Assembly (NCBI GenBank): GCA_963771045.1
Contig: CAVYRW010000004.1
Location: 160,001 to 224,000, forward strand
Origin: Waddliaceae bacterium
GTDB lineage: Bacteria; Chlamydiota; Chlamydiia; Chlamydiales; SLFE01
Reading direction: 5' to 3'
DNA length: 64,000 bases
Shown: piece after piece, positions 1 through 64,000 of the stretch
Numbering within the stretch: position 1 is the first letter of the stretch
Layout: each line of letters begins with the position of its first letter
Notes under the pieces: model-generated
What the model was told of the DNA's origin: nothing
Databases searched by the model: none
What the model saw: the letters and a program-made list of their open reading frames with translations, nothing else
Made by a program: the position numbers and the translations under genes

Positions 1-105
1 GTGTCAAAGTCCGATGATAAAGAATTGCCTCATCTCGTGTCTTATGTCGGTGTCAACCCCTTGCAAGCAGCGTCAGGAACCGAAAGGTTGACAAAAGCCG
101 ATTAA
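1..105 (+). CDS. probable 3' end of an upstream gene (partial)
   Basis: Frame 1 is open from base 1 to TAA at 103-105 (VSKSDDKELPHLVSYVGVNPLQAASGTERLTKAD*), convergent with icd. Confidence 0.35.
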   Translation: MSKSDDKELPHLVSYVGVNPLQAASGTERLTKAD

Positions 106-1535
106 TATTCGCCTTGAGAATAGGCGGGTTTGCCGTTGTATTTATGCAAATGAATCGTTTGCGTGAAGTCGACGCTTGAGTCTGCAAGCCTCTTTTGCAG
201 ATCGATGATTTGATCGTGGGTAGCTGTGTTGCCTTTTGCTTTGAATCTGCAGCGCCAGTGGTCGACAGTGAGTGTTTCCGGCATGGGATCGGGCCACATT
301 TTCGCTCCCCGGTTGGTGATTAGGGTTAAGTTGAAGTCTTTCCCGGCCAGCATTTCCATCAGTCTTTGCAAATCGGCAACTGATTGATCCCACTTGATGT
401 ATATATCGACACCTACAAGCTCTTTATTGACATGCGGAGTCTCCAGAAGAGGTTTGGGTTTTACGGGTTTTTGCGGTTTTGCGGGTTTTAACGTTTCGGG
501 TTTCCGGCCAAGACGTTTGATGACGGCATCGCCAAATTCTTTGGTTCCGACTTTTTCCGTGCTCTTTTCCTCATTATAGATGTCATAGGTGTGGATGCCG
601 TCTTCCAGGGTTTTGAGCCAGGCGTTTTGGATGAGGGAGGCTGCCTCCCCTTGTTTTAAGTGATTGAGCATCATAATGGCGGCGAGAATAATTCCCGACG
701 GATTGGCTAGATTTTGCCCTGCTCTTCTAGGGGCGGATCCGTGAATGGCCTCGAACATGGCTTGCGAGAGGCCGATGTTGGCCGATCCCGCGAGGCCGAC
801 CGATCCGGCGATTTGCGCGGCGACGTCGGAGAGGATGTCTCCGTAGAGGTTCGGCATCACGACAACGTCGAAATTTTCGGGTGTATCGGCCAGTTTTGCC
901 GCTCCGATATCGATGATCCAATGCTCGTTTTCTATGTTGGGGTAATCTTTTGCGATTTCTTCAAATATATTGTGAAAAAGGCCGTCGCTGATTTTTAAAA
1001 TATTGTCTTTTGTAAAGCAGGTCACCTTCTGCCTGCCGTTGGCATCGGCATATTCAAAAGCATAGCGGATAATCCTTTCAGAGCCGCTTCGGGTGATGAG
1101 CTTGATCGCTTCTGTGGAGTCCGGAGTATTCTGATATTCGATGCCTGTGTAAAGATCCTCTTCATTTTCCCGAATCACGACGATATTCATGTCAGGGTGT
1201 TTATTTTCTATAATGGGGTAGTAGGAAACACACGGGCGTACATTGGCATAGAGGCTGAAAGCTCCTCTGATTGTCACATTCAGGCTTTCAAATCCTCCCC
1301 CTTGGGGGGTGGTGATGGGCGCTTTTAAAAATGCCTGGGTATTGCGCAGCACATCCCATGTTTCGGGCTCAATGCCCGTTTTGATGCCTCTCAGATAAAC
1401 TTCTTCGCCGATTTTCACTTCATGAATATCAAGATCGGCTCCGGATTCTTTTAAAATGTTTAGCGTCGCGTCCATAATTTCCGGACCGATGCCGTCCCCT
1501 CGAGCGACAGCGATACTTGCCTTATTTGATGCCAT
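102..1535 (-). CDS. icd: NADP-dependent isocitrate dehydrogenase
   Basis: GDGIGPEI, LKAPITTP, RENEEDLY, NLYGDILSD and FEAIHGSAP motifs; C-terminal extension of the Rickettsia/Thermus-type IDH. Confidence 0.93.
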   Translation of the reverse strand: MASNKASIAVARGDGIGPEIMDATLNILKESGADLDIHEVKIGEEVYLRGIKTGIEPETWDVLRNTQAFLKAPITTPQGGGFESLNVTIRGAFSLYANVRPCVSYYPIIENKHPDMNIVVIRENEEDLYTGIEYQNTPDSTEAIKLITRSGSERIIRYAFEYADANGRQKVTCFTKDNILKISDGLFHNIFEEIAKDYPNIENEHWIIDIGAAKLADTPENFDVVVMPNLYGDILSDVAAQIAGSVGLAGSANIGLSQAMFEAIHGSAPRRAGQNLANPSGIILAAIMMLNHLKQGEAASLIQNAWLKTLEDGIHTYDIYNEEKSTEKVGTKEFGDAVIKRLGRKPETLKPAKPQKPVKPKPLLETPHVNKELVGVDIYIKWDQSVADLQRLMEMLAGKDFNLTLITNRGAKMWPDPMPETLTVDHWRCRFKAKGNTATHDQIIDLQKRLADSSVDFTQTIHLHKYNGKPAYSQGEY

Positions 1536-1624
1536 AATTACCGACCTTGTGTATAATTCGCTTTAATTAAGGACTATCGTGCATTAAAGCAGCGATTTTT
1601 AGCAACCTGCACCGGAGCCTGGCG

Positions 1625-2581
1625 ATGTTAAAAGACCTTTTTCGAGAGCAGAAAGACGAAATTAACTATTTCTTTGAGCATGTTGATCTTGCGGCAGCAG
1701 AAGATCTTTTGAGCATGTTTTACAATTGCAGGGGGGTGATTTTTTTTACCGGTGTCGGCAAAAGCGGGTTTATCGCTCAAAAAATCGCCACGACGATGAC
1801 ATCTGTCAACGTCAAGTCGCTTTTTCTTTCTTCGGTCGATGCCCTGCATGGAGATATTGGGATCTTATCAAAAGACGATATTTTTGTTTTGCTCAGCCGA
1901 AGCGGCGAGAGCGATGAGCTTTTGCAGCTGGTTCCGTTTTTAAGAAACAAGGGGGTACGGCTTGCGGCTCTTGTCTGCGAGAAAAACAGCCGTCTTGGAA
2001 AAGCGTGCGATTTTGAAATGTTTCTGCCGATACAACAAGAAATTTGTCCTTTCGGCCTTATGCCGACAACCTCTTCGGCAGTACAAATGATTTTTTGCGA
2101 CATTCTCGCCACTGAACTTATGATTAAAAAACAATTAAAGATCGATGATTACCGATTGAATCATCCGGCGGGCCGCATCGGAAAAAGAATGACGCTTAAG
2201 GTCAAAGACCTCATGCTGACCGGGGACAGGATTCCCACATGCTCGCCGAATAATAAAATTATGGATACGCTCGTGAGTTTATCGAGCAGACAGTGCGGCT
2301 GCGTAATCGTTGTAGATGATGACGGAAAAATGCTCGGGATCTTTACCGATGGAGATCTAAGAAGAACTTTGCAGGACCTAGGGTCGGAAGCTTTGCAGCA
2401 GACGATACGGGAAGTTATGACAGAGCCTGCCAGGTGGACAACGGCCGACCGGCTTGTCTTCGATGCGATGAAACAAATGGAAGAAGACCAGAAGCATCCC
2501 ATTACGGTTCTTCCTGTACTCGAGGATAAAAAGCTTGTCGGTGTGATTAAGATTCACGATATCCTTCAATCAGGGGTTTAA
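1625..2581 (+). CDS. kdsD: arabinose-5-phosphate isomerase KpsF/GutQ (SIS + CBS pair)
   Basis: TGVGKSG, ALHGDIG, SRSGESDEL, PTTSS, HPAGRIG, GIFTDGDLRR. Confidence 0.93.
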   Translation: MLKDLFREQKDEINYFFEHVDLAAAEDLLSMFYNCRGVIFFTGVGKSGFIAQKIATTMTSVNVKSLFLSSVDALHGDIGILSKDDIFVLLSRSGESDELLQLVPFLRNKGVRLAALVCEKNSRLGKACDFEMFLPIQQEICPFGLMPTTSSAVQMIFCDILATELMIKKQLKIDDYRLNHPAGRIGKRMTLKVKDLMLTGDRIPTCSPNNKIMDTLVSLSSRQCGCVIVVDDDGKMLGIFTDGDLRRTLQDLGSEALQQTIREVMTEPARWTTADRLVFDAMKQMEEDQKHPITVLPVLEDKKLVGVIKIHDILQSGV

Positions 2582-2582
2582 T

Positions 2583-3695
2583 ATGATAATAGGTATGCCA
2601 AAAGAAGTAAAAGAGCTGGAATTTCGAGTCGGGCTGACACCCGCTTGCGTCGCAATATTGACAAGCGACGGCCATGAAGTCCTCTGCCAATCGGGAGCCG
2701 GAGAGCCCATTGGATTTACAGACGATCATTATCGCAAAGCGGGAGCGAAAATTGTCGCCACTCCCGAAGAAGTTTACCGGGCAGACATGGTCATCAAAGT
2801 GAAAGAGCCGATTGAAAGCGAATATCCCCTGATTAGGGAAGGGCAGATTTTGTTTTGCTATCTCCATCTGGCTCCTAATTTAGCTTTGACGGAGAAACTT
2901 GTTGAAAGCGGATGTGTCGCCATCGCCTATGAAACTGTGACCGACAAGCAAGGACGCCTTCCCCTCCTTGTACCCATGAGCGAAATCGCCGGACGGGTCG
3001 GCGTGCAGGAGGGAGCCCATGCTCTTCAGATGATCGGCGGGGGCAAAGGGGTGCTTCTCGGGGGAGCGCCCGGAGTCCTTCCTGGCAAAGTTGTTGTGAT
3101 TGGAGGGGGTGCGGCCGGTACTGAAGCCGCGCGGATCGCCATTGGAATGGGCGCCGACGCCACTATCCTCGACAACAACCTCGCCCGTCTTAAAGAGCTC
3201 GAGCTGAGCTACTCTCCCATGCTCAAAACCCTGTATTCCAATCCTGTTTCGGTCGCCGACTCAATCGCCGAGGCCGATCTTGTGATCGGAGCGGTGCTGA
3301 TTCCCGGAAAGACGGCTCCCAAACTGATCACCAAGGAGATGCTGAAGCGGATGGATCCGGGGTCGGTTATTGTCGATATCGCCATTGATCAGGGCGGATG
3401 CGCCGAGACATCCCGGCCGACGACCCATACCCGGCCGACTTACATTGAGGAAGGCGTGGTCCATTACTGCGTGACCAATATGCCCGCAGCCTGTTCGAGG
3501 ACATCATCCTTGGCTCTGACAAATGCCACCCTCAAATATGCCCGCGATTTAGCTAAATTCGGCTATAGAAAAGCCCTCAAATCGGATCCCGGTTTAAGAA
3601 ACGGACTCAATGTTTGCAAAGGACATGTCACCAATGAACATGTTGCAGGCGATTTGGGCTTCGACTTCAAACCCCCAATAGAGGCTTTGACATGA
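2583..3695 (+). CDS. ald: alanine dehydrogenase
   Basis: MIIGMPKEVK, KVKEP, YLHLA, PMSEIAGR, AIDQGGCAETS, HYCVTNMP. Confidence 0.96.
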   Translation: MIIGMPKEVKELEFRVGLTPACVAILTSDGHEVLCQSGAGEPIGFTDDHYRKAGAKIVATPEEVYRADMVIKVKEPIESEYPLIREGQILFCYLHLAPNLALTEKLVESGCVAIAYETVTDKQGRLPLLVPMSEIAGRVGVQEGAHALQMIGGGKGVLLGGAPGVLPGKVVVIGGGAAGTEAARIAIGMGADATILDNNLARLKELELSYSPMLKTLYSNPVSVADSIAEADLVIGAVLIPGKTAPKLITKEMLKRMDPGSVIVDIAIDQGGCAETSRPTTHTRPTYIEEGVVHYCVTNMPAACSRTSSLALTNATLKYARDLAKFGYRKALKSDPGLRNGLNVCKGHVTNEHVAGDLGFDFKPPIEALT

Positions 3696-4447
3696 TTTTA
3701 GGCAGGGCAACGCAATATTTGCAAACCTACTCGCCGGATATCTTGTATCCTGTTCCCCGCTCCCTTCAGCGCGAGAATCTCAGAGTCATTGCCCCGGGCG
3801 GCTTTGATTTGTGGAGAGGGTGGGAGCTGTCGTGGCTGGATCCCAAAGGAAAGCCCGCCATACGTCTGCCGAGTTTTATTTTCCCCTCGAAACGCCGAAT
3901 ATTGTGGAATCAAAATCATTCAAATTTTATTTGAATTCTTTTAATCAGACCACTTTTGAAACTCCCGAAATTGTCCGCAAGACAATGGAAAGGGACCTTT
4001 CCCGCTCTGCCCGGAGGGCCTGTGGAAATTAAATTTTTTCCCCCAGAAGGGCCTCAGCCGTCTCTTCCTTTTAAGTTGCCTGGAATCTGCCTCGATAGCC
4101 TCGATATCGAGATAGATGCATACAACATTGATTCCGGTTTGCTCAAGACAACCCCTGAATTGGGAGAAGAAACCCTCTATAGCCATTTATTAAAATCCAA
4201 TTGCCTGGCGACCGGCCAGCCTGACTGGGGAATCTTTTTTATCCGCTACAGAGGACTTAAAATTGACCATGCATCTCTTCTCAAGTACATCGTCTCTTAC
4301 AGAAATCATTCGGGGTTTGCCGAACATTGCGTCGAGAGGATGTACAGCGACATAATGGCTAAATGCCGCCCGGAAAGGCTCTTTCTGTCAACCGCATACA
4401 CAAGGCGCGGCGGCCTTGACATCAACCCCGTTCGATCCAGTTGCTGA
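3692..4447 (+). CDS. queF: NADPH-dependent preQ0 reductase QueF (type II), split by 2 frameshifts
   Basis: Pieces in three frames: [11 protein letters not shown]...GKP / [18 protein letters not shown] / [14 protein letters not shown]...FAEHCVE...[14 protein letters not shown]. Confidence 0.88.
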
Positions 4448-4522
4448 TTTTAATGAAAGTTCCCTTAGATCATAAGGAAAGTGTTGTCCCTCTGTAGCAA
4501 CCAACTTAATGTTAATTATTTA

Positions 4523-4615
4523 TTTACCACGGAGCTCTCAGAGAGAGGTTTCTGTTTTATAATTTGTTTTAAAACCCAAATCATCCTCTGTGATTTCTGG
4601 GGGCTCCGTAGTGAA
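4523..4615. repeat. imperfect inverted-repeat (MITE/REP-like) element of the ACCACRGAG family
   Basis: TTTACCACGGAGCTCTCAGAGAGAGG ... CCTCTGTGATTTCTGGGGGCTCCGTAGTGAA around an AT-rich core; resembles the sub-terminal repeats of the element at 21687-23250. Confidence 0.6.
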
Positions 4616-4714
4616 AAATTCCGGCGGGAACTCTCTGTGAGGAATTCATATTCGTATTTGTGCTATAATATTGGAGTTGCTGTGAAACTTTGTATTTTCA
4701 GACTGGTGGGGGTT

Positions 4715-5146
4715 ATGAGAGCTGTTTGTGCTGTGCGAAGGGGGGCCGAGATTGCCTCAAAACCTTTTGTATTCGGAGCAAAATTGGGGTATCGGGGGGT
4801 CAGCGGGTTTATTGAGCATTCGAGACCGCGAAATAAATGGGTTTGGGGGGCTTGCGTTGCGGCCGGAATCTGGGCCCATCGGATGACTGAGGTCTACGCG
4901 CCTAAATTTATTGCCGATATCATTGTAGCGCACACCGTCAGCAACTGGGGGTCGTTTTTGGGAACGATATATGGAGCGTATATCCTTGCTCCCGGGTTGA
5001 TTCCGTCAATCGTCCCTTTTGCGGCTTACGGCGCCGGGGTTTTGGGCGGGCTGGCGGCTGTGCTGGCCATCAACACCATTTGCCTGTTAATTTTAAGAAA
5101 ACCATCAAGAAAAAATGATGCTGCCAAAACGTTTAAAAGCTTATGA
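4715..5146 (+). CDS. hypothetical membrane protein
   Basis: Gly/Ala-rich hydrophobic segments; ATG 4715 preferred because the upstream in-frame extension runs through the repeat element. Confidence 0.55.
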   Translation: MRAVCAVRRGAEIASKPFVFGAKLGYRGVSGFIEHSRPRNKWVWGACVAAGIWAHRMTEVYAPKFIADIIVAHTVSNWGSFLGTIYGAYILAPGLIPSIVPFAAYGAGVLGGLAAVLAINTICLLILRKPSRKNDAAKTFKSL

Positions 5147-8100
5147 GGAAAAGGCCAAGCTCCTTCTGGAAAAGGGGGCTGTGGGGGAAATCGAATTTTC
5201 CGAAGGGACCTATCAAATCCAGATTGCCGAAAAAGACGGAATGGAAGAAAGAGTGGACTTTTCTGCAATTGGATCCCCAGGGCCGGATTCTCGACTGTTT
5301 TTGCACTTGCGATGAGCAGGGCGAGGGACTGTCATGCGTTCATTTGGCCGCGGCTTATTTAAGAGTTTTCAATCAGGGCAAATATCCCCTTCACCTTCGT
5401 TTTACCCAATCTCTTGTGGAATATCCTTTGTCAAATTTTTGCCGAACGTTTAGGTGAATCGGCCATCGATATTAAAGGAACTGAAAAAGAACAGATTCGG
5501 TTTCGAGTCGCCGTCTGGAAAAGTGATCGTCGAGATAGAAGGATTGAACGCCCGGGGCAAGGAGTGGCTAAGAGGCATCATCGACGATTGGGAGCCCGCA
5601 ACAGAAGAAACATCGATCAAATTTTCCCACTTGTCTGCTGAAGAAATGGCTCTTTGGCATGAGGGAAGGCCCAGTAAACACCTTCAATACGAACTTTCTT
5701 TCTGGAGCGATATCGCCAAAAAAATGTTTCTTTTGCAGGATGAAAACAGCCCCTACTCTCTCAGGTTCCACTATAGCGAAAAAAAACTGCCCGATTGGAT
5801 TGAGGCCTCTTTTAAAGATTTTAAAATAGGATTTTATCTCTCGGAAGCAAACCTTCCCTTAGTCATTTCTGCACTTGCGGCTGTTGCCTCTCCTTTGAAA
5901 GTTTATGGGATCGAACAGGAAGAGACGGTTGAACTCCACTTTAACCGGGAAGAAGGGACAATGGATGTTCGCTTGAAGAAGCCCTCCCGGTCAAAAGTTG
6001 AGGTTCCCCAGGCAGAGGAAGGAATCGTAGTCGGCGACTGGCTTTTTGTTCCGGAAGACGGCTTTTACGCTTTGGCAAAAACGGGTTTGTTTTCGGAGTC
6101 AAAGCTTGGGAAAGAGCAGATTGAAGAGCTGCTTGCGCGGCACTTTCAGACAGTTCAATCGCATATTGTCGGAGAGAAAATATCCAAAGAATTCGTTCAG
6201 CCTTTTTATGAGCTGTTTTTCGATTCTTCCTACAATCTGCACATAAGGGCCTATATTTTCGAACCCGGAGATCTGGGAAGCCCTGAGGCGCACATATTCG
6301 GAGACTGGCTTTACCTACCCGCAAAAGGATTCATGCATTTTGAAGGGCTTCGTTTTTCGGATATTGAAACAGTTGTTCCCGCCGATAAAATCAACAATTT
6401 TATTTCCAAGAATCGTTATTGGCTGAATGAACAGCCGGGTTTTGAGACTCATCAGGTCAATATTGAGGCGCAGCTTGTTTATGAACTCGACGATGGAGAT
6501 TACCTGCACTTTTCGAGCCGGGCCGTCAGGGAAGAGGGACTTGAGGGAGAGGTGGATTTCGGACAATGGATTTATATCCCCGATGAGGGATTTTATCAGA
6601 AATCGACCGCTCAAATTGGACTTCCGGTGAGGCCCGGCGTGATGATCAAGCCCGGCCAGGTGCCTCTTTTTATCAAAGCAAACAGCGATGAACTGGCGAT
6701 GGTGCCGGGATTTTTTAGCCGGAAATGTCCGATAAAAACATCCGGTTTGTCGGCTCGGATCAATGAACTTGGCAATATTGTTATTGAATTGATTCATGAG
6801 AGGCATCCGGACTATAAAAATGTCGATCTGAAGTTTTTTGATGATTATGTGTTTGTTCCGCATGAGGGGTTTCACAAACTCCCCATCGATCCGAGAATTC
6901 CGGAACAGTATCATACATCTTTGGAAATGAATCCTGAAAGAGAAGCCTTGTTTCTGGCTTATGAGATCGATCAGTTGAAGCCTTTTATCGTCGACCTTGA
7001 CCCAAGGCTTGAAAAAGATATTGACCCGAAGTTGGTTTTTCAAAATCTTGCGGAAGAAGATGATGGCGTGTCTGTCAAAATGATTTACCGGACGCGCATC
7101 GGAGAGGCGGACGTCCGCCTGCTGCTTCAAGCTGTCTTGAGAAAAGAGCGTTTTGTCAAAACAGATGGAGGACTCTTCGATCTGAAGCAGGATCGTTTCG
7201 GCTGGCTCTATCAGGTTGGTAAAAAAGCTTTGGGAAGCGAGAGAAAAGGCTTAAGCCTGAAAACGATTGATTTGCTCAGGCTTTTGGCTTTCGAGAGTGT
7301 TGAAATTCCTCCTGGAAAAGGAAAAAAGGCGAAAGCCGTACGCAATCATCTGGAAAATCTGCTTGAGTTTAGAACTCCATCCAAGCCTTTGCCAGAAGGG
7401 TTTTACGCTCATCTTCGTCCTTACCAGCAAACGGGTCTTGAATGGCTTTGGTTTCTTTATCATCAACATTTGTCCGGCCTTCTTTGTGACGACATGGGCC
7501 TTGGAAAAACACTGCAGGCCATGGCTTTGATCGCTTCGGTAAAGAACATCAAAAAAACCAGGACTCATTTTCTGGTCTTATGTCCAACTTCGGTCATCTA
7601 CCACTGGCAGGATAAGTTTCGAGAGTTTCTTCCCGGATGCAAAGTCTTTACCTTTTACGGCGCCAAGAGAAGTCTGGAAGGATTTCGTGAAGAATATGAC
7701 GTTCTTCTTACCTCTTATGGCATTTGGAGACGGGAAAAGGAGCTTCTCAGTCAAATTAATTTTGAGATTGCCATTTTGGATGAAATTCAGATGGCAAAGA
7801 ATTACCGGAGCAAACTGCATGCCTCGCTGCTTTCTCTTAAGGCCCGCATGCGGGTGGGTTTGACCGGCACACCTATTGAAAATTATCTCAGGGAACTCAA
7901 GTCGATTTTCGATATTGTGCTGCCCACCTATATGCCGGGGGCTACCGATTTCCGTGAATTCTTTATCCTCCCCATTGAAAAAAATCAAGACGAGAAGAGG
8001 AGGCGGCTGCTTTCCCGTTTCATCCGTCCTTTTATCTTAAGAAGAAGAAAAGAGGACGTGTTAACCGATCTTCCCGAAAAGATTGAAGAAATTGCCTACT

Positions 8101-8855
8101 GCCCTCTATTGCCTCAGCAGCAGCAGCTTTACCGGGAAACACTGGAGCAGTCGCGCTCGGCTATTTTGCGGGAGATGGGCGAAGAGGGAAGCCGGGTTCC
8201 TTACCTGCATGTTTTTGCCCTTCTGGCCAGGCTGAAACAAATTTGCAACCATCCTGCCGTCTATTATCAAAATCCGGAAAACTATGAACAATATCAGTCC
8301 GGGAAGTGGGAGCGTTTTGTCGAGCTCATCGAAGAGGTGCTGGGCGGCGGTCAGAAAATGGTTGTTTTTTCCCAATACTTATTCCAGCTCGATATTATTG
8401 AGGACTTTCTGAAAGCAAAAGGGATTGGATTTGCCGGCATACGGGGTGCGACGGTAAAGCGGGGAGAGGAGGTCAAACGTTTTCAGGAAGACTCAAATTG
8501 CGCAGTGTTTGTCGCCTCGTTACAGGCAGCCGGGTTGGGCATAGATCTGACAGCGGCTTCGGTTGTGATTCATTACGACCGCTGGTGGAATGCCGCCAGG
8601 GAAAATCAAGCGACAGACCGGGTTCACCGTATCGGCCAGCTGCGGGGAGTGCAGGTTTTTAAATTTGTGACCCGCGGAACGTTTGAAGAAAAAATCCACA
8701 AAATGATTGTGAGGAAAGGGCGTTTGATGGAAGATGTCGTCGGTGTCGATGACCAGGAAATAATCAAAAGATTGAGCCGCGATGAGATTCTGGAATTACT
8801 CAAAGATGTTGAAATCGGCAAAGAAGATCAGATGGATGTGATTCGGGATGAGTAG
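5115..8855 (+). CDS. SWIM zinc finger / SNF2-family helicase, N-terminus broken by about 3 frameshifts
   Basis: SWIM CxC...CxH (CFCTC...SCVHLAA); helicase motifs LRPYQ, CDDMGLGKT, LDEIQ, LTGTPIEN, WWNAARENQATDRVHRIGQ. Confidence 0.9.
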
Positions 8856-8935
8856 AAAAGTTTTGATCAAGGAGGGAATGGCTTTGGCTCTGGCAGACTG
8901 CTTTGCCTTAGCTTTGTAATTCTCTCAAAAAATAG

Positions 8936-9502
8936 TTACTCGATTCTGCCTAGGGAAAAATAATCCATCCAGTCCTGGCGGGTTTCATCATCGATCTTTG
9001 GAGATTTTTCCGTATAGACAAGGGTGTGGATTCCTTTGCCGGATTTGATGAGGCGAACAAGATGGGTTTGCGCCGGAATCCGATAGTGCCCCTGCGGGAT
9101 GGACCACTCATAAACCGCTTCGTTGTCTCCGGTTTTATGGAGAGTCCAGGTGACATAGGAATGGCGGTGGGCGTCGAACACTTGGTTTTTTGTTATTTCC
9201 AAAAGTTTGGGAATGGTATGCGCGGTGTCGGAGGAAAAGGTAATGTTGATCATCTGCTCCCAGCCTCTTAAGATTTGATCGTCTGGAATGTATTCGCAAA
9301 CGGCGTAGGAATTGTCAGGGTGCGCAGACTGGTGAACGCGCTTCCACTTAACCCCTTCTTCTTTAGGAAGGTATAAAACGACGGTTTCGGGAAATCTCTC
9401 TTTTTTCCTCAGGCTGAGCTGATGCTTTTCCCAATGGGCGCTCAAAGGTGAAAGAATAAGCAGGAAAACTATAGAAGCTGTGATATATCTCATGTGAAAC
9501 AT
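8936..9502 (-). CDS. exported hypothetical protein
   Basis: 188-aa ORF with N-terminal signal peptide (…LSPLSA). Confidence 0.7.
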   Translation of the reverse strand: MFHMRYITASIVFLLILSPLSAHWEKHQLSLRKKERFPETVVLYLPKEEGVKWKRVHQSAHPDNSYAVCEYIPDDQILRGWEQMINITFSSDTAHTIPKLLEITKNQVFDAHRHSYVTWTLHKTGDNEAVYEWSIPQGHYRIPAQTHLVRLIKSGKGIHTLVYTEKSPKIDDETRQDWMDYFSLGRIE

Positions 9503-9667
9503 AATAACTCATGAGGCAATTTTTGACAAAATAAGAAAGAATTGCGGCATTGTGAGTGATGAAAGCCTTGTTTTAGCATTGGTTTATCTCTTGAGTCATC
9601 CCTAGGGGACGTCCTCAAAATCGCAGAATATAAATAAATCAATCGGCTGTGGTAAAACAAAACTTAG

Positions 9668-11752
9668 ATGATTAAACGTGTTTTGCTACAGCTATTTGTA
9701 CTTTTTCTCCTTGCCGCTTCCCTTGAGGCTCAAGAAAAAAAGGAGAAGAAATCGAACCCTTCTCCTCCGAATCCCGTTGATCTTGAAATTTCGTGGTGGA
9801 AATATTTTTCCGAAGGGGAGGACCTTCCGGATCGTATTGATCGCATGATTAACGAGCTTAAGGAATTAAAGGCGAGCCTTAAAAATCAATCCCAAGCTTT
9901 TGAGTCTACTCAAGTCGACAGGCTGATCCTTTCTTTGAAAACTTTAAAGGAAGAAGAGCAAAAGGAGGTGGAGTATCATCCGGAGCATCCTCTTTATCTA
10001 AACACCTATCATCTAACCGATTGGTTGAAAATAGCCAGAAATATCCGAAATCTGGAAAGAGCGCGCTCGCACAAAGAGTTGGAACAGAAACAAATTCAAT
10101 CCACTAAAGATTTGCTTAGGCAGGACTTAGACATTTTACAGACGAAGTATCAGGTTTTGCCGGCATCGACTGTCGATAAGCTCAAGGTTGGATTGACTAT
10201 AGTGAACAGCCGCGTCAAAATTGAACTTTTTGAGCTCAAATACAAAAGAAATCAAAAGATTTTGACCCATATTGACCAGAACCTTAAAGAACTGACAAAA
10301 GAAAAACAATTTGCCGAAGATCATCTCGATCTCACTAATCTTCAGCCTTCTGAATTAAAGGCAAAAATAGAAGAATCGCAAAAAATTGTCGACCAGGCCG
10401 AAGAGAAACTGCTCGGCGAGGAAAAGGAGCAGTTCCAAAACCCTGAAGAAGACAATAGCGTGGAAATCCTCCTTTCTAAAGTTTTGCTTCTAAAAGCTCA
10501 AATACAACTTCTTTTTCATAATGTGATCTATGCCTACGATGATGCTCTCGACCACGGAGATTCCGCGAAACCTATAGACGATAAGCTCTCGGGGTGGAGA
10601 AATGAAATCAACCGCGCTCAGGCAAAAATTGATGAGTGGCACAGCATTACAGAGACGGCAGCCGAGAAAATCAACAAAGAATACATTCCGAAGGAAGAAG
10701 CAGAGATTAAAAATGAATCTCAAAAAATGATTTTGGATAAATATGCCGCCTTGCAGCAAATTCAAGGGGCATTAAATGACATTTCCTCAGTAGCCTCCGA
10801 TATCAAAATCATTTTGAGAAAGTTCGAACAACTGACTCTTGAGAAATCAAGCTACTTTAAGCAGGTTGTTTTTGGAATTTGGCAAAGCATCAAAAATTTC
10901 TTTTTCGCAATTTCCCACTACTTTTCTTTTACCCTTTTTCGAATCAATGACTATCCCGTCACTCCCTGGGTTTTTTTAAGATCGCTTATTATTCTGATCG
11001 TTTCGATATTTTTCGCGAAAATCATTCTTCGTGAAACAAAAAGACGGCCGGGACTCAAAAAGAAAATCGGATCTGCCAACCTCTATATTATTGCCCGGCT
11101 GGTCTATTATTTGATCATAATCGCTGGCGTTGCGATAGCATTTTTCAGCATCGGTTTTGACATCACGAACTTTGTCATTATAGCAGGCGCACTGGGCGTC
11201 GGTATCGGTCTTGGCTTGCAGTCCCTTGTCAATAATTTCATTTCGGGACTCTTGATTCTTTTTGAAAAGAACATCCGTGTCGGCGATATTTTGGAGCTTG
11301 AGAACGGACACAAAGGAAGGGTCACTTCGATCAGCATACGCAGCAGCCGGATCAGGTCTTTCAACGGACTGGATATCATTGTTCCGAATTCAGAGCTGAT
11401 CAGCAAATCTGTGGTCAATTGGACGATGAAAGATCAGTATATCAGAATAGAAATTCCTTTTGGGGTTGGCTATGGATCGGATAAAAAGCAGGTGCGCGAT
11501 ATCGTTTTGGAAGCGATTAAAGGCATTCCCTATGTTATGGAGGACGGGCTCAAGTGTCCCAAGCCTCAACTTTGGCTGATAGAATTCGGGGAAAGCTCCC
11601 TGAACTTTCAACTTGTCGCCTGGGTGGATTTGAATATTACCCAGTCATATAGCAGCATGAACTCGGAATTTCTTTGGCAGATCGAAACGGCCCTGACGAA
11701 AAACGGCATTGAAATCCCTTTCCCTCAAAGAGATGTCCACATCAAAAATTAA
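9668..11752 (+). CDS. MscS-family mechanosensitive channel with large periplasmic coiled-coil domain
   Basis: Signal peptide, coiled coils, GALGVGIGLGLQ..NNFISG, IIVPNSEL, EIPFPQRDVHI. Confidence 0.9.
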   Translation: MIKRVLLQLFVLFLLAASLEAQEKKEKKSNPSPPNPVDLEISWWKYFSEGEDLPDRIDRMINELKELKASLKNQSQAFESTQVDRLILSLKTLKEEEQKEVEYHPEHPLYLNTYHLTDWLKIARNIRNLERARSHKELEQKQIQSTKDLLRQDLDILQTKYQVLPASTVDKLKVGLTIVNSRVKIELFELKYKRNQKILTHIDQNLKELTKEKQFAEDHLDLTNLQPSELKAKIEESQKIVDQAEEKLLGEEKEQFQNPEEDNSVEILLSKVLLLKAQIQLLFHNVIYAYDDALDHGDSAKPIDDKLSGWRNEINRAQAKIDEWHSITETAAEKINKEYIPKEEAEIKNESQKMILDKYAALQQIQGALNDISSVASDIKIILRKFEQLTLEKSSYFKQVVFGIWQSIKNFFFAISHYFSFTLFRINDYPVTPWVFLRSLIILIVSIFFAKIILRETKRRPGLKKKIGSANLYIIARLVYYLIIIAGVAIAFFSIGFDITNFVIIAGALGVGIGLGLQSLVNNFISGLLILFEKNIRVGDILELENGHKGRVTSISIRSSRIRSFNGLDIIVPNSELISKSVVNWTMKDQYIRIEIPFGVGYGSDKKQVRDIVLEAIKGIPYVMEDGLKCPKPQLWLIEFGESSLNFQLVAWVDLNITQSYSSMNSEFLWQIETALTKNGIEIPFPQRDVHIKN

Positions 11753-13067
11753 TTTTTTTATCTTTTTTCTTGAGATAGAAAAAGAGCGGCACTCCGGTAA
11801 AGCCATATTGCTTTCGGAATTGATTGTAGAGGTATCTTTTATAGGCGCCGGTGAGAAGATCGGGATAGTTGATAAAATAGACGAATTTGGGCGGCGTTGT
11901 GTCGACTTGGGCCATGTAATAGATGCGGAGTCGTTTTCCCATAATCATCGGGGGATGATTCCGCTGCATAGCTTCGGTTAAAAATTTGTTGAGCTGGTGT
12001 GTCGAGATGCGGCGGCTGTAATTTTCATAGACCTTAGTGATCTCCTCGAAGATTTTTTCGACATTGCGTCCTGAAAGAGCGGATAAGAAAATTTTCGGAC
12101 AATGTTCAAGGAATGGAACCTCTTCACGAATGGCGCGCATGCAATGTTCCATTGGCACACCCTTGATCAGGTCCCACTTGTTAACCAAAAGGATGCATCC
12201 CTTCCCTTTTTCTTCGATCATGTTGGCGATCTTTTTGTCTTCTCTGGTAATTCCTTCTTGAGCGTCGATCATCAGCAGACAGATCTCCGACCGCTCAACC
12301 GCCCTGTTGGTTCTAATCGCGGCGAATTTGTCCACCACTTCATGCTCGGATTTTTTCCTTCTGATGCCCGCAGTATCAATGAAAGTGTAATCCTGATTCC
12401 CTTTTTTAAAGACGACATCAATACTGTCTCTTGTCGTCCCCGCAATCTCGCTGACGCAGAGCCTCTCTTCCTGCAGCAGAAAATTGACAAGCGACGACTT
12501 GCCGACATTCGGGCGGCCTACGATAGACACTTTGATTCCCATGTCGGTTTCTTCGAGGACTTGGTCTTTATCAAATGTTTCAAAAGCTGTTTCCAGAAGT
12601 TCGGCGATTTGATAGCCGTGTTCGGCCGAAACAGGAATCACTTTGTCTATGCCGAGTTCATGGAAGGGATAAATATGCTCCGCCTGATTGGGGTTGTCGA
12701 TTTTATTGACGGCAACGCAAAGAGGCTTGTTGGTTTTTTTTAACGTTTTGGCCACTTCGAGGTCAAGCGCTGTCACTCCCAGCTGAAAATCGACGACCAA
12801 CACAAGGGTGTCGGCTTCCTCGATGGCGATTTCCGCCTGCTTTTTAATGACTTCATGGAACAGCGCTTTTGATTGGGGGTCTATGCCTCCAGTATCGATC
12901 ACTTCGAATTGAAAACCGAATAATTCTGCATCTGAGTACAGTCTGTCGCGGGTGATGCCCTCTGCTTCATCGACTATGGCCAGTCTTTTGCCCGCGATAC
13001 GGTTAAACAGAGCTGATTTTCCCACATTGGGGCGACCCACAAGGGCTAATTTCGGTTTTCGAGTCAT
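11742..13067 (-). CDS. der: ribosome biogenesis GTPase Der
   Basis: Two GTPase domains (GRPNVGKS x2, DTGG/DTAG, NKID/NKWD) plus C-terminal KH-like domain. Confidence 0.97.
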   Translation of the reverse strand: MTRKPKLALVGRPNVGKSALFNRIAGKRLAIVDEAEGITRDRLYSDAELFGFQFEVIDTGGIDPQSKALFHEVIKKQAEIAIEEADTLVLVVDFQLGVTALDLEVAKTLKKTNKPLCVAVNKIDNPNQAEHIYPFHELGIDKVIPVSAEHGYQIAELLETAFETFDKDQVLEETDMGIKVSIVGRPNVGKSSLVNFLLQEERLCVSEIAGTTRDSIDVVFKKGNQDYTFIDTAGIRRKKSEHEVVDKFAAIRTNRAVERSEICLLMIDAQEGITREDKKIANMIEEKGKGCILLVNKWDLIKGVPMEHCMRAIREEVPFLEHCPKIFLSALSGRNVEKIFEEITKVYENYSRRISTHQLNKFLTEAMQRNHPPMIMGKRLRIYYMAQVDTTPPKFVYFINYPDLLTGAYKRYLYNQFRKQYGFTGVPLFFYLKKKDKKINF

Positions 13068-13187
13068 GGGTGTAAACTTATTTTTTTAAAGGTTTATTAT
13101 GCAAATATTAATATTATTAAATTATTGAAATTATATGTCAATAAATGTTATAATTTTTTTCAATGTACAACATGCTAGTATGACGAT

Positions 13188-15069
13188 ATGAGTGGATTCC
13201 GTTATCAAAATATTGCCGACGATCTTTCTTTCGCCTCGATTAAAGAGGATATTAAAAAATATTCTTGGCAGAAGCTGAAGCAAGACCTGTTTGCGGGGCT
13301 GACAGTTGCTTTTATTACGGTGCCGCAGGCCATGGCTTTTGCTCTAGTTGCGGGTTTGCCTTTAAGCTGCGGTCTTTTTGCCGCTATCTATTCGGCAATC
13401 ATCGCCTCTTTGTTCGGCTCGTGCCGCCATTTGATTGTCGGCCCGAATAATACGATCGCCATTTTAATACAGTTTGCAACCGCTTCTATCCTTTATTCTC
13501 ATTTTCGCGATGTGACGGGACCCGAAAGGGATGCGATAGCTCTGCAAATTCTGACGCAGCTGACATTTTTGATCGCTATTTTTCAAGCCCTTGCAGCCTT
13601 GTTCAAATTGGGACGGCTGACGCAATATGTGAGCCACTCTGTCGTTGTCGGTTATCTGACAGGAACCGCTCTGGCTCTTGTGATCAATCAGCTTTTTATC
13701 TTTTTAGGGATTGCCTCGCCGGAAAATCCCGCTTCACTGTTTACCAAGATTGTGTACCTTGTCGAAGCATTTGCCTGAAATACATCTTCCGACGACGTTG
13801 ATCGGCTTGGGGAGTCTGATAATGCTTGTGGCCTTAAGCCGAACGAAGAAAGTTCCCGGTGCAGTGATTGTTCTTTTGATTGCAGGACTTGTCGTGCATT
13901 TTTTCGGGATGTCCACCTACTCCGATTGGGGATTCTTCTTTGACGCCGGCAAGGTGGGCAGCAATGTGATTCTTCTTGGCGATACAGGAATGCTCCAGGA
14001 TATTTTCCCCACTCTACGATTTCCTTTTCTCGACTTTTCTCTAATGAATGAACTAATTCCGATGGCTTTTGCCATCGCGCTGCTCAGTTCTGTTGAAACC
14101 AGCCTGGTCGCTAAATCGGTATCTGCCTCCACAGGACAGTCCCTTTCGGTGAATCAGGAAATTCTAGGGCTTGGCCTTGCCAACCTATTCTCTTCGATTA
14201 TCGGGGCTTTGCCGTCTTCTGGAAGCATCGCGCGCAGCAAGCTGATTTATATTAACGGCGGAAAGACCCATTTTGCCGGCGTCTTCAGCGCTTTGGCGGT
14301 GGGAGTGATTATGTTTGTCTTCGGGTATTTTGTGCAAAGGATTCCGCTGACTGCCCTTTCCGCGATTCTTCTTTTGGCCTCCACGCGGATTGTGAATTTT
14401 CAGGATTTTCTTCTCTGTTTAAAAACCACCCTTGCCGACCGCCTTGTCCTGATACTGACTGTTGTTTCGTGTCTTTTCTTCGGACTCGATGTCGCCTTTT
14501 ATGTCGGTGTAGTCCTTTCGGTGACATTTTATTTGAAGAAAGCGGCAGTTCCCTATTTTGTCGAATGCAGCTATGACGAAAGCGGGCAGATCGACTCGAC
14601 CCATCCGACAAGCAAAGGGAGAGGGGAAATACGGGTCATCAATGTTCAGGGGGAGCTTTTTTTCGGCGCCGCCGATCTCTTCCAAAATACGTTAAAGTCG
14701 ATCACGAGAAATTCCGAGGACTTAAAAGTGATCATTTTACGCCTTAAAAACGCGCGGGACATCGACGCTACGGCTTGCCTGGCGATACAGCATCTGCATC
14801 AATACCTGAAAGAGTCGGGCCGCCACCTTCTGCTTTGCGGACTCACCTATTCGACGTGGGATATTCTCTGTAAATCCGGAACCGTCAATGCTATCGGTAA
14901 AGACAATCTCTTTGTGACAGATGAACATCAGCCGAGGCTTCCTCTGCAAAAGGCTCTTATGAGGGCTAAGCGGCTCATTGCTTTAGAAGAAAAAGCTATA
15001 TCATCCAGCCAGACGGAGGGCAAGCTAAAGTCTGCCGCCAGCTCTTCCCAGAGTTTACAAGTTCAGTAA
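13188..15069 (+). CDS. SulP-family anion permease with STAS domain, 1 frameshift near 13765
   Basis: DLFAGLTVA..PQAMAFA, NQEILGLGLAN, GELFFGAA, DIDAT across two overlapping ORFs. Confidence 0.88.
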
Positions 15070-15100
15070 AATCGGATATTGTCACTCAGTATGGATTAGT

Positions 15101-15955
15101 GTGGCTGGACTCATGTTTTTGCATCATTTAAATTCTGCAGCTATTGCAGGTAGAGCGACTATGAAAGAGCTGCAAGAGACGTCTCGGAAGCTGGAAAATG
15201 TTCGCTGCAATTCAATTAGTTGTGACCTCGACCGGATAAACAATATATCCATGCAGCTTTGTTATGAGAATATTTGCTGTCTGCAAACGAATAAGAAGTT
15301 AGCAAAGTATATTTACCGGAAAACCAGTCCGAAATATTTCCCAATTTCCCAATTATTTCAGTGCTTTTGTGTTCGGTCAGTTGCGTTTCATGAACTAATC
15401 AGGGAAGAATATTTAAGCCTTCAACAAGATCTAAGCGGTCTCATAGACCAAAATCAGTATCAGTTGGAGGAGAGCTTTATAAATTTTATCGGAACTTCTG
15501 ATTCTATCACAGATCCCATAGAATTGGGTGTTCTTTTTATTTATGGCTGTCAGAGGAAGTACAAAAGCTGCACTTTTCGGGAGACTCTGAATAACATTTA
15601 TCCAAGAATTGCCGGATTTGTCCGAGAGGGAAAGTATTCTTTGAAGATGGTAAGACATATCGCCTATGCCAGCCGAAGATTTTTTCCTCGCCAAGACTGG
15701 CAGGTTGAAGTTCAGGTTGGACTGACAACCTTTTATTGTCACCATCTTCTTCTCGAGCATCAATGCAGCTTTTTTCGGGGGAAGACCGATGAGAGGCGTT
15801 ACTTTCATTTTTCGGATCTCGATCCTCGGGCTTTTCGATTAATTAATGAGTTCACTGAATATAATCGCATGGCCGACTTTAACGCAGTAGAGAAAAAAGA
15901 GCTTTCATCTTGCTTAAGAAAGCTTGAGTTTTTGCCCCCCCATGGCGAAAGGTAA
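15101..15955 (+). CDS. hypothetical protein with C-terminal BTB/POZ-like domain (effector candidate)
   Basis: DWQVEVQVGLTTFYCHHLLLEHQCSFFR...FSDLDPRAFRLINEFTEY matches the BTB consensus pattern; start uncertain. Confidence 0.6.
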   Translation: MAGLMFLHHLNSAAIAGRATMKELQETSRKLENVRCNSISCDLDRINNISMQLCYENICCLQTNKKLAKYIYRKTSPKYFPISQLFQCFCVRSVAFHELIREEYLSLQQDLSGLIDQNQYQLEESFINFIGTSDSITDPIELGVLFIYGCQRKYKSCTFRETLNNIYPRIAGFVREGKYSLKMVRHIAYASRRFFPRQDWQVEVQVGLTTFYCHHLLLEHQCSFFRGKTDERRYFHFSDLDPRAFRLINEFTEYNRMADFNAVEKKELSSCLRKLEFLPPHGER

Positions 15956-15959
15956 AGCC

Positions 15960-16100
15960 TTACAATTGTGGAAGCTCGCAGCACTCTCTTGCAGCTATTA
16001 GCGTCTGCTGTCGCTAATACGGGTATGTCAACACTGAGGTGGTAGCGTCGGTTTCGACTGACAGTTACAAGCTCCTTCCTTTAGGAAGGTGCAGTTGACA
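15960..16100 (+). mobile_element. orphan IS200/IS605-family end / omegaRNA-like structured element without transposase
   Basis: Ends ...ACAAGCTCCTTCCTTTAGGAAGGTGCAGTTGAC (hairpin with TTTA loop followed by GTTGAC); TGTCAAC (16026-32) pairs with GTTGACA (16094-100); extra hairpins TATTAGCG/CGCTAATA and GTCG-GTTT-CGAC. Confidence 0.6.
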
Positions 16101-16237
16101 GATAGAGTAATATTATCTTGGTAATTAAATCAAGTTCAAATCATTGTGTGTAAGAGCAATACAGAAATAAGGTGAAAATTGCTCTTAGGCCACAGTAATT
16201 CCCGTTAAAATTTTAAGTACACTGCTTTAGCTTAAGA

Positions 16238-17057
16238 TTAAGAGAAACTTTTCAGTAAAAAGTGAAGGATGTTCAGATAAGGTTCGACAATGAAGCGGAT
16301 GAGTCGACTGGTTTTGAGATCCGGCCCGTTTGGCCTGTCCGTGTTTTGGAGGCACTGCCAGGCTGAAGGGTTTTGATGATATCTTTGGATTAAATCGCCC
16401 TGAAAAGAGAGCGGCCAACTCTTTTGTCTGGCATTGAGAAAATCATACGGGGTTTTGGGGCTCAGGTATGGGAACGGGTTTTGCAAGGTTGACAGCAACA
16501 GGAGGGGACAAGCGGCGCCTGATTCCTTTGAAGATAGGGGCGCACTGGTCGTAAATCATCCCTTCCCCCCTTTCGTCGATGTTGGTGAAATATCCCGGTG
16601 AGTTTATGAGATAATGTTCTGCAGCGGAAGCTCTTTTGCGGTTGAAACGGCGGTCGTGGAGGATCCAAACGGTTTGAAACCCTTCGCTTAAATAATCTCG
16701 GTTTCTTCGGGCGATTTCTTCGGCGGTAATGGGAGAGCATTGAACTTCAAAGACCAGGCGTTTCGGCAGCCAGGCAATATCGGCGATGCGGCTTATCGCA
16801 GCAAAGCGGCACTCAAGGACAGCTTCGCCGGCGGGAAGTAGTTCGCTGAGCTTTTGCTGTATGCGAAGGTGGACGACGCTTTTTCCGCTTTGCCGGCACC
16901 GTCGATTGTGGGAAAGATGGAAGAAGTGGGGTTGGCGGCGGGATCCCGCCCTCACTCTTAAGGGAGACCGGCATTCGGGGCAAAAATAGGTTTTTCCTTT
17001 GGCGGCCAGCGCGGCAATGACGACCTGCTCATGGGAATCTAAGGCATAAAGCTGCAT
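16238..17057 (-). CDS. CoiA-family competence protein/nuclease, frameshift near 16450-16495
   Basis: YFCPEC...PHFFH zinc motif, RIADI...FEVQCS, RNRDY..G...WIL. Confidence 0.8.
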
Positions 17058-17461
17058 TACATCATGTATTTTTCCAGGATGTCGCCCAGGATCTTAGGCA
17101 CGGGAATTTTTTTTCGAGTGGGGTTGTCTAAGGTGACGTGCACTGTTTTGCCTGTTCCGGTCAGCGTGCCGTCTGTTTTGAATATTTGATAAGCCATAGT
17201 AAACGAGGTGGTTCCGATGTGCGAGACATGCACTTTGATCTCAAGCTCGTCGCCGACTCTTAAGGGAGACATATAGTCCGATTCAGCATGAACAATGACA
17301 AAAACGAAGTTCTCTTTATTGAAGAGGGTGTCGAAATCCAGACCTTCTGCGGCCATCAGATCTTCCCAAGCATCATGTATAAAGCGGAATTGCCGGGGAA
17401 AATAAAGAATCCCCGCCATATCGGTATCGTGCATCCGAACTTTGTTTTTTGCTGTGAACAT
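17057..17461 (-). CDS. acyl-CoA thioesterase (4HBT / DHNA-CoA hydrolase-like)
   Basis: VRMHDTDMAGILYF hot-dog motif, IVHAESDY..PLRVGD. Confidence 0.85.
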   Translation of the reverse strand: MFTAKNKVRMHDTDMAGILYFPRQFRFIHDAWEDLMAAEGLDFDTLFNKENFVFVIVHAESDYMSPLRVGDELEIKVHVSHIGTTSFTMAYQIFKTDGTLTGTGKTVHVTLDNPTRKKIPVPKILGDILEKYMM

Positions 17462-17520
17462 AGATTTAATTTAATGAATCGACGTTTAAAAGAAAAGCCG
17501 TTTTCAGTATCACTAAGGCG

Positions 17521-18594
17521 ATGGAGACTCTTCAATACTTAAGCGAAGACGGCGAGCTTGCCGCAGGCTATGTTCCCGAGACGAGTGAGGAGGCGATTGT
17601 GCGTGCCTATAAGGCGATGAGGCTCTCGCGCCATATTGATAAGAAAATGATCACGCTTCAAAGGCAGGGAAGAATCACATTCGCTATGAGTTCTTTAGGA
17701 GAGGAGTGCTGCTCGGTAGCCGCCGCGGCGGCTTTGGATCTTGGCGACTGGATTTATCCGCAATACAGAGAAAACGGGGCTCTTTTCTACAGAGGGTTTT
17801 CAGCAGTGGATTATGTCCACCATATGTTTGGCAATGAAAAGGACTTAAGCAAGGGAAGGCAAATGCCCAACCACTTCGGCTGCCGCAAGCTGAATGTGGT
17901 GACCGTTTCGTCTCCTATCGGGACAAAAATTCCCCATGCTGCAGGCTGCGCCTATGCGATGAAACTACAGAAGGATCCCCATCTGGCCCTGGTTTTTTTT
18001 GGCGAGGGGGCCGCGTCCGAGGGCGATTTTCATGCCGGTGTCAATTTCGCCGCAGTGCTTGAGGCGCCGGCCATCTTTTTTTGCCGCAACAATCAATACG
18101 CCATCTCCACAAAGGCGGCCGGCCAGTATCATTCCGACGGTATCGCTCCCAAGGGAGAGGGGTATGGCATTGCAGCCTATCGGATTGACGGCAACGATTT
18201 TTTCGCAGTCTACGATACCGTCAAAAAATCCCGAAAGCGCTGCCTTGAGGGGAAAGGGCCGGTTCTGATCGAGGCGATGACCTATCGAAGGGGCGCTCAC
18301 TCGACCTCGGACGATCCGTCCCGCTACCGCCCGAAAGAAGAAGTTCTTGAGTGGGAAAAAAAAGATCCGGTGCTGAGGCTTAAGCGGTATATGGAAAAAG
18401 AGAAGCTTTGGAATGAAGATCAGGAGAAAGAGCTCCTCCAGCAGATTGAAAGCGATGTGAGAGAAGCTGTCGAAACTGCGGAAAAAACACCCCGCCCCCC
18501 ATTAATTTCCCTTGTTGAAGATGTTTACGATGAAGTCCCCAAATCTTTAATGGAACAATACGAAGATGCCTGTCAACATCATACAAGCTCTTAA
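17521..18594 (+). CDS. bkdA1: branched-chain 2-oxoacid dehydrogenase E1 alpha
   Basis: LQRQGRITF, GRQMPNHFG, TPP motif FGEGAASEGDFH...NNQYAIS, HSTSDDPSRYR. Confidence 0.9.
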   Translation: METLQYLSEDGELAAGYVPETSEEAIVRAYKAMRLSRHIDKKMITLQRQGRITFAMSSLGEECCSVAAAAALDLGDWIYPQYRENGALFYRGFSAVDYVHHMFGNEKDLSKGRQMPNHFGCRKLNVVTVSSPIGTKIPHAAGCAYAMKLQKDPHLALVFFGEGAASEGDFHAGVNFAAVLEAPAIFFCRNNQYAISTKAAGQYHSDGIAPKGEGYGIAAYRIDGNDFFAVYDTVKKSRKRCLEGKGPVLIEAMTYRRGAHSTSDDPSRYRPKEEVLEWEKKDPVLRLKRYMEKEKLWNEDQEKELLQQIESDVREAVETAEKTPRPPLISLVEDVYDEVPKSLMEQYEDACQHHTSS

Positions 18595-19537
18595 CAAGAC
18601 TCTGCACGAGCAATTTGAAAAAAATGATCAGTTGCTCGCCTTTGGAGAGGACTGCGGCTTTTTCGGAGGAGTTTTTCGTGTCACTGAAGGGTTGCAGGAA
18701 AAATTCGGGAAAGAGAGGTGTTTTGATACGCCGTTAAGCGAACAGGGGATCGTAGGATTTGCGATCGGCGTCGCTCAAAAGGGGCTCAAGCCCATATGCG
18801 AGATTCAATTTGCCGATTACATTTTTCCCGCCTATGACCAGATTGTCAATGAGCTGGCTAAGATGCGTTATCGAACGGGGGGGCAGTACACCGCTCCTGT
18901 GATCATCCGCGCCCCTTGCGGCGGCGGGATTCACGGCGGCCACTATCATTCGCAGTCGCCGGAAGCTCAGTTTCTCCATACCCCCGGCCTGAATGTCGTG
19001 GCGGTTTCGTCTCCCTACGACGCGAAGGGTTTGCTGATCAGCGCCATCCGTTCGGGCGATCCCGTCCTCTTTCTGGAACCGAAACGGATTTATCGCGCCG
19101 TCAAAGAAGAAATACCCGAGGGCGATTATGAAATCCCCTTCGGAAAAGCCGACATCGCCCGCGAGGGAACCGACATCACCTTAATCGGATGGGGAGCCCA
19201 GCATCATCAAAATCTTCAAGCGGCAGATGAACTTGCCGAAGAAGGCATCCGGGTGGAAGTTCTCAACTTGAGATCCTTAAACCCCCTGGATATTGAGGCT
19301 GTCAAAGCTTCGGCGCAAAAAACCCAGCGGGTTGTCGTGGCTCATGAGGCGCCGAAAACACAAGGGTTCGGGGCGGAAATTTCCGCCCTTGTGATGGAAA
19401 CCTGTTTTTTATATCTTAAAGCTCCTGTGAAGAGGTGCTGCGGGCTCGATACCCCCTTCCCCCACACTTTGGAGTCTGAATATCTGCCCGATGCCGCCAG
19501 AGTGAAAAGGGCGGTGGTGGAAACAATGGAATTTTAA
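18566..19537 (+). CDS. bkdA2: branched-chain 2-oxoacid dehydrogenase E1 beta
   Basis: GGVFRVT, DTPLSEQGI, EIQFADYIFPA, HGGHYHSQSPE. Confidence 0.92.
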   Translation: MPVNIIQALNKTLHEQFEKNDQLLAFGEDCGFFGGVFRVTEGLQEKFGKERCFDTPLSEQGIVGFAIGVAQKGLKPICEIQFADYIFPAYDQIVNELAKMRYRTGGQYTAPVIIRAPCGGGIHGGHYHSQSPEAQFLHTPGLNVVAVSSPYDAKGLLISAIRSGDPVLFLEPKRIYRAVKEEIPEGDYEIPFGKADIAREGTDITLIGWGAQHHQNLQAADELAEEGIRVEVLNLRSLNPLDIEAVKASAQKTQRVVVAHEAPKTQGFGAEISALVMETCFLYLKAPVKRCCGLDTPFPHTLESEYLPDAARVKRAVVETMEF

Positions 19538-19539
19538 AC

Positions 19540-20646
19540 ATGAGCGAGATTTTTACAGTGACTCTGCCCGATATCGGCGAGGGTGTCGTCGAGGGGGAAG
19601 TGATCGAGTGGTTGAAAAAGGAAGGAGACTCTCTCAAGCAAGACGAACCTGTGGTTGTGGTCATGACGGACAAAGCGACTGTGGAACTTCCCGCCCCTTA
19701 TCCGGGAACGCTTTCCAAACAGTATAAAAAGCCCGGCGATATCGCAATCAAGGACAAGCCCCTTTACGATATCGCAGTTGAAAAAAAGCCGACAAAAGAA
19801 GAAACAGCGACTCTTGCTGCCCCCGCGACAAGGGAGCTGGCAAAAGAGCTGGGTGTGGATATCGATCTAATCCCGGGAACCGGGCAGGACGGCCGCGTCA
19901 CCGACTCCGATGTTGTGAAGTTTCACGCCCGCGGCGAATCCAAGCCCGAAAGCTTAGATGATGAAGAAGTGCCGATCATCGGCATACCCCACATGATGGC
20001 CGAAAAGATGGCCGAGTCCAAGCACATCATCCCCCACTTCTCCTTCTTCGACCAGCTCGATGCCGGCCGCGTAATCCAGCTCCGCGAAAACATCGGAAAA
20101 CGCGCGGAAATCGAAGGGTTCAGGCTCACCTATATGCCTTTTTTCATCAAAGCCCTGTCTAAAACACTGACCGAATTTCCTCAAGCGAACGCGTCCGTCG
20201 CATCCGACGCGAAATCCCTCATACTTCACAAGCACCACCATATCGGCATCGCCTCGAAAACAGAAGAGGGCCTCGTTGTTTTTGTCCTTCGCGATGTTCA
20301 AGTCAAGACGCTCGAGCAGATCATCAAAGAGTACGACCTGCTGGCAAAAAAAATGAAAGAGAAAAAACTGACAAGAGAGGATATGGTCGGCTCCACGATC
20401 ACCATCAGTAATTTCGGCCCATTGGGAGGCGTATGGGCTACCCCGATAATCAATTTTCCCGAGGTGGCGATATTAGGGACGGCAAAAATCAGAAAAACCC
20501 CTGTCGTAAAAAACGACGAGATTGTGATACGGTCTATACTCAATCTGTCTTGGAGCTTCGACCACCGTGTCATCGACGGAGACCTCGCCGCGAAGGTCTC
20601 GAATCGCTTCATTCATCTTTTGGAAAATCCCGCCCAGCTTCTTTAG
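19540..20646 (+). CDS. bkdB: dihydrolipoamide acyltransferase E2
   Basis: Lipoyl domain MTDKATVE, E3-binding PATRELAKELG, catalytic FDHRVIDG. Confidence 0.9.
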   Translation: MSEIFTVTLPDIGEGVVEGEVIEWLKKEGDSLKQDEPVVVVMTDKATVELPAPYPGTLSKQYKKPGDIAIKDKPLYDIAVEKKPTKEETATLAAPATRELAKELGVDIDLIPGTGQDGRVTDSDVVKFHARGESKPESLDDEEVPIIGIPHMMAEKMAESKHIIPHFSFFDQLDAGRVIQLRENIGKRAEIEGFRLTYMPFFIKALSKTLTEFPQANASVASDAKSLILHKHHHIGIASKTEEGLVVFVLRDVQVKTLEQIIKEYDLLAKKMKEKKLTREDMVGSTITISNFGPLGGVWATPIINFPEVAILGTAKIRKTPVVKNDEIVIRSILNLSWSFDHRVIDGDLAAKVSNRFIHLLENPAQLL

Positions 20647-20735
20647 ATAACGAGAGTTTTTTGACAAGAAAATCTCTTGCCTGACCTATTCTTTGCTAAG
20701 TTGAATTTATTTAAATATTTTTTAACGTCCGCTCG

Positions 20736-21602
20736 GGCTGTGTTGAATAACTTAAATTTTTAAATTGTCTAACCCAAGTTTTCTTATCTGATAATCATGC
20801 TGTTATCATAGCGTTCAGAATTTGAAGCTTGAGTGAATTCTCAACTCTTTGTCTTTCATATGTTTTTGAAAATAGTCGACCTCCAAAGAGTCGTTTATAC
20901 CTAGAGAAAAAGGTTTCAACAAGCACTCTTCTACTGTAGCCTGTCAGCTTACCCCATAACGATCTGGCTCGCTCATCATTTCCAAGCCCCATTATCTCGA
21001 GTGCTGCATTATCACGCTCAGCTCTATCATACCTTACTTTTGCATTGCGAGGCGGCGGAATTATTGGTTTAGCTCCGCGCTTTTTTATGCTGGTTCGACA
21101 TTTTTGTTTATCATAGGCTCCGTCTGCTTTTACCTCGTCAATCTTGCCATTAATTTGATCAAGCAAGTCCTCGACTACAGAGGAATCACTAATGTTCGAA
21201 TCAGTCAATGATTCTGCAACTACTTCTTGAGTATCCTCATCTAAAGCTACATGGAGTTTCAACCACTTGTTGATCTCTTGAAATACTGAACGCGCAAATC
21301 CTTCAAGAGCACGATAACCAAGGTTAAATCGAATCTTCACAACCAGGAGAAGTTCAATGAGGGCATCGAGATATTTTGTAGGTCTTCCATTTTTGGATTT
21401 TGGCTTAAATTTCTGAATCTCCCGAACGGTTTTTTGATGGATCATGAAAGTTACACTTCCACGTTGAACGAGTTTTCTGTTATATTCACTCCAGATGCGC
21501 TTTTGCATTCGAAACTCCTTGCTGGTTTTGTCGTTAGCTAAGGAGTTTCTTTCTTTTAGGGGATATTTATCAAGTCTTTTCTAGAGGTTTTTCAACACAG
21601 CC
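20736..21602 (-). mobile_element. IS5-family (IS903 group) insertion sequence, internally deleted
   Basis: Terminal IRs GGCTGTGTTGAATAACTT / GGCTGTGTTGAAAAACCT; perfect 9-bp direct repeat GTCCGCTCG at 20727-20735 and 21603-21611. Confidence 0.93.
20795..21508 (-). pseudogene. IS903-group transposase with in-frame internal deletion of about 59 aa
   Basis: WSEYNRKLVQRGS, ADGAYD, GYSRRVLVET present; the IDSTG..GEGEW block of the neighbouring transposase is missing (…QEINK|WLKLHVA). Confidence 0.85.
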
Positions 21603-21686
21603 GTCCGCTCGTTAAAGCTCGCTCAAGACGCAAAGTTTTAGAGAATATTCAAACAATAATTTGAATAAAATTTTATTTAAATTGGT

Positions 21687-21744
21687 GGCGTTGTTGCATA
21701 AATCACCACTGAGACCACCGAGCTCACTGAGAGATTATGAGAGA
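21687..21744 (+). repeat. left extended inverted repeat with three 9-bp CAC(T/C)GAGNN units
   Basis: GGCGTTGTTGCATAAATCAC-CACTGAGAC-CACCGAGCT-CACTGAGAG-ATTATGAGAGA. Confidence 0.85.
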
Positions 21745-21748
21745 GGAA

Positions 21749-22156
21749 TTAAATGATTAGACGCCTAATCCCATTTTTTAGAAGTTTTACATTGAAATTG
21801 ATGAGCAAACCTCTGCCACCACCATTATGCTTAAGATAGGATAGAAGTTGGGCCTCATGAACAGGCAAGAAATTGGCCACAGATTTTATCTCCAAAATAA
21901 CCTTATCTTCCACTATCATATCGATCCGGTAGCCTGAGTCTAGCTTTTTATCACGATAAATAATAGGTACTGGTATCTGCCGGTTAACTTTCAAACCCGC
22001 AAGGTTCAACTCGTAGCAAAGACAAGTTTCGTATGTCGATTCAAGCAAGCCTGGACCTAATCTTCGATGAACTTCAATCGCAGCACCTATGATTTCCCCT
22101 GTTAAAAGGTCATTTCTTTTTTGGTTGGCTTCTTCAGTTGTGTGGGTACTAGTCAT
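21749..22156 (-). CDS. GxxExxY protein (PD-(D/E)XK nuclease-fold family)
   Basis: IIGAAIEVHRRLGPGLLESTYE, YRIDMIVEDKVILEIKSV, HEAQLLSYL, GLLINFN; GGAG RBS upstream. Confidence 0.92.
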   Translation of the reverse strand: MTSTHTTEEANQKRNDLLTGEIIGAAIEVHRRLGPGLLESTYETCLCYELNLAGLKVNRQIPVPIIYRDKKLDSGYRIDMIVEDKVILEIKSVANFLPVHEAQLLSYLKHNGGGRGLLINFNVKLLKNGIRRLII

Positions 22157-22240
22157 CTTTTCTCCAAAAAGGGCGAATGCGAGCTTGCCGACAAATACCT
22201 AATACTCTAATTTTTAGTTGCAACAAATTGGAGGATCAAG

Positions 22241-23185
22241 ATGAAGGCAAAATATCGCATTCGCAACTGGAACGACTATAACAAATCTCTTATTCAAAGG
22301 GGAAGCATAACTGTTTGGTTTTCTGAAGATGCTATCAATAAGTGGATGGCTCCAAAAGAAATAGGAAAAAAGGGGCGTCCAAAACTCTATTCTGATGACG
22401 CTATTCTCACCGCGCTCATTATTCGATCGGTTTTTCATCTTCCATTGAGAGCACTCGAAGGATTTTTGACATCTCTTGTTATGATTTTATCTGTTGGTTT
22501 ATCGATTCCTTCTTATACTCAAATTTGTCGGAGAGCTAAGTTGTTGGGGCAAGAGTTGAAGAAACTTTCGAAAAAAAAAGTCACCAATATTGTAATCGAT
22601 TCAACCGGTTTGAAAGTGTACGGAGAGGGTGAATGGAAAGTTAGGCAGCATGGAATCAGTAAAAGGCGAACATGGAGAAAGCTCCATCTGGCAGTCTGCC
22701 CTGACTCTCACGAAATTATTTTCGAAATTCTTACTGAAAATAACGTTGCAGATTGTGAAGTGTATCCAAAACTTCTCGAGGTAATGCCGAAATCAGTTAA
22801 GCGCACATATGGAGATGGGGCTTATGATACTAAGCGATGCTATGCTGCAAATGTAGTTCACGGCTCAATTCCTATTATTCCACCCAATAGGAATGCTGTT
22901 TTTCGAGAAAACATATCTCCTTCTTGGAAGATGCGGAATATCAGTTTGCTGGAAATTTCAGGTTTAGGAGGTGATGATGATGCAAGAAAATTATGGAAAA
23001 AGTTGAAAGGTTATCATCGTCGATCACTTGCAGAAACAGCCATGTTTAGATTTAAACGATTCTTTGGAAATGATTTAAGAAGTAGAACTCTGGAAACCCA
23101 AAGGGCTGAATCAAGGGCAAAATGTGAAGCACTAAATATAATGACAAAGCTGGGAATGCCTGAAAGTGAATTAATAGCAGCTTAA
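22241..23185 (+). CDS. IS5-family (IS903 group) DDE transposase, apparently intact
   Basis: NWNDYNKSLIQRGSIT, IDSTG, GEGEW, WRKLHL, GDGAYD, GYHRRSLAETAMFRFK; GGAGG RBS. Confidence 0.95.
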   Translation: MKAKYRIRNWNDYNKSLIQRGSITVWFSEDAINKWMAPKEIGKKGRPKLYSDDAILTALIIRSVFHLPLRALEGFLTSLVMILSVGLSIPSYTQICRRAKLLGQELKKLSKKKVTNIVIDSTGLKVYGEGEWKVRQHGISKRRTWRKLHLAVCPDSHEIIFEILTENNVADCEVYPKLLEVMPKSVKRTYGDGAYDTKRCYAANVVHGSIPIIPPNRNAVFRENISPSWKMRNISLLEISGLGGDDDARKLWKKLKGYHRRSLAETAMFRFKRFFGNDLRSRTLETQRAESRAKCEALNIMTKLGMPESELIAA

Positions 23186-23191
23186 ATCAAA

Positions 23192-23250
23192 TCTCTCATA
23201 TTCTCTCTGTGCGCTCTTGTGAGCTCTGTGGTTAATTACGCAACAAAGCC
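23192..23250 (-). repeat. right extended inverted repeat
   Basis: Reverse complement reads GGCTTTGTTGCGTAATTAAC-CACAGAGCT-CACAAGAGCG-CACAGAGAG-AATATGAGAGA; 47/59 identical to the left repeat by manual alignment. Confidence 0.85.
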
Positions 23251-23416
23251 TAAATTGGTAATAAAATTACTTACATTTTCTAAAACATATTAAAAATAAT
23301 TGAGTTAAATTAATTAATAAGTTATAACTATAACTTAGTTAAAAACTTAATGGAGTTGATCAGACAAAATTCAACCGGATTTTTCGGTCATAGATCTTAA
23401 TATTTAAGAAGTCGTT

Positions 23417-24020
23417 ATGGATGTTAAAGGAGTAGGACCTTCATTTCAGCAGAAATTACTAAAGGTTGAAGCACGTATAGATACTCTTCCTTATGAATTA
23501 TTGTTCCAAATTTATTCTTATCTTGAATTTAAGGATCTTCAAAACCTTGCATTGGTTAATACAATAACTGGAGGGGTGACACGAGATAACAAATTTTTAG
23601 GAGTAAAAATAAGCCAAAAAGCCTTTAAAATACTCAGTTTGCCATCTGATGACAAAGAAAAAAAAACGCTGAAAACTTCTTGAATTCAGAAGCACCGCGG
23701 TCGATTACTGAACTCGATCTTTCAAATTTACAAATGACAGATGACCTTATAGATAAGTTGGTCGGCAAATTTCCAAATCTCGTAACAATTAACTTGTCTA
23801 ATACTCAGCTTTCAGCTCAGCAAGTACAAAAGCTTTTAAAGTTAAAAAATCTAAGATTTCTAAATTTATATGTAAAATCGGCGCTGAAGGGGCAAAAGAA
23901 CTTGCCGAAGCGCTGAAAAAGAATAAAACCCTCATAGCACTTGATTTGAGGCTTAACAGCATCGGTATTGAAGAAAAACGTGCTTTAAGAAAATTGGGTA
24001 TCGAAAGATTGATTCTTTGA
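23417..24020 (+). CDS. F-box + leucine-rich-repeat protein (effector candidate), 2 frameshifts
   Basis: F-box IDTLPYELLFQIYSYLEFKDLQNLALVN; LRRs ITELDLSN, LVTINLSN, LRFLNL, and in a third frame KIGAEGAKELAEALKKNKTLIALDLRLNSIG to TGA 24018-20. Confidence 0.75.
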
Positions 24021-24115
24021 CAGCTGAAAGTCACATGTGTTGTTGAGCTTTAACCAATTTATGGCGAAAAATCAGAGCTATTTTGTCCGAAAATTGGCGC
24101 TTTTTCAAGGTTTAA

Positions 24116-24589
24116 CTAAATATGCCGGCCGATGTCTCCCATGATAGGCTGGGTGATGTCGACGAAGTCGGATAAGTCCATTTTCACAACCTCGGTGTGC
24201 GATCCTCCGTTGAAAAAGATTTCGTCATTCTCTTCTATGGCTCTGTCAGCATAGACCTTGAGGCCATAGAGGTTGCCGAAAGGGGGCTCCGATCCCAATT
24301 CGTAATCGGGGAAGATTTTGACAAATTCGTCCTCGCTTGCTAGTTCCAGGTTCTTATCTTTGGTGAGCGCCGAAAGCTTGTCAAAGTCAACAAGTTTTGT
24401 CGAGGGAAGAACCACCATGATAAAGTCTTTGCCGCTTTTTTTGACGATAACGGATTTTAACAGCTGGGCGCCGGGAACATGCTGAGCACCGGCGATCTCT
24501 TGAGCGGTGTAGGCGGCAGGGTGTTCTTTGACTTCATATCGGATTCCTTTTTCATCAAGGATCCCTTTCAGTTTTTTTGATAAGGCCAT
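24116..24589 (-). CDS. YbaK/EbsC-family aminoacyl-tRNA editing protein
   Basis: HPAAYTAQEIA, LLKSVIV, FPDYELGSEPPFG, FNGGSHT. Confidence 0.88.
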   Translation of the reverse strand: MALSKKLKGILDEKGIRYEVKEHPAAYTAQEIAGAQHVPGAQLLKSVIVKKSGKDFIMVVLPSTKLVDFDKLSALTKDKNLELASEDEFVKIFPDYELGSEPPFGNLYGLKVYADRAIEENDEIFFNGGSHTEVVKMDLSDFVDITQPIMGDIGRHI

Positions 24590-24607
24590 ATAATCCTCGC
24601 TAGGGGT

Positions 24608-24850
24608 TTAGCTTTTAAACTTGATTTGTTTGGATTTTGTTTCCACCTTTTTCGGGAATGTAATTTTCATCAGCCCGTATTTAAATAAAGTTTTCTTCTA
24701 ACTATACGATGCAGCTGAAATCTTCCTCAGCGAAAGAAGGGAACCGAAAGAGCGATTCCGGAAGCAAAGCTTTTCCTTCTTTTCTGCAGACATAGCTGCT
24801 CTCCTATATTGCAAATTATAGAGGGAAAGGATTACCTTTCCTTCTTTAAC
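24608..24850 (-). pseudogene. degraded Hsp20/alpha-crystallin gene remnant
   Basis: Manual translation: VKEGKVILSL..SAEKKE..RNRSFGSL...*..FKYGLMKITFPKKVETKSKQIKFKS*, similar to the Hsp20 C-terminal pattern, with an internal stop. Confidence 0.55.
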
Positions 24851-24876
24851 AAGATATAACATATATTTGAATTTTT

Positions 24877-25902
24877 ATGGAGACTCCAAGACTATCCAGC
24901 GACGAGTTAAAAAAGCGCATCAACCACCTGGTCAGCGACTTAGGTATTGACAAAGATTCTTTTGAAGCCCGGCTGCTGGGAGAGATGATCTATACCTGCT
25001 GCAACCTGCACTACGATGAGCACAATACGGCTCAGTTAAAGCTTATCAACCAAAGTTTAAGGGAGTTGCGTTATGCATTCAAGGTGTTTAACCAATATCC
25101 TGCAGAACAGAGATTGAGTATTTTCGGATCGGCAAGGACTCCTGAAGATCATCCCGATTATCTTGCTGCTAAAGAGTTTAGCGAAAAGATGGCAGGGGAT
25201 GGCTGGATGTGTATTACCGGAGCTGCCGGAGGAATTATGAAGGCCGGACATGAAGGTTCGACAAAAGACTCCATATTCGGCCTATCCATACGCCTCACAT
25301 TTGAGGAAGGGGCCAACATTCATATAGAAGGCGATCCCAAACATATTAATTTTAAGTACTTCTTTACACGAAAATTGATGTTTCTCGCTCACTCCGACGC
25401 TGTTGTGGTCTTCCCGGGAGGATTTGGCACGATGGATGAATTATTTGAAGTGCTCACCCTGATCCAGACAGGAAAATCCATCGTAATTCCGGTTGTCCTT
25501 CTCGAAGGGTCGGGGGGTGCTTATTGGAATAATTGGACGCATTATGTCAAAAGCTCTTTGCTAGCGAACAATACAATCAGTGCAGAAGACTTAAGTCTCT
25601 TTTATCAAGCTCCTTCAGTCGATGAGGCTGTAGGCTACATCGAAAAGTTCTATTCCCGCTACCACTCAAGCCGCTATGTCCATGATTTTTTTGTCATCAG
25701 ACTGCGCGCGCCATTAGCAGACGCAGAAATCGAGGACCTCAATGAAAAATTTTCCTCTCTGATCGCCAAAGGGAGAATCGAGCAAACTTCTGCGCTTCCC
25801 GAAGAAAAAGAGTATCAGGACCTTCCCAGGCTGGTTTTCCATTTTACCAGACACCATTTCGGACGTCTTAAGCAGATGATCGACCAGATCAACAGCTACT
25901 AA
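24877..25902 (+). CDS. LOG-family nucleotide phosphoribohydrolase
   Basis: IFGSAR, ITGAAGGIM, FKYFFTRK, FPGGFGTMDELFE. Confidence 0.88.
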   Translation: METPRLSSDELKKRINHLVSDLGIDKDSFEARLLGEMIYTCCNLHYDEHNTAQLKLINQSLRELRYAFKVFNQYPAEQRLSIFGSARTPEDHPDYLAAKEFSEKMAGDGWMCITGAAGGIMKAGHEGSTKDSIFGLSIRLTFEEGANIHIEGDPKHINFKYFFTRKLMFLAHSDAVVVFPGGFGTMDELFEVLTLIQTGKSIVIPVVLLEGSGGAYWNNWTHYVKSSLLANNTISAEDLSLFYQAPSVDEAVGYIEKFYSRYHSSRYVHDFFVIRLRAPLADAEIEDLNEKFSSLIAKGRIEQTSALPEEKEYQDLPRLVFHFTRHHFGRLKQMIDQINSY

Positions 25903-26013
25903 AATGCTTTAAATAAATTCTCAGAAAGTGTATATTTTGCCCTCGACAGTTTTACTCTTGTGAGATATTTTAAGCTCATTCAGGTATAATTATAACAACG
26001 GGTCAGTGAGAGA

Positions 26014-26487
26014 ATGAAGTGTCCATCCTGCCATGGAACAAATTTGAAGGTTATCGACTCCCGAGAAGCGGTTGAAACCAGTGCGATTCGCCGCAGACGA
26101 GAATGTCAGGACTGTCAAAAAAGGTTTACCACGTTTGAAACGATCGAACTTTTGATTCAGGTTCATAAAAGAGATGGACGTTTCGAGGATTTTCAGGAAC
26201 AAAAACTGATCAATGGACTTGACGCTGCCTGCCATCACACGAAAATTAGCCGCAATCAGGTCACTGGCCTCTCTGCGAAAATTACCGCTGAAATTATGCA
26301 GCGCCAAGAGAATGTTATTTCCACTCAGGAGCTTGGTGAGATTGTCATGAGTCATCTTAGGGAATTAGATCCTGTCGCCTATATACGTTTTGCTTGCGTC
26401 TATCGCCGTTTTCAGGATATTTACGATGTCATGAGGGAAATAAAATCGAATGTAAAGGAGGAAATGAATGCCCTTGAAGAAAATTGA
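26014..26487 (+). CDS. nrdR: transcriptional repressor NrdR
   Basis: MKCPSC, VIDSR, IRRRREC..C..RFTTFE, ATP-cone, VAYIRFACVYR. Confidence 0.96.
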   Translation: MKCPSCHGTNLKVIDSREAVETSAIRRRRECQDCQKRFTTFETIELLIQVHKRDGRFEDFQEQKLINGLDAACHHTKISRNQVTGLSAKITAEIMQRQENVISTQELGEIVMSHLRELDPVAYIRFACVYRRFQDIYDVMREIKSNVKEEMNALEEN

Positions 26488-26833
26488 AATTGATAAATTC
26501 AAAAAAAGACTGCAGGATATGCGCAGCCAGCTCACTAAACTCCTTCAGGGATCGACCGAGGAAGTGAAAAGGCCCGATGATGCGACGGGATATTCACAGC
26601 ATCAGGCGGATCAGGGAACCGATGATTTTGACCGTACGATAAGTTTGGAACTGACAGGCAAGGAATTTGAAACTTTGCGCCTCATCGACAGAGCATTGGA
26701 AAAAATCGAAGAAGATACCTATGGCATATGCGATATTACCGGCAAGGAAATTCCCAAAAAGCGGCTTGAAGCTGTCCCTTATGCGACGATGACCGTCGAG
26801 GCGCAGGAAAAGCATGAAAAAGGTTTATTGTAA
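26468..26833 (+). CDS. dksA: DksA/TraR-family regulator
   Basis: HQADQGTD, ALEKIEEDTYGIC, IPKKRLEAVPYA; chlamydial nrdR-dksA-lspA order. Confidence 0.9.
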   Translation: MPLKKIEIDKFKKRLQDMRSQLTKLLQGSTEEVKRPDDATGYSQHQADQGTDDFDRTISLELTGKEFETLRLIDRALEKIEEDTYGICDITGKEIPKKRLEAVPYATMTVEAQEKHEKGLL

Positions 26834-26836
26834 ATT

Positions 26837-27352
26837 ATGCGGAAATCTTTTTCGTGGGGCATCTTCTTTGCCTTTCTTGTCATCACCATGGATCTGATTT
26901 CAAAATCGTATGTTTATCGTGAAATACCGCTGATAACGCATAGCAGCTGGCATTATCCTTATGGGGGAATCGGGATTTTTCAAAATTTTCTGGGGGTCAG
27001 CTTTTCCATTGTCCATGCCACCAACAAAGGGGCGGCGTGGGGGTCTTTGTCTGATTTCCAGATTCCTCTTCTTATTCTGCGGATTGGTTTGGTTGCGGGA
27101 CTATTGGGCTATCTGATTTTCTTCAATAAAAATCGCAAATACATCGTTCCTTTCTGTTTGCTGATCGCAGGAGCGTTTGGCAATGTGATCGATTATTTTC
27201 TTTACGGCGTTGTGATCGATATGTTTAAATTTGTCCTTTGGGGATACCATTATCCCATATTTAATATTGCCGATAGCGCTATCACCATAGGCATCGGCTG
27301 GATGATAGTTGCCTCATTTTTTCAACATGATACCTGTACTGAACTTAAATGA
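26837..27352 (+). CDS. lspA: signal peptidase II
   Basis: NKGAAWG, GAFGNVID, VIDM, FNIADSAI. Confidence 0.93.
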   Translation: MRKSFSWGIFFAFLVITMDLISKSYVYREIPLITHSSWHYPYGGIGIFQNFLGVSFSIVHATNKGAAWGSLSDFQIPLLILRIGLVAGLLGYLIFFNKNRKYIVPFCLLIAGAFGNVIDYFLYGVVIDMFKFVLWGYHYPIFNIADSAITIGIGWMIVASFFQHDTCTELK

Positions 27353-28022
27353 TCAGCCTCCCTTTCAGGCTAGCAAGTGGATGCAAGTTCACGTCCTTCT
27401 GGGCATTGGCGAGTTAAAACGTTTATATGACGATCTCGGCGATTTTTTCTTGGTTCAAATCACCGGAGTGATTCCTCGAGGGGAGGGGGTGGTTTCTCAG
27501 GAGGATTTTATGGCAGTTTATGAGGGTTATATTCAAGAGCTTAAGGATGGCGGGGTTCCTGAAAAAGAAGACTATGGGAGGCTGTTCAGCTTTGCAATGA
27601 CAAGATCGTTAGATGATTTGTACGCCTCATTTGTCGGAGAGGATAAGCAATTGATCCGCATCAGGCGGCCGGTGATTCAGGTGCAAGAGCATACTCTCCA
27701 TTATTCGCCTTTCGACCGCAAATTCCGATCGATGGTTTTGGGATCGGACTGTATTACGTGGGGACTTCAATTTTCACTGCCGCAGCTCTATCACGATCCC
27801 GATAAAAATGAAGCGGTAAATGTCTTCGCATCGAAAGAATATGCCAATGGAGCCCTTTTCCGCTCTTTGCAAAAATGGATACGGCAACATACGATCCCGA
27901 CTCCTTTTGAAGTTGACGGGGAGGTCATAAAAACATCGGTTCGTTTAGGCAAGGATTGCTGCACATGGATCAACTGCCATCCGCAGCTTCAAAAGAAAGG
28001 GATAACTGTCTTATGTCTATAG
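27327..28022 (+). CDS. conserved hypothetical protein
   Basis: About 231-aa ORF overlapping both neighbours in an operon. Confidence 0.7.
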   Translation: MIPVLNLNDQPPFQASKWMQVHVLLGIGELKRLYDDLGDFFLVQITGVIPRGEGVVSQEDFMAVYEGYIQELKDGGVPEKEDYGRLFSFAMTRSLDDLYASFVGEDKQLIRIRRPVIQVQEHTLHYSPFDRKFRSMVLGSDCITWGLQFSLPQLYHDPDKNEAVNVFASKEYANGALFRSLQKWIRQHTIPTPFEVDGEVIKTSVRLGKDCCTWINCHPQLQKKGITVLCL

Positions 28023-28471
28023 AAGAAGATCTGCAAAAAGTTTTTATCGATAAGAAAATAACTTTGAGCGTCGCAGAATCCTGCACAGGGGGAGCAATTT
28101 CATCAAAGCTCACAAAAATCTCCGACTCTTCCCGCTACTTCCTGGGCGGGGTGGTTGCCTATAGCAATTCGCTCAAAGTTGACTTGTTGAATGTGCCGCC
28201 GATGCTGATCGAAAAGACAGGCGCGGTCAGTCCCGAGACAGCCAGGGCCATGCTACAGGGAATTTTGGAGATCACGGCAAGTGATTATGGGATTGCTGTG
28301 ACGGGGATTGCAGGTCCTTTGGGTGGAACTTATGATAAGCCGGTCGGCACAGTTTGGATAGCTGTGGGACGTCGGGGGGAGGATCCCGAGGTTTGGAACC
28401 TGGCCGCAGAAGGGGCTCGCAAGAGCATTATCAATCAGTCTGTGGAAGCGAGTTTAAACGCAAGCTCTTAA
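28013..28471 (+). CDS. CinA C-terminal / NMN deamidase (PncC-like)
   Basis: SVAESCTGG, SRYFLGGVVAYSN, GAVS, TGIAGPLGG..KPVGTV. Confidence 0.9.
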   Translation: MSIEEDLQKVFIDKKITLSVAESCTGGAISSKLTKISDSSRYFLGGVVAYSNSLKVDLLNVPPMLIEKTGAVSPETARAMLQGILEITASDYGIAVTGIAGPLGGTYDKPVGTVWIAVGRRGEDPEVWNLAAEGARKSIINQSVEASLNASS

Positions 28472-28478
28472 ACAAGCC

Positions 28479-29651
28479 TCAATGGTTTTTGACGGATAAC
28501 TCCCGAAGGATTTCCTCGACTTTGTTGGCGGTTTCCCAGGTAAATTCGGGATCTTCCCGTCCGAAATGACCCCCGAAAGCTGTTTTTTGATAGATCGGGC
28601 GGAGAAGATCGAGCTCTTTGATGATTCCTCCCGGAGATAGATCGAATACTTTGGGAATCATTTTTTCGAGTTCCCTTTCCGAGATTTTTCCCGTTCCGAA
28701 TGTGTCCACTTTAATAGACAGTGGATAAGGAACGCCGATGGCATAGGATATTTGCACTTCGCACGATTTTGCGAGCTTTGCCGCGACAATATTTTTTGCG
28801 ACCCAGCGCGCGGCATACGAGGCGGATCTGTCCACTTTGGTTGGATCCTTGCCCGAGAAAGCCCCACCGCCGTGGTGCCCTCTGCCGCCATAGGTATCGA
28901 CAATCGTTTTTCTTCCTGTCAGGCCGCAGTCTCCCGCGGGCCCCCCCACCACAAAGCGGCCGGTCGGGTTGATGAAATAGCGGGTATTGTCATCAAGCAG
29001 GTTTTGTGGAAGTGTCTCTTGAATCATTTTCGCCATATCTTCATAAATCTGCTCATGTTCGACATCTTCACTATGCTGGGTAGAGATGACGATGCTATGA
29101 ATGCGGACCGGCTCGTTATTTTCGTCGTATTCAATAGTCACTTGGGACTTTGAGTCGGGACGGAGATAGGGAAGGCGGTTTTGATCCTGGTATTTTTTCA
29201 GTGTGAGAACGAGTTTGTGGGCCAGCATGATCGGAAGGGGCATGAGCTGAGGAGTTTCGTCGCAGGCGTATCCGAACATGATTCCCTGATCGCCGGCGCC
29301 GATGTCGTCAAACAGAACTTTTTGTTTGGCAACTCCTCTGGCTATATCGGGAGATTGTTTGTGAATCGAGACAATAATACCGCACGAATGGTAGTCAAAG
29401 CCCAGCCGAAAGTCCCGGTAGCCGATATCCTGAATGGTTTTTCGGGCAATTTCTTGAAAGTCTATGCGGCTTTCGGTTGTGATTTCCCCGGCGAGAACCA
29501 CAAGGCCCGACCCCACTAGGACTTCGCACGCTACGCGCGAATGCGGATCCTGCCTGATGCATTCATCTAAAATGGCGTCGGAGATTTGGTCGCAAATTTT
29601 ATCGGGGTGGCCTATGCCAACAGATTCGGATGTGAAGAGATAGTTTCTCAT
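28479..29651 (-). CDS. metK: S-adenosylmethionine synthetase
   Basis: [31 protein letters not shown]. Confidence 0.97.
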
Positions 29652-29696
29652 AATTGCCTGAGATCATAGCAATATATTGAGCGTTGTTCAAGAAAA

Positions 29697-30270
29697 TTAT
29701 ACAGTTGGTTTGATATTTTGGTTGACTCGGAAGAGATTTTTTGGGTCATATTTGTTCTTCGCCTTAACAAACCTTTTCATAATTTTTTCGGTAGGTCGCT
29801 TTGATGCGGTCGTCTCCTTCTTCCATCATAAAATTGCAGTTCCGGAGGGTAGATTCCGTCAAACAACGATTGTAAAACAGGGAAGGGCAGTTGGCCGTAG
29901 GCCTCTCCTTGTGGGAGCCTCGGTCTCACTGAGAAAACTTTTTTCAGGTTTGGGACTTAACTTAAAAAGTCATTGGATCCTGTCCAACGTATGGGGTCCA
30001 CCTCATCTAGGAGGTTATCGACTGTCAGGCCACATTTTCGGCAGAGATAGCCGTGGCCTCCTCCAAGGGTGAGTCCGTCAACGCCCGTAGTGGAGACGAT
30101 TCCGCTGGATATCGGCCACGTCGTTGCAATAGGCAATGAGGGCTGGATGTTTGTCGATCATCGCATTGTAGATTTTACGGGCCTCGTTATAATTTTTATC
30201 TTCCGGCAAAACGATGAGGCCGCGGAATTGAGACTGAAACTTTTTGAGGTTTTCTTGTTTAATCAATTTG
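29697..30270 (-). pseudogene. FAD-linked oxidase (berberine-bridge-enzyme family) remnant with large internal deletions
   Basis: Fragments YNEARKIYNAMIDKHPALIAYC..VADI / SGIVSTTGVDGLTLGGGHGYL..GLTVDNLL / PFPVLQSLFD / NFMMEEG..IKATY / KYDPKNLFRVNQNIKP. Confidence 0.8.
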
Positions 30271-30281
30271 CAATCTTTATC

Positions 30282-30316
30282 AAAAATAAAAAGCCCCCCC
30301 TTTTGCAAGGGGGGAG
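30282..30316 (-). terminator. rho-independent terminator
   Basis: CCCCCCTT-TTGC-AAGGGGGG stem followed by a T-run on the minus strand, just after the stop at 30327. Confidence 0.75.
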
Positions 30317-30326
30317 TAAAAAACAA

Positions 30327-31451
30327 TTAGAGACTTTCTGAATCGTTATGATGTTCAGCCATTGGCAGGCAAATGCTGCAATTGGCGTCATCGCCGGTGA
30401 TGAAATCCCTTAAGTCGCGGTTGAATTTACGGCATGTAGTGACATGAGTTAGAGTGCCATGTCCCGGATAGGTAATGAACCTGGTGTTGGGGAATGGCGC
30501 TACATAGGTTCCACAGCCGCTTGTGCAGTCGCCGGGTATTGCCGGATTGCTGTATCCTGCGATTTTCCCGAAGAATGTTATGCCCACTCCCAATCTTGAA
30601 ATGGGATGGTTATCCCCTGTCGTCCCGTAGGTGTTGAGGGTGGGAATGGTAATGTTTGCCATTAGCGGCGAGACATCTTCTGTTAAGGTGCCGAGAAGCT
30701 GCCTTGCGAAGATATCGGGAGTCGTGGTTGTTACATAGTCCACGACAAGGTTGATGAGAACATTTTCGATGGCGGGGCAATTTTGTGTGATAAAGCTGCC
30801 TCCTAAAAACAATGTTGCCGCCTGCACAGGATCGACATAGAACAGCTGAACAATTTGCTGTATCTGGTCAAATGAGGCATAAGCCAAGGAGCAGGGATCG
30901 TTGCTGACAATGGCGTCTGCCGATGAATCTTCCATGGCCATTTTGGTAACGGCATAGGGGCCGTCGGGATAATCGGTTATATACCACATGCCGACCTGTG
31001 CCTGCAAATCGGTACCCACCCAAATTAAGGGTCCCTGAATATCCAGCTGCTGAACCAATTCGTGGGCGAAGGACGCTCTTTGCCTGAAGGAATAGCCTGT
31101 CTGGCCGTTCACTCCGTCGAGGTCGGTGGGGTCATTTTTACTCGAGAGTCCATAACCTACTCGATCATAGGCAATCGTATAAAAATCTTTGCCGAAAACG
31201 CGCTGCTGACGCTGCCAGCTATCGATTCCCAAATAGGGATCGCTAAAAAGGATGACTGGCCGTCCGTCGTTTTTTCCTACGGCTTTGTAGGCGACTTTAA
31301 CAGGATTTCCGGAGTTGTCCTGGGCAACTGTGACAATGCCTCTGACAACGTGTCTAAAACCCTCTGTCTGGCAGTCGTCGCAGTCGCAGGCATTTAATCC
31401 CCAACAACAGGCGATCATTGCACACAAAAGATATTTGAACAAAAATTTCAT
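30327..31451 (-). CDS. secreted alpha/beta-hydrolase-fold protein, Cys-rich
   Basis: Signal peptide, IAYDRVGYGLS, elbow region LIWVGTDLQA, ITIPTL, PGHGTLTH. Confidence 0.75.
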   Translation of the reverse strand: MKFLFKYLLCAMIACCWGLNACDCDDCQTEGFRHVVRGIVTVAQDNSGNPVKVAYKAVGKNDGRPVILFSDPYLGIDSWQRQQRVFGKDFYTIAYDRVGYGLSSKNDPTDLDGVNGQTGYSFRQRASFAHELVQQLDIQGPLIWVGTDLQAQVGMWYITDYPDGPYAVTKMAMEDSSADAIVSNDPCSLAYASFDQIQQIVQLFYVDPVQAATLFLGGSFITQNCPAIENVLINLVVDYVTTTTPDIFARQLLGTLTEDVSPLMANITIPTLNTYGTTGDNHPISRLGVGITFFGKIAGYSNPAIPGDCTSGCGTYVAPFPNTRFITYPGHGTLTHVTTCRKFNRDLRDFITGDDANCSICLPMAEHHNDSESL

Positions 31452-31529
31452 GAATTACTCCTTTTTGAAGTTTAATAATAAAAAATTCGTTATACTGTTT
31501 TTTTGATTTGGGTTCAAGGAGAAATCTGA

Positions 31530-32102
31530 TTGTCTAGAAAGTATATGATACGAATTTTGTGTATCTTGGGTGTTATTGTCTTGTCTGATTTGTCATCGGA
31601 TGTTCAGGAGGTCTTTCTGACAGAGATTTCGGAGTTGAATGAACAGGACTTTGCCGGTCTTTTCGGAAAAACTGTGAAAATCAGAGGGTTTCTTTATGCC
31701 GACAGCCGTGGCCGTTTGATCCTCGATGCCTCTCCCAATCTAAAGAGCTGCTGCAGAGGCGTTTCAAGTAAAATCAAACAGCAAGTGGTCATAGACGGTT
31801 ATTTCGATTCACCGGATCATCGTACTCCTGTTTTGCTTCAGGGAACATTTTCTGTTCAGCCGGCATTCAGTGCCGATAGTGAGTTGATTCAATACGCTAT
31901 ACTCTCTGATCCCGAGATGATTGACGAATCTTCTTTTCGGGAAGTTGTTATACTTATAGCCATTGTTGCCATGGCCGTAGTTTTCTATCAGTTATATATG
32001 AGTTCGGGCACAAGTTCGACATGGCTGATAGGCCGTTTCAGGAAAAGTTCTCCCGTTCGTTTGAAGTCGTCCGGATCATCGGACACAAAAAAACGGGTGT
32101 AA
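31530..32102 (+). CDS. hypothetical exported/membrane protein
   Basis: N-terminal hydrophobic segment, GKTVKIRGFL…PNLKSCC, C-terminal TM helix; 3' end overlaps murI. Confidence 0.65.
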   Translation: MSRKYMIRILCILGVIVLSDLSSDVQEVFLTEISELNEQDFAGLFGKTVKIRGFLYADSRGRLILDASPNLKSCCRGVSSKIKQQVVIDGYFDSPDHRTPVLLQGTFSVQPAFSADSELIQYAILSDPEMIDESSFREVVILIAIVAMAVVFYQLYMSSGTSSTWLIGRFRKSSPVRLKSSGSSDTKKRV

Positions 32103-32777
32103 GTTTCCTCTGAGATAGTGCGGGATAGAATTTGTTTAGCCTCTTCTGCGCAAGAGTTTGCAGAATCGATAAGGTGGACGCCGGGTCCCATTTCTTTTTC
32201 AATAAGTTTGCGGATCAGTGGATAATGGGTACAGCCAAGAAGGAGTGGTGTCGATGCCGTAGTTTTTCAGGGGTGATAAATAATCTCTAACAATCAGTTC
32301 CGCTGCCGGTTTTTCTAGATAATTTTCCTCTACAAGAGGAACAAAAAGGGGGCAGCAAACAGGATAAACTTCCGACTCAGGTGCCAGGGAGCGGATCAAC
32401 ATTTGATAGGCATTCGATCGGATTGTCGCCTTTGTTCCCAGAACCCCAATTTTTTGAGTCCTGGAAAGTGAAACGGCAGTTTTGGCTCCCGGGGCAATCA
32501 CTCCGATGACTGGAATATCCAGTTCTTTTTTTAAGGCATCCAAAGCGTAGGCCGAGGCGGAATTGCAGGCAACGATGAGAAGTTTTATATTTTGCCTGCT
32601 GAGAAAGTTTGCGATTTGAAGGCTATAGCGTACAATAGTCTCGGCGCTTTTATTCCCGTAAGGGACATGGGCAGTGTCGCCAAAATAGACAATATTTTCA
32701 CCGGGAAGTACTTTTTGCACTTCTTTCAGAACCGTCAGTCCACCCAGTCCGGAATCAAACATTCCTATGGGTCTCAT
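31988..32777 (-). CDS. murI: glutamate racemase, frameshift near 32245
   Basis: IGMFDSGLGG, PYGNKS, ACNSA; LLGCTHYP readable in the shifted frame; LIDSA. Confidence 0.9.
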
Positions 32778-33364
32778 GGCATCTTCAATTTTTGACCGAC
32801 AATGATTTTGTCGCTGTTCAAGCTATTTGTTCTTTTTATCCTGGAAACAGTTGTGCGGTACTTCATCGCGATGCTTCCAAGAGAGTCGCCGGGTTTAACA
32901 GTGTAAACCTTTCCCTTTTCATTCTTAATCCCCAAAGCATCCATGATGGCCGTTAAAGCCGATTCGATTGTTTCGAGATTTTCCTGGAGGCTTTCAGTTT
33001 TGGTTTGATTAGCGGCAACGGCATCGGCGATTTTATTTGCATTGTTTTTGATCTGATCGATTTCCGATTGGATAGATTCGAATTTTGAATTCCAATTCAA
33101 TCCTTTGAGCTCTTTTGTCGAATTTTCCACATTGTCGACAAGGGAATCGACCATTTGGTCATGACTTTGGGCTTTTTCTTTGAGTTTGTTCAACTCAACA
33201 TCTTGATTGCGCAGGTTGTTTCGGATAAGGGAGATTTGTTGTTTTAAATCTTCCATAGAGACTTCAGGTTCTCTTGAAGATTTCCAGTAACGAGGGGAAT
33301 CTCCTTTGGCCGATCCGAACGAAAATGCGATCAAAAAAGCCGCTGTGATAAGGTATCGTCCCAT
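32774..33364 (-). CDS. coiled-coil LysM-domain protein (Tol-Pal associated)
   Basis: Signal peptide, coiled coil, YTVKPGDSLGSIA...IKRTNSL..IIVGQKL. Confidence 0.85.
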   Translation of the reverse strand: MGRYLITAAFLIAFSFGSAKGDSPRYWKSSREPEVSMEDLKQQISLIRNNLRNQDVELNKLKEKAQSHDQMVDSLVDNVENSTKELKGLNWNSKFESIQSEIDQIKNNANKIADAVAANQTKTESLQENLETIESALTAIMDALGIKNEKGKVYTVKPGDSLGSIAMKYRTTVSRIKRTNSLNSDKIIVGQKLKMP

Positions 33365-33365
33365 A

Positions 33366-34070
33366 TTACCTCTCGTAGATTTTGAACTGAGCCCTGCGGT
33401 TTTGGCTCCAGGTGTTTTCATCATGTCCACGGACAAAAGGGTTTTCTTTGCCGTATGAGACAGTGTATAAGCGGCTGGGGTCGACGCCCTCGGCAATTAA
33501 AGTTGTCCTGACGGTATTCGCTCGTCTTGTTCCGAGAGCTAGGTTATACGCTTGCGGTCCCCTTTCATCGCAATGGCCTTCGATAAAAACATATGTATTC
33601 GGATGAGTTTTCAAATATTTCGCAATTGTGTCAATTTTGTGGAGGTTGTTCTGCCCCTGCAGCTTTTCGCTGTCATAAGGGAAGTGGATATTTTGAAAAA
33701 CAGCAGACAGGGAGGGATCGTTTTGGGGGTCTCTGAATGATTCGATTCCCGGTATCGAACTGCCGGCGTCTCCCGGAGAAACCCTGGGCTGCTGAGTCGC
33801 TTCCATACAAATCATATTCTGTCCGTATTCGTCTTGAAGAGGGACAAAATCTTCTTCTTCATAGCCATACAATTGAGGGCGGCAAAAATCTTCGCGGCAG
33901 CGGATTTCCCGTGAATCTCCGTGTTTTCCGCCCAGACTGCGAAAGCCTTGTCCCACATAACGGCCGCAGGTATTTGTGTCGTCCCAAATATCTTGGGTTG
34001 AGCGGCCTCGGCATCCGGCCAGAAGAAGAGCCATTAAAGAGAAAGAGAGCATGATTTTTATCGACTTCAT
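33366..34070 (-). CDS. pal: peptidoglycan-associated lipoprotein (OmpA family)
   Basis: Lipobox LLAGC, IHFPYDS, IEGHCDERG..YNLALG.RRA, SYGKE, NRRA. Confidence 0.92.
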   Translation of the reverse strand: MKSIKIMLSFSLMALLLAGCRGRSTQDIWDDTNTCGRYVGQGFRSLGGKHGDSREIRCREDFCRPQLYGYEEEDFVPLQDEYGQNMICMEATQQPRVSPGDAGSSIPGIESFRDPQNDPSLSAVFQNIHFPYDSEKLQGQNNLHKIDTIAKYLKTHPNTYVFIEGHCDERGPQAYNLALGTRRANTVRTTLIAEGVDPSRLYTVSYGKENPFVRGHDENTWSQNRRAQFKIYER

Positions 34071-34147
34071 AAAATCCTCTGAACTTTTTTTGATGAATCT
34101 GACAAAACGTTAACACAGTTTAGGAAAACGATAAAGCAAAAATACGA

Positions 34148-35431
34148 TTATCGCTTTTCCCAGCTGGGATATTTTTTTTCCGATTGACCCGTAGTGATTT
34201 TTATCGGTTTGAGCTGGTTGGTGTTGATGATATAAATATTGCAGCCCTCCCCCTCTGATTGATTATAAGCAAGATGAAGGCTGTTGGGCGCCCAGGTCGG
34301 ATTCTCTTTATCGCCCGGACCTTGAGTGATTTGTTTGCTTTGCCTCGATATAAAATCGTAAACAAAGATTTGCCTGGATCCATCTTTTTTGGAGGTGTAG
34401 GCGATCTTCATTCCGTCGGGAGACCAGGAAGGGGCGGTGCAGGCCCAATTGCGCTTGACAAGCAGCTCGGCTTTAATGAGATTCAGTGTTGTTCCGGGAG
34501 CAGGAATGTCAATGAGATAAATTTTTGCTCTGCCGTCTTTGTTTGAGACAAAAGCGATTTTGCTTCCATCGGGATGGAAAGAGGGGCTTGCCTGTGCGGC
34601 GAAAGAAGCGGCATAGATTTGCCGCGGTTTGCCGCGGGTCCCTTTTTGGGGATCGAAGTCACATAGAAAGACGTCGGGATTACCCGCCGCGTCGCTGATG
34701 AAAACAAGCTTGTCCCTGGCCCTGCTCAGTTCCGGCATCAATTGATTGCCCCTCAAGCTCGTCACCCTTTGACCGTTTCCGCCGTCTAAACTGGCATGAA
34801 AGATTTTCGGCTGGCCTGTTTTATAGCTGACGTAAAAATAGTCTTTGCTTCGATAGCCGGGCTGGGGAGGAATAAAAGAAGGAGTGACGCAAAGGGAATT
34901 CTGGCAGGTCAGAGTCCTCTGATTGCCGCCGTCGTAGTCGGTTGTCCAAATTTCACCTGAACTTTGCTCTTTTTTTTCTGCAAAGAGGATGCGTGTCGAG
35001 GCGATCCCGTCGAATCCGAAAAGCTCTTTATGAATTGCGTCGGCAAGTTCATGGATGAGGCGCCGATCGCCGGCAAGAGTCCCTTCCAGCTCGATGTTTC
35101 CGAACGAGAGCTTCCTCCCTCCTGCAGTGTCCAAAACTGTAACGGTCAGATTTTTCCCTTGGACCGAGCCGGAAATGATAAAACTTTTCCGCCCGGTTTT
35201 TTCCGGAAGAACCAGTGTTGTGCCATTATTTGCGAAATCAAAACGAAAGATTTTGTCGATGTCTTTTATATATGAAGGATGAAGCTGCTTTCCGCCGCTT
35301 GTCAATGTCTCGATATAAACCGGTACCAGCCTCGCTTCGGTTGCCAGCCTGACTTCGATCTCGTCATCAGCTGCCAGAGGGATTGAAAAGAGGACGGTTA
35401 GAAAAAAGAAAAAAGATAATTTCATATGCAC
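34148..35431 (-). CDS. tolB: Tol-Pal beta-propeller protein TolB
   Basis: DYDGGN and PD40 repeats (PSFHPDG, PSWSPDG, PTWAPN). Confidence 0.92.
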   Translation of the reverse strand: MHMKLSFFFFLTVLFSIPLAADDEIEVRLATEARLVPVYIETLTSGGKQLHPSYIKDIDKIFRFDFANNGTTLVLPEKTGRKSFIISGSVQGKNLTVTVLDTAGGRKLSFGNIELEGTLAGDRRLIHELADAIHKELFGFDGIASTRILFAEKKEQSSGEIWTTDYDGGNQRTLTCQNSLCVTPSFIPPQPGYRSKDYFYVSYKTGQPKIFHASLDGGNGQRVTSLRGNQLMPELSRARDKLVFISDAAGNPDVFLCDFDPQKGTRGKPRQIYAASFAAQASPSFHPDGSKIAFVSNKDGRAKIYLIDIPAPGTTLNLIKAELLVKRNWACTAPSWSPDGMKIAYTSKKDGSRQIFVYDFISRQSKQITQGPGDKENPTWAPNSLHLAYNQSEGEGCNIYIINTNQLKPIKITTGQSEKKYPSWEKR

Positions 35432-35458
35432 CTTTGCGACATGATAACAATTGCGGCG

Positions 35459-36121
35459 TTAAATGTCATTGCTTAATACGATTATGAACGTGTGCTGATC
35501 TTCTCCTGAAAAGTGCGTGCCGAAAGAGGAAAATTTAGCGTTTTTCAAAGTTTTCTCGATATTTTTTTCATTGACCTTGCTTTCGGAACCGACGATTTCC
35601 AGTTTTTTTACCTTTCCGCTTCTTGTCAGTGTGAGCTTAATTTTTACAGCTCCGTATTCTGGGAGAACGAGAAGGGATTTTAGCGCTTTCGACAATTGGC
35701 CTGCATATCGGTCATCGGAAGTGTCTATCGCCAGGCCCTCGATTGCGCATTCAGCTTGCTTTTTTGTCGGTTTGATCTTTCCCATATTCGCTAATGCGTT
35801 TTTTGCCTTCTGCAATTTAGCGATTTGATCGGAGCTAAGTTTGTTTTTTTGGGGGGGTGGCGGTGGCTTTGACTCGCTTTTACTTTTTTTTGGCTTGGGC
35901 TTTGACTCGCTTTTGTTATTTGGCGGCTTCGGTTTTGGCTTGGGGGCGCAGGCGATGGCCTCCGGCACTTCTTGACGAGGTTTGAGCCGAATGGTGTTTA
36001 CCAGAACTTTTTGGGATTTTAGCGCGGCTGGAGAAGGGGTTTTTCCTATTCCTAAATATCCCAAAAGAGCTAGATGGAGAGCGACGGTCAAAACAAGAAT
36101 CGTTTTAAACGAGGATGTCAT
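35459..36121 (-). CDS. tolA: TolA/TonB-like protein
   Basis: N-terminal TM with conserved His, Pro/Lys-rich linker, TonB-C-like end; lies between tolR and tolB. Confidence 0.7.
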   Translation of the reverse strand: MTSSFKTILVLTVALHLALLGYLGIGKTPSPAALKSQKVLVNTIRLKPRQEVPEAIACAPKPKPKPPNNKSESKPKPKKSKSESKPPPPPQKNKLSSDQIAKLQKAKNALANMGKIKPTKKQAECAIEGLAIDTSDDRYAGQLSKALKSLLVLPEYGAVKIKLTLTRSGKVKKLEIVGSESKVNEKNIEKTLKNAKFSSFGTHFSGEDQHTFIIVLSNDI

Positions 36122-36543
36122 GATGGCTCCGGCGCAAGCACAATGTCCATTTCTTGGAAACCGGCAGACTCCACGGAGTTTTTAATGGCTTGGTAAGTTC
36201 CAAAATGCCCTCTTCTGTCGTGCAGAACCTGCGGCTTTGCCCCGGGATAATCTTTTCTTGCTTTGGTCAGAAGAGGGGTCAGTTGCGGCAGCAGGATTTT
36301 ATGGCCGTTAAACTGGACTGAGTTGTCTGGGTAAACACGAATTGTGATAGGGTTATCCTCTTGAATTATCGTTTCTGCGGCCTTGTCGCCCCTCCCGCCG
36401 GCAAGTTCGATATTATCGACATCCAGCAATGGCGCAATCACAATAAACATGATAAGAATCACGAAAACCACATCGATCAAAGCGGTGATATTGATAGGAG
36501 GCTCCTCAATCGGATGGCTTAGGCACAGGCTTTTTCTTCTCAT
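36118..36543 (-). CDS. tolR: ExbD/TolR biopolymer transport protein
   Basis: INITALIDVVFVILIMF. Confidence 0.88.
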   Translation of the reverse strand: MRRKSLCLSHPIEEPPINITALIDVVFVILIMFIVIAPLLDVDNIELAGGRGDKAAETIIQEDNPITIRVYPDNSVQFNGHKILLPQLTPLLTKARKDYPGAKPQVLHDRRGHFGTYQAIKNSVESAGFQEMDIVLAPEPS

Positions 36544-37256
36544 TGGATTTCCACTTGGCGGTACTGAAGTTCGACAGAGGCCATCACTTCGCTTGAAAAT
36601 GACTCCATCTCCATATGAATGTTTTTGATGGAATTCTTCAGATAATTATACCCAATCAAAGCCGGTATGGCGACTATGAGGCCAAGCACAGTTGTTGTGA
36701 GAGCCAGGGAAAGCCCTCCAAGCATCACTTGACTTGAGCCGCCCCCCTGATGGGCATTCATTTGAGAAAAAAAGACAAGGATTCCCCAGACAGTCCCTAG
36801 AAGGCCAAGAAAAGGAGCGAGGGTGACTATGGTTGACAGAATATAAATATTTTTTTCCAGTTTTTGAACCTGGGAAGCAATGCTTGCGGCCACATGAGTG
36901 TCGATAAAATCGATGTCGGTCGGCGACAGGGACGCCGGCTTGCCGGATTCTTTGACGAATTGATGGTTTTTATTGAGAAGCTCATATGTCTGTTTTTTGA
37001 GAACGAGGTATATATCGTGAAAAGGATTGGGTCCTTTTGAGGGGAGTGAGAAATTCAGGGGGCTTTGCTTGTGTTTTTTAAAGCAACGGTGAAAAGAGGT
37101 GGCTTGTTTGTGTAACTTATTGGTAATCATATATTTGTGAATGATAAGCGCCCAGCTAACCACTGAAAGGGCGAGAAGGCTGAGATAAATGCTTTTTCCC
37201 AGCCAGTCGGCTTGAAAAAACGAGGCGAAAAACGGGTGCGCGGCAATAATAAGCAT
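36540..37256 (-). CDS. tolQ: MotA/TolQ/ExbB proton channel
   Basis: APFLGLLGTVWGI, ALTTTVLGLIVAIPA. Confidence 0.9.
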   Translation of the reverse strand: MLIIAAHPFFASFFQADWLGKSIYLSLLALSVVSWALIIHKYMITNKLHKQATSFHRCFKKHKQSPLNFSLPSKGPNPFHDIYLVLKKQTYELLNKNHQFVKESGKPASLSPTDIDFIDTHVAASIASQVQKLEKNIYILSTIVTLAPFLGLLGTVWGILVFFSQMNAHQGGGSSQVMLGGLSLALTTTVLGLIVAIPALIGYNYLKNSIKNIHMEMESFSSEVMASVELQYRQVEIQ

Positions 37257-37402
37257 GGCAAAATCCCCTCCATATAAGATGATAAAATAACCCTCTTTTC
37301 AGCAATTGTCAATGTAAACAAATATTTTAATTAATCTCTTTGCCCCGTTATTTTGAGCTTACAGAGCTATTAATGATGTGAGCGGCTCTTGCAAAAGATA
37401 TC

Positions 37403-37431
37403 TTGAAATTAAAGGTAATTTTTGATATAAT
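37403..37431 (+). promoter_or_regulatory. sigma66/sigma70-type promoter for dsbD-tatD
   Basis: TTGAAA-N17-TATAAT. Confidence 0.65.
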
Positions 37432-37460
37432 ATTTATTTAATAAATTGGATGGTAATCAA

Positions 37461-39611
37461 ATGAACAAAATATACAGCTTTCTCTTTATAGCCCTGCCTT
37501 TACTGTTTTTAACGTCTGTCAGCGCAGAAGAAACGAGCCGGCCGGTCAGAGCAGAGATTTACGTCGAGGAGACCTCTGTCCAGCCGGGCCGCCCCTTCTG
37601 GGTAGCCGTCAGACTGGATATGGAGCAGGGATGGCACGCCTACTGGAAGAATCCGGGTTCTGCCGGTTTTGCTTCTTCCGTTGAATGGCAGCTTCCAGAC
37701 GGATTTCAAGCCGAAGGCAGCCGATGGCCCACTCCTGAAAGATTAGAGCAGGGGGAGGGCGTTATCTACGGGTATCACGAAGTTCTTACCCTACTGACAA
37801 AAGTGACTCCTCCGGAAACTCTAAAAACAGGCGAAGAATTTGAAATTAACGCTGACCTCGTATGGCTGGTCTGTTCCGATTCGACCTGCCTGCCCGGAAA
37901 GCACTCTTTAAAACTCACACTTAAAACCTCTGCCGAGACACCAAAAATCAATTCCACTGCCGTTTCCATTTTTACCCATGCCCGAGAAAGGCTTCCCACT
38001 CAAAATCATCAAGTGATAGCCAGAGAAAAAGATCGGGCAATTGAACTAGAGCTTACAGATCACAGCCGCACTTTCGAGCACGCCTACTTTTATCCCGAAA
38101 TCGACGGCGCTATTCAAGACACTCAAAAACTTGCTGTCAACTCGTTCACTTCCCGGCATGTGTTTCAATTGCCGGTTCATGAAGACGCAGAGTCGCCGGC
38201 CTCCCGCGTAAAAGGGCTTCTTGTATTGAAAGACGCCTCGGGAAAGGAAGTGGATGTGATCGAAGTTGCCGCTCCTGTTTCGAAGGTGGGCGAAGAAGTG
38301 GCTATGGCCGATCCCGTTTCTGCCGCTAGCGTCCCTTTGCAGTTTGAAGGAGGGTTTTTGTGGGCCCTTGTTCTGGCGTTTGCCGGAGGCATGATTTTGA
38401 ATTTAATGCCATGCGTTCTGCCGGTGATATCGCTTAAAATTTTCAGCTTTGTGAAAATGGCCGGTGAAAATCGCTGGAAAATCGTTCAGCACGGGCTGTT
38501 GTTCACTCTGGGCGTTTTGGTTTCATTCTGGACTTTGGCCGGCATACTCATTTCCCTGCAGGCCTATGGACAGATGGTGGGATGGGGCTTTCAATTGCAG
38601 GAGCCTATCTTTGTTGCGCTGCTCGCCGCGCTGCTCTTTGTCTTCGGCCTGAGTTTATTCGGTATGTTTGAAGTGGGCACGATGTTTAGTTCCTGGGCAG
38701 GGCAAAAAGAAAGCGATGCCAAGCAAAAGAGCGGCGGCGCAGCAGCTGCCTTTTTGAGTGGAGTTTTGGCGACTGCTGTCGCAACGCCTTGTACGGGTCC
38801 GTTTTTGGGTTCCGCCCTCGGTTTTGCCATGACGCTTTCCGCTCCACTTTCTTTGATGATTTTTACGGCGATTGCTTTGGGTATGTCGTTTCCCTATCTT
38901 CTGATCTCCGCCTATCCGCCGCTGATTAAGTTTTTGCCGAAGCCTGGAAACTGGATGGTGACATTTAAAGAGTTTTTGGGATTTTGCATGATCGCAACAA
39001 CGCTTTGGCTGGTGTGGGTATTTGGCGCTCAAACAAGTTATGATGCCCTTTTCACCCTTCTGACCGGCTTTTTGATTCTGGCTGTCGCTTGCTGGATCTA
39101 TGGTAGATGGGGCGCTCCTTCTCGTAAAAAGTTTGTGCGAATCGGAGCCTTAGCATTTGCTTTTATGATCGGGGCGTTTGGTTTTTACGAAGTGATCCAT
39201 TCTTCTTTTGAGGTATCTCATTCCGAGGAGCTGGTAGCCATGGCAGGCCCTGCTCCTAAAGAACACAACATACGGAATTGGGAGCCTTTTTCGAAAGAAA
39301 GGCTCGAAGAACTGAGAAAGCAGGGGACGCCCGTTTTTATCGACTATACTGCCAAGTGGTGTTTGATTTGCCAGACAAATCATAAAGTTCTTGAGAATCG
39401 CGAGGTTTCTGAAAAAATGGCCCGGCTCGGCGTGGTTAAAATGCTTGCCGACTGGACAAAAAAGAATCCCGAAATTTCCCGGGAATTACAGACATACGGA
39501 AGAAACGGCGTGCCGCTTTACGTTCTGTATGGAAAAGACGGGAAGTCAGTTATTCTGCCTCAGGTCTTGACACCGGACACCGTTGTTCATTATCTTGATC
39601 AGATAAAGTAA
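37461..39611 (+). CDS. dsbD: protein-disulfide reductase DsbD family
   Basis: WHAYWKNPG, LNLMPCVLPV, ATPCTGP, thioredoxin WCLIC. Confidence 0.9.
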   Translation: MNKIYSFLFIALPLLFLTSVSAEETSRPVRAEIYVEETSVQPGRPFWVAVRLDMEQGWHAYWKNPGSAGFASSVEWQLPDGFQAEGSRWPTPERLEQGEGVIYGYHEVLTLLTKVTPPETLKTGEEFEINADLVWLVCSDSTCLPGKHSLKLTLKTSAETPKINSTAVSIFTHARERLPTQNHQVIAREKDRAIELELTDHSRTFEHAYFYPEIDGAIQDTQKLAVNSFTSRHVFQLPVHEDAESPASRVKGLLVLKDASGKEVDVIEVAAPVSKVGEEVAMADPVSAASVPLQFEGGFLWALVLAFAGGMILNLMPCVLPVISLKIFSFVKMAGENRWKIVQHGLLFTLGVLVSFWTLAGILISLQAYGQMVGWGFQLQEPIFVALLAALLFVFGLSLFGMFEVGTMFSSWAGQKESDAKQKSGGAAAAFLSGVLATAVATPCTGPFLGSALGFAMTLSAPLSLMIFTAIALGMSFPYLLISAYPPLIKFLPKPGNWMVTFKEFLGFCMIATTLWLVWVFGAQTSYDALFTLLTGFLILAVACWIYGRWGAPSRKKFVRIGALAFAFMIGAFGFYEVIHSSFEVSHSEELVAMAGPAPKEHNIRNWEPFSKERLEELRKQGTPVFIDYTAKWCLICQTNHKVLENREVSEKMARLGVVKMLADWTKKNPEISRELQTYGRNGVPLYVLYGKDGKSVILPQVLTPDTVVHYLDQIK

Positions 39612-40387
39612 TGGGTATTGTTGATTCACACGCACATCTGACCTCGGACGAGGTTTTTCAGGATATCGAAAATGTCCTGGAAAGGGCCAGCAGTGCCGGC
39701 ATCCAAAAAATCATCAACATCTGCACGGATGACAAGACTCTTGAAAGAGGCCTTGCACTTCGCAAGAAATTTCCCTGGGTTTATAACACCGCCTCTACGA
39801 CTCCGCATGATGTCTTGGCCGATGGTGATCGTCTTTTTCCTCTGATGGAAAAAGCCGCGATGGAAGGGAATTTAGTCGCCGTTGGCGAAACTGGTCTTGA
39901 TTACTATTATCACGAAGAAACAAAAGAGCTGCAGCAGCATTTTCTGCAAAAATATTTGAAGCTTGCCCTTGAGACGAACCTCCCTGTCGTGATTCATTGC
40001 CGTGACGCGTTTGAGGACTTTTTCAACATTCTCGACGAACACTACGTTGTCGATAACAAACATGCTCCGGGCGTTCTTCATTGTTTTACCGGAAGCGTTG
40101 TCGATGCCCGCGATGTGGTAGAGCGGGGCTGGTACCTCTCGCTAAGCGGAATTGTGACCTTCAAAAAAAGCCAGGTACTCAGAGAGGCGGCTAGAGCAAC
40201 TCCGCTGAATCAGCTGCTCATAGAAACCGACGCGCCCTACCTCGCGCCTCAATCGCGCCGCGGCAGACAAAATGAGCCCGCCTATATCACCGAAACTGCC
40301 GAGCTTCTTGCTGAGCTCAAACAAATCTCTGTTGAAGAGTTGATCGAAGCCACAGCCTATAATGCTAAAAATTTATTTAGGATTTAA
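39611..40387 (+). CDS. tatD: TatD-family hydrolase
   Basis: DSHAH, GETGLDY, IHCRDA, LHCFTG, IETDAPYLAP, NEP. Confidence 0.93.
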   Translation: MGIVDSHAHLTSDEVFQDIENVLERASSAGIQKIINICTDDKTLERGLALRKKFPWVYNTASTTPHDVLADGDRLFPLMEKAAMEGNLVAVGETGLDYYYHEETKELQQHFLQKYLKLALETNLPVVIHCRDAFEDFFNILDEHYVVDNKHAPGVLHCFTGSVVDARDVVERGWYLSLSGIVTFKKSQVLREAARATPLNQLLIETDAPYLAPQSRRGRQNEPAYITETAELLAELKQISVEELIEATAYNAKNLFRI

Positions 40388-40388
40388 G

Positions 40389-40799
40389 ATGAATCTAAAT
40401 CAAGTGGAATTAGATGTTGCGCTCAGCTACCCAAATAAGAAAGTCATCAAAGCGTTGATCAGCCACGGCGCTACCTTTGATAGAATTGACCATGTAAAAG
40501 GGAAGTCAGTAGATGCACTAGTAGAGAAAGATATGGCGACTGCCATTGAGGCTTTAGTTGAATCATTAAAGAAAAGAGAGGGTTCCCTAACTGTTGAATG
40601 GGAAGTTAGTGGAGAAGACAATGGGATATATGGAAGCCGCAATGTGCTGCATACGGCCCTTCGATATAGACGTAATGAAATTGAAAAAGTTTTTCGCGAC
40701 AAACTTCCATTACTTCTCTATTTTAAACTCAATACACAAACCGATATGTATGGAAAAACTCCATGGCAAGTTGAGCAAATTTCAAAAAAGAACACATAA
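40389..40799 (+). CDS. hypothetical protein, degenerate ankyrin-like
   Basis: IKALISHGA, NVLHTALRY, DMYGKTP; AT-rich; next to tRNA-Ala. Confidence 0.55.
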   Translation: MNLNQVELDVALSYPNKKVIKALISHGATFDRIDHVKGKSVDALVEKDMATAIEALVESLKKREGSLTVEWEVSGEDNGIYGSRNVLHTALRYRRNEIEKVFRDKLPLLLYFKLNTQTDMYGKTPWQVEQISKKNT

Positions 40800-40818
40800 T
40801 CTCATTTAGGAAGGAAAT

Positions 40819-40891
40819 TGGAGCGTAACGGAGTCGAACCGTTGACCTCAACAATGCCATTGTTGCGCTCTACCAACTGAGCTAACGCCCC
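40819..40891 (-). tRNA. tRNA-Ala(GGC)
   Basis: GGGGCGTTAGCTCAGTTGGTAGAGCG-CAACA-ATGGCAT-TGTTG...GGTTCGACTCC...CTCCA. Confidence 0.96.
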
Positions 40892-40948
40892 ATTTGAACA
40901 TCAAAGTGTATACGTTTTCAATTTTTTTTGTGAAGAAAAATAATCGTG

Positions 40949-40978
40949 TTGCATAAAAAGACCTGCGAGGGATATAGT
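40949..40978 (+). promoter_or_regulatory. promoter for tRNA-Gly
   Basis: TTGCAT-N18-TATAGT. Confidence 0.5.
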
Positions 40979-41001
40979 TGGTTTTCAAAATGCTATTTTA
41001 A

Positions 41002-41072
41002 GCGCCTGTAGTTCAATGGTAGAACCGTAGCCTTCCAAGCTACTAGTGTCAGTTCGATTCTGATCAGGCGCT
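41002..41072 (+). tRNA. tRNA-Gly(TCC)
   Basis: GCGCCTG acceptor/CAGGCGC, GTAGC-CTTCCAA-GCTAC anticodon arm, GTTCGATT. Confidence 0.95.
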
Positions 41073-41210
41073 TTTTTCTCTTTAAAATCAATTCCGACTC
41101 ATGTAATATTTTCACATAAGACCCTGTAAATCGGGTTTAAAAATAAGATTAACCAAAGCCCAATCTTGCTAATTTGCAAGATGCCGGCGTCAAACAAGAG
41201 GTGACAAGGC

Positions 41211-42013
41211 TTGGCAGCTAAACAAGAACTTACAATTAAAGAATTATTAGAAGCAGGCGCACACTGGGGACACCAGAACGTCTCGCTGGAATCCGAAAAT
41301 GAAGCGCTTCATTTACGAATCGCGCAACGGTATAAACATCATTGACCTTGCCAAAACATTGCAGCAGATTCGCAATGCCGTCGAGGTAGTCAAAGATACC
41401 GTATCTCAAAGAAAATCGGTTTTGTTTGTCGGAACCAAGAAGCAGGCAAAGCAAGTCATTCGCGAATATGCCGAAATTTGCGGCGAGTTTTATGTGTGCG
41501 AAAGATGGCTTGGAGGAATGCTGACGAACCTTTCGACAATCCGTCAGTCGATAAAAAAGCTCGAGCGCTTTGAAAAAAGAATCGCCATCGGTGGAGAAGG
41601 GTTGACGAAGAAAGAAATCACTCTTATGACAAAGCAGCTGGAAAAGCTTGGAAAAGAACCTCTCCGGCGTCCGCGCTATGCGGAAGCTGCCCGGACTGGT
41701 TATTGTCGTCGATCCCAACAAGGAACACATTGCCGTTGCCGAAGCTAAAAAACTGGGCATTCCTGTTATGGCTCTTGTCGATACCAACTGCGATCCGGAT
41801 CCGATCGACTATATTATTGCCTGCAATGACGATGCGCTTAAGAGCGTCAAATTGATCATTCAAACGCTGGCCAATGCCGTGGTCGAGAAAAAGAACGAAC
41901 TTCGCGTTGCCTCCGGTAAAAAAGAGGAGTCTGAGGAGAAGCGGAAGACGGGTTGCAGGCGAAAAAGACGAATAGCTACGAAGGCTTGGAAGTCGAAGAA
42001 AAAGTGTCAATAA
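41211..42013 (+). CDS. rpsB: 30S ribosomal protein S2, about 3 frameshifts
   Basis: TTG start, [11 protein letters not shown] / [10 protein letters not shown]…RWLGGMLTN / VDTNCDPD...NDDA across frames. Confidence 0.93.
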
Positions 42014-42026
42014 TCAAGGAGGCAGA

Positions 42027-42863
42027 ATGATGAGCGTTGAGATTACACCGGAAATGATCAAAGAGCTTCGAGGTCGTACCGGTGTTGGCGTTGCGAAATG
42101 CAAGGAAGCGCTTTCTGAAGCCTCCGGAGATATTGAAGAGGCGATCAGCTACCTGAGGAAAACCGGATTGGCCTCGGCAGTTAAAAAGGCCGGCCGGGAA
42201 GCCAAGGAAGGAAAGATCATGACTGCCGAGGCAAATGATTGCATCGCCCTGGTCGAGGTTTGCGCCGAAACTGATTTCGTCGCCAATAATGATCAGTTTA
42301 TCAAATTTGCTCAAAACATTACCGAGGAAGCGGCGAAGACCAAGCCTTCTTCCGTTCAGGATTTTTCGTCTCAAAAATACTCGAAAGACCCTTCGATTAC
42401 AATCGACGAATATCGAGGGACTCTTGTTCAGGCAATCGGTGAGAATATTCAAATAAAACGATTTCTGATATTTGATAAAGCTTCCGAAAAATCGATTGGC
42501 GTTTACTCGCATATGGGCGGCAAGATCGTGACGGTGGTTGAAATGGCAGGCGGATCGGAAGAGCTGGCCAGGGAAGTGGCTATGCATGCCGCTGCCGCCG
42601 CTCCCGACTATTTGTCTCCGGAAACCGTTCCGGAAGTTGTCAAAGAGCAGGAAAAAGAGATTGCTCGCGGACAGCTAGCCGGCAAACCCGAGCACATTAT
42701 GGATAAAATCCTCGATGGAAAAATCAATGCGTTTTATGATGATGTTTGCCTTTTGAGGCAAAAATACATTAGAGATGACAGCATGAGTGTTGCGAACTAT
42801 GTGAAATCAAAAAGTTCAGACGCGGTTGTCACGAATTTCATTCGCTGGTCTGTCGGCGAGTAA
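42027..42863 (+). CDS. tsf: elongation factor Ts
   Basis: IKELRGRTG, CKEAL, ETDFVA, GENI. Confidence 0.96.
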   Translation: MMSVEITPEMIKELRGRTGVGVAKCKEALSEASGDIEEAISYLRKTGLASAVKKAGREAKEGKIMTAEANDCIALVEVCAETDFVANNDQFIKFAQNITEEAAKTKPSSVQDFSSQKYSKDPSITIDEYRGTLVQAIGENIQIKRFLIFDKASEKSIGVYSHMGGKIVTVVEMAGGSEELAREVAMHAAAAAPDYLSPETVPEVVKEQEKEIARGQLAGKPEHIMDKILDGKINAFYDDVCLLRQKYIRDDSMSVANYVKSKSSDAVVTNFIRWSVGE

Positions 42864-42891
42864 AAACGCAAGGTTCGGGGCTTGAAAGCTA

Positions 42892-43608
42892 ATGAATGAG
42901 ATGCCAAAACGTATACTGTTAAAATTATCAGGTGAAGTTTTAAAAGGTTCTCAGCAAATGGGAATATGCCCCCGAACCTGTCAAAAGCTGGCCGCTGCCG
43001 TAAAATCCCTTGCCGACAACAAGATACAGTTGGGAATTGTTATCGGTGGAGGGAATTTTTTTCGCGGTTCTAAAGAAGCGGCTGCAGGTTTGCCCCGCAC
43101 CCCCGCCGATCACATCGGAATGATCGCTACTTTGATGAACGGCATTGTTCTCAAGCACGCTTTTGAAGAAACAGGCTGCAAATCCCGGGTGCTCAGCGGC
43201 CTTGAATGCCCTAGAGCAGTTGAGACGTACAACTGGCAAAATGCTATGGAATATCTTACGGCCGGGGAGGTTTTAATTTTTGTGGGCGGCACCGGCAGTC
43301 CTTATTTTACAACCGATACCGCCGCTGCTCTAAGAGCCAGCGAAATTCAAGCTGATTTACTGTTAAAAGCGACAAAAGTTGATGGTGTTTATTCCAAAGA
43401 TCCTATGAAGTATTCGAATGCAAAAAGATACGATCGGATTTCCTATGGCCGGGTTTTGGAAGAAAATCTCAAAGTTATGGACGCATCGGCCTTTGCCCTT
43501 TGTCAAAGCAGTCAAATTCCTATTTTAGTGTTCAACATGGACCTTCTGATGACGGGAAAACCTGTTGATCTTTGCGAGATTCAAAACTCTGGAAGTATGG
43601 TTTATTGA
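42892..43608 (+). CDS. pyrH: UMP kinase
   Basis: RILLKLSGE, GGGNFFRG, FTTDTAAALRA, KVDGVY. Confidence 0.96.
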   Translation: MNEMPKRILLKLSGEVLKGSQQMGICPRTCQKLAAAVKSLADNKIQLGIVIGGGNFFRGSKEAAAGLPRTPADHIGMIATLMNGIVLKHAFEETGCKSRVLSGLECPRAVETYNWQNAMEYLTAGEVLIFVGGTGSPYFTTDTAAALRASEIQADLLLKATKVDGVYSKDPMKYSNAKRYDRISYGRVLEENLKVMDASAFALCQSSQIPILVFNMDLLMTGKPVDLCEIQNSGSMVY

Positions 43609-43617
43609 GGAGAGAAT

Positions 43618-44160
43618 ATGCTGACAAAAGAAGAAACGGAAAAGCGGATGAAAACCGCTATAGATTACTTGGATAATGAACTGAAAAATATCCGCACCGG
43701 CAGGGCTAACCCTGCAATGGTAGAAAACGTTAAGGTAGACGTTTATGGAACTCAGATGCGCCTTATGGATATTGCGACCATCAGCTCCCCCGAATCCATG
43801 CAGATTCTCATCGCCCCGTTTGATGCTCAAAATACAGCGGCGATTGGCAAGGGGATCGAAAAGGCTAATATCGGGTTTAACCCCATAGTGGAAGGCAATG
43901 TCGTCCGCATCAATATCCCTCCCATGGACGGGCAGATGAGGGAGAAAATGAAAAAACTCGTCCACGAACTTTGCGAACAAGCGAAAATTAAGATACGCCA
44001 GTCACGCAAAGAGGCTAATGATGCCATAAAAGTAAACAAAGACTTCTCCGAAGATGAGAGCAAAAGTCAAGAAAAAGCGATACAGGAATTGACCGACAAA
44101 TACTGCAGTATAGCAGATAAGCACGCGGAAAAGAAGGAAGGCGAGATCTCCAACATCTAA
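43618..44160 (+). CDS. frr: ribosome recycling factor
   Basis: IRTGRANP, VDVYG, IRQSRKEAN. Confidence 0.95.
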   Translation: MLTKEETEKRMKTAIDYLDNELKNIRTGRANPAMVENVKVDVYGTQMRLMDIATISSPESMQILIAPFDAQNTAAIGKGIEKANIGFNPIVEGNVVRINIPPMDGQMREKMKKLVHELCEQAKIKIRQSRKEANDAIKVNKDFSEDESKSQEKAIQELTDKYCSIADKHAEKKEGEISNI

Positions 44161-44196
44161 AATCGTGCTAAAATGAGCATAAATTTAGGTAAGCTC

Positions 44197-44225
44197 TTGT
44201 GCAAAAAAAAACCACCGTGTATGAT
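44197..44225 (+). promoter_or_regulatory. promoter for tRNA-Glu/Lys
   Basis: TTGTGC-N17-TATGAT. Confidence 0.55.
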
Positions 44226-44243
44226 AAACATCTTTCGTTATGA

Positions 44244-44319
<76 letters not shown>

Positions 44320-44324
44320 TAATT

Positions 44325-44398
44325 GGGTCTTTAGCTCAGTTGGTTAGAGCACCTCACTTTTAATGAGGGGGTCGAAGGTTCGAGTCCTTCAAGACCCA
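44325..44398 (+). tRNA. tRNA-Lys(TTT)
   Basis: GGGTCTTTAGCTCAGTTGG..., CCTCA-CTTTTAA-TGAGG, GGTTCGAGTCC. Confidence 0.96.
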
Positions 44399-44594
44399 AT
44401 TCTTTTGACTTTAAAGTTATCCTTTTCCTATATTGTGGCTAAAGAGCCAAAAATCGATCAACCTTACGTTTAGCAAGTGGCTCTAAAGTAAGAAAAACTT
44501 GTGCAGCAGCAGTTTGCTTTGGCGCTTGCTTGTTTTTCCTCTTCCCTTATAAATTCTGCCTTCGGTGATGAAAAGGCCTTTGGAGACGGTGGTT

Positions 44595-45128
44595 ATGACG
44601 GAAAATTCAAGAAAATCCCGGTCGGAAGATCGACCGTTGGAATGTAGTGAATGTAAAAAACCGATTTCCGTCCGTTATACGGAAGTCGTTGGACACACGA
44701 TCGTTCATACTGTAATGTGTGCCGACTGTCCTCATTTGGAACATCGGCTTCATGGCATACCTGCTCATGAGAAATCCGAGAATCAGGCAGCTGCGGGACT
44801 CGCTTGCGGCAATTGCGGGACAACTCTTCAATCGGTAAAAATGGGAAGCTATCTCGGGTGTGCTGAATGTTATGAAGTTTTCGGGGATGTGCTTTTGGGA
44901 GAATTTGTTGCCATGAGTAAAATTCCCGCCCGTCTAGCCTCTGCAAAAAAAACAACCCCCATTCACATCGGCCGCGCCAGCGGAGAGGTTAAGGAAATGA
45001 CTCCTTCAGTTCGGTTGCTTGCGCTCAATGAGGCCCTTTCGGAAACCTTGCAGCGAGAAGATTATGAACAAGCAGCATGGCTTAGAGATCAGATAAATGA
45101 AATTACGGAGCCAAATAATGACAAGTGA
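44595..45128 (+). CDS. mcsA: McsA-like protein (CxxC motifs + UVR domain)
   Basis: CSEC, CADC, CGNC, GCAECY, EDYEQAAWLRDQI. Confidence 0.85.
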   Translation: MTENSRKSRSEDRPLECSECKKPISVRYTEVVGHTIVHTVMCADCPHLEHRLHGIPAHEKSENQAAAGLACGNCGTTLQSVKMGSYLGCAECYEVFGDVLLGEFVAMSKIPARLASAKKTTPIHIGRASGEVKEMTPSVRLLALNEALSETLQREDYEQAAWLRDQINEITEPNNDK

Positions 45129-46185
45129 TGAGCTGCAGGTGTTAAAAAACATCAGTCCCTGGGATCGCAATGAGAATCCCATCTGGCTGGCTTCGCAGCT
45201 GAAACTCCAGAGAAATATCGAAAAATTTAATTTTCCCCAAAAACTGACCACTCAAAAAGGAAGTCAGCTTGTCTCTCTTTTGACCAATGAACTTCTCTCG
45301 CTAAAGGATGTTGCAAGCCTCAATGTTCTAATGGCCGACAGCACCTCGCCGCTTGACAAAGAATATATTTACGAACATTTCCTGGCCAGCAACGGGTTTG
45401 TTCAGGCTCATACCGGAGAAGCTTTTGTCATTGATGAGTCGGGCTGTTTTTTTTCAACCATTAATCTAGGCGACCACATACATTTTTACTACATCGATAC
45501 CAAAGGGGATCTGGAAAACTCCTGCAACAAACTGGAAGAAATAGAAGTTAAACTTGGCAAGAGGCTTAAATACTGTTATTCCCACAGATTCGGTTTTCTG
45601 ACTGCCGATTCCGCCGACTGCGGAACAGCCTTTACGCTGTCGGTCTTTTTACAGCTTCCCGCTTTGATTCATACTCACGAATTGGATGAGTTTTTGCTTC
45701 AGCATCAAGATGACTCACTGATAACAACCGGACTGCAGGGAACTCTGGATGAAATCACCGGAGATCTGTTGGTGATCCGCAATAACTACACTCTAGGAGT
45801 CTCCGAGGAATCGATACTTTCATCGGTAAGAAGTTATGCGACAAAACTGATTGTTCATGAGCAGGGCAAAAGGAAGAAGTTTCAGGAAGAAGACTGTCCT
45901 GTGATGAAGGACAAAGTCAGCCGCGCATTCGGGGTTTTGGTTCATTCGTATCAGATAGAAGCAAAAGAAGCTTTAAATGCGATTAGTCTTTTAAAGCTTG
46001 GGGTTTCACTAGGCTGGATGACGGGGGTTTCAATAAAAGAACTTAACTCTCTCTTTTTTAGATGCCGCAGAGCGCACCTAATCATGGAGCACGGAGCTGA
46101 ACTCCCGCAGGAAGAGATTCCTCATAAGAGAGCCGAATACATCCATTCGATATTGAATAAAGCAAAGCTCCATATTGAAGAATAA
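45118..46185 (+). CDS. mcsB: McsB-like protein arginine kinase (ATP:guanido phosphotransferase fold)
   Basis: RNI..F.FP, FGFLT, LQLPAL, N.YTLGVSEE, DKVSRAFG, RAEYI; follows mcsA. Confidence 0.85.
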   Translation: MTSDELQVLKNISPWDRNENPIWLASQLKLQRNIEKFNFPQKLTTQKGSQLVSLLTNELLSLKDVASLNVLMADSTSPLDKEYIYEHFLASNGFVQAHTGEAFVIDESGCFFSTINLGDHIHFYYIDTKGDLENSCNKLEEIEVKLGKRLKYCYSHRFGFLTADSADCGTAFTLSVFLQLPALIHTHELDEFLLQHQDDSLITTGLQGTLDEITGDLLVIRNNYTLGVSEESILSSVRSYATKLIVHEQGKRKKFQEEDCPVMKDKVSRAFGVLVHSYQIEAKEALNAISLLKLGVSLGWMTGVSIKELNSLFFRCRRAHLIMEHGAELPQEEIPHKRAEYIHSILNKAKLHIEE

Positions 46186-46226
46186 AAATTGAAAAATACA
46201 CTTTAACCCGTGAATAACCTGCTGTA

Positions 46227-46676
46227 TTAACGCTTCCCAACATAAACTCCCAGCCAAATGAAGTAGATCATAATTCCGGTCATGACGCAGGCGTAAAAAA
46301 TGCTTTTAAAAGGAAAATTCCTTTCAAGCGCCGACCGATGCGGAGATTTAGGAGAATACCAAACGACCCATTTTCTCTCAGCTTGTATTTTAGGGAGATC
46401 CTCTTCTAGGAATTCTTTTCGGAAATAATCGATGGATCGAAGGTCTTCACGGCCTTGGTATTCGTTTCCGTTGACTACATAAGAGTATCGCACTTCAGGG
46501 TAATAAGAGCTTTTCGAATTCTTTTTTACAGACAAAGTGGTTGTATGAGGTTTTGTTTTTTCCGATAAGCTGTAAAAACTGGCTACTTCCCATGAAGCTT
46601 TGCCGGCAAACCAAACAGCGGCTAAGACGACAATTGCCAAGAGTCCCAGCCAAAGAGAGTTTTTATGCATGCTCAA
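46227..46676 (-). CDS. DUF3592-like membrane protein
   Basis: TM-soluble-TM layout with YYPEVRYSYVVNG and VWYSPKSP. Confidence 0.7.
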   Translation of the reverse strand: MSMHKNSLWLGLLAIVVLAAVWFAGKASWEVASFYSLSEKTKPHTTTLSVKKNSKSSYYPEVRYSYVVNGNEYQGREDLRSIDYFRKEFLEEDLPKIQAERKWVVWYSPKSPHRSALERNFPFKSIFYACVMTGIMIYFIWLGVYVGKR

Positions 46677-47490
46677 ACTCCTTTGGGGGCGGGGATGTGA
46701 AACTCATTGTTTTGTCGGAAATCGGATGGATGAATTCAAGATATTGAGCGTGAAGAAGGAGCCTTTTGGCGGGCGCATAAGAAGGCCCGTATTTTTTATC
46801 TCCGACAACCGGATGCCCGGAGTCATTGCAGTGCACCCGAATTTGATTCTTTTTCCCCGTTTCAAGATTTAGCTGTAAATAAGACATTTTGTGTGTTGCT
46901 TTGACGACGGAGTAGTGAGTGATGGCTAACTTCCCCTTCTTGGGATTTTTTGTGCTGTAAACTTTGTAATTTTTATCTTCGCAGAGGCGGCTTTTCCACG
47001 TTCCCTTCTTCTCTGTAAGATGGCCTTCTACAATTGCTAAATATTGCCTGACAATGGAATGCTTTTCAAATTGTTTTTTTAAGTGGTCCCTGGCTTCTTC
47101 TGTGAGAGCGAACACCATGGCCCCCGACGTTTCCCTGTCAAGCCGATGGACGGGAAAAACTTTTTGAGGACGATGTATCTCTTTAAGAAAGGCATGAGCG
47201 GTTTTCCCTTTTTCATAGTGCGTGGCCACGCTCAGAATTCCCGCCGGTTTATCGATAACGGCCAGGTGGGCGTCGCTATAGAGGATTTTGATGCCCTCTG
47301 ACCTGCTTTTTTCCTTCAGCGACACCACCTGCCCTTTATCGACCGATTCAGACCCGATCTTGCGTACTTTTCCATCGACTAGGACCCGCCGCTGCTTTAG
47401 CCAGGAGCGCAAAGACGATTTGGAGCTGTCTGGCGCCATTTTGCAAAGAGCGTCAATAAGGGGTTGTTTCTCTTCAGACGTGTATTTCAT
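46663..47490 (-). CDS. RluA-family pseudouridine synthase
   Basis: S4-like N-terminus, DKPAG, VHRLDRETSG, LETGKKNQIRVH, VGDKKY, LLHA. Confidence 0.93.
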   Translation of the reverse strand: MKYTSEEKQPLIDALCKMAPDSSKSSLRSWLKQRRVLVDGKVRKIGSESVDKGQVVSLKEKSRSEGIKILYSDAHLAVIDKPAGILSVATHYEKGKTAHAFLKEIHRPQKVFPVHRLDRETSGAMVFALTEEARDHLKKQFEKHSIVRQYLAIVEGHLTEKKGTWKSRLCEDKNYKVYSTKNPKKGKLAITHYSVVKATHKMSYLQLNLETGKKNQIRVHCNDSGHPVVGDKKYGPSYAPAKRLLLHAQYLEFIHPISDKTMSFTSPPPKEFEHA

Positions 47491-47541
47491 AGAAAAATTA
47501 TATCATATCCGAGAATAATAAAGGTAAAGAGGGGAAACATT

Positions 47542-47570
47542 TTGACGAATTTTGTCAAATTCATTATAAT
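47542..47570 (+). promoter_or_regulatory. promoter for rpsT
   Basis: TTGACG-N17-TATAAT; the -35 box lies within a TTTGAC-N7-GTCAAA palindrome. Confidence 0.7.
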
Positions 47571-47610
47571 TTAAATTCCATTAAAAAATGTAAAAAAATT
47601 ATGAGGAAAA

Positions 47611-47898
47611 ATGGCTGACGACAAAGAAAAGAAGAAAAACAAAAGACCTACTGCTGAAAAACGAATGATTCAAAATGAAAAGCGGCGGAAACAAAATAAA
47701 ATTTTGAAATCAAGGATCAGAACTTCGGTCCGCCGATTCGAAGAATCGTTAAAGACCGGTGAGCAGGACAAAGTTCAGCAGTACTTAAACCTTGTTTACA
47801 GTATTGTGGACAAAGCGGTTAAGCAGGGAATTTTTAAGCTTAATAAGGCCAGCCGCATCAAGTCCCGGCTGACTGCCAAAGCTGCCCAAAAAGCATAA
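47611..47898 (+). CDS. rpsT: 30S ribosomal protein S20
   Basis: PTAEKR..QNEKRR..N, DKAVKQGIFKLNKASRIKSRL. Confidence 0.95.
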   Translation: MADDKEKKKNKRPTAEKRMIQNEKRRKQNKILKSRIRTSVRRFEESLKTGEQDKVQQYLNLVYSIVDKAVKQGIFKLNKASRIKSRLTAKAAQKA

Positions 47899-47925
47899 TT
47901 CAATTTCAAAGGATAAAGGATATAA

Positions 47926-49546
47926 ATGCAGTCCGCTAAAAAAATAGTTTACGCCGGTTCTTTTCTGGCGCTGTTATTTGTTTCTTTTTACCTTTGTTCT
48001 GCAGAAAGGGAGCCCGATCTGACGATCGCAATCCCCATGAGGGACGGTGTGAAACTTCCCACCGATATTTACCTGTCTAAAGAAAATCCTAAAAACTGTC
48101 CGCTGGTTCTCGTAAGGACTCCTTCGGGGCGGCAGGAGTTTTCAGAATCCTTTATTTACCTGGTAGATTCGGGTTATGTTGTGGCGATTCAAGATGCCCG
48201 GAATTCATTGGATAAGACAGGCAAGGCGCTTCCGTGGATAACGGATGGCTGGGGGGAGCTGAGGGACGGGTATGATACTGTTGAGTGGCTCTCCAAAAGT
48301 CCTTATTCTAATGGAAAAGTAGGAACTATGGGCTTTTCCGCGATGGGCATGACTCAATTATTGATGGCCCCGACCGCTCCCGAAGGCCTCCATGCTCAAT
48401 ACATAGGTTTTGCCGCTTCCCATATGTACCATCACGCCATGTATATGGGCGGTGCAATGAGGAAAAACCAGGTCGAAGGATGGCTTGGCTGCTATGCAAG
48501 CGATCCCTCCGTCCTCAAATTTGTCACTTGTCTCGGTGAAGACAGCCTGTTCTGGCAATGCGGCGACTGCCTGTCCCAGGCCCACCTTGTGAATACCCCT
48601 GCTCTTCATTACGGAGGCTGGTTCGACACATTCTCCCAGGGAACCATCGATGCTTTTACGGCTGTGCAGGAAAGTGGAAAAAGCAAGGCAAAGGGAAAAC
48701 AAATACTTGTCATGGGACCCTGGACGCATCACTGGCCGCGAAGCTTAAAGTTCGGGGACTTCGAGATTCCAAAAAATGGTGTGAAGCCCCCTTTTGATAC
48801 GTCGGCAAAAAAGTGGTTTGATTTCCAGCTGAAGGGACAGGAAAATGAAATCTCCCGAGCTTCCCCCTGTCATCTATTACACTCTAGGACCCCTTGACGG
48901 TACAGAAGGAGTCGGAAATGAATGGAAAACGGCCGATTCATGGCCGATACCAAGTAAGCCTCGCCATTTCTATCTAAGTTCGGATCATATGTTGGCTCCT
49001 TCGGAACAGAAAGAATCGCATAGCGTGTCCTTTCGTTACGATCCCCGAAATCCTGTTCCCACAGTAGGTGGGAGGAACCTATTCATCGACTCGGGGCCGA
49101 AAGATCAACGAGAAATAGAAAAGAGAGGCGATGTCATTATTTTTACGACCGAACCCTTGAAAGAGAATCTGGAAGTTACAGGAAGAATACATGCTTCTAT
49201 CTATTTTGAAACCGACAAAAAAGATACCGATGTTGTCGTTCGTCTTATGGATGTCTATCCCGACGGAAAAAGCGTCTTGATAGTTGACGGGATTCGGAGA
49301 CTGTCGACTGTTCAGGGCTTTAAGCCGGGGGTGCCTGTTAAAGCCGGTGTCGATTTGTGGTCGACGAGTCAGGTTTTTGCCAAAGGTCATCGCATTAGAG
49401 TCTCTATCAGCAGTTCCAATTATCCGCAATTTGATAAGAATTACAACAATGGTGTTGGTCCTCAGGCTGATCCTGAAATCGCCGCGAATACGATTCATTT
49501 TGGCGAGAAGACCCCATCGAAAGTCACTTTGCCCGTTATCGATTGA
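47926..49546 (+). CDS. CocE/NonD-family serine hydrolase, frameshift near 48855
   Basis: PMRDGVKL, RTP, DGYDTVEW, GFSAMG, GGWFD, GPWTH, C-terminal YDPRNPVPT...GHRIRVSISSSN. Confidence 0.88.
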
Positions 49547-49551
49547 AAGCT

Positions 49552-50319
49552 ATGGTTAAAGAAATCAATATCGCATCGAAGGATACCTCAGCAAGTTTCA
49601 CTTGTAGCCATGGTTTGAATTTAATTTCTTTGAAGCAAGGAGACACCGAGGTTATTCATTCGGCCCCGGAAGGGTTCATCGGCCCACACTTTGGCTTTCG
49701 GCTTCCTTCTTTGCTTGGCGGCGGCGAAGATCCCTATCCCTTCGGAGCCGCCCGATATCTTCCCTGGGAGGCTGAAAAGAAGTCTGAAAGTGCTCTCCAC
49801 GCAAAGATATCCGGGAATCACGAGAGCCCTGAAGGACAGAAATTTCAAATTGACGTTGATGCAAACATTGCCGATGAGACTCTAAGACTGCATCAGTCGG
49901 TTGTCAGTGAGGCTGACTCCCTCATTGGCTGCCAGGCCCGCCTACATCTTCCTGAAGGGGAAAATACTTTAAGTATTGATTCCAGAGATAAGTATTATTT
50001 GAACGGAACACTGACTGAAGTCCCCGTATCCTGGGAGCGATCCTCTGACGGCTTTGTCACGGTTTCTCTAAATACCCCTTTCGAGGCAGGATTTCGTCCC
50101 GTTATCGATCTCTTAAGAGGGCGGGTTCAATTGAAAACAAGCAGCTATTCGGTTGTATTAGAGTATACTAGCATCTCTGAAGAGAGCAGCTGGTATATCA
50201 TCTATCCCGATGAAGGCTCCCATATTTCCATAGCCGCTGTCAGTTCTCAAAATCCCTGGCGCCCGAATTTGACGGTAAGTTCGATTGATATGTCTTTGAA
50301 AATCTTTAGGAATTGCTAG
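49552..50319 (+). CDS. hypothetical protein (possible galactose-mutarotase-like beta-sandwich)
   Basis: Beta-rich ORF with GLNLISL and IGPHFG...FGAARYLPW. Confidence 0.6.
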   Translation: MVKEINIASKDTSASFTCSHGLNLISLKQGDTEVIHSAPEGFIGPHFGFRLPSLLGGGEDPYPFGAARYLPWEAEKKSESALHAKISGNHESPEGQKFQIDVDANIADETLRLHQSVVSEADSLIGCQARLHLPEGENTLSIDSRDKYYLNGTLTEVPVSWERSSDGFVTVSLNTPFEAGFRPVIDLLRGRVQLKTSSYSVVLEYTSISEESSWYIIYPDEGSHISIAAVSSQNPWRPNLTVSSIDMSLKIFRNC

Positions 50320-50366
50320 CAAATTTCCTAATTTGCTATCTTATCGTTTTAAGGCCATGGCTCATC

Positions 50367-51524
50367 ATGAAAGAAACGCAGGAGAAATTGAGGCAATCGC
50401 TTATTGTCATTATATTGGCATGTTATCTCGCTCCTGTCATACTGTTTACATTATTGACAGCTGGCTCAATGGATTTAAACAGCCGGTGGCTAATTTTCTC
50501 AAGCAGTTTGCTATTAGCTATTTGTGGAACCATTTTCTTAACTCTTGCCCTGATAAAATGGGAAGGAATTTCTTTAAAGCTGCCGCAAACGGCACCATTG
50601 GCAATCAAGGCGGCTCAACCACCTGCTGCGATTTTTGTGGAAAATTCCGAGCAGAATTCGTTTTCGCTCGAAGAGTTCCAGCTAAGAGAAAAAAATCTTG
50701 TTCGTGAAATTCATGAAATCAAACAGAAGTGGTACATTAAAAAGCAGGCCTACGACGAGCTTGAAAAGCAATTGGGAAAAGTTAAGAATGAAAATACTGC
50801 TTTTTTGCAGCACTCTCAAGAACAGCTAAAGAAAAAAGACAGGCTGCTTGCAGAATATGCTCAGACAGTCAATGACTTAAGATCTACAATGGAAAATAAA
50901 CAGGAGCAAATTGAAAAGCTTCAGGACTCCATCAACGATTTGAGCTATGACCTGGATACGTTGCTCAAGTTATCCGATTTTGAATCTGTCGAGGAAGCCC
51001 AGCAGGAAAATATTTCGGAAAAAGGCACCGGTACTGTCATTCAGAAAAGCCCGCCCAAGACTGTGGATGCCCTTAGTGCGTCCAATCAATTGAAAAAATG
51101 CATCAATATGGCTCAAAAATTTACTTCGAGCCAATTCACTACTGCTTCGAGATTCCGCGACGTCATGATCGATAATACCGCTTTGGATCAAAGACGCCTG
51201 TTTGATTCTTTTAGAAGCGAGACAGCCTGCATAGTAGTGATGTATTCTTTAAAAGAGCGCACTATGCTTTTTGCCAATGATTTGACAAAGACTTGCCTTG
51301 GCATTGATCCGGAAAATTTTGTACACGACTATATGAACCGCATAGTTCAAGGGGCTGAGGAGTGGAAAAATGCCCTGGCATCCTTTTCGCAGCAGTCTGA
51401 GGCTCAACTTCATTTAGTGATGCGTTCAGAGTCCGGTACGGATGTCCTTCTTGAATGCCGCTTGGGCGTTGTCCCTACCGGAGTCTTTAAAAACCATGCC
51501 GTCGGCATCCTGTACGAAATCTAA
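50367..51524 (+). CDS. UPF0242-like (CT616-type) membrane protein: 2 TM + coiled coil + C-terminal domain
   Basis: Bilobed hydrophobic N-terminus, long coiled coil, LDQRRLFDS..SE; near rpsT as in Chlamydia. Confidence 0.7.
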   Translation: MKETQEKLRQSLIVIILACYLAPVILFTLLTAGSMDLNSRWLIFSSSLLLAICGTIFLTLALIKWEGISLKLPQTAPLAIKAAQPPAAIFVENSEQNSFSLEEFQLREKNLVREIHEIKQKWYIKKQAYDELEKQLGKVKNENTAFLQHSQEQLKKKDRLLAEYAQTVNDLRSTMENKQEQIEKLQDSINDLSYDLDTLLKLSDFESVEEAQQENISEKGTGTVIQKSPPKTVDALSASNQLKKCINMAQKFTSSQFTTASRFRDVMIDNTALDQRRLFDSFRSETACIVVMYSLKERTMLFANDLTKTCLGIDPENFVHDYMNRIVQGAEEWKNALASFSQQSEAQLHLVMRSESGTDVLLECRLGVVPTGVFKNHAVGILYEI

Positions 51525-51943
51525 TTGATTTTTTTGCCCTCAATGTCGCGACTGTCAATTTGACGTATTTTCCATTGTCCATCTTCTTTTTTGACAACGA
51601 GGAAGTGAATACTCTTGCCTTGCCACTTTATGTGATTGTCTAAAGTTACATGAATTGTAGTTTTTAGGGTAATTTTACTGTTATTCTTTTGATTAGTACA
51701 ATATGAAACTTTTGTTAGCTTATAATTTGAAAAATTTTTCTTGTATGTAAAATATTCTTTTTTCAAATTGTCGACAACATTTTCCCTGCCGGAAATTTCT
51801 ATAAAAGAAGAGTTTCCTTGAGGTATTAGAAGTCGATGATATTGTATAGTGACATTTTTGCTGAGCAATTTTCCAATCTGTTCAGGTTTATTTTGTATGC
51901 AGGCAGCTACAAATTCTTCTGCGATATTTTTAACCGGTTCCAT
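51521..51943 (-). CDS. NTF2/SnoaL-like protein
   Basis: N-terminal helices, ISGRENV, C-terminal VVKKEDGQWKIRQI; AT-rich. Confidence 0.6.
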   Translation of the reverse strand: MEPVKNIAEEFVAACIQNKPEQIGKLLSKNVTIQYHRLLIPQGNSSFIEISGRENVVDNLKKEYFTYKKNFSNYKLTKVSYCTNQKNNSKITLKTTIHVTLDNHIKWQGKSIHFLVVKKEDGQWKIRQIDSRDIEGKKIN

Positions 51944-51953
51944 ATTTTATTCC

Positions 51954-52499
51954 TTATTTAATAGGATCGTGTTTAAGTTTGTTGTACTTGCCATTGAGGG
52001 TAGGATAGATCCATGGGTCGTTATTTTCGCGCATAAGACGGTCGCAACCCAAAAGAAAGCCGTAAAAAAAACCGTATTTTTGGATAGCATCGAGTGTGTA
52101 TTGAGAGCTGCTTGGGACATAGTGGCTTCGGGGGCCGTCTGTTTTGGAAATATTGTTTTGATGGAATTTTATCATAACTTTGGCAAACTTGACTAAAGGG
52201 TTTTGTTTATTTGACACAATGTAGGGCTTTGGTTTTATAAGCCCGCATTTCTCACAGGATCTCGGACAATCTGTCACTCCATCTTCGCCCTCAAATGTCT
52301 CTGTCTTGTCGATCAGGCAATGTCTTAAGACATTTGAGAACGAATCTGAAGCAACATCTTTTTTTAGCTGACTCGAGATCCTGTGAGAAATGCGGGCAAG
52401 TTCGGCATCTTTGCCCCAGGGATCCGCGGCAAGAGGGGGTATCATGATGATGAATATAAAAAGAATTTTTTTTAGAGCGCTTTGTAATTCTCTTTTCAT
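51954..52499 (-). CDS. YidD-like membrane protein insertion efficiency factor with N-terminal extension
   Basis: IKFHQNNIS..DGPRSHYVPSSSQY..AIQKYG...GCDRLMR. Confidence 0.78.
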   Translation of the reverse strand: MKRELQSALKKILFIFIIMIPPLAADPWGKDAELARISHRISSQLKKDVASDSFSNVLRHCLIDKTETFEGEDGVTDCPRSCEKCGLIKPKPYIVSNKQNPLVKFAKVMIKFHQNNISKTDGPRSHYVPSSSQYTLDAIQKYGFFYGFLLGCDRLMRENNDPWIYPTLNGKYNKLKHDPIK

Positions 52500-53450
52500 C
52501 TAAAAAGACCTGTTAATCATTAATACCGGAAACAGATAATGGTCGAGCATAAAATCTTTTGCGTAGCAGTTATAAAGCTGTTCGTTATAATATTTGGCGC
52601 TTAAGCCGGCGCCGTTAATGCCGCCAAAATACCAACCGAATTCAAGGCTTGCTGTAATGGCCCCCACTGCCGGGTAGCCGTTATGAAATAATTCATACGT
52701 TGCGGCGATAAAAGCCGCGTTTAGAATGAAAGCGGTAATAGCTGTCCGCGTTTGTCCGGTGTAATAGTATCCCGCTCCCGGAAGGAGGGCGTTTAAGAGT
52801 TGGGCTTTGCGTATTGAGAGTTTGTTTTGATAAAAACCTTGCATTCTCTGCTTGAGAGCTTCCCCGCGGAAATGTTGAGAAGAAAAATTTTCAAACTGGC
52901 AAAAATCGGCAGAAATCAACGCTGTCGAGAGCTCAAGGTCCGAGCTAAGGTTCGCATCATATTCTTGAATGAGTTTCAGAATGGTTTGCTGGCGCCACAG
53001 GTTGCAGGTTTTCCCGTAAGAATCATAAAGAATAATGAGGAGATCCCTGAAAGGGGGAAAGTCCCTGGAAACAGTAGCTAGCGTTCCTTTTTCAAAAGTG
53101 TCGATGACTTCGAGATATTTACTGCCGAAATAATAACATAAGAGGATGTCAAATTCGATTTGATGCCTCCTCTCAAGACGGCCCTGGGGAATTAATATAA
53201 GTGCTCTTTTGTATCCGGTGATGGCCCTGTAGAGATCCAGGTCGGGAGCAAAATGATCCGCTATCAGCAGCTCGCGCCCCCAATCGGTCTCTTTATCCTC
53301 TGAAGAAAGAGGCTCGAAAGCTGAAGGGAGGCTTTTGATATAGTGATCGGGAGGGATGTACTCGACTTTTGGCTCGATTTGGTATGTTCCGGGATTGCAT
53401 CCGACAAAGATTAAAAAAATCAAAGCTATCCCGAAATATCTCCTGATCAT
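52500..53450 (-). CDS. TPR-like lipoprotein (chlamydial conserved hypothetical)
   Basis: Lipobox FVGC, DLYRAITGYKRA, LPGAGYYYTGQ. Confidence 0.75.
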   Translation of the reverse strand: MIRRYFGIALIFLIFVGCNPGTYQIEPKVEYIPPDHYIKSLPSAFEPLSSEDKETDWGRELLIADHFAPDLDLYRAITGYKRALILIPQGRLERRHQIEFDILLCYYFGSKYLEVIDTFEKGTLATVSRDFPPFRDLLIILYDSYGKTCNLWRQQTILKLIQEYDANLSSDLELSTALISADFCQFENFSSQHFRGEALKQRMQGFYQNKLSIRKAQLLNALLPGAGYYYTGQTRTAITAFILNAAFIAATYELFHNGYPAVGAITASLEFGWYFGGINGAGLSAKYYNEQLYNCYAKDFMLDHYLFPVLMINRSF

Positions 53451-53451
53451 C

Positions 53452-56400
53452 TTATTCTCTAAGAGGTCTCTCTTCAGGACTGCAGTAGGGATCTCTGATA
53501 TTAAAATACTGAAGAGCTTCATCGACTTCGTATTCCCAGCGTTTATGATTACGTTTCCTTTCAATCCAGATATCTTGCTGACGTTTAGTAATCGGATTAA
53601 TTCGTTCGACATCGATAATCTGCGGACGGATGAAGATCATCAGGTTGTTCTTGATAATATTGTTTTGTTTGGAACGGAAGAGAGCTGCCGATCCATGGAA
53701 TTCCGCCGAGGCATGGGACTTGGGTGTTGATTTCTTCTTTTTCATCACGAATCTGGCCGCTGAGGATGAGGAAGTATCCGTCCGGCATATGTACCCGGGT
53801 CTTTGTCGTACTTTTCCTTGTTGTCGGTCCTATGTTGGTTGTCGCCGCGGTTGTGCTGATGGAATTTTGTACGCCTCCGCCTGTAGTTGTTGAGGTTCCG
53901 GTCGTGGGATTGATCGCTCCTGTGCCGACGTTTTGGTTGTTGTTCCTCCTCCGATGGTATTGTTTGCCGCAGCGCTGCTGATCTCTTGCTCGATTTCCAA
54001 AGTGACGATGCCGTTGTTTCCAATTATCGGGGTGATTTTGATTGTCGAACCAACGTCTCGGAATTCGAAATTTCCGGTAATGACAGTTCCTAAATCATTG
54101 GCGATCGACTGAGTCTGGAAAGGGGTGTTGATGCCGACAAAGAATTCAGCGACTGCGTTGTCTTCGACAACAATTTTAGGATTGAGCAGGACATCGATGC
54201 GTCTGTCGGTATGAAGAGCTCTGACCAAAGCGCCCATTGTATTAAAGTCGCATCCACCCCGGGATATAGTGCGCCCGATCACTCCAAGATTAAAGCCGGC
54301 CTGCTCTGGCAAGGCCTGAAGGGTCAAGGTTAACCCCGGGGACGCCTGTATCTAGTGCGGCGCTAAGTGGGGAGTTGTCCTGCAGAAATGCTTGTGCTCC
54401 TGCTGAATTCGGTTCGCCGAAACGTGTTCCCCAGTCGACACCGAAAGTTAGCGAATCGTCTGACAGTCGCTTCAATAACCAGAATTTCAATCAAAACTTG
54501 AGGAAGGGCCGTATCCAGCTCGTCGATAAGCTGCTGGACTTTTTCAAGAGTAGCGGGGGTTCCGGTAAATACTAGGGAATTTGTCGATTCGATCCACTGA
54601 ACGCTGTTGATTGTGGCGATGAAGTCATAATTTTCAATTTCGATCTGGATGTCCTCGAGGCTTTGGGCAATGGCTTGAAGAGCTTGCTGGATTTGCGCCC
54701 CTTTTCGGTATTGAAGTTTATGGACGTAAAATTTGGTCGCCTCAACAGAGCCAAACGGCTGTTCCTGGAGGGCTCTGGCTCTGGCTTCAAGATCATGCGG
54801 ACTAATAATGGGTCTTCCTTGCTGATCGATATCAAATTGGGTGCGGGGAAGTTCATTGCCTTGGTCGATTTTCTGGAAAATTTTCAAGGCCTCGACCAGT
54901 AAATTGGGCGTTGTCACAATGTAAACGAGGTTCTTACTTGAAAGAGGTACAAGGACCAGTGTTTTATCACGGGCGAGCGGTGCCAGCATTTCTTTGGCGA
55001 TACTAATCGCTTGAGTAATCGGGAGGCTTTGCGCCTGATATTGTCCTATATCTAGACCGGCTTCGGGCGAATCGATACTTTCGATCAATTCGGTGATCCT
55101 GTTGATATTGGATTTGATTCCGGTGATGATCAAATGGCCGCTGTCTGTTATCGATTCTATGACGGCCGATTCCGAAAGCATGGGACGGATAATGGCAGCC
55201 ATAGTTGATGGATCGGTGTTTAATAGCCGGTAAACTCTTGTAACGATTTCAAGATTTTTCGGAATCTCTCCATTTTCTTTGATGACATGGGCGGGGCTTT
55301 TGATTTTGGCATTTTTATGAATGATGATGTTGTTGCCGACTTCAACCATATCGAGTCCGCGGAAACGGAGTTCCTGAAGCAGTGCCGACATGACATTTTC
55401 AAGCGATGTCGGTTCATTTGATACTATGGTTACCCTGAAGTCGAGGTCAGCGGGATCAAAAATAAAGTTCTTACCGGAGATTTTACTGATGAAACCGAGA
55501 TATTCCGACATCCTGGCATTGTTGAATTTAACCAGATATCCGGTTGACTCTTTCAGGAGTTCTTCTTGAACAGGTTGATGAGGGGAAGGTTTTTTTGTTT
55601 CTGCACCCTTCTCCAAAGGCTGGGTCTCCTTTGCGGGGGCCTGCCGTTCCGAGGCGTTTTCTGCCGGCTGGGTCTCCTTTGCGGGGGCCTGCCGTTCCGA
55701 GGCGTTTTCTGCCGGCTGGGTCTCCTTTGCGGGGGCCTGCCGTTCCGAGGCGTTTTCTGCCGGCTGGGTTTCCTTTGCGGGGGCCTGCCATTCCGAGGCG
55801 TTTTCTGCCGGCTGGGTCTCCTTTGCGGGGGCCTGCCATTCCGAGGCGTTTTCTGCCGGCTGAGTTCCCTGTGAAGAGGATGAGGGCGCCGTCCCGCTAT
55901 CTTTTGACGGGGCCGCATCTGTCTGCGCTACAAGATTTTTACTCGCTTGATTGTTTTGATAACCAAAAACAGCCTCATTGACAACCTGAGCTTCTTCGTC
56001 AAAAGGGTCGACGCCGTCGTCTAGTGCATAAAATGAATGTTCAGGCCGGGAGGTTGATTTCCAGGCTAAAAAAATATTTTTTCTCGATTCTGGTTTTAAA
56101 TCTTTGGCAGCAAATGGAACTTCGGGATCGGCTTCAAGGTCGTCGGATGCAATGCCGAATTCAATAATATCTTGCATTTTGACCTTAGCTTTGGTGGAAG
56201 CAACTGAGCCTTCTCCTGATTCAATCGACTGCTTAGGTTTTGTTACTTTCATTCCGGTAGGCTTGCGGGGGGATGGCTGTGATTTTTTGGCAAGGCTGCC
56301 AATCACAACTTTTGCAGCCGGAGGTTGGGGATTGTTTGCCTCGGCATCTACTTTTCGTGTCCAAATAGGGTTTTTCCGAATGCGGCGGTAAATAGCTTCA

Positions 56401-57194
56401 TTAAGAGACAGAAGCTTTATATCTCGCGATTCGGACTTTACCCAAACAGTAATTTCATCTTCGGTACCTTCTTCCTCATCAATAAGGACGATCTCGTTGT
56501 CGGTTGGTTCATCTTTGCCGGCGAATACCTCATCCCAAAGCTCATCGGAAAGCCCGTCTTCATCATCTTCGCCGGTGAATGCTCTTTGCCAGATTTCATC
56601 GGAAAGCTCGTCTTTGCCGGTGAATCCTTCATCCCAAAGCTCATCGGAAAGCCCGTCTTCATCATCTTCGCCGGTGAATACTTCTTTCCAGAATTCATCA
56701 GAAAGCTCATCTTTATCGGTGAATACTTCTTTCCAGAACTCATCAGAAAGTTCATTTTCATCGTCTTTGCCGGTGAACCCTTCATCCCAAAGCTCATCCG
56801 TGGAGGCAAAGTCTTCTTTTCCAGACTCGGATATGGCCTCCTCTAGAAGCTCTAAAAGAAAGGGATCGCTTTCCAAATCATAGTCATCAAAGTCAGCCAA
56901 TTCATCGGGAAGTTCCTCATTGTCAAAGTCTTGATCTTCAACGTCAGATTCGTGAATTTCGATGTCTTTCTGTTCCTGTTCTTCTTGCTGGCTCTGATCA
57001 AAAAGTTCATACTCATCTAAATCGGCAGGGGAGGAATTCGGGCTGGAAGAATCGACTGGTTCTGAATAACTTCGAGGTTTAAGAGGGGTAGATTTGAGAT
57101 CTATGACAGGTGTTGCTGAGATCGATGAGATTCCGATGGCAGTTATTAAAGCTAGCAGTTTTATTCCGTTAAGAGAGGCCTTATGCTTTGTCAT
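53452..57194 (-). CDS. sctC: type III secretion secretin CdsC/SctC, several frameshifts in the C-terminal third
   Basis: FISKISGKNFIFD, QVLIEILV, LNPKIVVEDN..AEFFVG, FRDVGS..KITP, VPCLGGIPWIG, NLMIFIRPQII across frames; downstream of pkn5. Confidence 0.88.
55618..55861 (-). repeat. 48-bp coding tandem repeat, about 5 copies (TQPAENASE[W/R]QAPAKE)
   Basis: Near-identical unit CTGCCGGCTGGGTCTCCTTTGCGGGGGCCTGCCGTTCCGAGGCGTTTT. Confidence 0.95.
56510..56800 (-). repeat. acidic Trp-containing coding repeats (LSDE[LFI]WxExFTG), about 6 copies
   Basis: DELWDEGFTGK / DEFWKEVFT / GLSDELWDE repeated in the sctC N-terminus. Confidence 0.85.
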
Positions 57195-57396
57195 GAGTCT
57201 CGCTTAATAGTTAAAATATTATGACCATTATCGCATATTGTCCTTTTACGTGTCATCACATTTGCTGTATGACATTAGTGACAAAGTTATTTTATCGCAT
57301 AACAGGGAGTTTATTTTCTATAAAAAAATCTGAGATTAGCATTTCCCTTGATCATGAGGCCATGCATATTTAGGACCGTCTAGCAACAGATAGGAA

Positions 57397-58978
57397 TTAC
57401 TTATTTGGCTGCATGTCTAATACTATGACAATTAAAGATTTATCTTCTATTTTTAGATAATTTTTTAATTTTCGGGAGAGTGTATCGGATTGTTGTTGAG
57501 GCGATTGTTCTTTTGTCGCTTTAACTGACTCTTTCCAGTCAAAGTCCGCCAGGGTTTCTACTTCGACAGGGCTTAGATTAGTCAATATGAAGCGGTCGCC
57601 AGGGTGCCATGGTTGCTTGCAAAGATTCATTGTTTCCATTTGAACTTCCCCAAGCAAAGGATTCGAGCTGTCGATAGAAACGAATTCATTTCCTCCAGTA
57701 ACTTGCCTTCCAAAGGCTCCCGTAGTTAAAATCGATGTATGTGAACATTTTCTCACTGGGGTCTATGAATAAATAGGACAACCCCGCCAAGGGCTTTGAG
57801 GGGTCGTTAACGAGAAAATCATTTAAGAGGGGCAGTACTTTTTCGATTTGCAGAAGTTTGGTGTAGAGGGCCCTGATCTGGCCTTTGATGGAAGCATTTG
57901 TCATCAAACCCTTAATGCCTCTTTGCACCGATTCGGCGACAATCAGAGCGATTTTTGAATTTTCCAGAGGGAAAAAATCGACATACAAGCCCCCTGAATT
58001 CATCCCGTGATGAATGGATAGGCCGATTTGGCCATCTTTTATCTTGGGAATTTTTGTTTCAGCCAGCAAATTGCGGGACTGTTGTAGCTCATCGGAAATT
58101 TGGCTGAGAAGATCGGTTTCTTTTTTATCTTCTTCAAGTTGTTCGGAATTAAGGTATTCTGAGAGATCGGTAATCAGAGCGACGATGTCCTGATAGCGGT
58201 ATGAGGGGTTCGGCTGCAGGCATTTTGCCAAAATGGGCTGCAATCCTTTCGGCATAAGGGCAAGGTGGATTTTACCATGGCTAAGCTTCCCAAGAATGAG
58301 TTCATACGCAATGATGCCAAGGGAATAGATATCTGAGGGGTATGATACGGATTCCGGATTGTCTTTTTGCTCGGGACTCATATAGACGGGGGTTCCGATA
58401 ATTCTTTTCTGCAAAGGGCGGCCTCTTTTTTGGTCCTGGATAAGTTGAGCGATGCCGAAATCGATGACTTTGATGGCGCCTCCTTTTGTCACAAGAATGT
58501 TTTCGAGTTTTAGGTCGCGGTGGATAACCCCGTGCGAGTGGAGATGGCAAAGCGCGTAAGAAATTTGAAGAATGATCTCTAATGCTTTTTTTAAAGAAAG
58601 GGGGGTCTGCTGCAAATATTGCCTTAAGGAAATTCCCTCGATAAATTCCATGGCGATATAGAGCCCCCCTTCCCATTCTCCCTGGCTGTAAAGTTTGACA
58701 ATATTAGGATGGTCGGCCATGCCGATAATCTTTGCTTCTTTCAAAAATCGTTGATTGATTTCGGAGTTAGAAAGAAATTTTGGCGACAGAACCTTTATGG
58801 TAATAGGTTCTTTTGTTTTGGGGTGCATGCCTAAATAAACATGGCTCATCCCCCCTTTTTCCAGAAGGCTTTCGATTTTGTAGCCGCTAATGCTTTTAGG
58901 AAGAGCAGCGGAATGAGGTTGCTTGTCATTGTCTGCAGAAGGCTGAGTTTTACGTTTATAGAAATTGTTTTCACTCAT
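57397..58978 (-). CDS. Ser/Thr protein kinase (Pkn5-like) with C-terminal PP2C/SpoIIE-like domain, frameshift near 57720
   Basis: GGMSHVY, HRDLKLEN, DFG, GTPVYMSPEQ; C-terminus SGGLYVDF..IALIVAES, HPGDRFIL. Confidence 0.85.
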
Positions 58979-59439
58979 TACGCAAGGTCTAATATTCGGA
59001 TAGCAATGCTGTCGCCAACCTTGAGAAGCTCGCCTTTGCCGATGCATTGGCCATTGACGGTAAGATCAACGCCGCTTTCGGGCTGAATGGACAGATCAAG
59101 AACATTTCCCTCTTTTAATTGAAGGAGTTTTTCCAAAGACAGATTCACCCTTCCAATTTCAATAGTCAGAGGCACCGAGACTTGATCTCGAGAAATTTCT
59201 TCAGGGGGAGGCGCTTGAGACAAAGCGGGCTCGACATCAAGAGGGGCCGGTTCTTCTTTTTCTTCTTCTTCAGATGTTTTTTCTTCCGAAGGCTTAGGCT
59301 CTTCTTCCTCTTCTTTCTTCTCTTCTTCTAATTCGCTAAGCTCATCTTCGATATCGGGCAAATCAAGGCCTTCATCTTCGGTCTCTTCGTAATCTTCGAA
59401 AGAGAATTCTTCATCTTGATTATCGGGATCTTTGCTCAT
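58978..59439 (-). CDS. sctQ: SctQ C-terminal SpoA/FliN-like polypeptide
   Basis: Acidic N-terminus, LTIEIGRV...LKEGNVL...VDLTVNG..IGKGEL; AAGGAG RBS and ATGA overlap. Confidence 0.8.
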   Translation of the reverse strand: MSKDPDNQDEEFSFEDYEETEDEGLDLPDIEDELSELEEEKKEEEEEPKPSEEKTSEEEEKEEPAPLDVEPALSQAPPPEEISRDQVSVPLTIEIGRVNLSLEKLLQLKEGNVLDLSIQPESGVDLTVNGQCIGKGELLKVGDSIAIRILDLA

Positions 59440-60320
59440 TGTCTTCTTTCTCCTTTGACTAAAGGATTGATGTCCTCGTGAAAGAGAGGAGATTCCATGA
59501 TTTTGATGTGATTTTTTTCCAGAGAAGCCCGTATTTTCGGACTGCCGCCAAGTGTGAGGACGACCTGGCCTTGAGAGTTTTCGGGATCTATGTAACACTG
59601 ATCGAGCAGCACAAGATCTCCCTCTTCAATGGTTTTCAATTCTTCTTGTGTCAGCTGGACTTTGCCGATTTCAATGTGGAAAGGAATTTCAAGTTTTTTG
59701 AGTAATTCAGGGCTGACAGGCGTGGCAAGCGTTCTTTCCGAGTAGTGCTGGGTCCAGGAACGGAGAAATTCTTGGGAGATGAGAAGGCGGGCTGTGATTT
59801 GCCGATCAAATAGGGATATCCGGATATCGATTCCAAGACACTCCTCTTCGGGTAGAGTTTTTTCTTGAAGCAGATGGAAGTTTAAGTTCGGATCAAAATT
59901 GATTTCGGAAAAGCAGCGAACTGCCTCAAGGGAAAGGTAGCGGTAAAAACCCTGCTCGAGCTCTTCGTCGAAAATTTGAAAATCAGAGGGAGCCTGCCGG
60001 GCGAGCAGAGAATACATCAAATAACGCAAGTCATCTAGATCGACGACAAAATAAACGTTTCCTTCAAATGAGGAGATCGAAATTTGCTGGGTGAATAGAG
60101 TGTCTCCCAAATCTTTGGAGAATTTGCTGCTACTTAGCCACTGAATATTGCCTTTTTCGAATTTAAAATCTTCAATTTGAAAAGCTTGAGAAATTTTTTG
60201 CGAGAATTCCCCCCAGGGGAATTCCGGGGAAAATCCGCCAAGCGGGATATGATCCTGTTCAAGTATTTTAGGATCAGATGCTTTTAGCCATTCATAGAGA
60301 ACTGTCTCTTTTTCAGCCAC
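59436..60320 (-). CDS. sctQ: SctQ/CdsQ N-terminal part (sorting platform)
   Basis: FPWGEFS, GFYRYLSLE, SpoA1 HIEIGKVQL...GDLVLLD; position after cdsP. Confidence 0.8.
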   Translation of the reverse strand: MAEKETVLYEWLKASDPKILEQDHIPLGGFSPEFPWGEFSQKISQAFQIEDFKFEKGNIQWLSSSKFSKDLGDTLFTQQISISSFEGNVYFVVDLDDLRYLMYSLLARQAPSDFQIFDEELEQGFYRYLSLEAVRCFSEINFDPNLNFHLLQEKTLPEEECLGIDIRISLFDRQITARLLISQEFLRSWTQHYSERTLATPVSPELLKKLEIPFHIEIGKVQLTQEELKTIEEGDLVLLDQCYIDPENSQGQVVLTLGGSPKIRASLEKNHIKIMESPLFHEDINPLVKGERRQ

Positions 60321-60422
60321 TCGAGTTCCTTTGTTCTACTTCAATTGTGCTGGAATTAGGCGTTTTAAAGCAACAAAGACCTATCGAAAGGGAGGGTGCT
60401 TTAGCTCGGACGTTTTTCTCTT

Positions 60423-61232
60423 TCACAGGGCCTCCCGTTTCTTTTCGCCTTCTTGTTCGCCCCCCTGTTGCTGCTGCTCGCGGGGGTTGGATTCTGAGGC
60501 AGTCAAAAGGGTTTCTTCTTTTTCGGTTGTGGCCACCATGATATGAGTGATATACCCTTTCTCTTCCAGTGTCTTCATAAGCGATTCTCTGCTCATCTGC
60601 ATATCGAGTAGTTCTTTGGCCTTGGCATTCAGTTCGCTAAAGGTAATATTGAATTCTCCTTTTGCGGTGTCGAAAGAGGTCAGGGTCAGTTTGGCGTTAG
60701 CAAACAGGGGAGGGTGTTTGATGACAACGGTCATTTCATTTTTGCCGTCGAGTTTCATCTGGGTAATGGAGTCGATAACCTTCCTGAGAAGCTCTTCAAG
60801 CTGAATCCTTGCCGTTTTGGAACTTTTGACGGCCGCTTCGGCTTTGATGTCGTCCTGGACAGTTTCAAGTTTGGACGTTAGAGGTTTGGCATCTTTTACC
60901 AAGTTGTTGTCTTTTACCGGTTTTTCTTTTAGATCTTTGTCTTCTCCCGGTACATACTCTTCATCGGAGTCGTCAAATTCCTTTTCGGTAGAGTCTTTGA
61001 GGGCTCCTTTGGCTGCCAGGCTGAAAGCGGAAGGAAGTTCGGTTTTTGATTCTCCCTTCTTATCTGTCTCTTTGCTTTTGGACTTTTTCTCTTCGAGTTT
61101 GAATTTTTTCCGGCTTCTTCGCCCTTCATCCGACTTGTCGGTCCTTCTGACAGCTCGGTCAGAAGCAGTATTCGACTGTTTTCTTTCCGGCAGATTTTGA
61201 CTTTCAAATAGTTTAGGATCAAAATTTTGCAT
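60423..61232 (-). CDS. sctP: CdsP/SctP-like needle-length protein (CT671-type)
   Basis: Low-complexity N-terminus, FliK-C-like PLFANAKLTLT..KGEFNITFSEL; between sctO and sctQ. Confidence 0.7.
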   Translation of the reverse strand: MQNFDPKLFESQNLPERKQSNTASDRAVRRTDKSDEGRRSRKKFKLEEKKSKSKETDKKGESKTELPSAFSLAAKGALKDSTEKEFDDSDEEYVPGEDKDLKEKPVKDNNLVKDAKPLTSKLETVQDDIKAEAAVKSSKTARIQLEELLRKVIDSITQMKLDGKNEMTVVIKHPPLFANAKLTLTSFDTAKGEFNITFSELNAKAKELLDMQMSRESLMKTLEEKGYITHIMVATTEKEETLLTASESNPREQQQQGGEQEGEKKREAL

Positions 61233-61244
61233 ACTTAATCTCCT

Positions 61245-61763
61245 TTACCTTGCCTCGCCTTCGCGTTGATGCATTTGGTACATTATGTTGCCGATTTCAT
61301 CCAGTTCCCGTTCTTCATCGCGGCGGAGTTCGTCCCGCATCATGGCGAGCCAGTCTTTTTTGTGGATGTTGAGCTTGTCGACTTCGAGCCTTCTGAGTTT
61401 CAGTTCTTCCCTCGCCTGCTCAACCTGCAGCTCTGCAGCTTCCACTTGTTTTTTTTGCTCGTTTACCTTTTTTTCTTCTTCTTTGAGTTTTTTATCGACT
61501 ACTTTTAAGTAGTCTTTCATCTGCTGAATCTTGGCAGATGTAGTCGTTTTATCAACAAGATCCATTTCTTTTCGCAATTGGGCTAGTTTATCGTTCCGGT
61601 GTTTGAGAACCTTGTTTCTGGCTTTTTCCTTTTGCTTTAAAATTTCTTTTTCTTTTTCAAGAGCTTCGAGGGCTTCTTTGACTTTTTTCTCTGCGTCCTG
61701 AACCCTTTTATTCTTAATGTCGAGAACTTGTTCGAGAGGATATTCGATTTTAGCGTTCTGCAT
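61245..61763 (-). CDS. sctO: T3SS stalk protein CdsO/SctO
   Basis: YPLEQVL.IK..RV..AEK, all coiled coil, ELDEIG; follows sctN. Confidence 0.85.
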   Translation of the reverse strand: MQNAKIEYPLEQVLDIKNKRVQDAEKKVKEALEALEKEKEILKQKEKARNKVLKHRNDKLAQLRKEMDLVDKTTTSAKIQQMKDYLKVVDKKLKEEEKKVNEQKKQVEAAELQVEQAREELKLRRLEVDKLNIHKKDWLAMMRDELRRDEERELDEIGNIMYQMHQREGEAR

Positions 61764-61772
61764 AATCGTTTA

Positions 61773-63086
61773 CTACTTAAAAATTCCTTTTAGCAGCTGC
61801 ATGGTTTCTTCCCATGAACACTTTTCATCAATGCCCTGCTTTAAAAAATTGTTCACCTTATCAATGTGGTCGATGGCGAAGTCGCCCATTTTGTCCGAGC
61901 CTCTTTTATACTCCCCAATTTTAATCAGGAGCTCGTTTTTTCGGTAATTGGCCAAAACTTCCCGAAGCTGCCCGGCAAGCTTCATGTGCTCTTCTGTTGT
62001 AATTGAGGGCATAACCCGGCTTACGGAGGAAAGAACGTCGATAGCGGGGTAGTGGTATTGCCTGGCAAGCTCCCGAGAGAGGATAATGTGTCCGTCGAGA
62101 ATAGACCTCGTCTCGTCGGCCACCGGTTCATTCATATCGTCGCCGGCGACTAATATCGTATAAAAAGCAGTAATTGACCCTTTGTCGGAATTTCCGGCCC
62201 GCTCTAAAAGTTTGGGCAGAGTAGAGAATACCGACGGGGTATAGCCTGCTCTTGCGGGCGGTTCTCCGGCTGCAAGTCCTACCTCTCTCAAAGCTCTTGC
62301 AAAGCGAGTCACCGAGTCCATCATCAGGATGACGGATTTTTCCTGGTCGCGGAAGTATTCGGCAATGGCGTGGGCGGTATAAGCGGCGTTCAGTCTAAGC
62401 TGGGAAGCTTGGTCCGAGGTCGATACGATGACGACCGAGCGGGCCAGCCCTTCAGGCCCTAAATCTTTTTCAATAAAATCTCTGACTTCCCTTCCCCGCT
62501 CGCCAACCAGACTAATGACGTTGATATCGGCGACGGCATTTCTGGCTATCATGCCGAGGAGGGTGGATTTACCGCCTCCTGCCGCGGCAAATATTCCGAT
62601 GCGCTGGCCAAGCCCTGTGGAGAGAGTCGCATCAAGCGATCGGATTCCGACCGAGACGGGTTCTTTAATTCTTCTTCTTTTCAACGGGTCGGGGGGCGAG
62701 GCCCAAACGGGATAAATTTCTTCGGTTTCAAGAGGCCCTTTCGTATCTTCGTCGAGGGGTTGCCCAAGTCCGTTAAGCACTCGTCCAAGAAGTTTAGGGC
62801 CTACCTTTATATGAAGCGGAAGCCTTGTTGGAATGACTTCGGAGTTGGGGCCGATGCCGCTCATTTCTCCTAGAGGGGAGAGAAAAACTTCATTCTGGGT
62901 AAATCCGACAACTTCGGTGCGGAGAGGTTCTGCCCCTTCGCGCCTGACAAGGCACACTTCCCCGATCTTAACTTGGGGGACGATTGCCTTGATCAGCATT
63001 CCCACAGTTTCGGTGATTCTTCCGTTCACGGTCGTGAGCTGAAGATCATCGAGTCCGCCCATTAGCTTTTCAAGCTGGTCTTTCAT
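61773..63086 (-). CDS. sctN: T3SS ATPase CdsN/SctN
   Basis: AAAGGGKST, GERGREV, MDSVTRFARA, GEPP, LDGHI.LSR.LA..HYPAID. Confidence 0.97.
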   Translation of the reverse strand: MKDQLEKLMGGLDDLQLTTVNGRITETVGMLIKAIVPQVKIGEVCLVRREGAEPLRTEVVGFTQNEVFLSPLGEMSGIGPNSEVIPTRLPLHIKVGPKLLGRVLNGLGQPLDEDTKGPLETEEIYPVWASPPDPLKRRRIKEPVSVGIRSLDATLSTGLGQRIGIFAAAGGGKSTLLGMIARNAVADINVISLVGERGREVRDFIEKDLGPEGLARSVVIVSTSDQASQLRLNAAYTAHAIAEYFRDQEKSVILMMDSVTRFARALREVGLAAGEPPARAGYTPSVFSTLPKLLERAGNSDKGSITAFYTILVAGDDMNEPVADETRSILDGHIILSRELARQYHYPAIDVLSSVSRVMPSITTEEHMKLAGQLREVLANYRKNELLIKIGEYKRGSDKMGDFAIDHIDKVNNFLKQGIDEKCSWEETMQLLKGIFK

Positions 63087-63181
63087 AGGCTTTCCTTACG
63101 AATCATGCAAAAACGACGGCCGCAAAGTTTTTAGGGCGCACTTTCCCTTACTTTGCGTTTGCCGCCTTAAGCTGGAGGTCA

Positions 63182-63868
63182 TTAGACTTGAACGTTCATA
63201 AGCGCTTTAGTTGATTCTAGCGATTTGTTCAGTAAGTTAGTGAAAAACTCGAGCTCCTGTTGAACATGGTTCACCTTGACCTGAATGGCCAGCATATTCG
63301 CCGGCGACAATTCCTTGCCGGTATTGACCATGGCTTCAAGGTAAGATCCCAGATGGTCTAACTGATATTGCGCATGCGATAGGTGGTCTAAAAATTTAAG
63401 TGCTGCGTTCGGAACTCCCGCTAGCTTGTTTTCAGCCGGAACTTCGGCTTTTTCAGTTCCCGCTTTTGCCAAAGCAATGCGCAAGCTGTCGTCAATATGC
63501 GTCAACTTATTGCTCATCAATTTGTTAACCGGTTTCTTGATGGTTAATTCGGGGGTTTCCAGTTCGGATTTGATCGCGTCTATACGCTGCGATGCTTCTT
63601 TCGTTTGCTTGGCAAGCTCGTCTGCCGTTTTTCCCGGGTCAATTGGTTTGCCCTGGGCGTCTTTTGCGACATCTTCAACGCTTGGCTTGTTAGCTTCCGG
63701 AATCACGGTCTTAGCAACTTCCTGCTCAGGGACTTTCTTATCCATAATGGCTTCAAATTTCCCTTCAACAGGCTGTGTTTTTTGGACCTCTTTTCCCAGC
63801 TTATCGACACCCGACTCCTTGGAATCAAGCGACGTTATTTTTTCTATTTTATCATTGGCATCAGCCAT
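63182..63868 (-). CDS. T3SS-associated CT668-like protein
   Basis: ELSPANMLAIQVKV..QQELEFFTNLLNKSLESTK..MNVQV; directly upstream of sctN. Confidence 0.75.
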   Translation of the reverse strand: MADANDKIEKITSLDSKESGVDKLGKEVQKTQPVEGKFEAIMDKKVPEQEVAKTVIPEANKPSVEDVAKDAQGKPIDPGKTADELAKQTKEASQRIDAIKSELETPELTIKKPVNKLMSNKLTHIDDSLRIALAKAGTEKAEVPAENKLAGVPNAALKFLDHLSHAQYQLDHLGSYLEAMVNTGKELSPANMLAIQVKVNHVQQELEFFTNLLNKSLESTKALMNVQV

Positions 63869-63889
63869 AATTTCACCTTATTAATTTTA

Positions 63890-64000
63890 TTATTTGATAA
63901 AAGGCGATTTAAGTTTTTTCAAATCTTTCTCTGCCCATTCAAGGGCGATTTTCCCTAAATTTACAATTGTCTCATCGGAGGCCTCTTCAATTGCCTGCTG
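63890..64000 (-). CDS. 3' end of T3SS needle chaperone CdsG-like protein (partial)
   Basis: QQAIEEASDETIVNLGKIALEWAEKDLKKLKSPFIK*; assigned from synteny with the chlamydial cdsEFG-CT668-cdsN order. Confidence 0.55.
   Translation of the reverse strand, partial: QQAIEEASDETIVNLGKIALEWAEKDLKKLKSPFIK

Follow-up and report, generated by a model that had tools for sequence, protein, structure and literature searches.

Why should an insertion sequence carry a gene for a predicted nuclease, and whose are the repeats from which both of its ends are partly built? These are the questions raised by a 1,564-bp unit (21687-23250) in the window analysed here, a 64,000-nucleotide stretch of a Waddliaceae genome. 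The IS903-type transposase, the tips and the target duplication of this element are known things; what is new, to go by the papers searched, is that the repeats of a passenger, a gene of the GxxExxY family, make up part of both ends of an IS903-group insertion sequence (IS). It is with the nuclease gene, and not with the transposase, that these repeats vary, which makes it likely that one mobile element is nested in another, and we lean, from sequence comparison, towards the view that the GxxExxY protein acts on its own arrays as a selfish element inside the IS. If that is true, the element would be a case of one selfish element remaking the ends of another, and a new form of bacterial mobility would be defined should GxxExxY prove to maintain or move its arrays. 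The element is also a likely handle on the function of the widespread GxxExxY family: one recently spread piece of 1.56 kb unites the gene, its candidate DNA sites and a transposase, which makes tests of binding, cutting and transposition direct.

The element, its ends and its copies

Much of the preliminary description of this locus stands as it was written (Table 1). It had proposed a unit of 1,564 bp with a perfect 9-bp duplication, and TAAATTGGT is indeed repeated on either side; it had proposed a divergent gene pair with an 84-bp spacer and inverted repeats of about 58 bp that reach to within a few bp of the stop codons, and we find the GxxExxY gene on the minus and the transposase gene on the plus strand, ends that align at 79.66% over 59 columns (47/59), and arrays that begin 4 bp from the GxxExxY stop and 6 bp from that of the transposase. 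The claim of three CACWGAG units per end needs amending, since units 1 and 3 fit this word while unit 2 departs from it on both sides, reading CACCGAG on the left and CACAAGAG on the right. Each end thus consists of an 18-bp IS903-type tip to which a CACNGAG array is joined at base 19, with three units about 9 bp apart (unit starts 21, 30 and 39 on the left, and 21, 30 and 40 on the right) and a TATGAG unit after them.

Table 1. Parts of the element and their positions in the window
Feature	Position	Strand	Remarks
Left 9-bp target duplication copy	21678..21686	+	Flanks the 1,564-bp unit
Left 18-bp IS903-type tip	21687..21704	+	About the same as the L259 repeat; end-specific in 9 elements
Left CACNGAG array, inward-facing	21705..21744	+	Three 9-bp-periodic units and a TATGAG unit; resembles free GxxExxY arrays
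GxxExxY gene, 135 aa, predicted PD-(D/E)XK nuclease	21749..22156	-	E39, D79, E89-x-K91, Q103xxxY107
84-bp divergent spacer	22157..22240	.	Array-free; promoters inferred; recombination breakpoints between relatives near transposase side
IS5-family, IS903-group DDE transposase, 314 aa	22241..23185	+	D120, D192, E265
Right CACNGAG array, inward-facing	23192..23232	-	6 bp from transposase stop; distances track GxxExxY better than transposase
Right 18-bp IS903-type tip	23233..23250	-	From the end alignment
Right 9-bp target duplication copy	23251..23259	+	Flanks the 1,564-bp unit

That the arrays lie so close behind the stop codons, which free arrays elsewhere hug too, invites the thought that they act in RNA, in termination or stability of both transcripts, and that GxxExxY is an RNA-acting regulator of the element. 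We give this hardly any credence: single ends fold no better than shuffled sequences (z 0.1 to 1.0), promoter and terminator signals in the element do not rise above shuffles, there is no terminator call at the arrays and no Rfam family in the element, and a role at two separate 3' ends leaves the matching of one array to the other, described below, unexplained. A consensus scan of the spacer flags no promoter. As for expression, one RNA run yielded a contig of 217 bases that matches the GxxExxY gene at about 97% identity, which is too little for a claim of transcription, and the contigs examined hold no joints.

The transposase is firmly placed in the IS5 family (NF033579, 289 bits against a cut-off of 140), and its DDE triad is invariant in 20 of 20 aligned relatives. 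The IS903 group of this family is tabulated with ISPam1, ISPam2, ISPko1, ISPlc1 and ISPpa8, and with terminal inverted repeats of about 15-27 bp, in PMC3281130. The element resembles this group in its NF033579 DDE transposase, its outer tips of 18 bp, its 9-bp duplication (present in 12 of 16 full copies and in a diverged one), its many copies and its minis. It differs in that IS of the group have a single gene and about 1.05 kb (1,050-1,054 bp), whereas here there are 1,564 bp, a second, divergent gene and about 40 bp of foreign arrays that extend each tip inwards. We therefore file it as a two-gene derivative of the IS903 group and not as a plain member.

The idea that both genes move as one unit, with copies between different 9-bp flanks, is confirmed by the genome itself, in which there are 16 full copies at an identity of at least 99.87%, all of them holding both genes and 12 of them having their own duplication. 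One of the four that have none abuts a copy of the IS256-like element that also occurs in a diverged 17th copy, and one full copy has a 1-bp deletion in the transposase gene. This 17th copy, with a 9-bp duplication of its own, is interrupted by that element, which we take from its translated sequence to be IS256-like, and is itself a mosaic (the first 350 bp identical, the remainder about 78%); further remnants are one internal fragment and one gutted copy of 300 bp. A genome of the same genus carries 9 near-full copies at 98-100% identity, against 86% for orthologous DNA (one locus measured), which indicates recent transfer, and two relatives, G002 and G005, have the flanking genes of the present copy but lack the whole of the roughly 3.5 kb between them (20641-24115). 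The element is an IS903-group insertion sequence that is likely still active.

Its boundaries at the tips, together with the 9-bp duplications, point by their footprint to the DDE enzyme as the likely mover, the chemistry of transposition being that established for IS5. The target sites (n = 13) are AT-rich and have no clear consensus, and they lend no support to the suggestion that the element might home to arrays, array words being found in 0 of the 13. Duplications of 9 bp also flank minis, which are 64-72 bp long and have clipped arrays, and one of these, a 72-bp mini with one recurring junction, sits at four different sites, at two of them between perfect 9-bp duplications, so that full arrays, and GxxExxY in cis, seem dispensable.

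There are some further observations on the surroundings. A second IS903-group element (20736-21602, minus strand), internally deleted, with plain tips and a 9-bp duplication of its own, lies 84 bp from the left end of the 1,564-bp unit; its transposase is 33% identical and belongs to another clade. On the other side (23417-23916, plus strand) an F-box ORF is followed by an LRR ORF in a different frame, like a split eukaryote-type protein gene, and in G001 a related repeat forms long arrays. Elsewhere in the genome (L288, G000:C4 ~1967840-1967910) an isolated IS903-type tip adjoins a small hairpin with perfect arms of 12 bp that start with the array word, and this may show a hairpin landing beside a tip. 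Outside the IS, a repeat some 80 bp long, with a single array unit at its start, is present in three copies (G000 C2:74452, C4:639375 and C4:887889).

The predicted nuclease and its free-standing relatives

The passenger's ORF matches PF13366 (E 2e-41) and TIGR04256 (E 3e-43), both above cut-off, and is a full member by both models of the GxxExxY/PDDEXK_3 family, whose function is given as 'Unknown' in PMC3424549. It had been described as a PD-(D/E)XK-fold protein, and the predicted fold agrees: the AlphaFold model (pLDDT 93, 83-row alignment) has its best matches in Cas4, Hjc and restriction enzymes. These matches are middling (VIA Z up to 7.8) and Foldseek returned no match to the model at E 0.001 or better, so we claim no single closest structure; PDB sequence searches gave weak matches only (E 0.37 or worse). 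A single-sequence fold, at pLDDT 35, was discarded. Across 80 loci, six of which are near-copies, D79 and K91 are kept in all and E89 in 78, and from fold and residues together we predict that GxxExxY is a nuclease. The family is large, with 7,431 clusters (50% identity) at E 1e-10 or better. Among P0001-P0120 there are many proteins, 260-335 aa long, in which two GxxExxY domains score in tandem, and a few in which the domain is joined to housekeeping domains; the best 120 of 225 longer homologues include no fused GxxExxY-DDE protein.

To judge by dN/dS, both genes of the element are under purifying selection, the medians by a simple counting method in 10 non-redundant elements being 0.056 for GxxExxY and 0.098 for the transposase; of the 45 pairs, 7 and 5 respectively were unsaturated. 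Might the gene then simply be cargo that is useful to the host, in defence or DNA repair, with inert arrays kept matched by general gene conversion? The strength of the selection on GxxExxY, the resemblance of its fold to those of restriction enzymes, Cas4 and Hjc, and the position of all GxxExxY matches in this genome within the element would suit such a role. We think it rather improbable nonetheless, since a PADLOC search gave only weak Cas4 matches (E 0.014), since the spread is patchy (27 of 61 related genomes), and since there is a site, described below, where a different protein subfamily comes with a different repeat word, which inert repeats would not need. A restriction-enzyme-like fold with its catalytic residues kept, persisting long within a selfish element, could also be that of an addiction or exclusion nuclease, checked by paired arrays and harming cells or rivals that lose or mismatch them. 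This is very unlikely, however, with antitoxin and methylase both absent from the element and many decayed or gutted copies surviving in related genomes.

Where, then, do the arrays come from? Most members of the family, in contrast to the IS-borne one studied here, are free-standing between inverted arrays, much as the preliminary description had it. Loci of the nearest GxxExxY relatives were scored across many phyla, with five near-copies and short-flanked loci set aside and three IS-borne ones included. In these 71 an inward array lies downstream of the gene in 62, upstream in 44 and on both sides in 42, against 76 of 3,260 control windows (2.3%). The arrays at 62 of the 71 loci support the earlier proposal that in this chimeric element an IS903-group IS has been joined with a cassette of GxxExxY gene and repeats.

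Between relatives, orthologous sites have gained, lost or exchanged free cassettes. Of 16 loci that share a site in Flavobacteriaceae, 13 could be resolved: eight have the present subfamily with CACAGAG arrays, four have a GKGFxEVVY subfamily with CAC(G/T)AATT arrays (two truncated ORFs), and one is empty; at a second orthologous site the cassette is present in two of ten. Enzyme type is tied to repeat type in the few examples that we read by eye, and the automatic table of motif against repeat word, which is noisy, served for examples only. At L332-L335 the first GxxExxY subfamily gives way, in one and the same intergenic position, to a second that has a 9-bp-periodic word of its own. This genome also holds two gene-less hairpins with the same words, behind stop codons, which G001, or G002 and G003, lack at the corresponding orthologous position. 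At free cassettes neither a sharp boundary nor a duplication was legible, the relatives compared being too diverged.

Which gene the arrays follow

The preliminary description had left it possible that the layout was a one-off capture, and this can now be set aside. A pattern of the tip plus the first array unit matched 115 metagenome stretches and 11 of 401 genomes of the phylum, the reversed pattern having 0 matches, and where a near-full transposase stands behind the fused end, as it does at 15 metagenome loci, GxxExxY is always present too (at one of them cut by the contig end). The transposases at these loci are 66-100% identical in whole-length matches, relatives down to about 61-66% retain the layout, and many of the other pattern matches are gutted copies, ends only or chance matches. 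Because the pattern demands an array, a transposase-led search of 61 related genomes was added; most of the array-bearing rows in our tree were chosen by the pattern. Of the 34 transposases in this tree, the 12 with arrays group on a single branch (95/90), whose sister, L259, at 59% identity, has a single gene and a plain 18-bp repeat about the same as the element's tips; the outgroups are likewise single-gene with plain tips, and arrays are absent from them. Within the array-bearing branch, L258 has its right array, but where GxxExxY would be expected it has DNA of another kind and the contig ends. The two-gene layout is old, and of the transposase clades sampled only this one has it.

Across 10 related elements, a small set of short, low-complexity arrays under hand-set scoring, the left and right arrays of the same element are more alike (identity 0.835) than are left arrays among themselves (0.744) or right arrays among themselves (0.711), and the tips show the reverse (0.85 within an element, against 0.89 left to left and 0.87 right to right). 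A single duplication at the origin predicts the reverse of the order seen in the arrays, which means that matching either happened again and again or is being maintained. Of distant comparisons, 48 of 60 go in the same direction, with own arrays more alike, and in free cassettes (36 loci) own-array identity is 0.76 against 0.61. The matching is far from complete: its own right array is the best match for only five of the ten left arrays, with one more tie, and the present element is among the least matched, at 0.76. The right array lies 1.1 kb from the GxxExxY gene, and its distances correlate with those of GxxExxY at r 0.69 and with those of the transposase at r 0.48 (9 elements, L174 replacing L144, the two values compared by size alone). 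We should add that the arrays could also be matched by ordinary gene conversion between inverted repeats, or because the transposase selects for subterminal sites that are symmetrical.

The two genes, as their alignments have it, recombine and exchange partners: each alignment rejects the tree of the other (AU p 1e-12 and 5e-7), and the trees are still correlated (r 0.57). There is a crossover near the transposase start in L130, and the GxxExxY genes borne by IS do not form a single clade (AU p 0.0018), the free L001 and L085 nesting among them.

Could the nuclease have been domesticated by the transposase? In Tn7, TnsA serves TnsB, and by analogy GxxExxY might bind the subterminal arrays and cut or pair the ends, a role in end processing that had been put forward for it. 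GxxExxY shares its superfamily with TnsA, which is entered as PD-(D/E)XK in PMC3424549; Tn7 and the element both set such a protein beside a DDE transposase and have ends with repeated internal sites. Further points in favour are that the gene is intact across a clade whose synonymous sites are saturated, that arrays begin at base 19 of both ends in most elements, and that no near-full metagenome element is without it, for a genuine helper function would likewise keep a gene intact for long in one IS clade. Unlike Tn7, however, the element is without TnsC and TnsD, having two genes only, it makes a 9-bp duplication, and its transposase has close relatives that manage with no nuclease. Against the accessory role stand also the single gene and plain tips of L259 and all of the outgroups, the 72-bp mini with its clipped arrays at four sites (GxxExxY could act there in trans), the swapping of partners, the cassettes held internally by an IS630 element and by another IS5 group, and the lack of a DDE domain in the same best 120 of 225 longer homologues. 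We consider this role unlikely.

In the nested reading that we favour, the DDE transposase would move the whole unit via its 18-bp tips, while the predicted nuclease would recognise its own arrays and travel as a second selfish element. The cassette may first have landed at the inner edge of one tip, the last bases of which resemble the TT(C/A) before free arrays, and a copy of the array would then have been taken up by the element's other end. GxxExxY would bind or nick the paired arrays, probably in dimeric form, since tandem doubles of it occur in nature, and its action would start copying by which arrays are kept matched, GxxExxY halves are swapped and gene-less hairpins are produced; the IS, for its part, would supply the cassette with copy number and passage between species. 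A bolder proposal is that GxxExxY proteins at large are the mobilising enzymes of undescribed, widespread, repeat-bracketed elements, a PD-(D/E)XK counterpart of REPIN-RAYT, and that the present IS is doubly mobile, with GxxExxY rewriting arrays 1.4 kb apart and exchanging cassette halves. This we advance only tentatively, as possible and not as probable.

Known systems and other carriers

Transporter IS (tIS) are insertion sequences with a passenger gene. The element is like them in placing transposase and passenger between one pair of ends, both genes being present in 16 of 16 full copies. It is unlike them in that the passenger brought its own repeats, which are now both subterminal regions, so that the transposase sits inside the passenger's cassette, and in that passenger and arrays evolve jointly and swap between elements. 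REPIN-RAYT, as described in PMC3337134, is similar in having a small enzyme gene between inverted repeats, a pairing of enzyme and repeat type, and gene-less hairpins elsewhere in the genome that vary between relatives; the enzyme there, however, is an HUH/Y1 transposase, in place of the predicted PD-(D/E)XK protein here, and here the arrays are 9-bp-periodic and the gene is multicopy through an IS. In the literature searched, a scope outside which lie subscription journals, supplements and ISfinder, we found no description of the element or of GxxExxY repeats, and PMC9723776 holds no passage on IS903, passengers or nucleases. The element could be named in the IS tables that supplement papers on chlamydial genomes.

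Other insertion sequences carry the cassette too. An intact array-gene-array cassette lies inside a 1.76-kb IS630 element (6 copies) and inside a 1.41-kb split-ORF IS5 element (3 copies); in both it is plain cargo, and only in the IS903 clade is a transposase found between the arrays. The high-copy GxxExxY remnants of G016 and L003-L008 were considered as self-mobile cassettes and rejected, as they lie inside larger elements that are IS-borne where a transposase can be read. In G016 (L314-L323) there are 117 array matches and dozens of near-identical 276-bp cassettes with truncated GxxExxY, inside larger repeated elements and some of them in tandem. L083 was rejected as a free-standing GxxExxY locus, decayed IS tips being present: in this G002 locus (near 1940-2033) an intact GxxExxY gene without transposase lies behind a housekeeping operon, and after it come two decayed tips, back to back and 9 bp apart.
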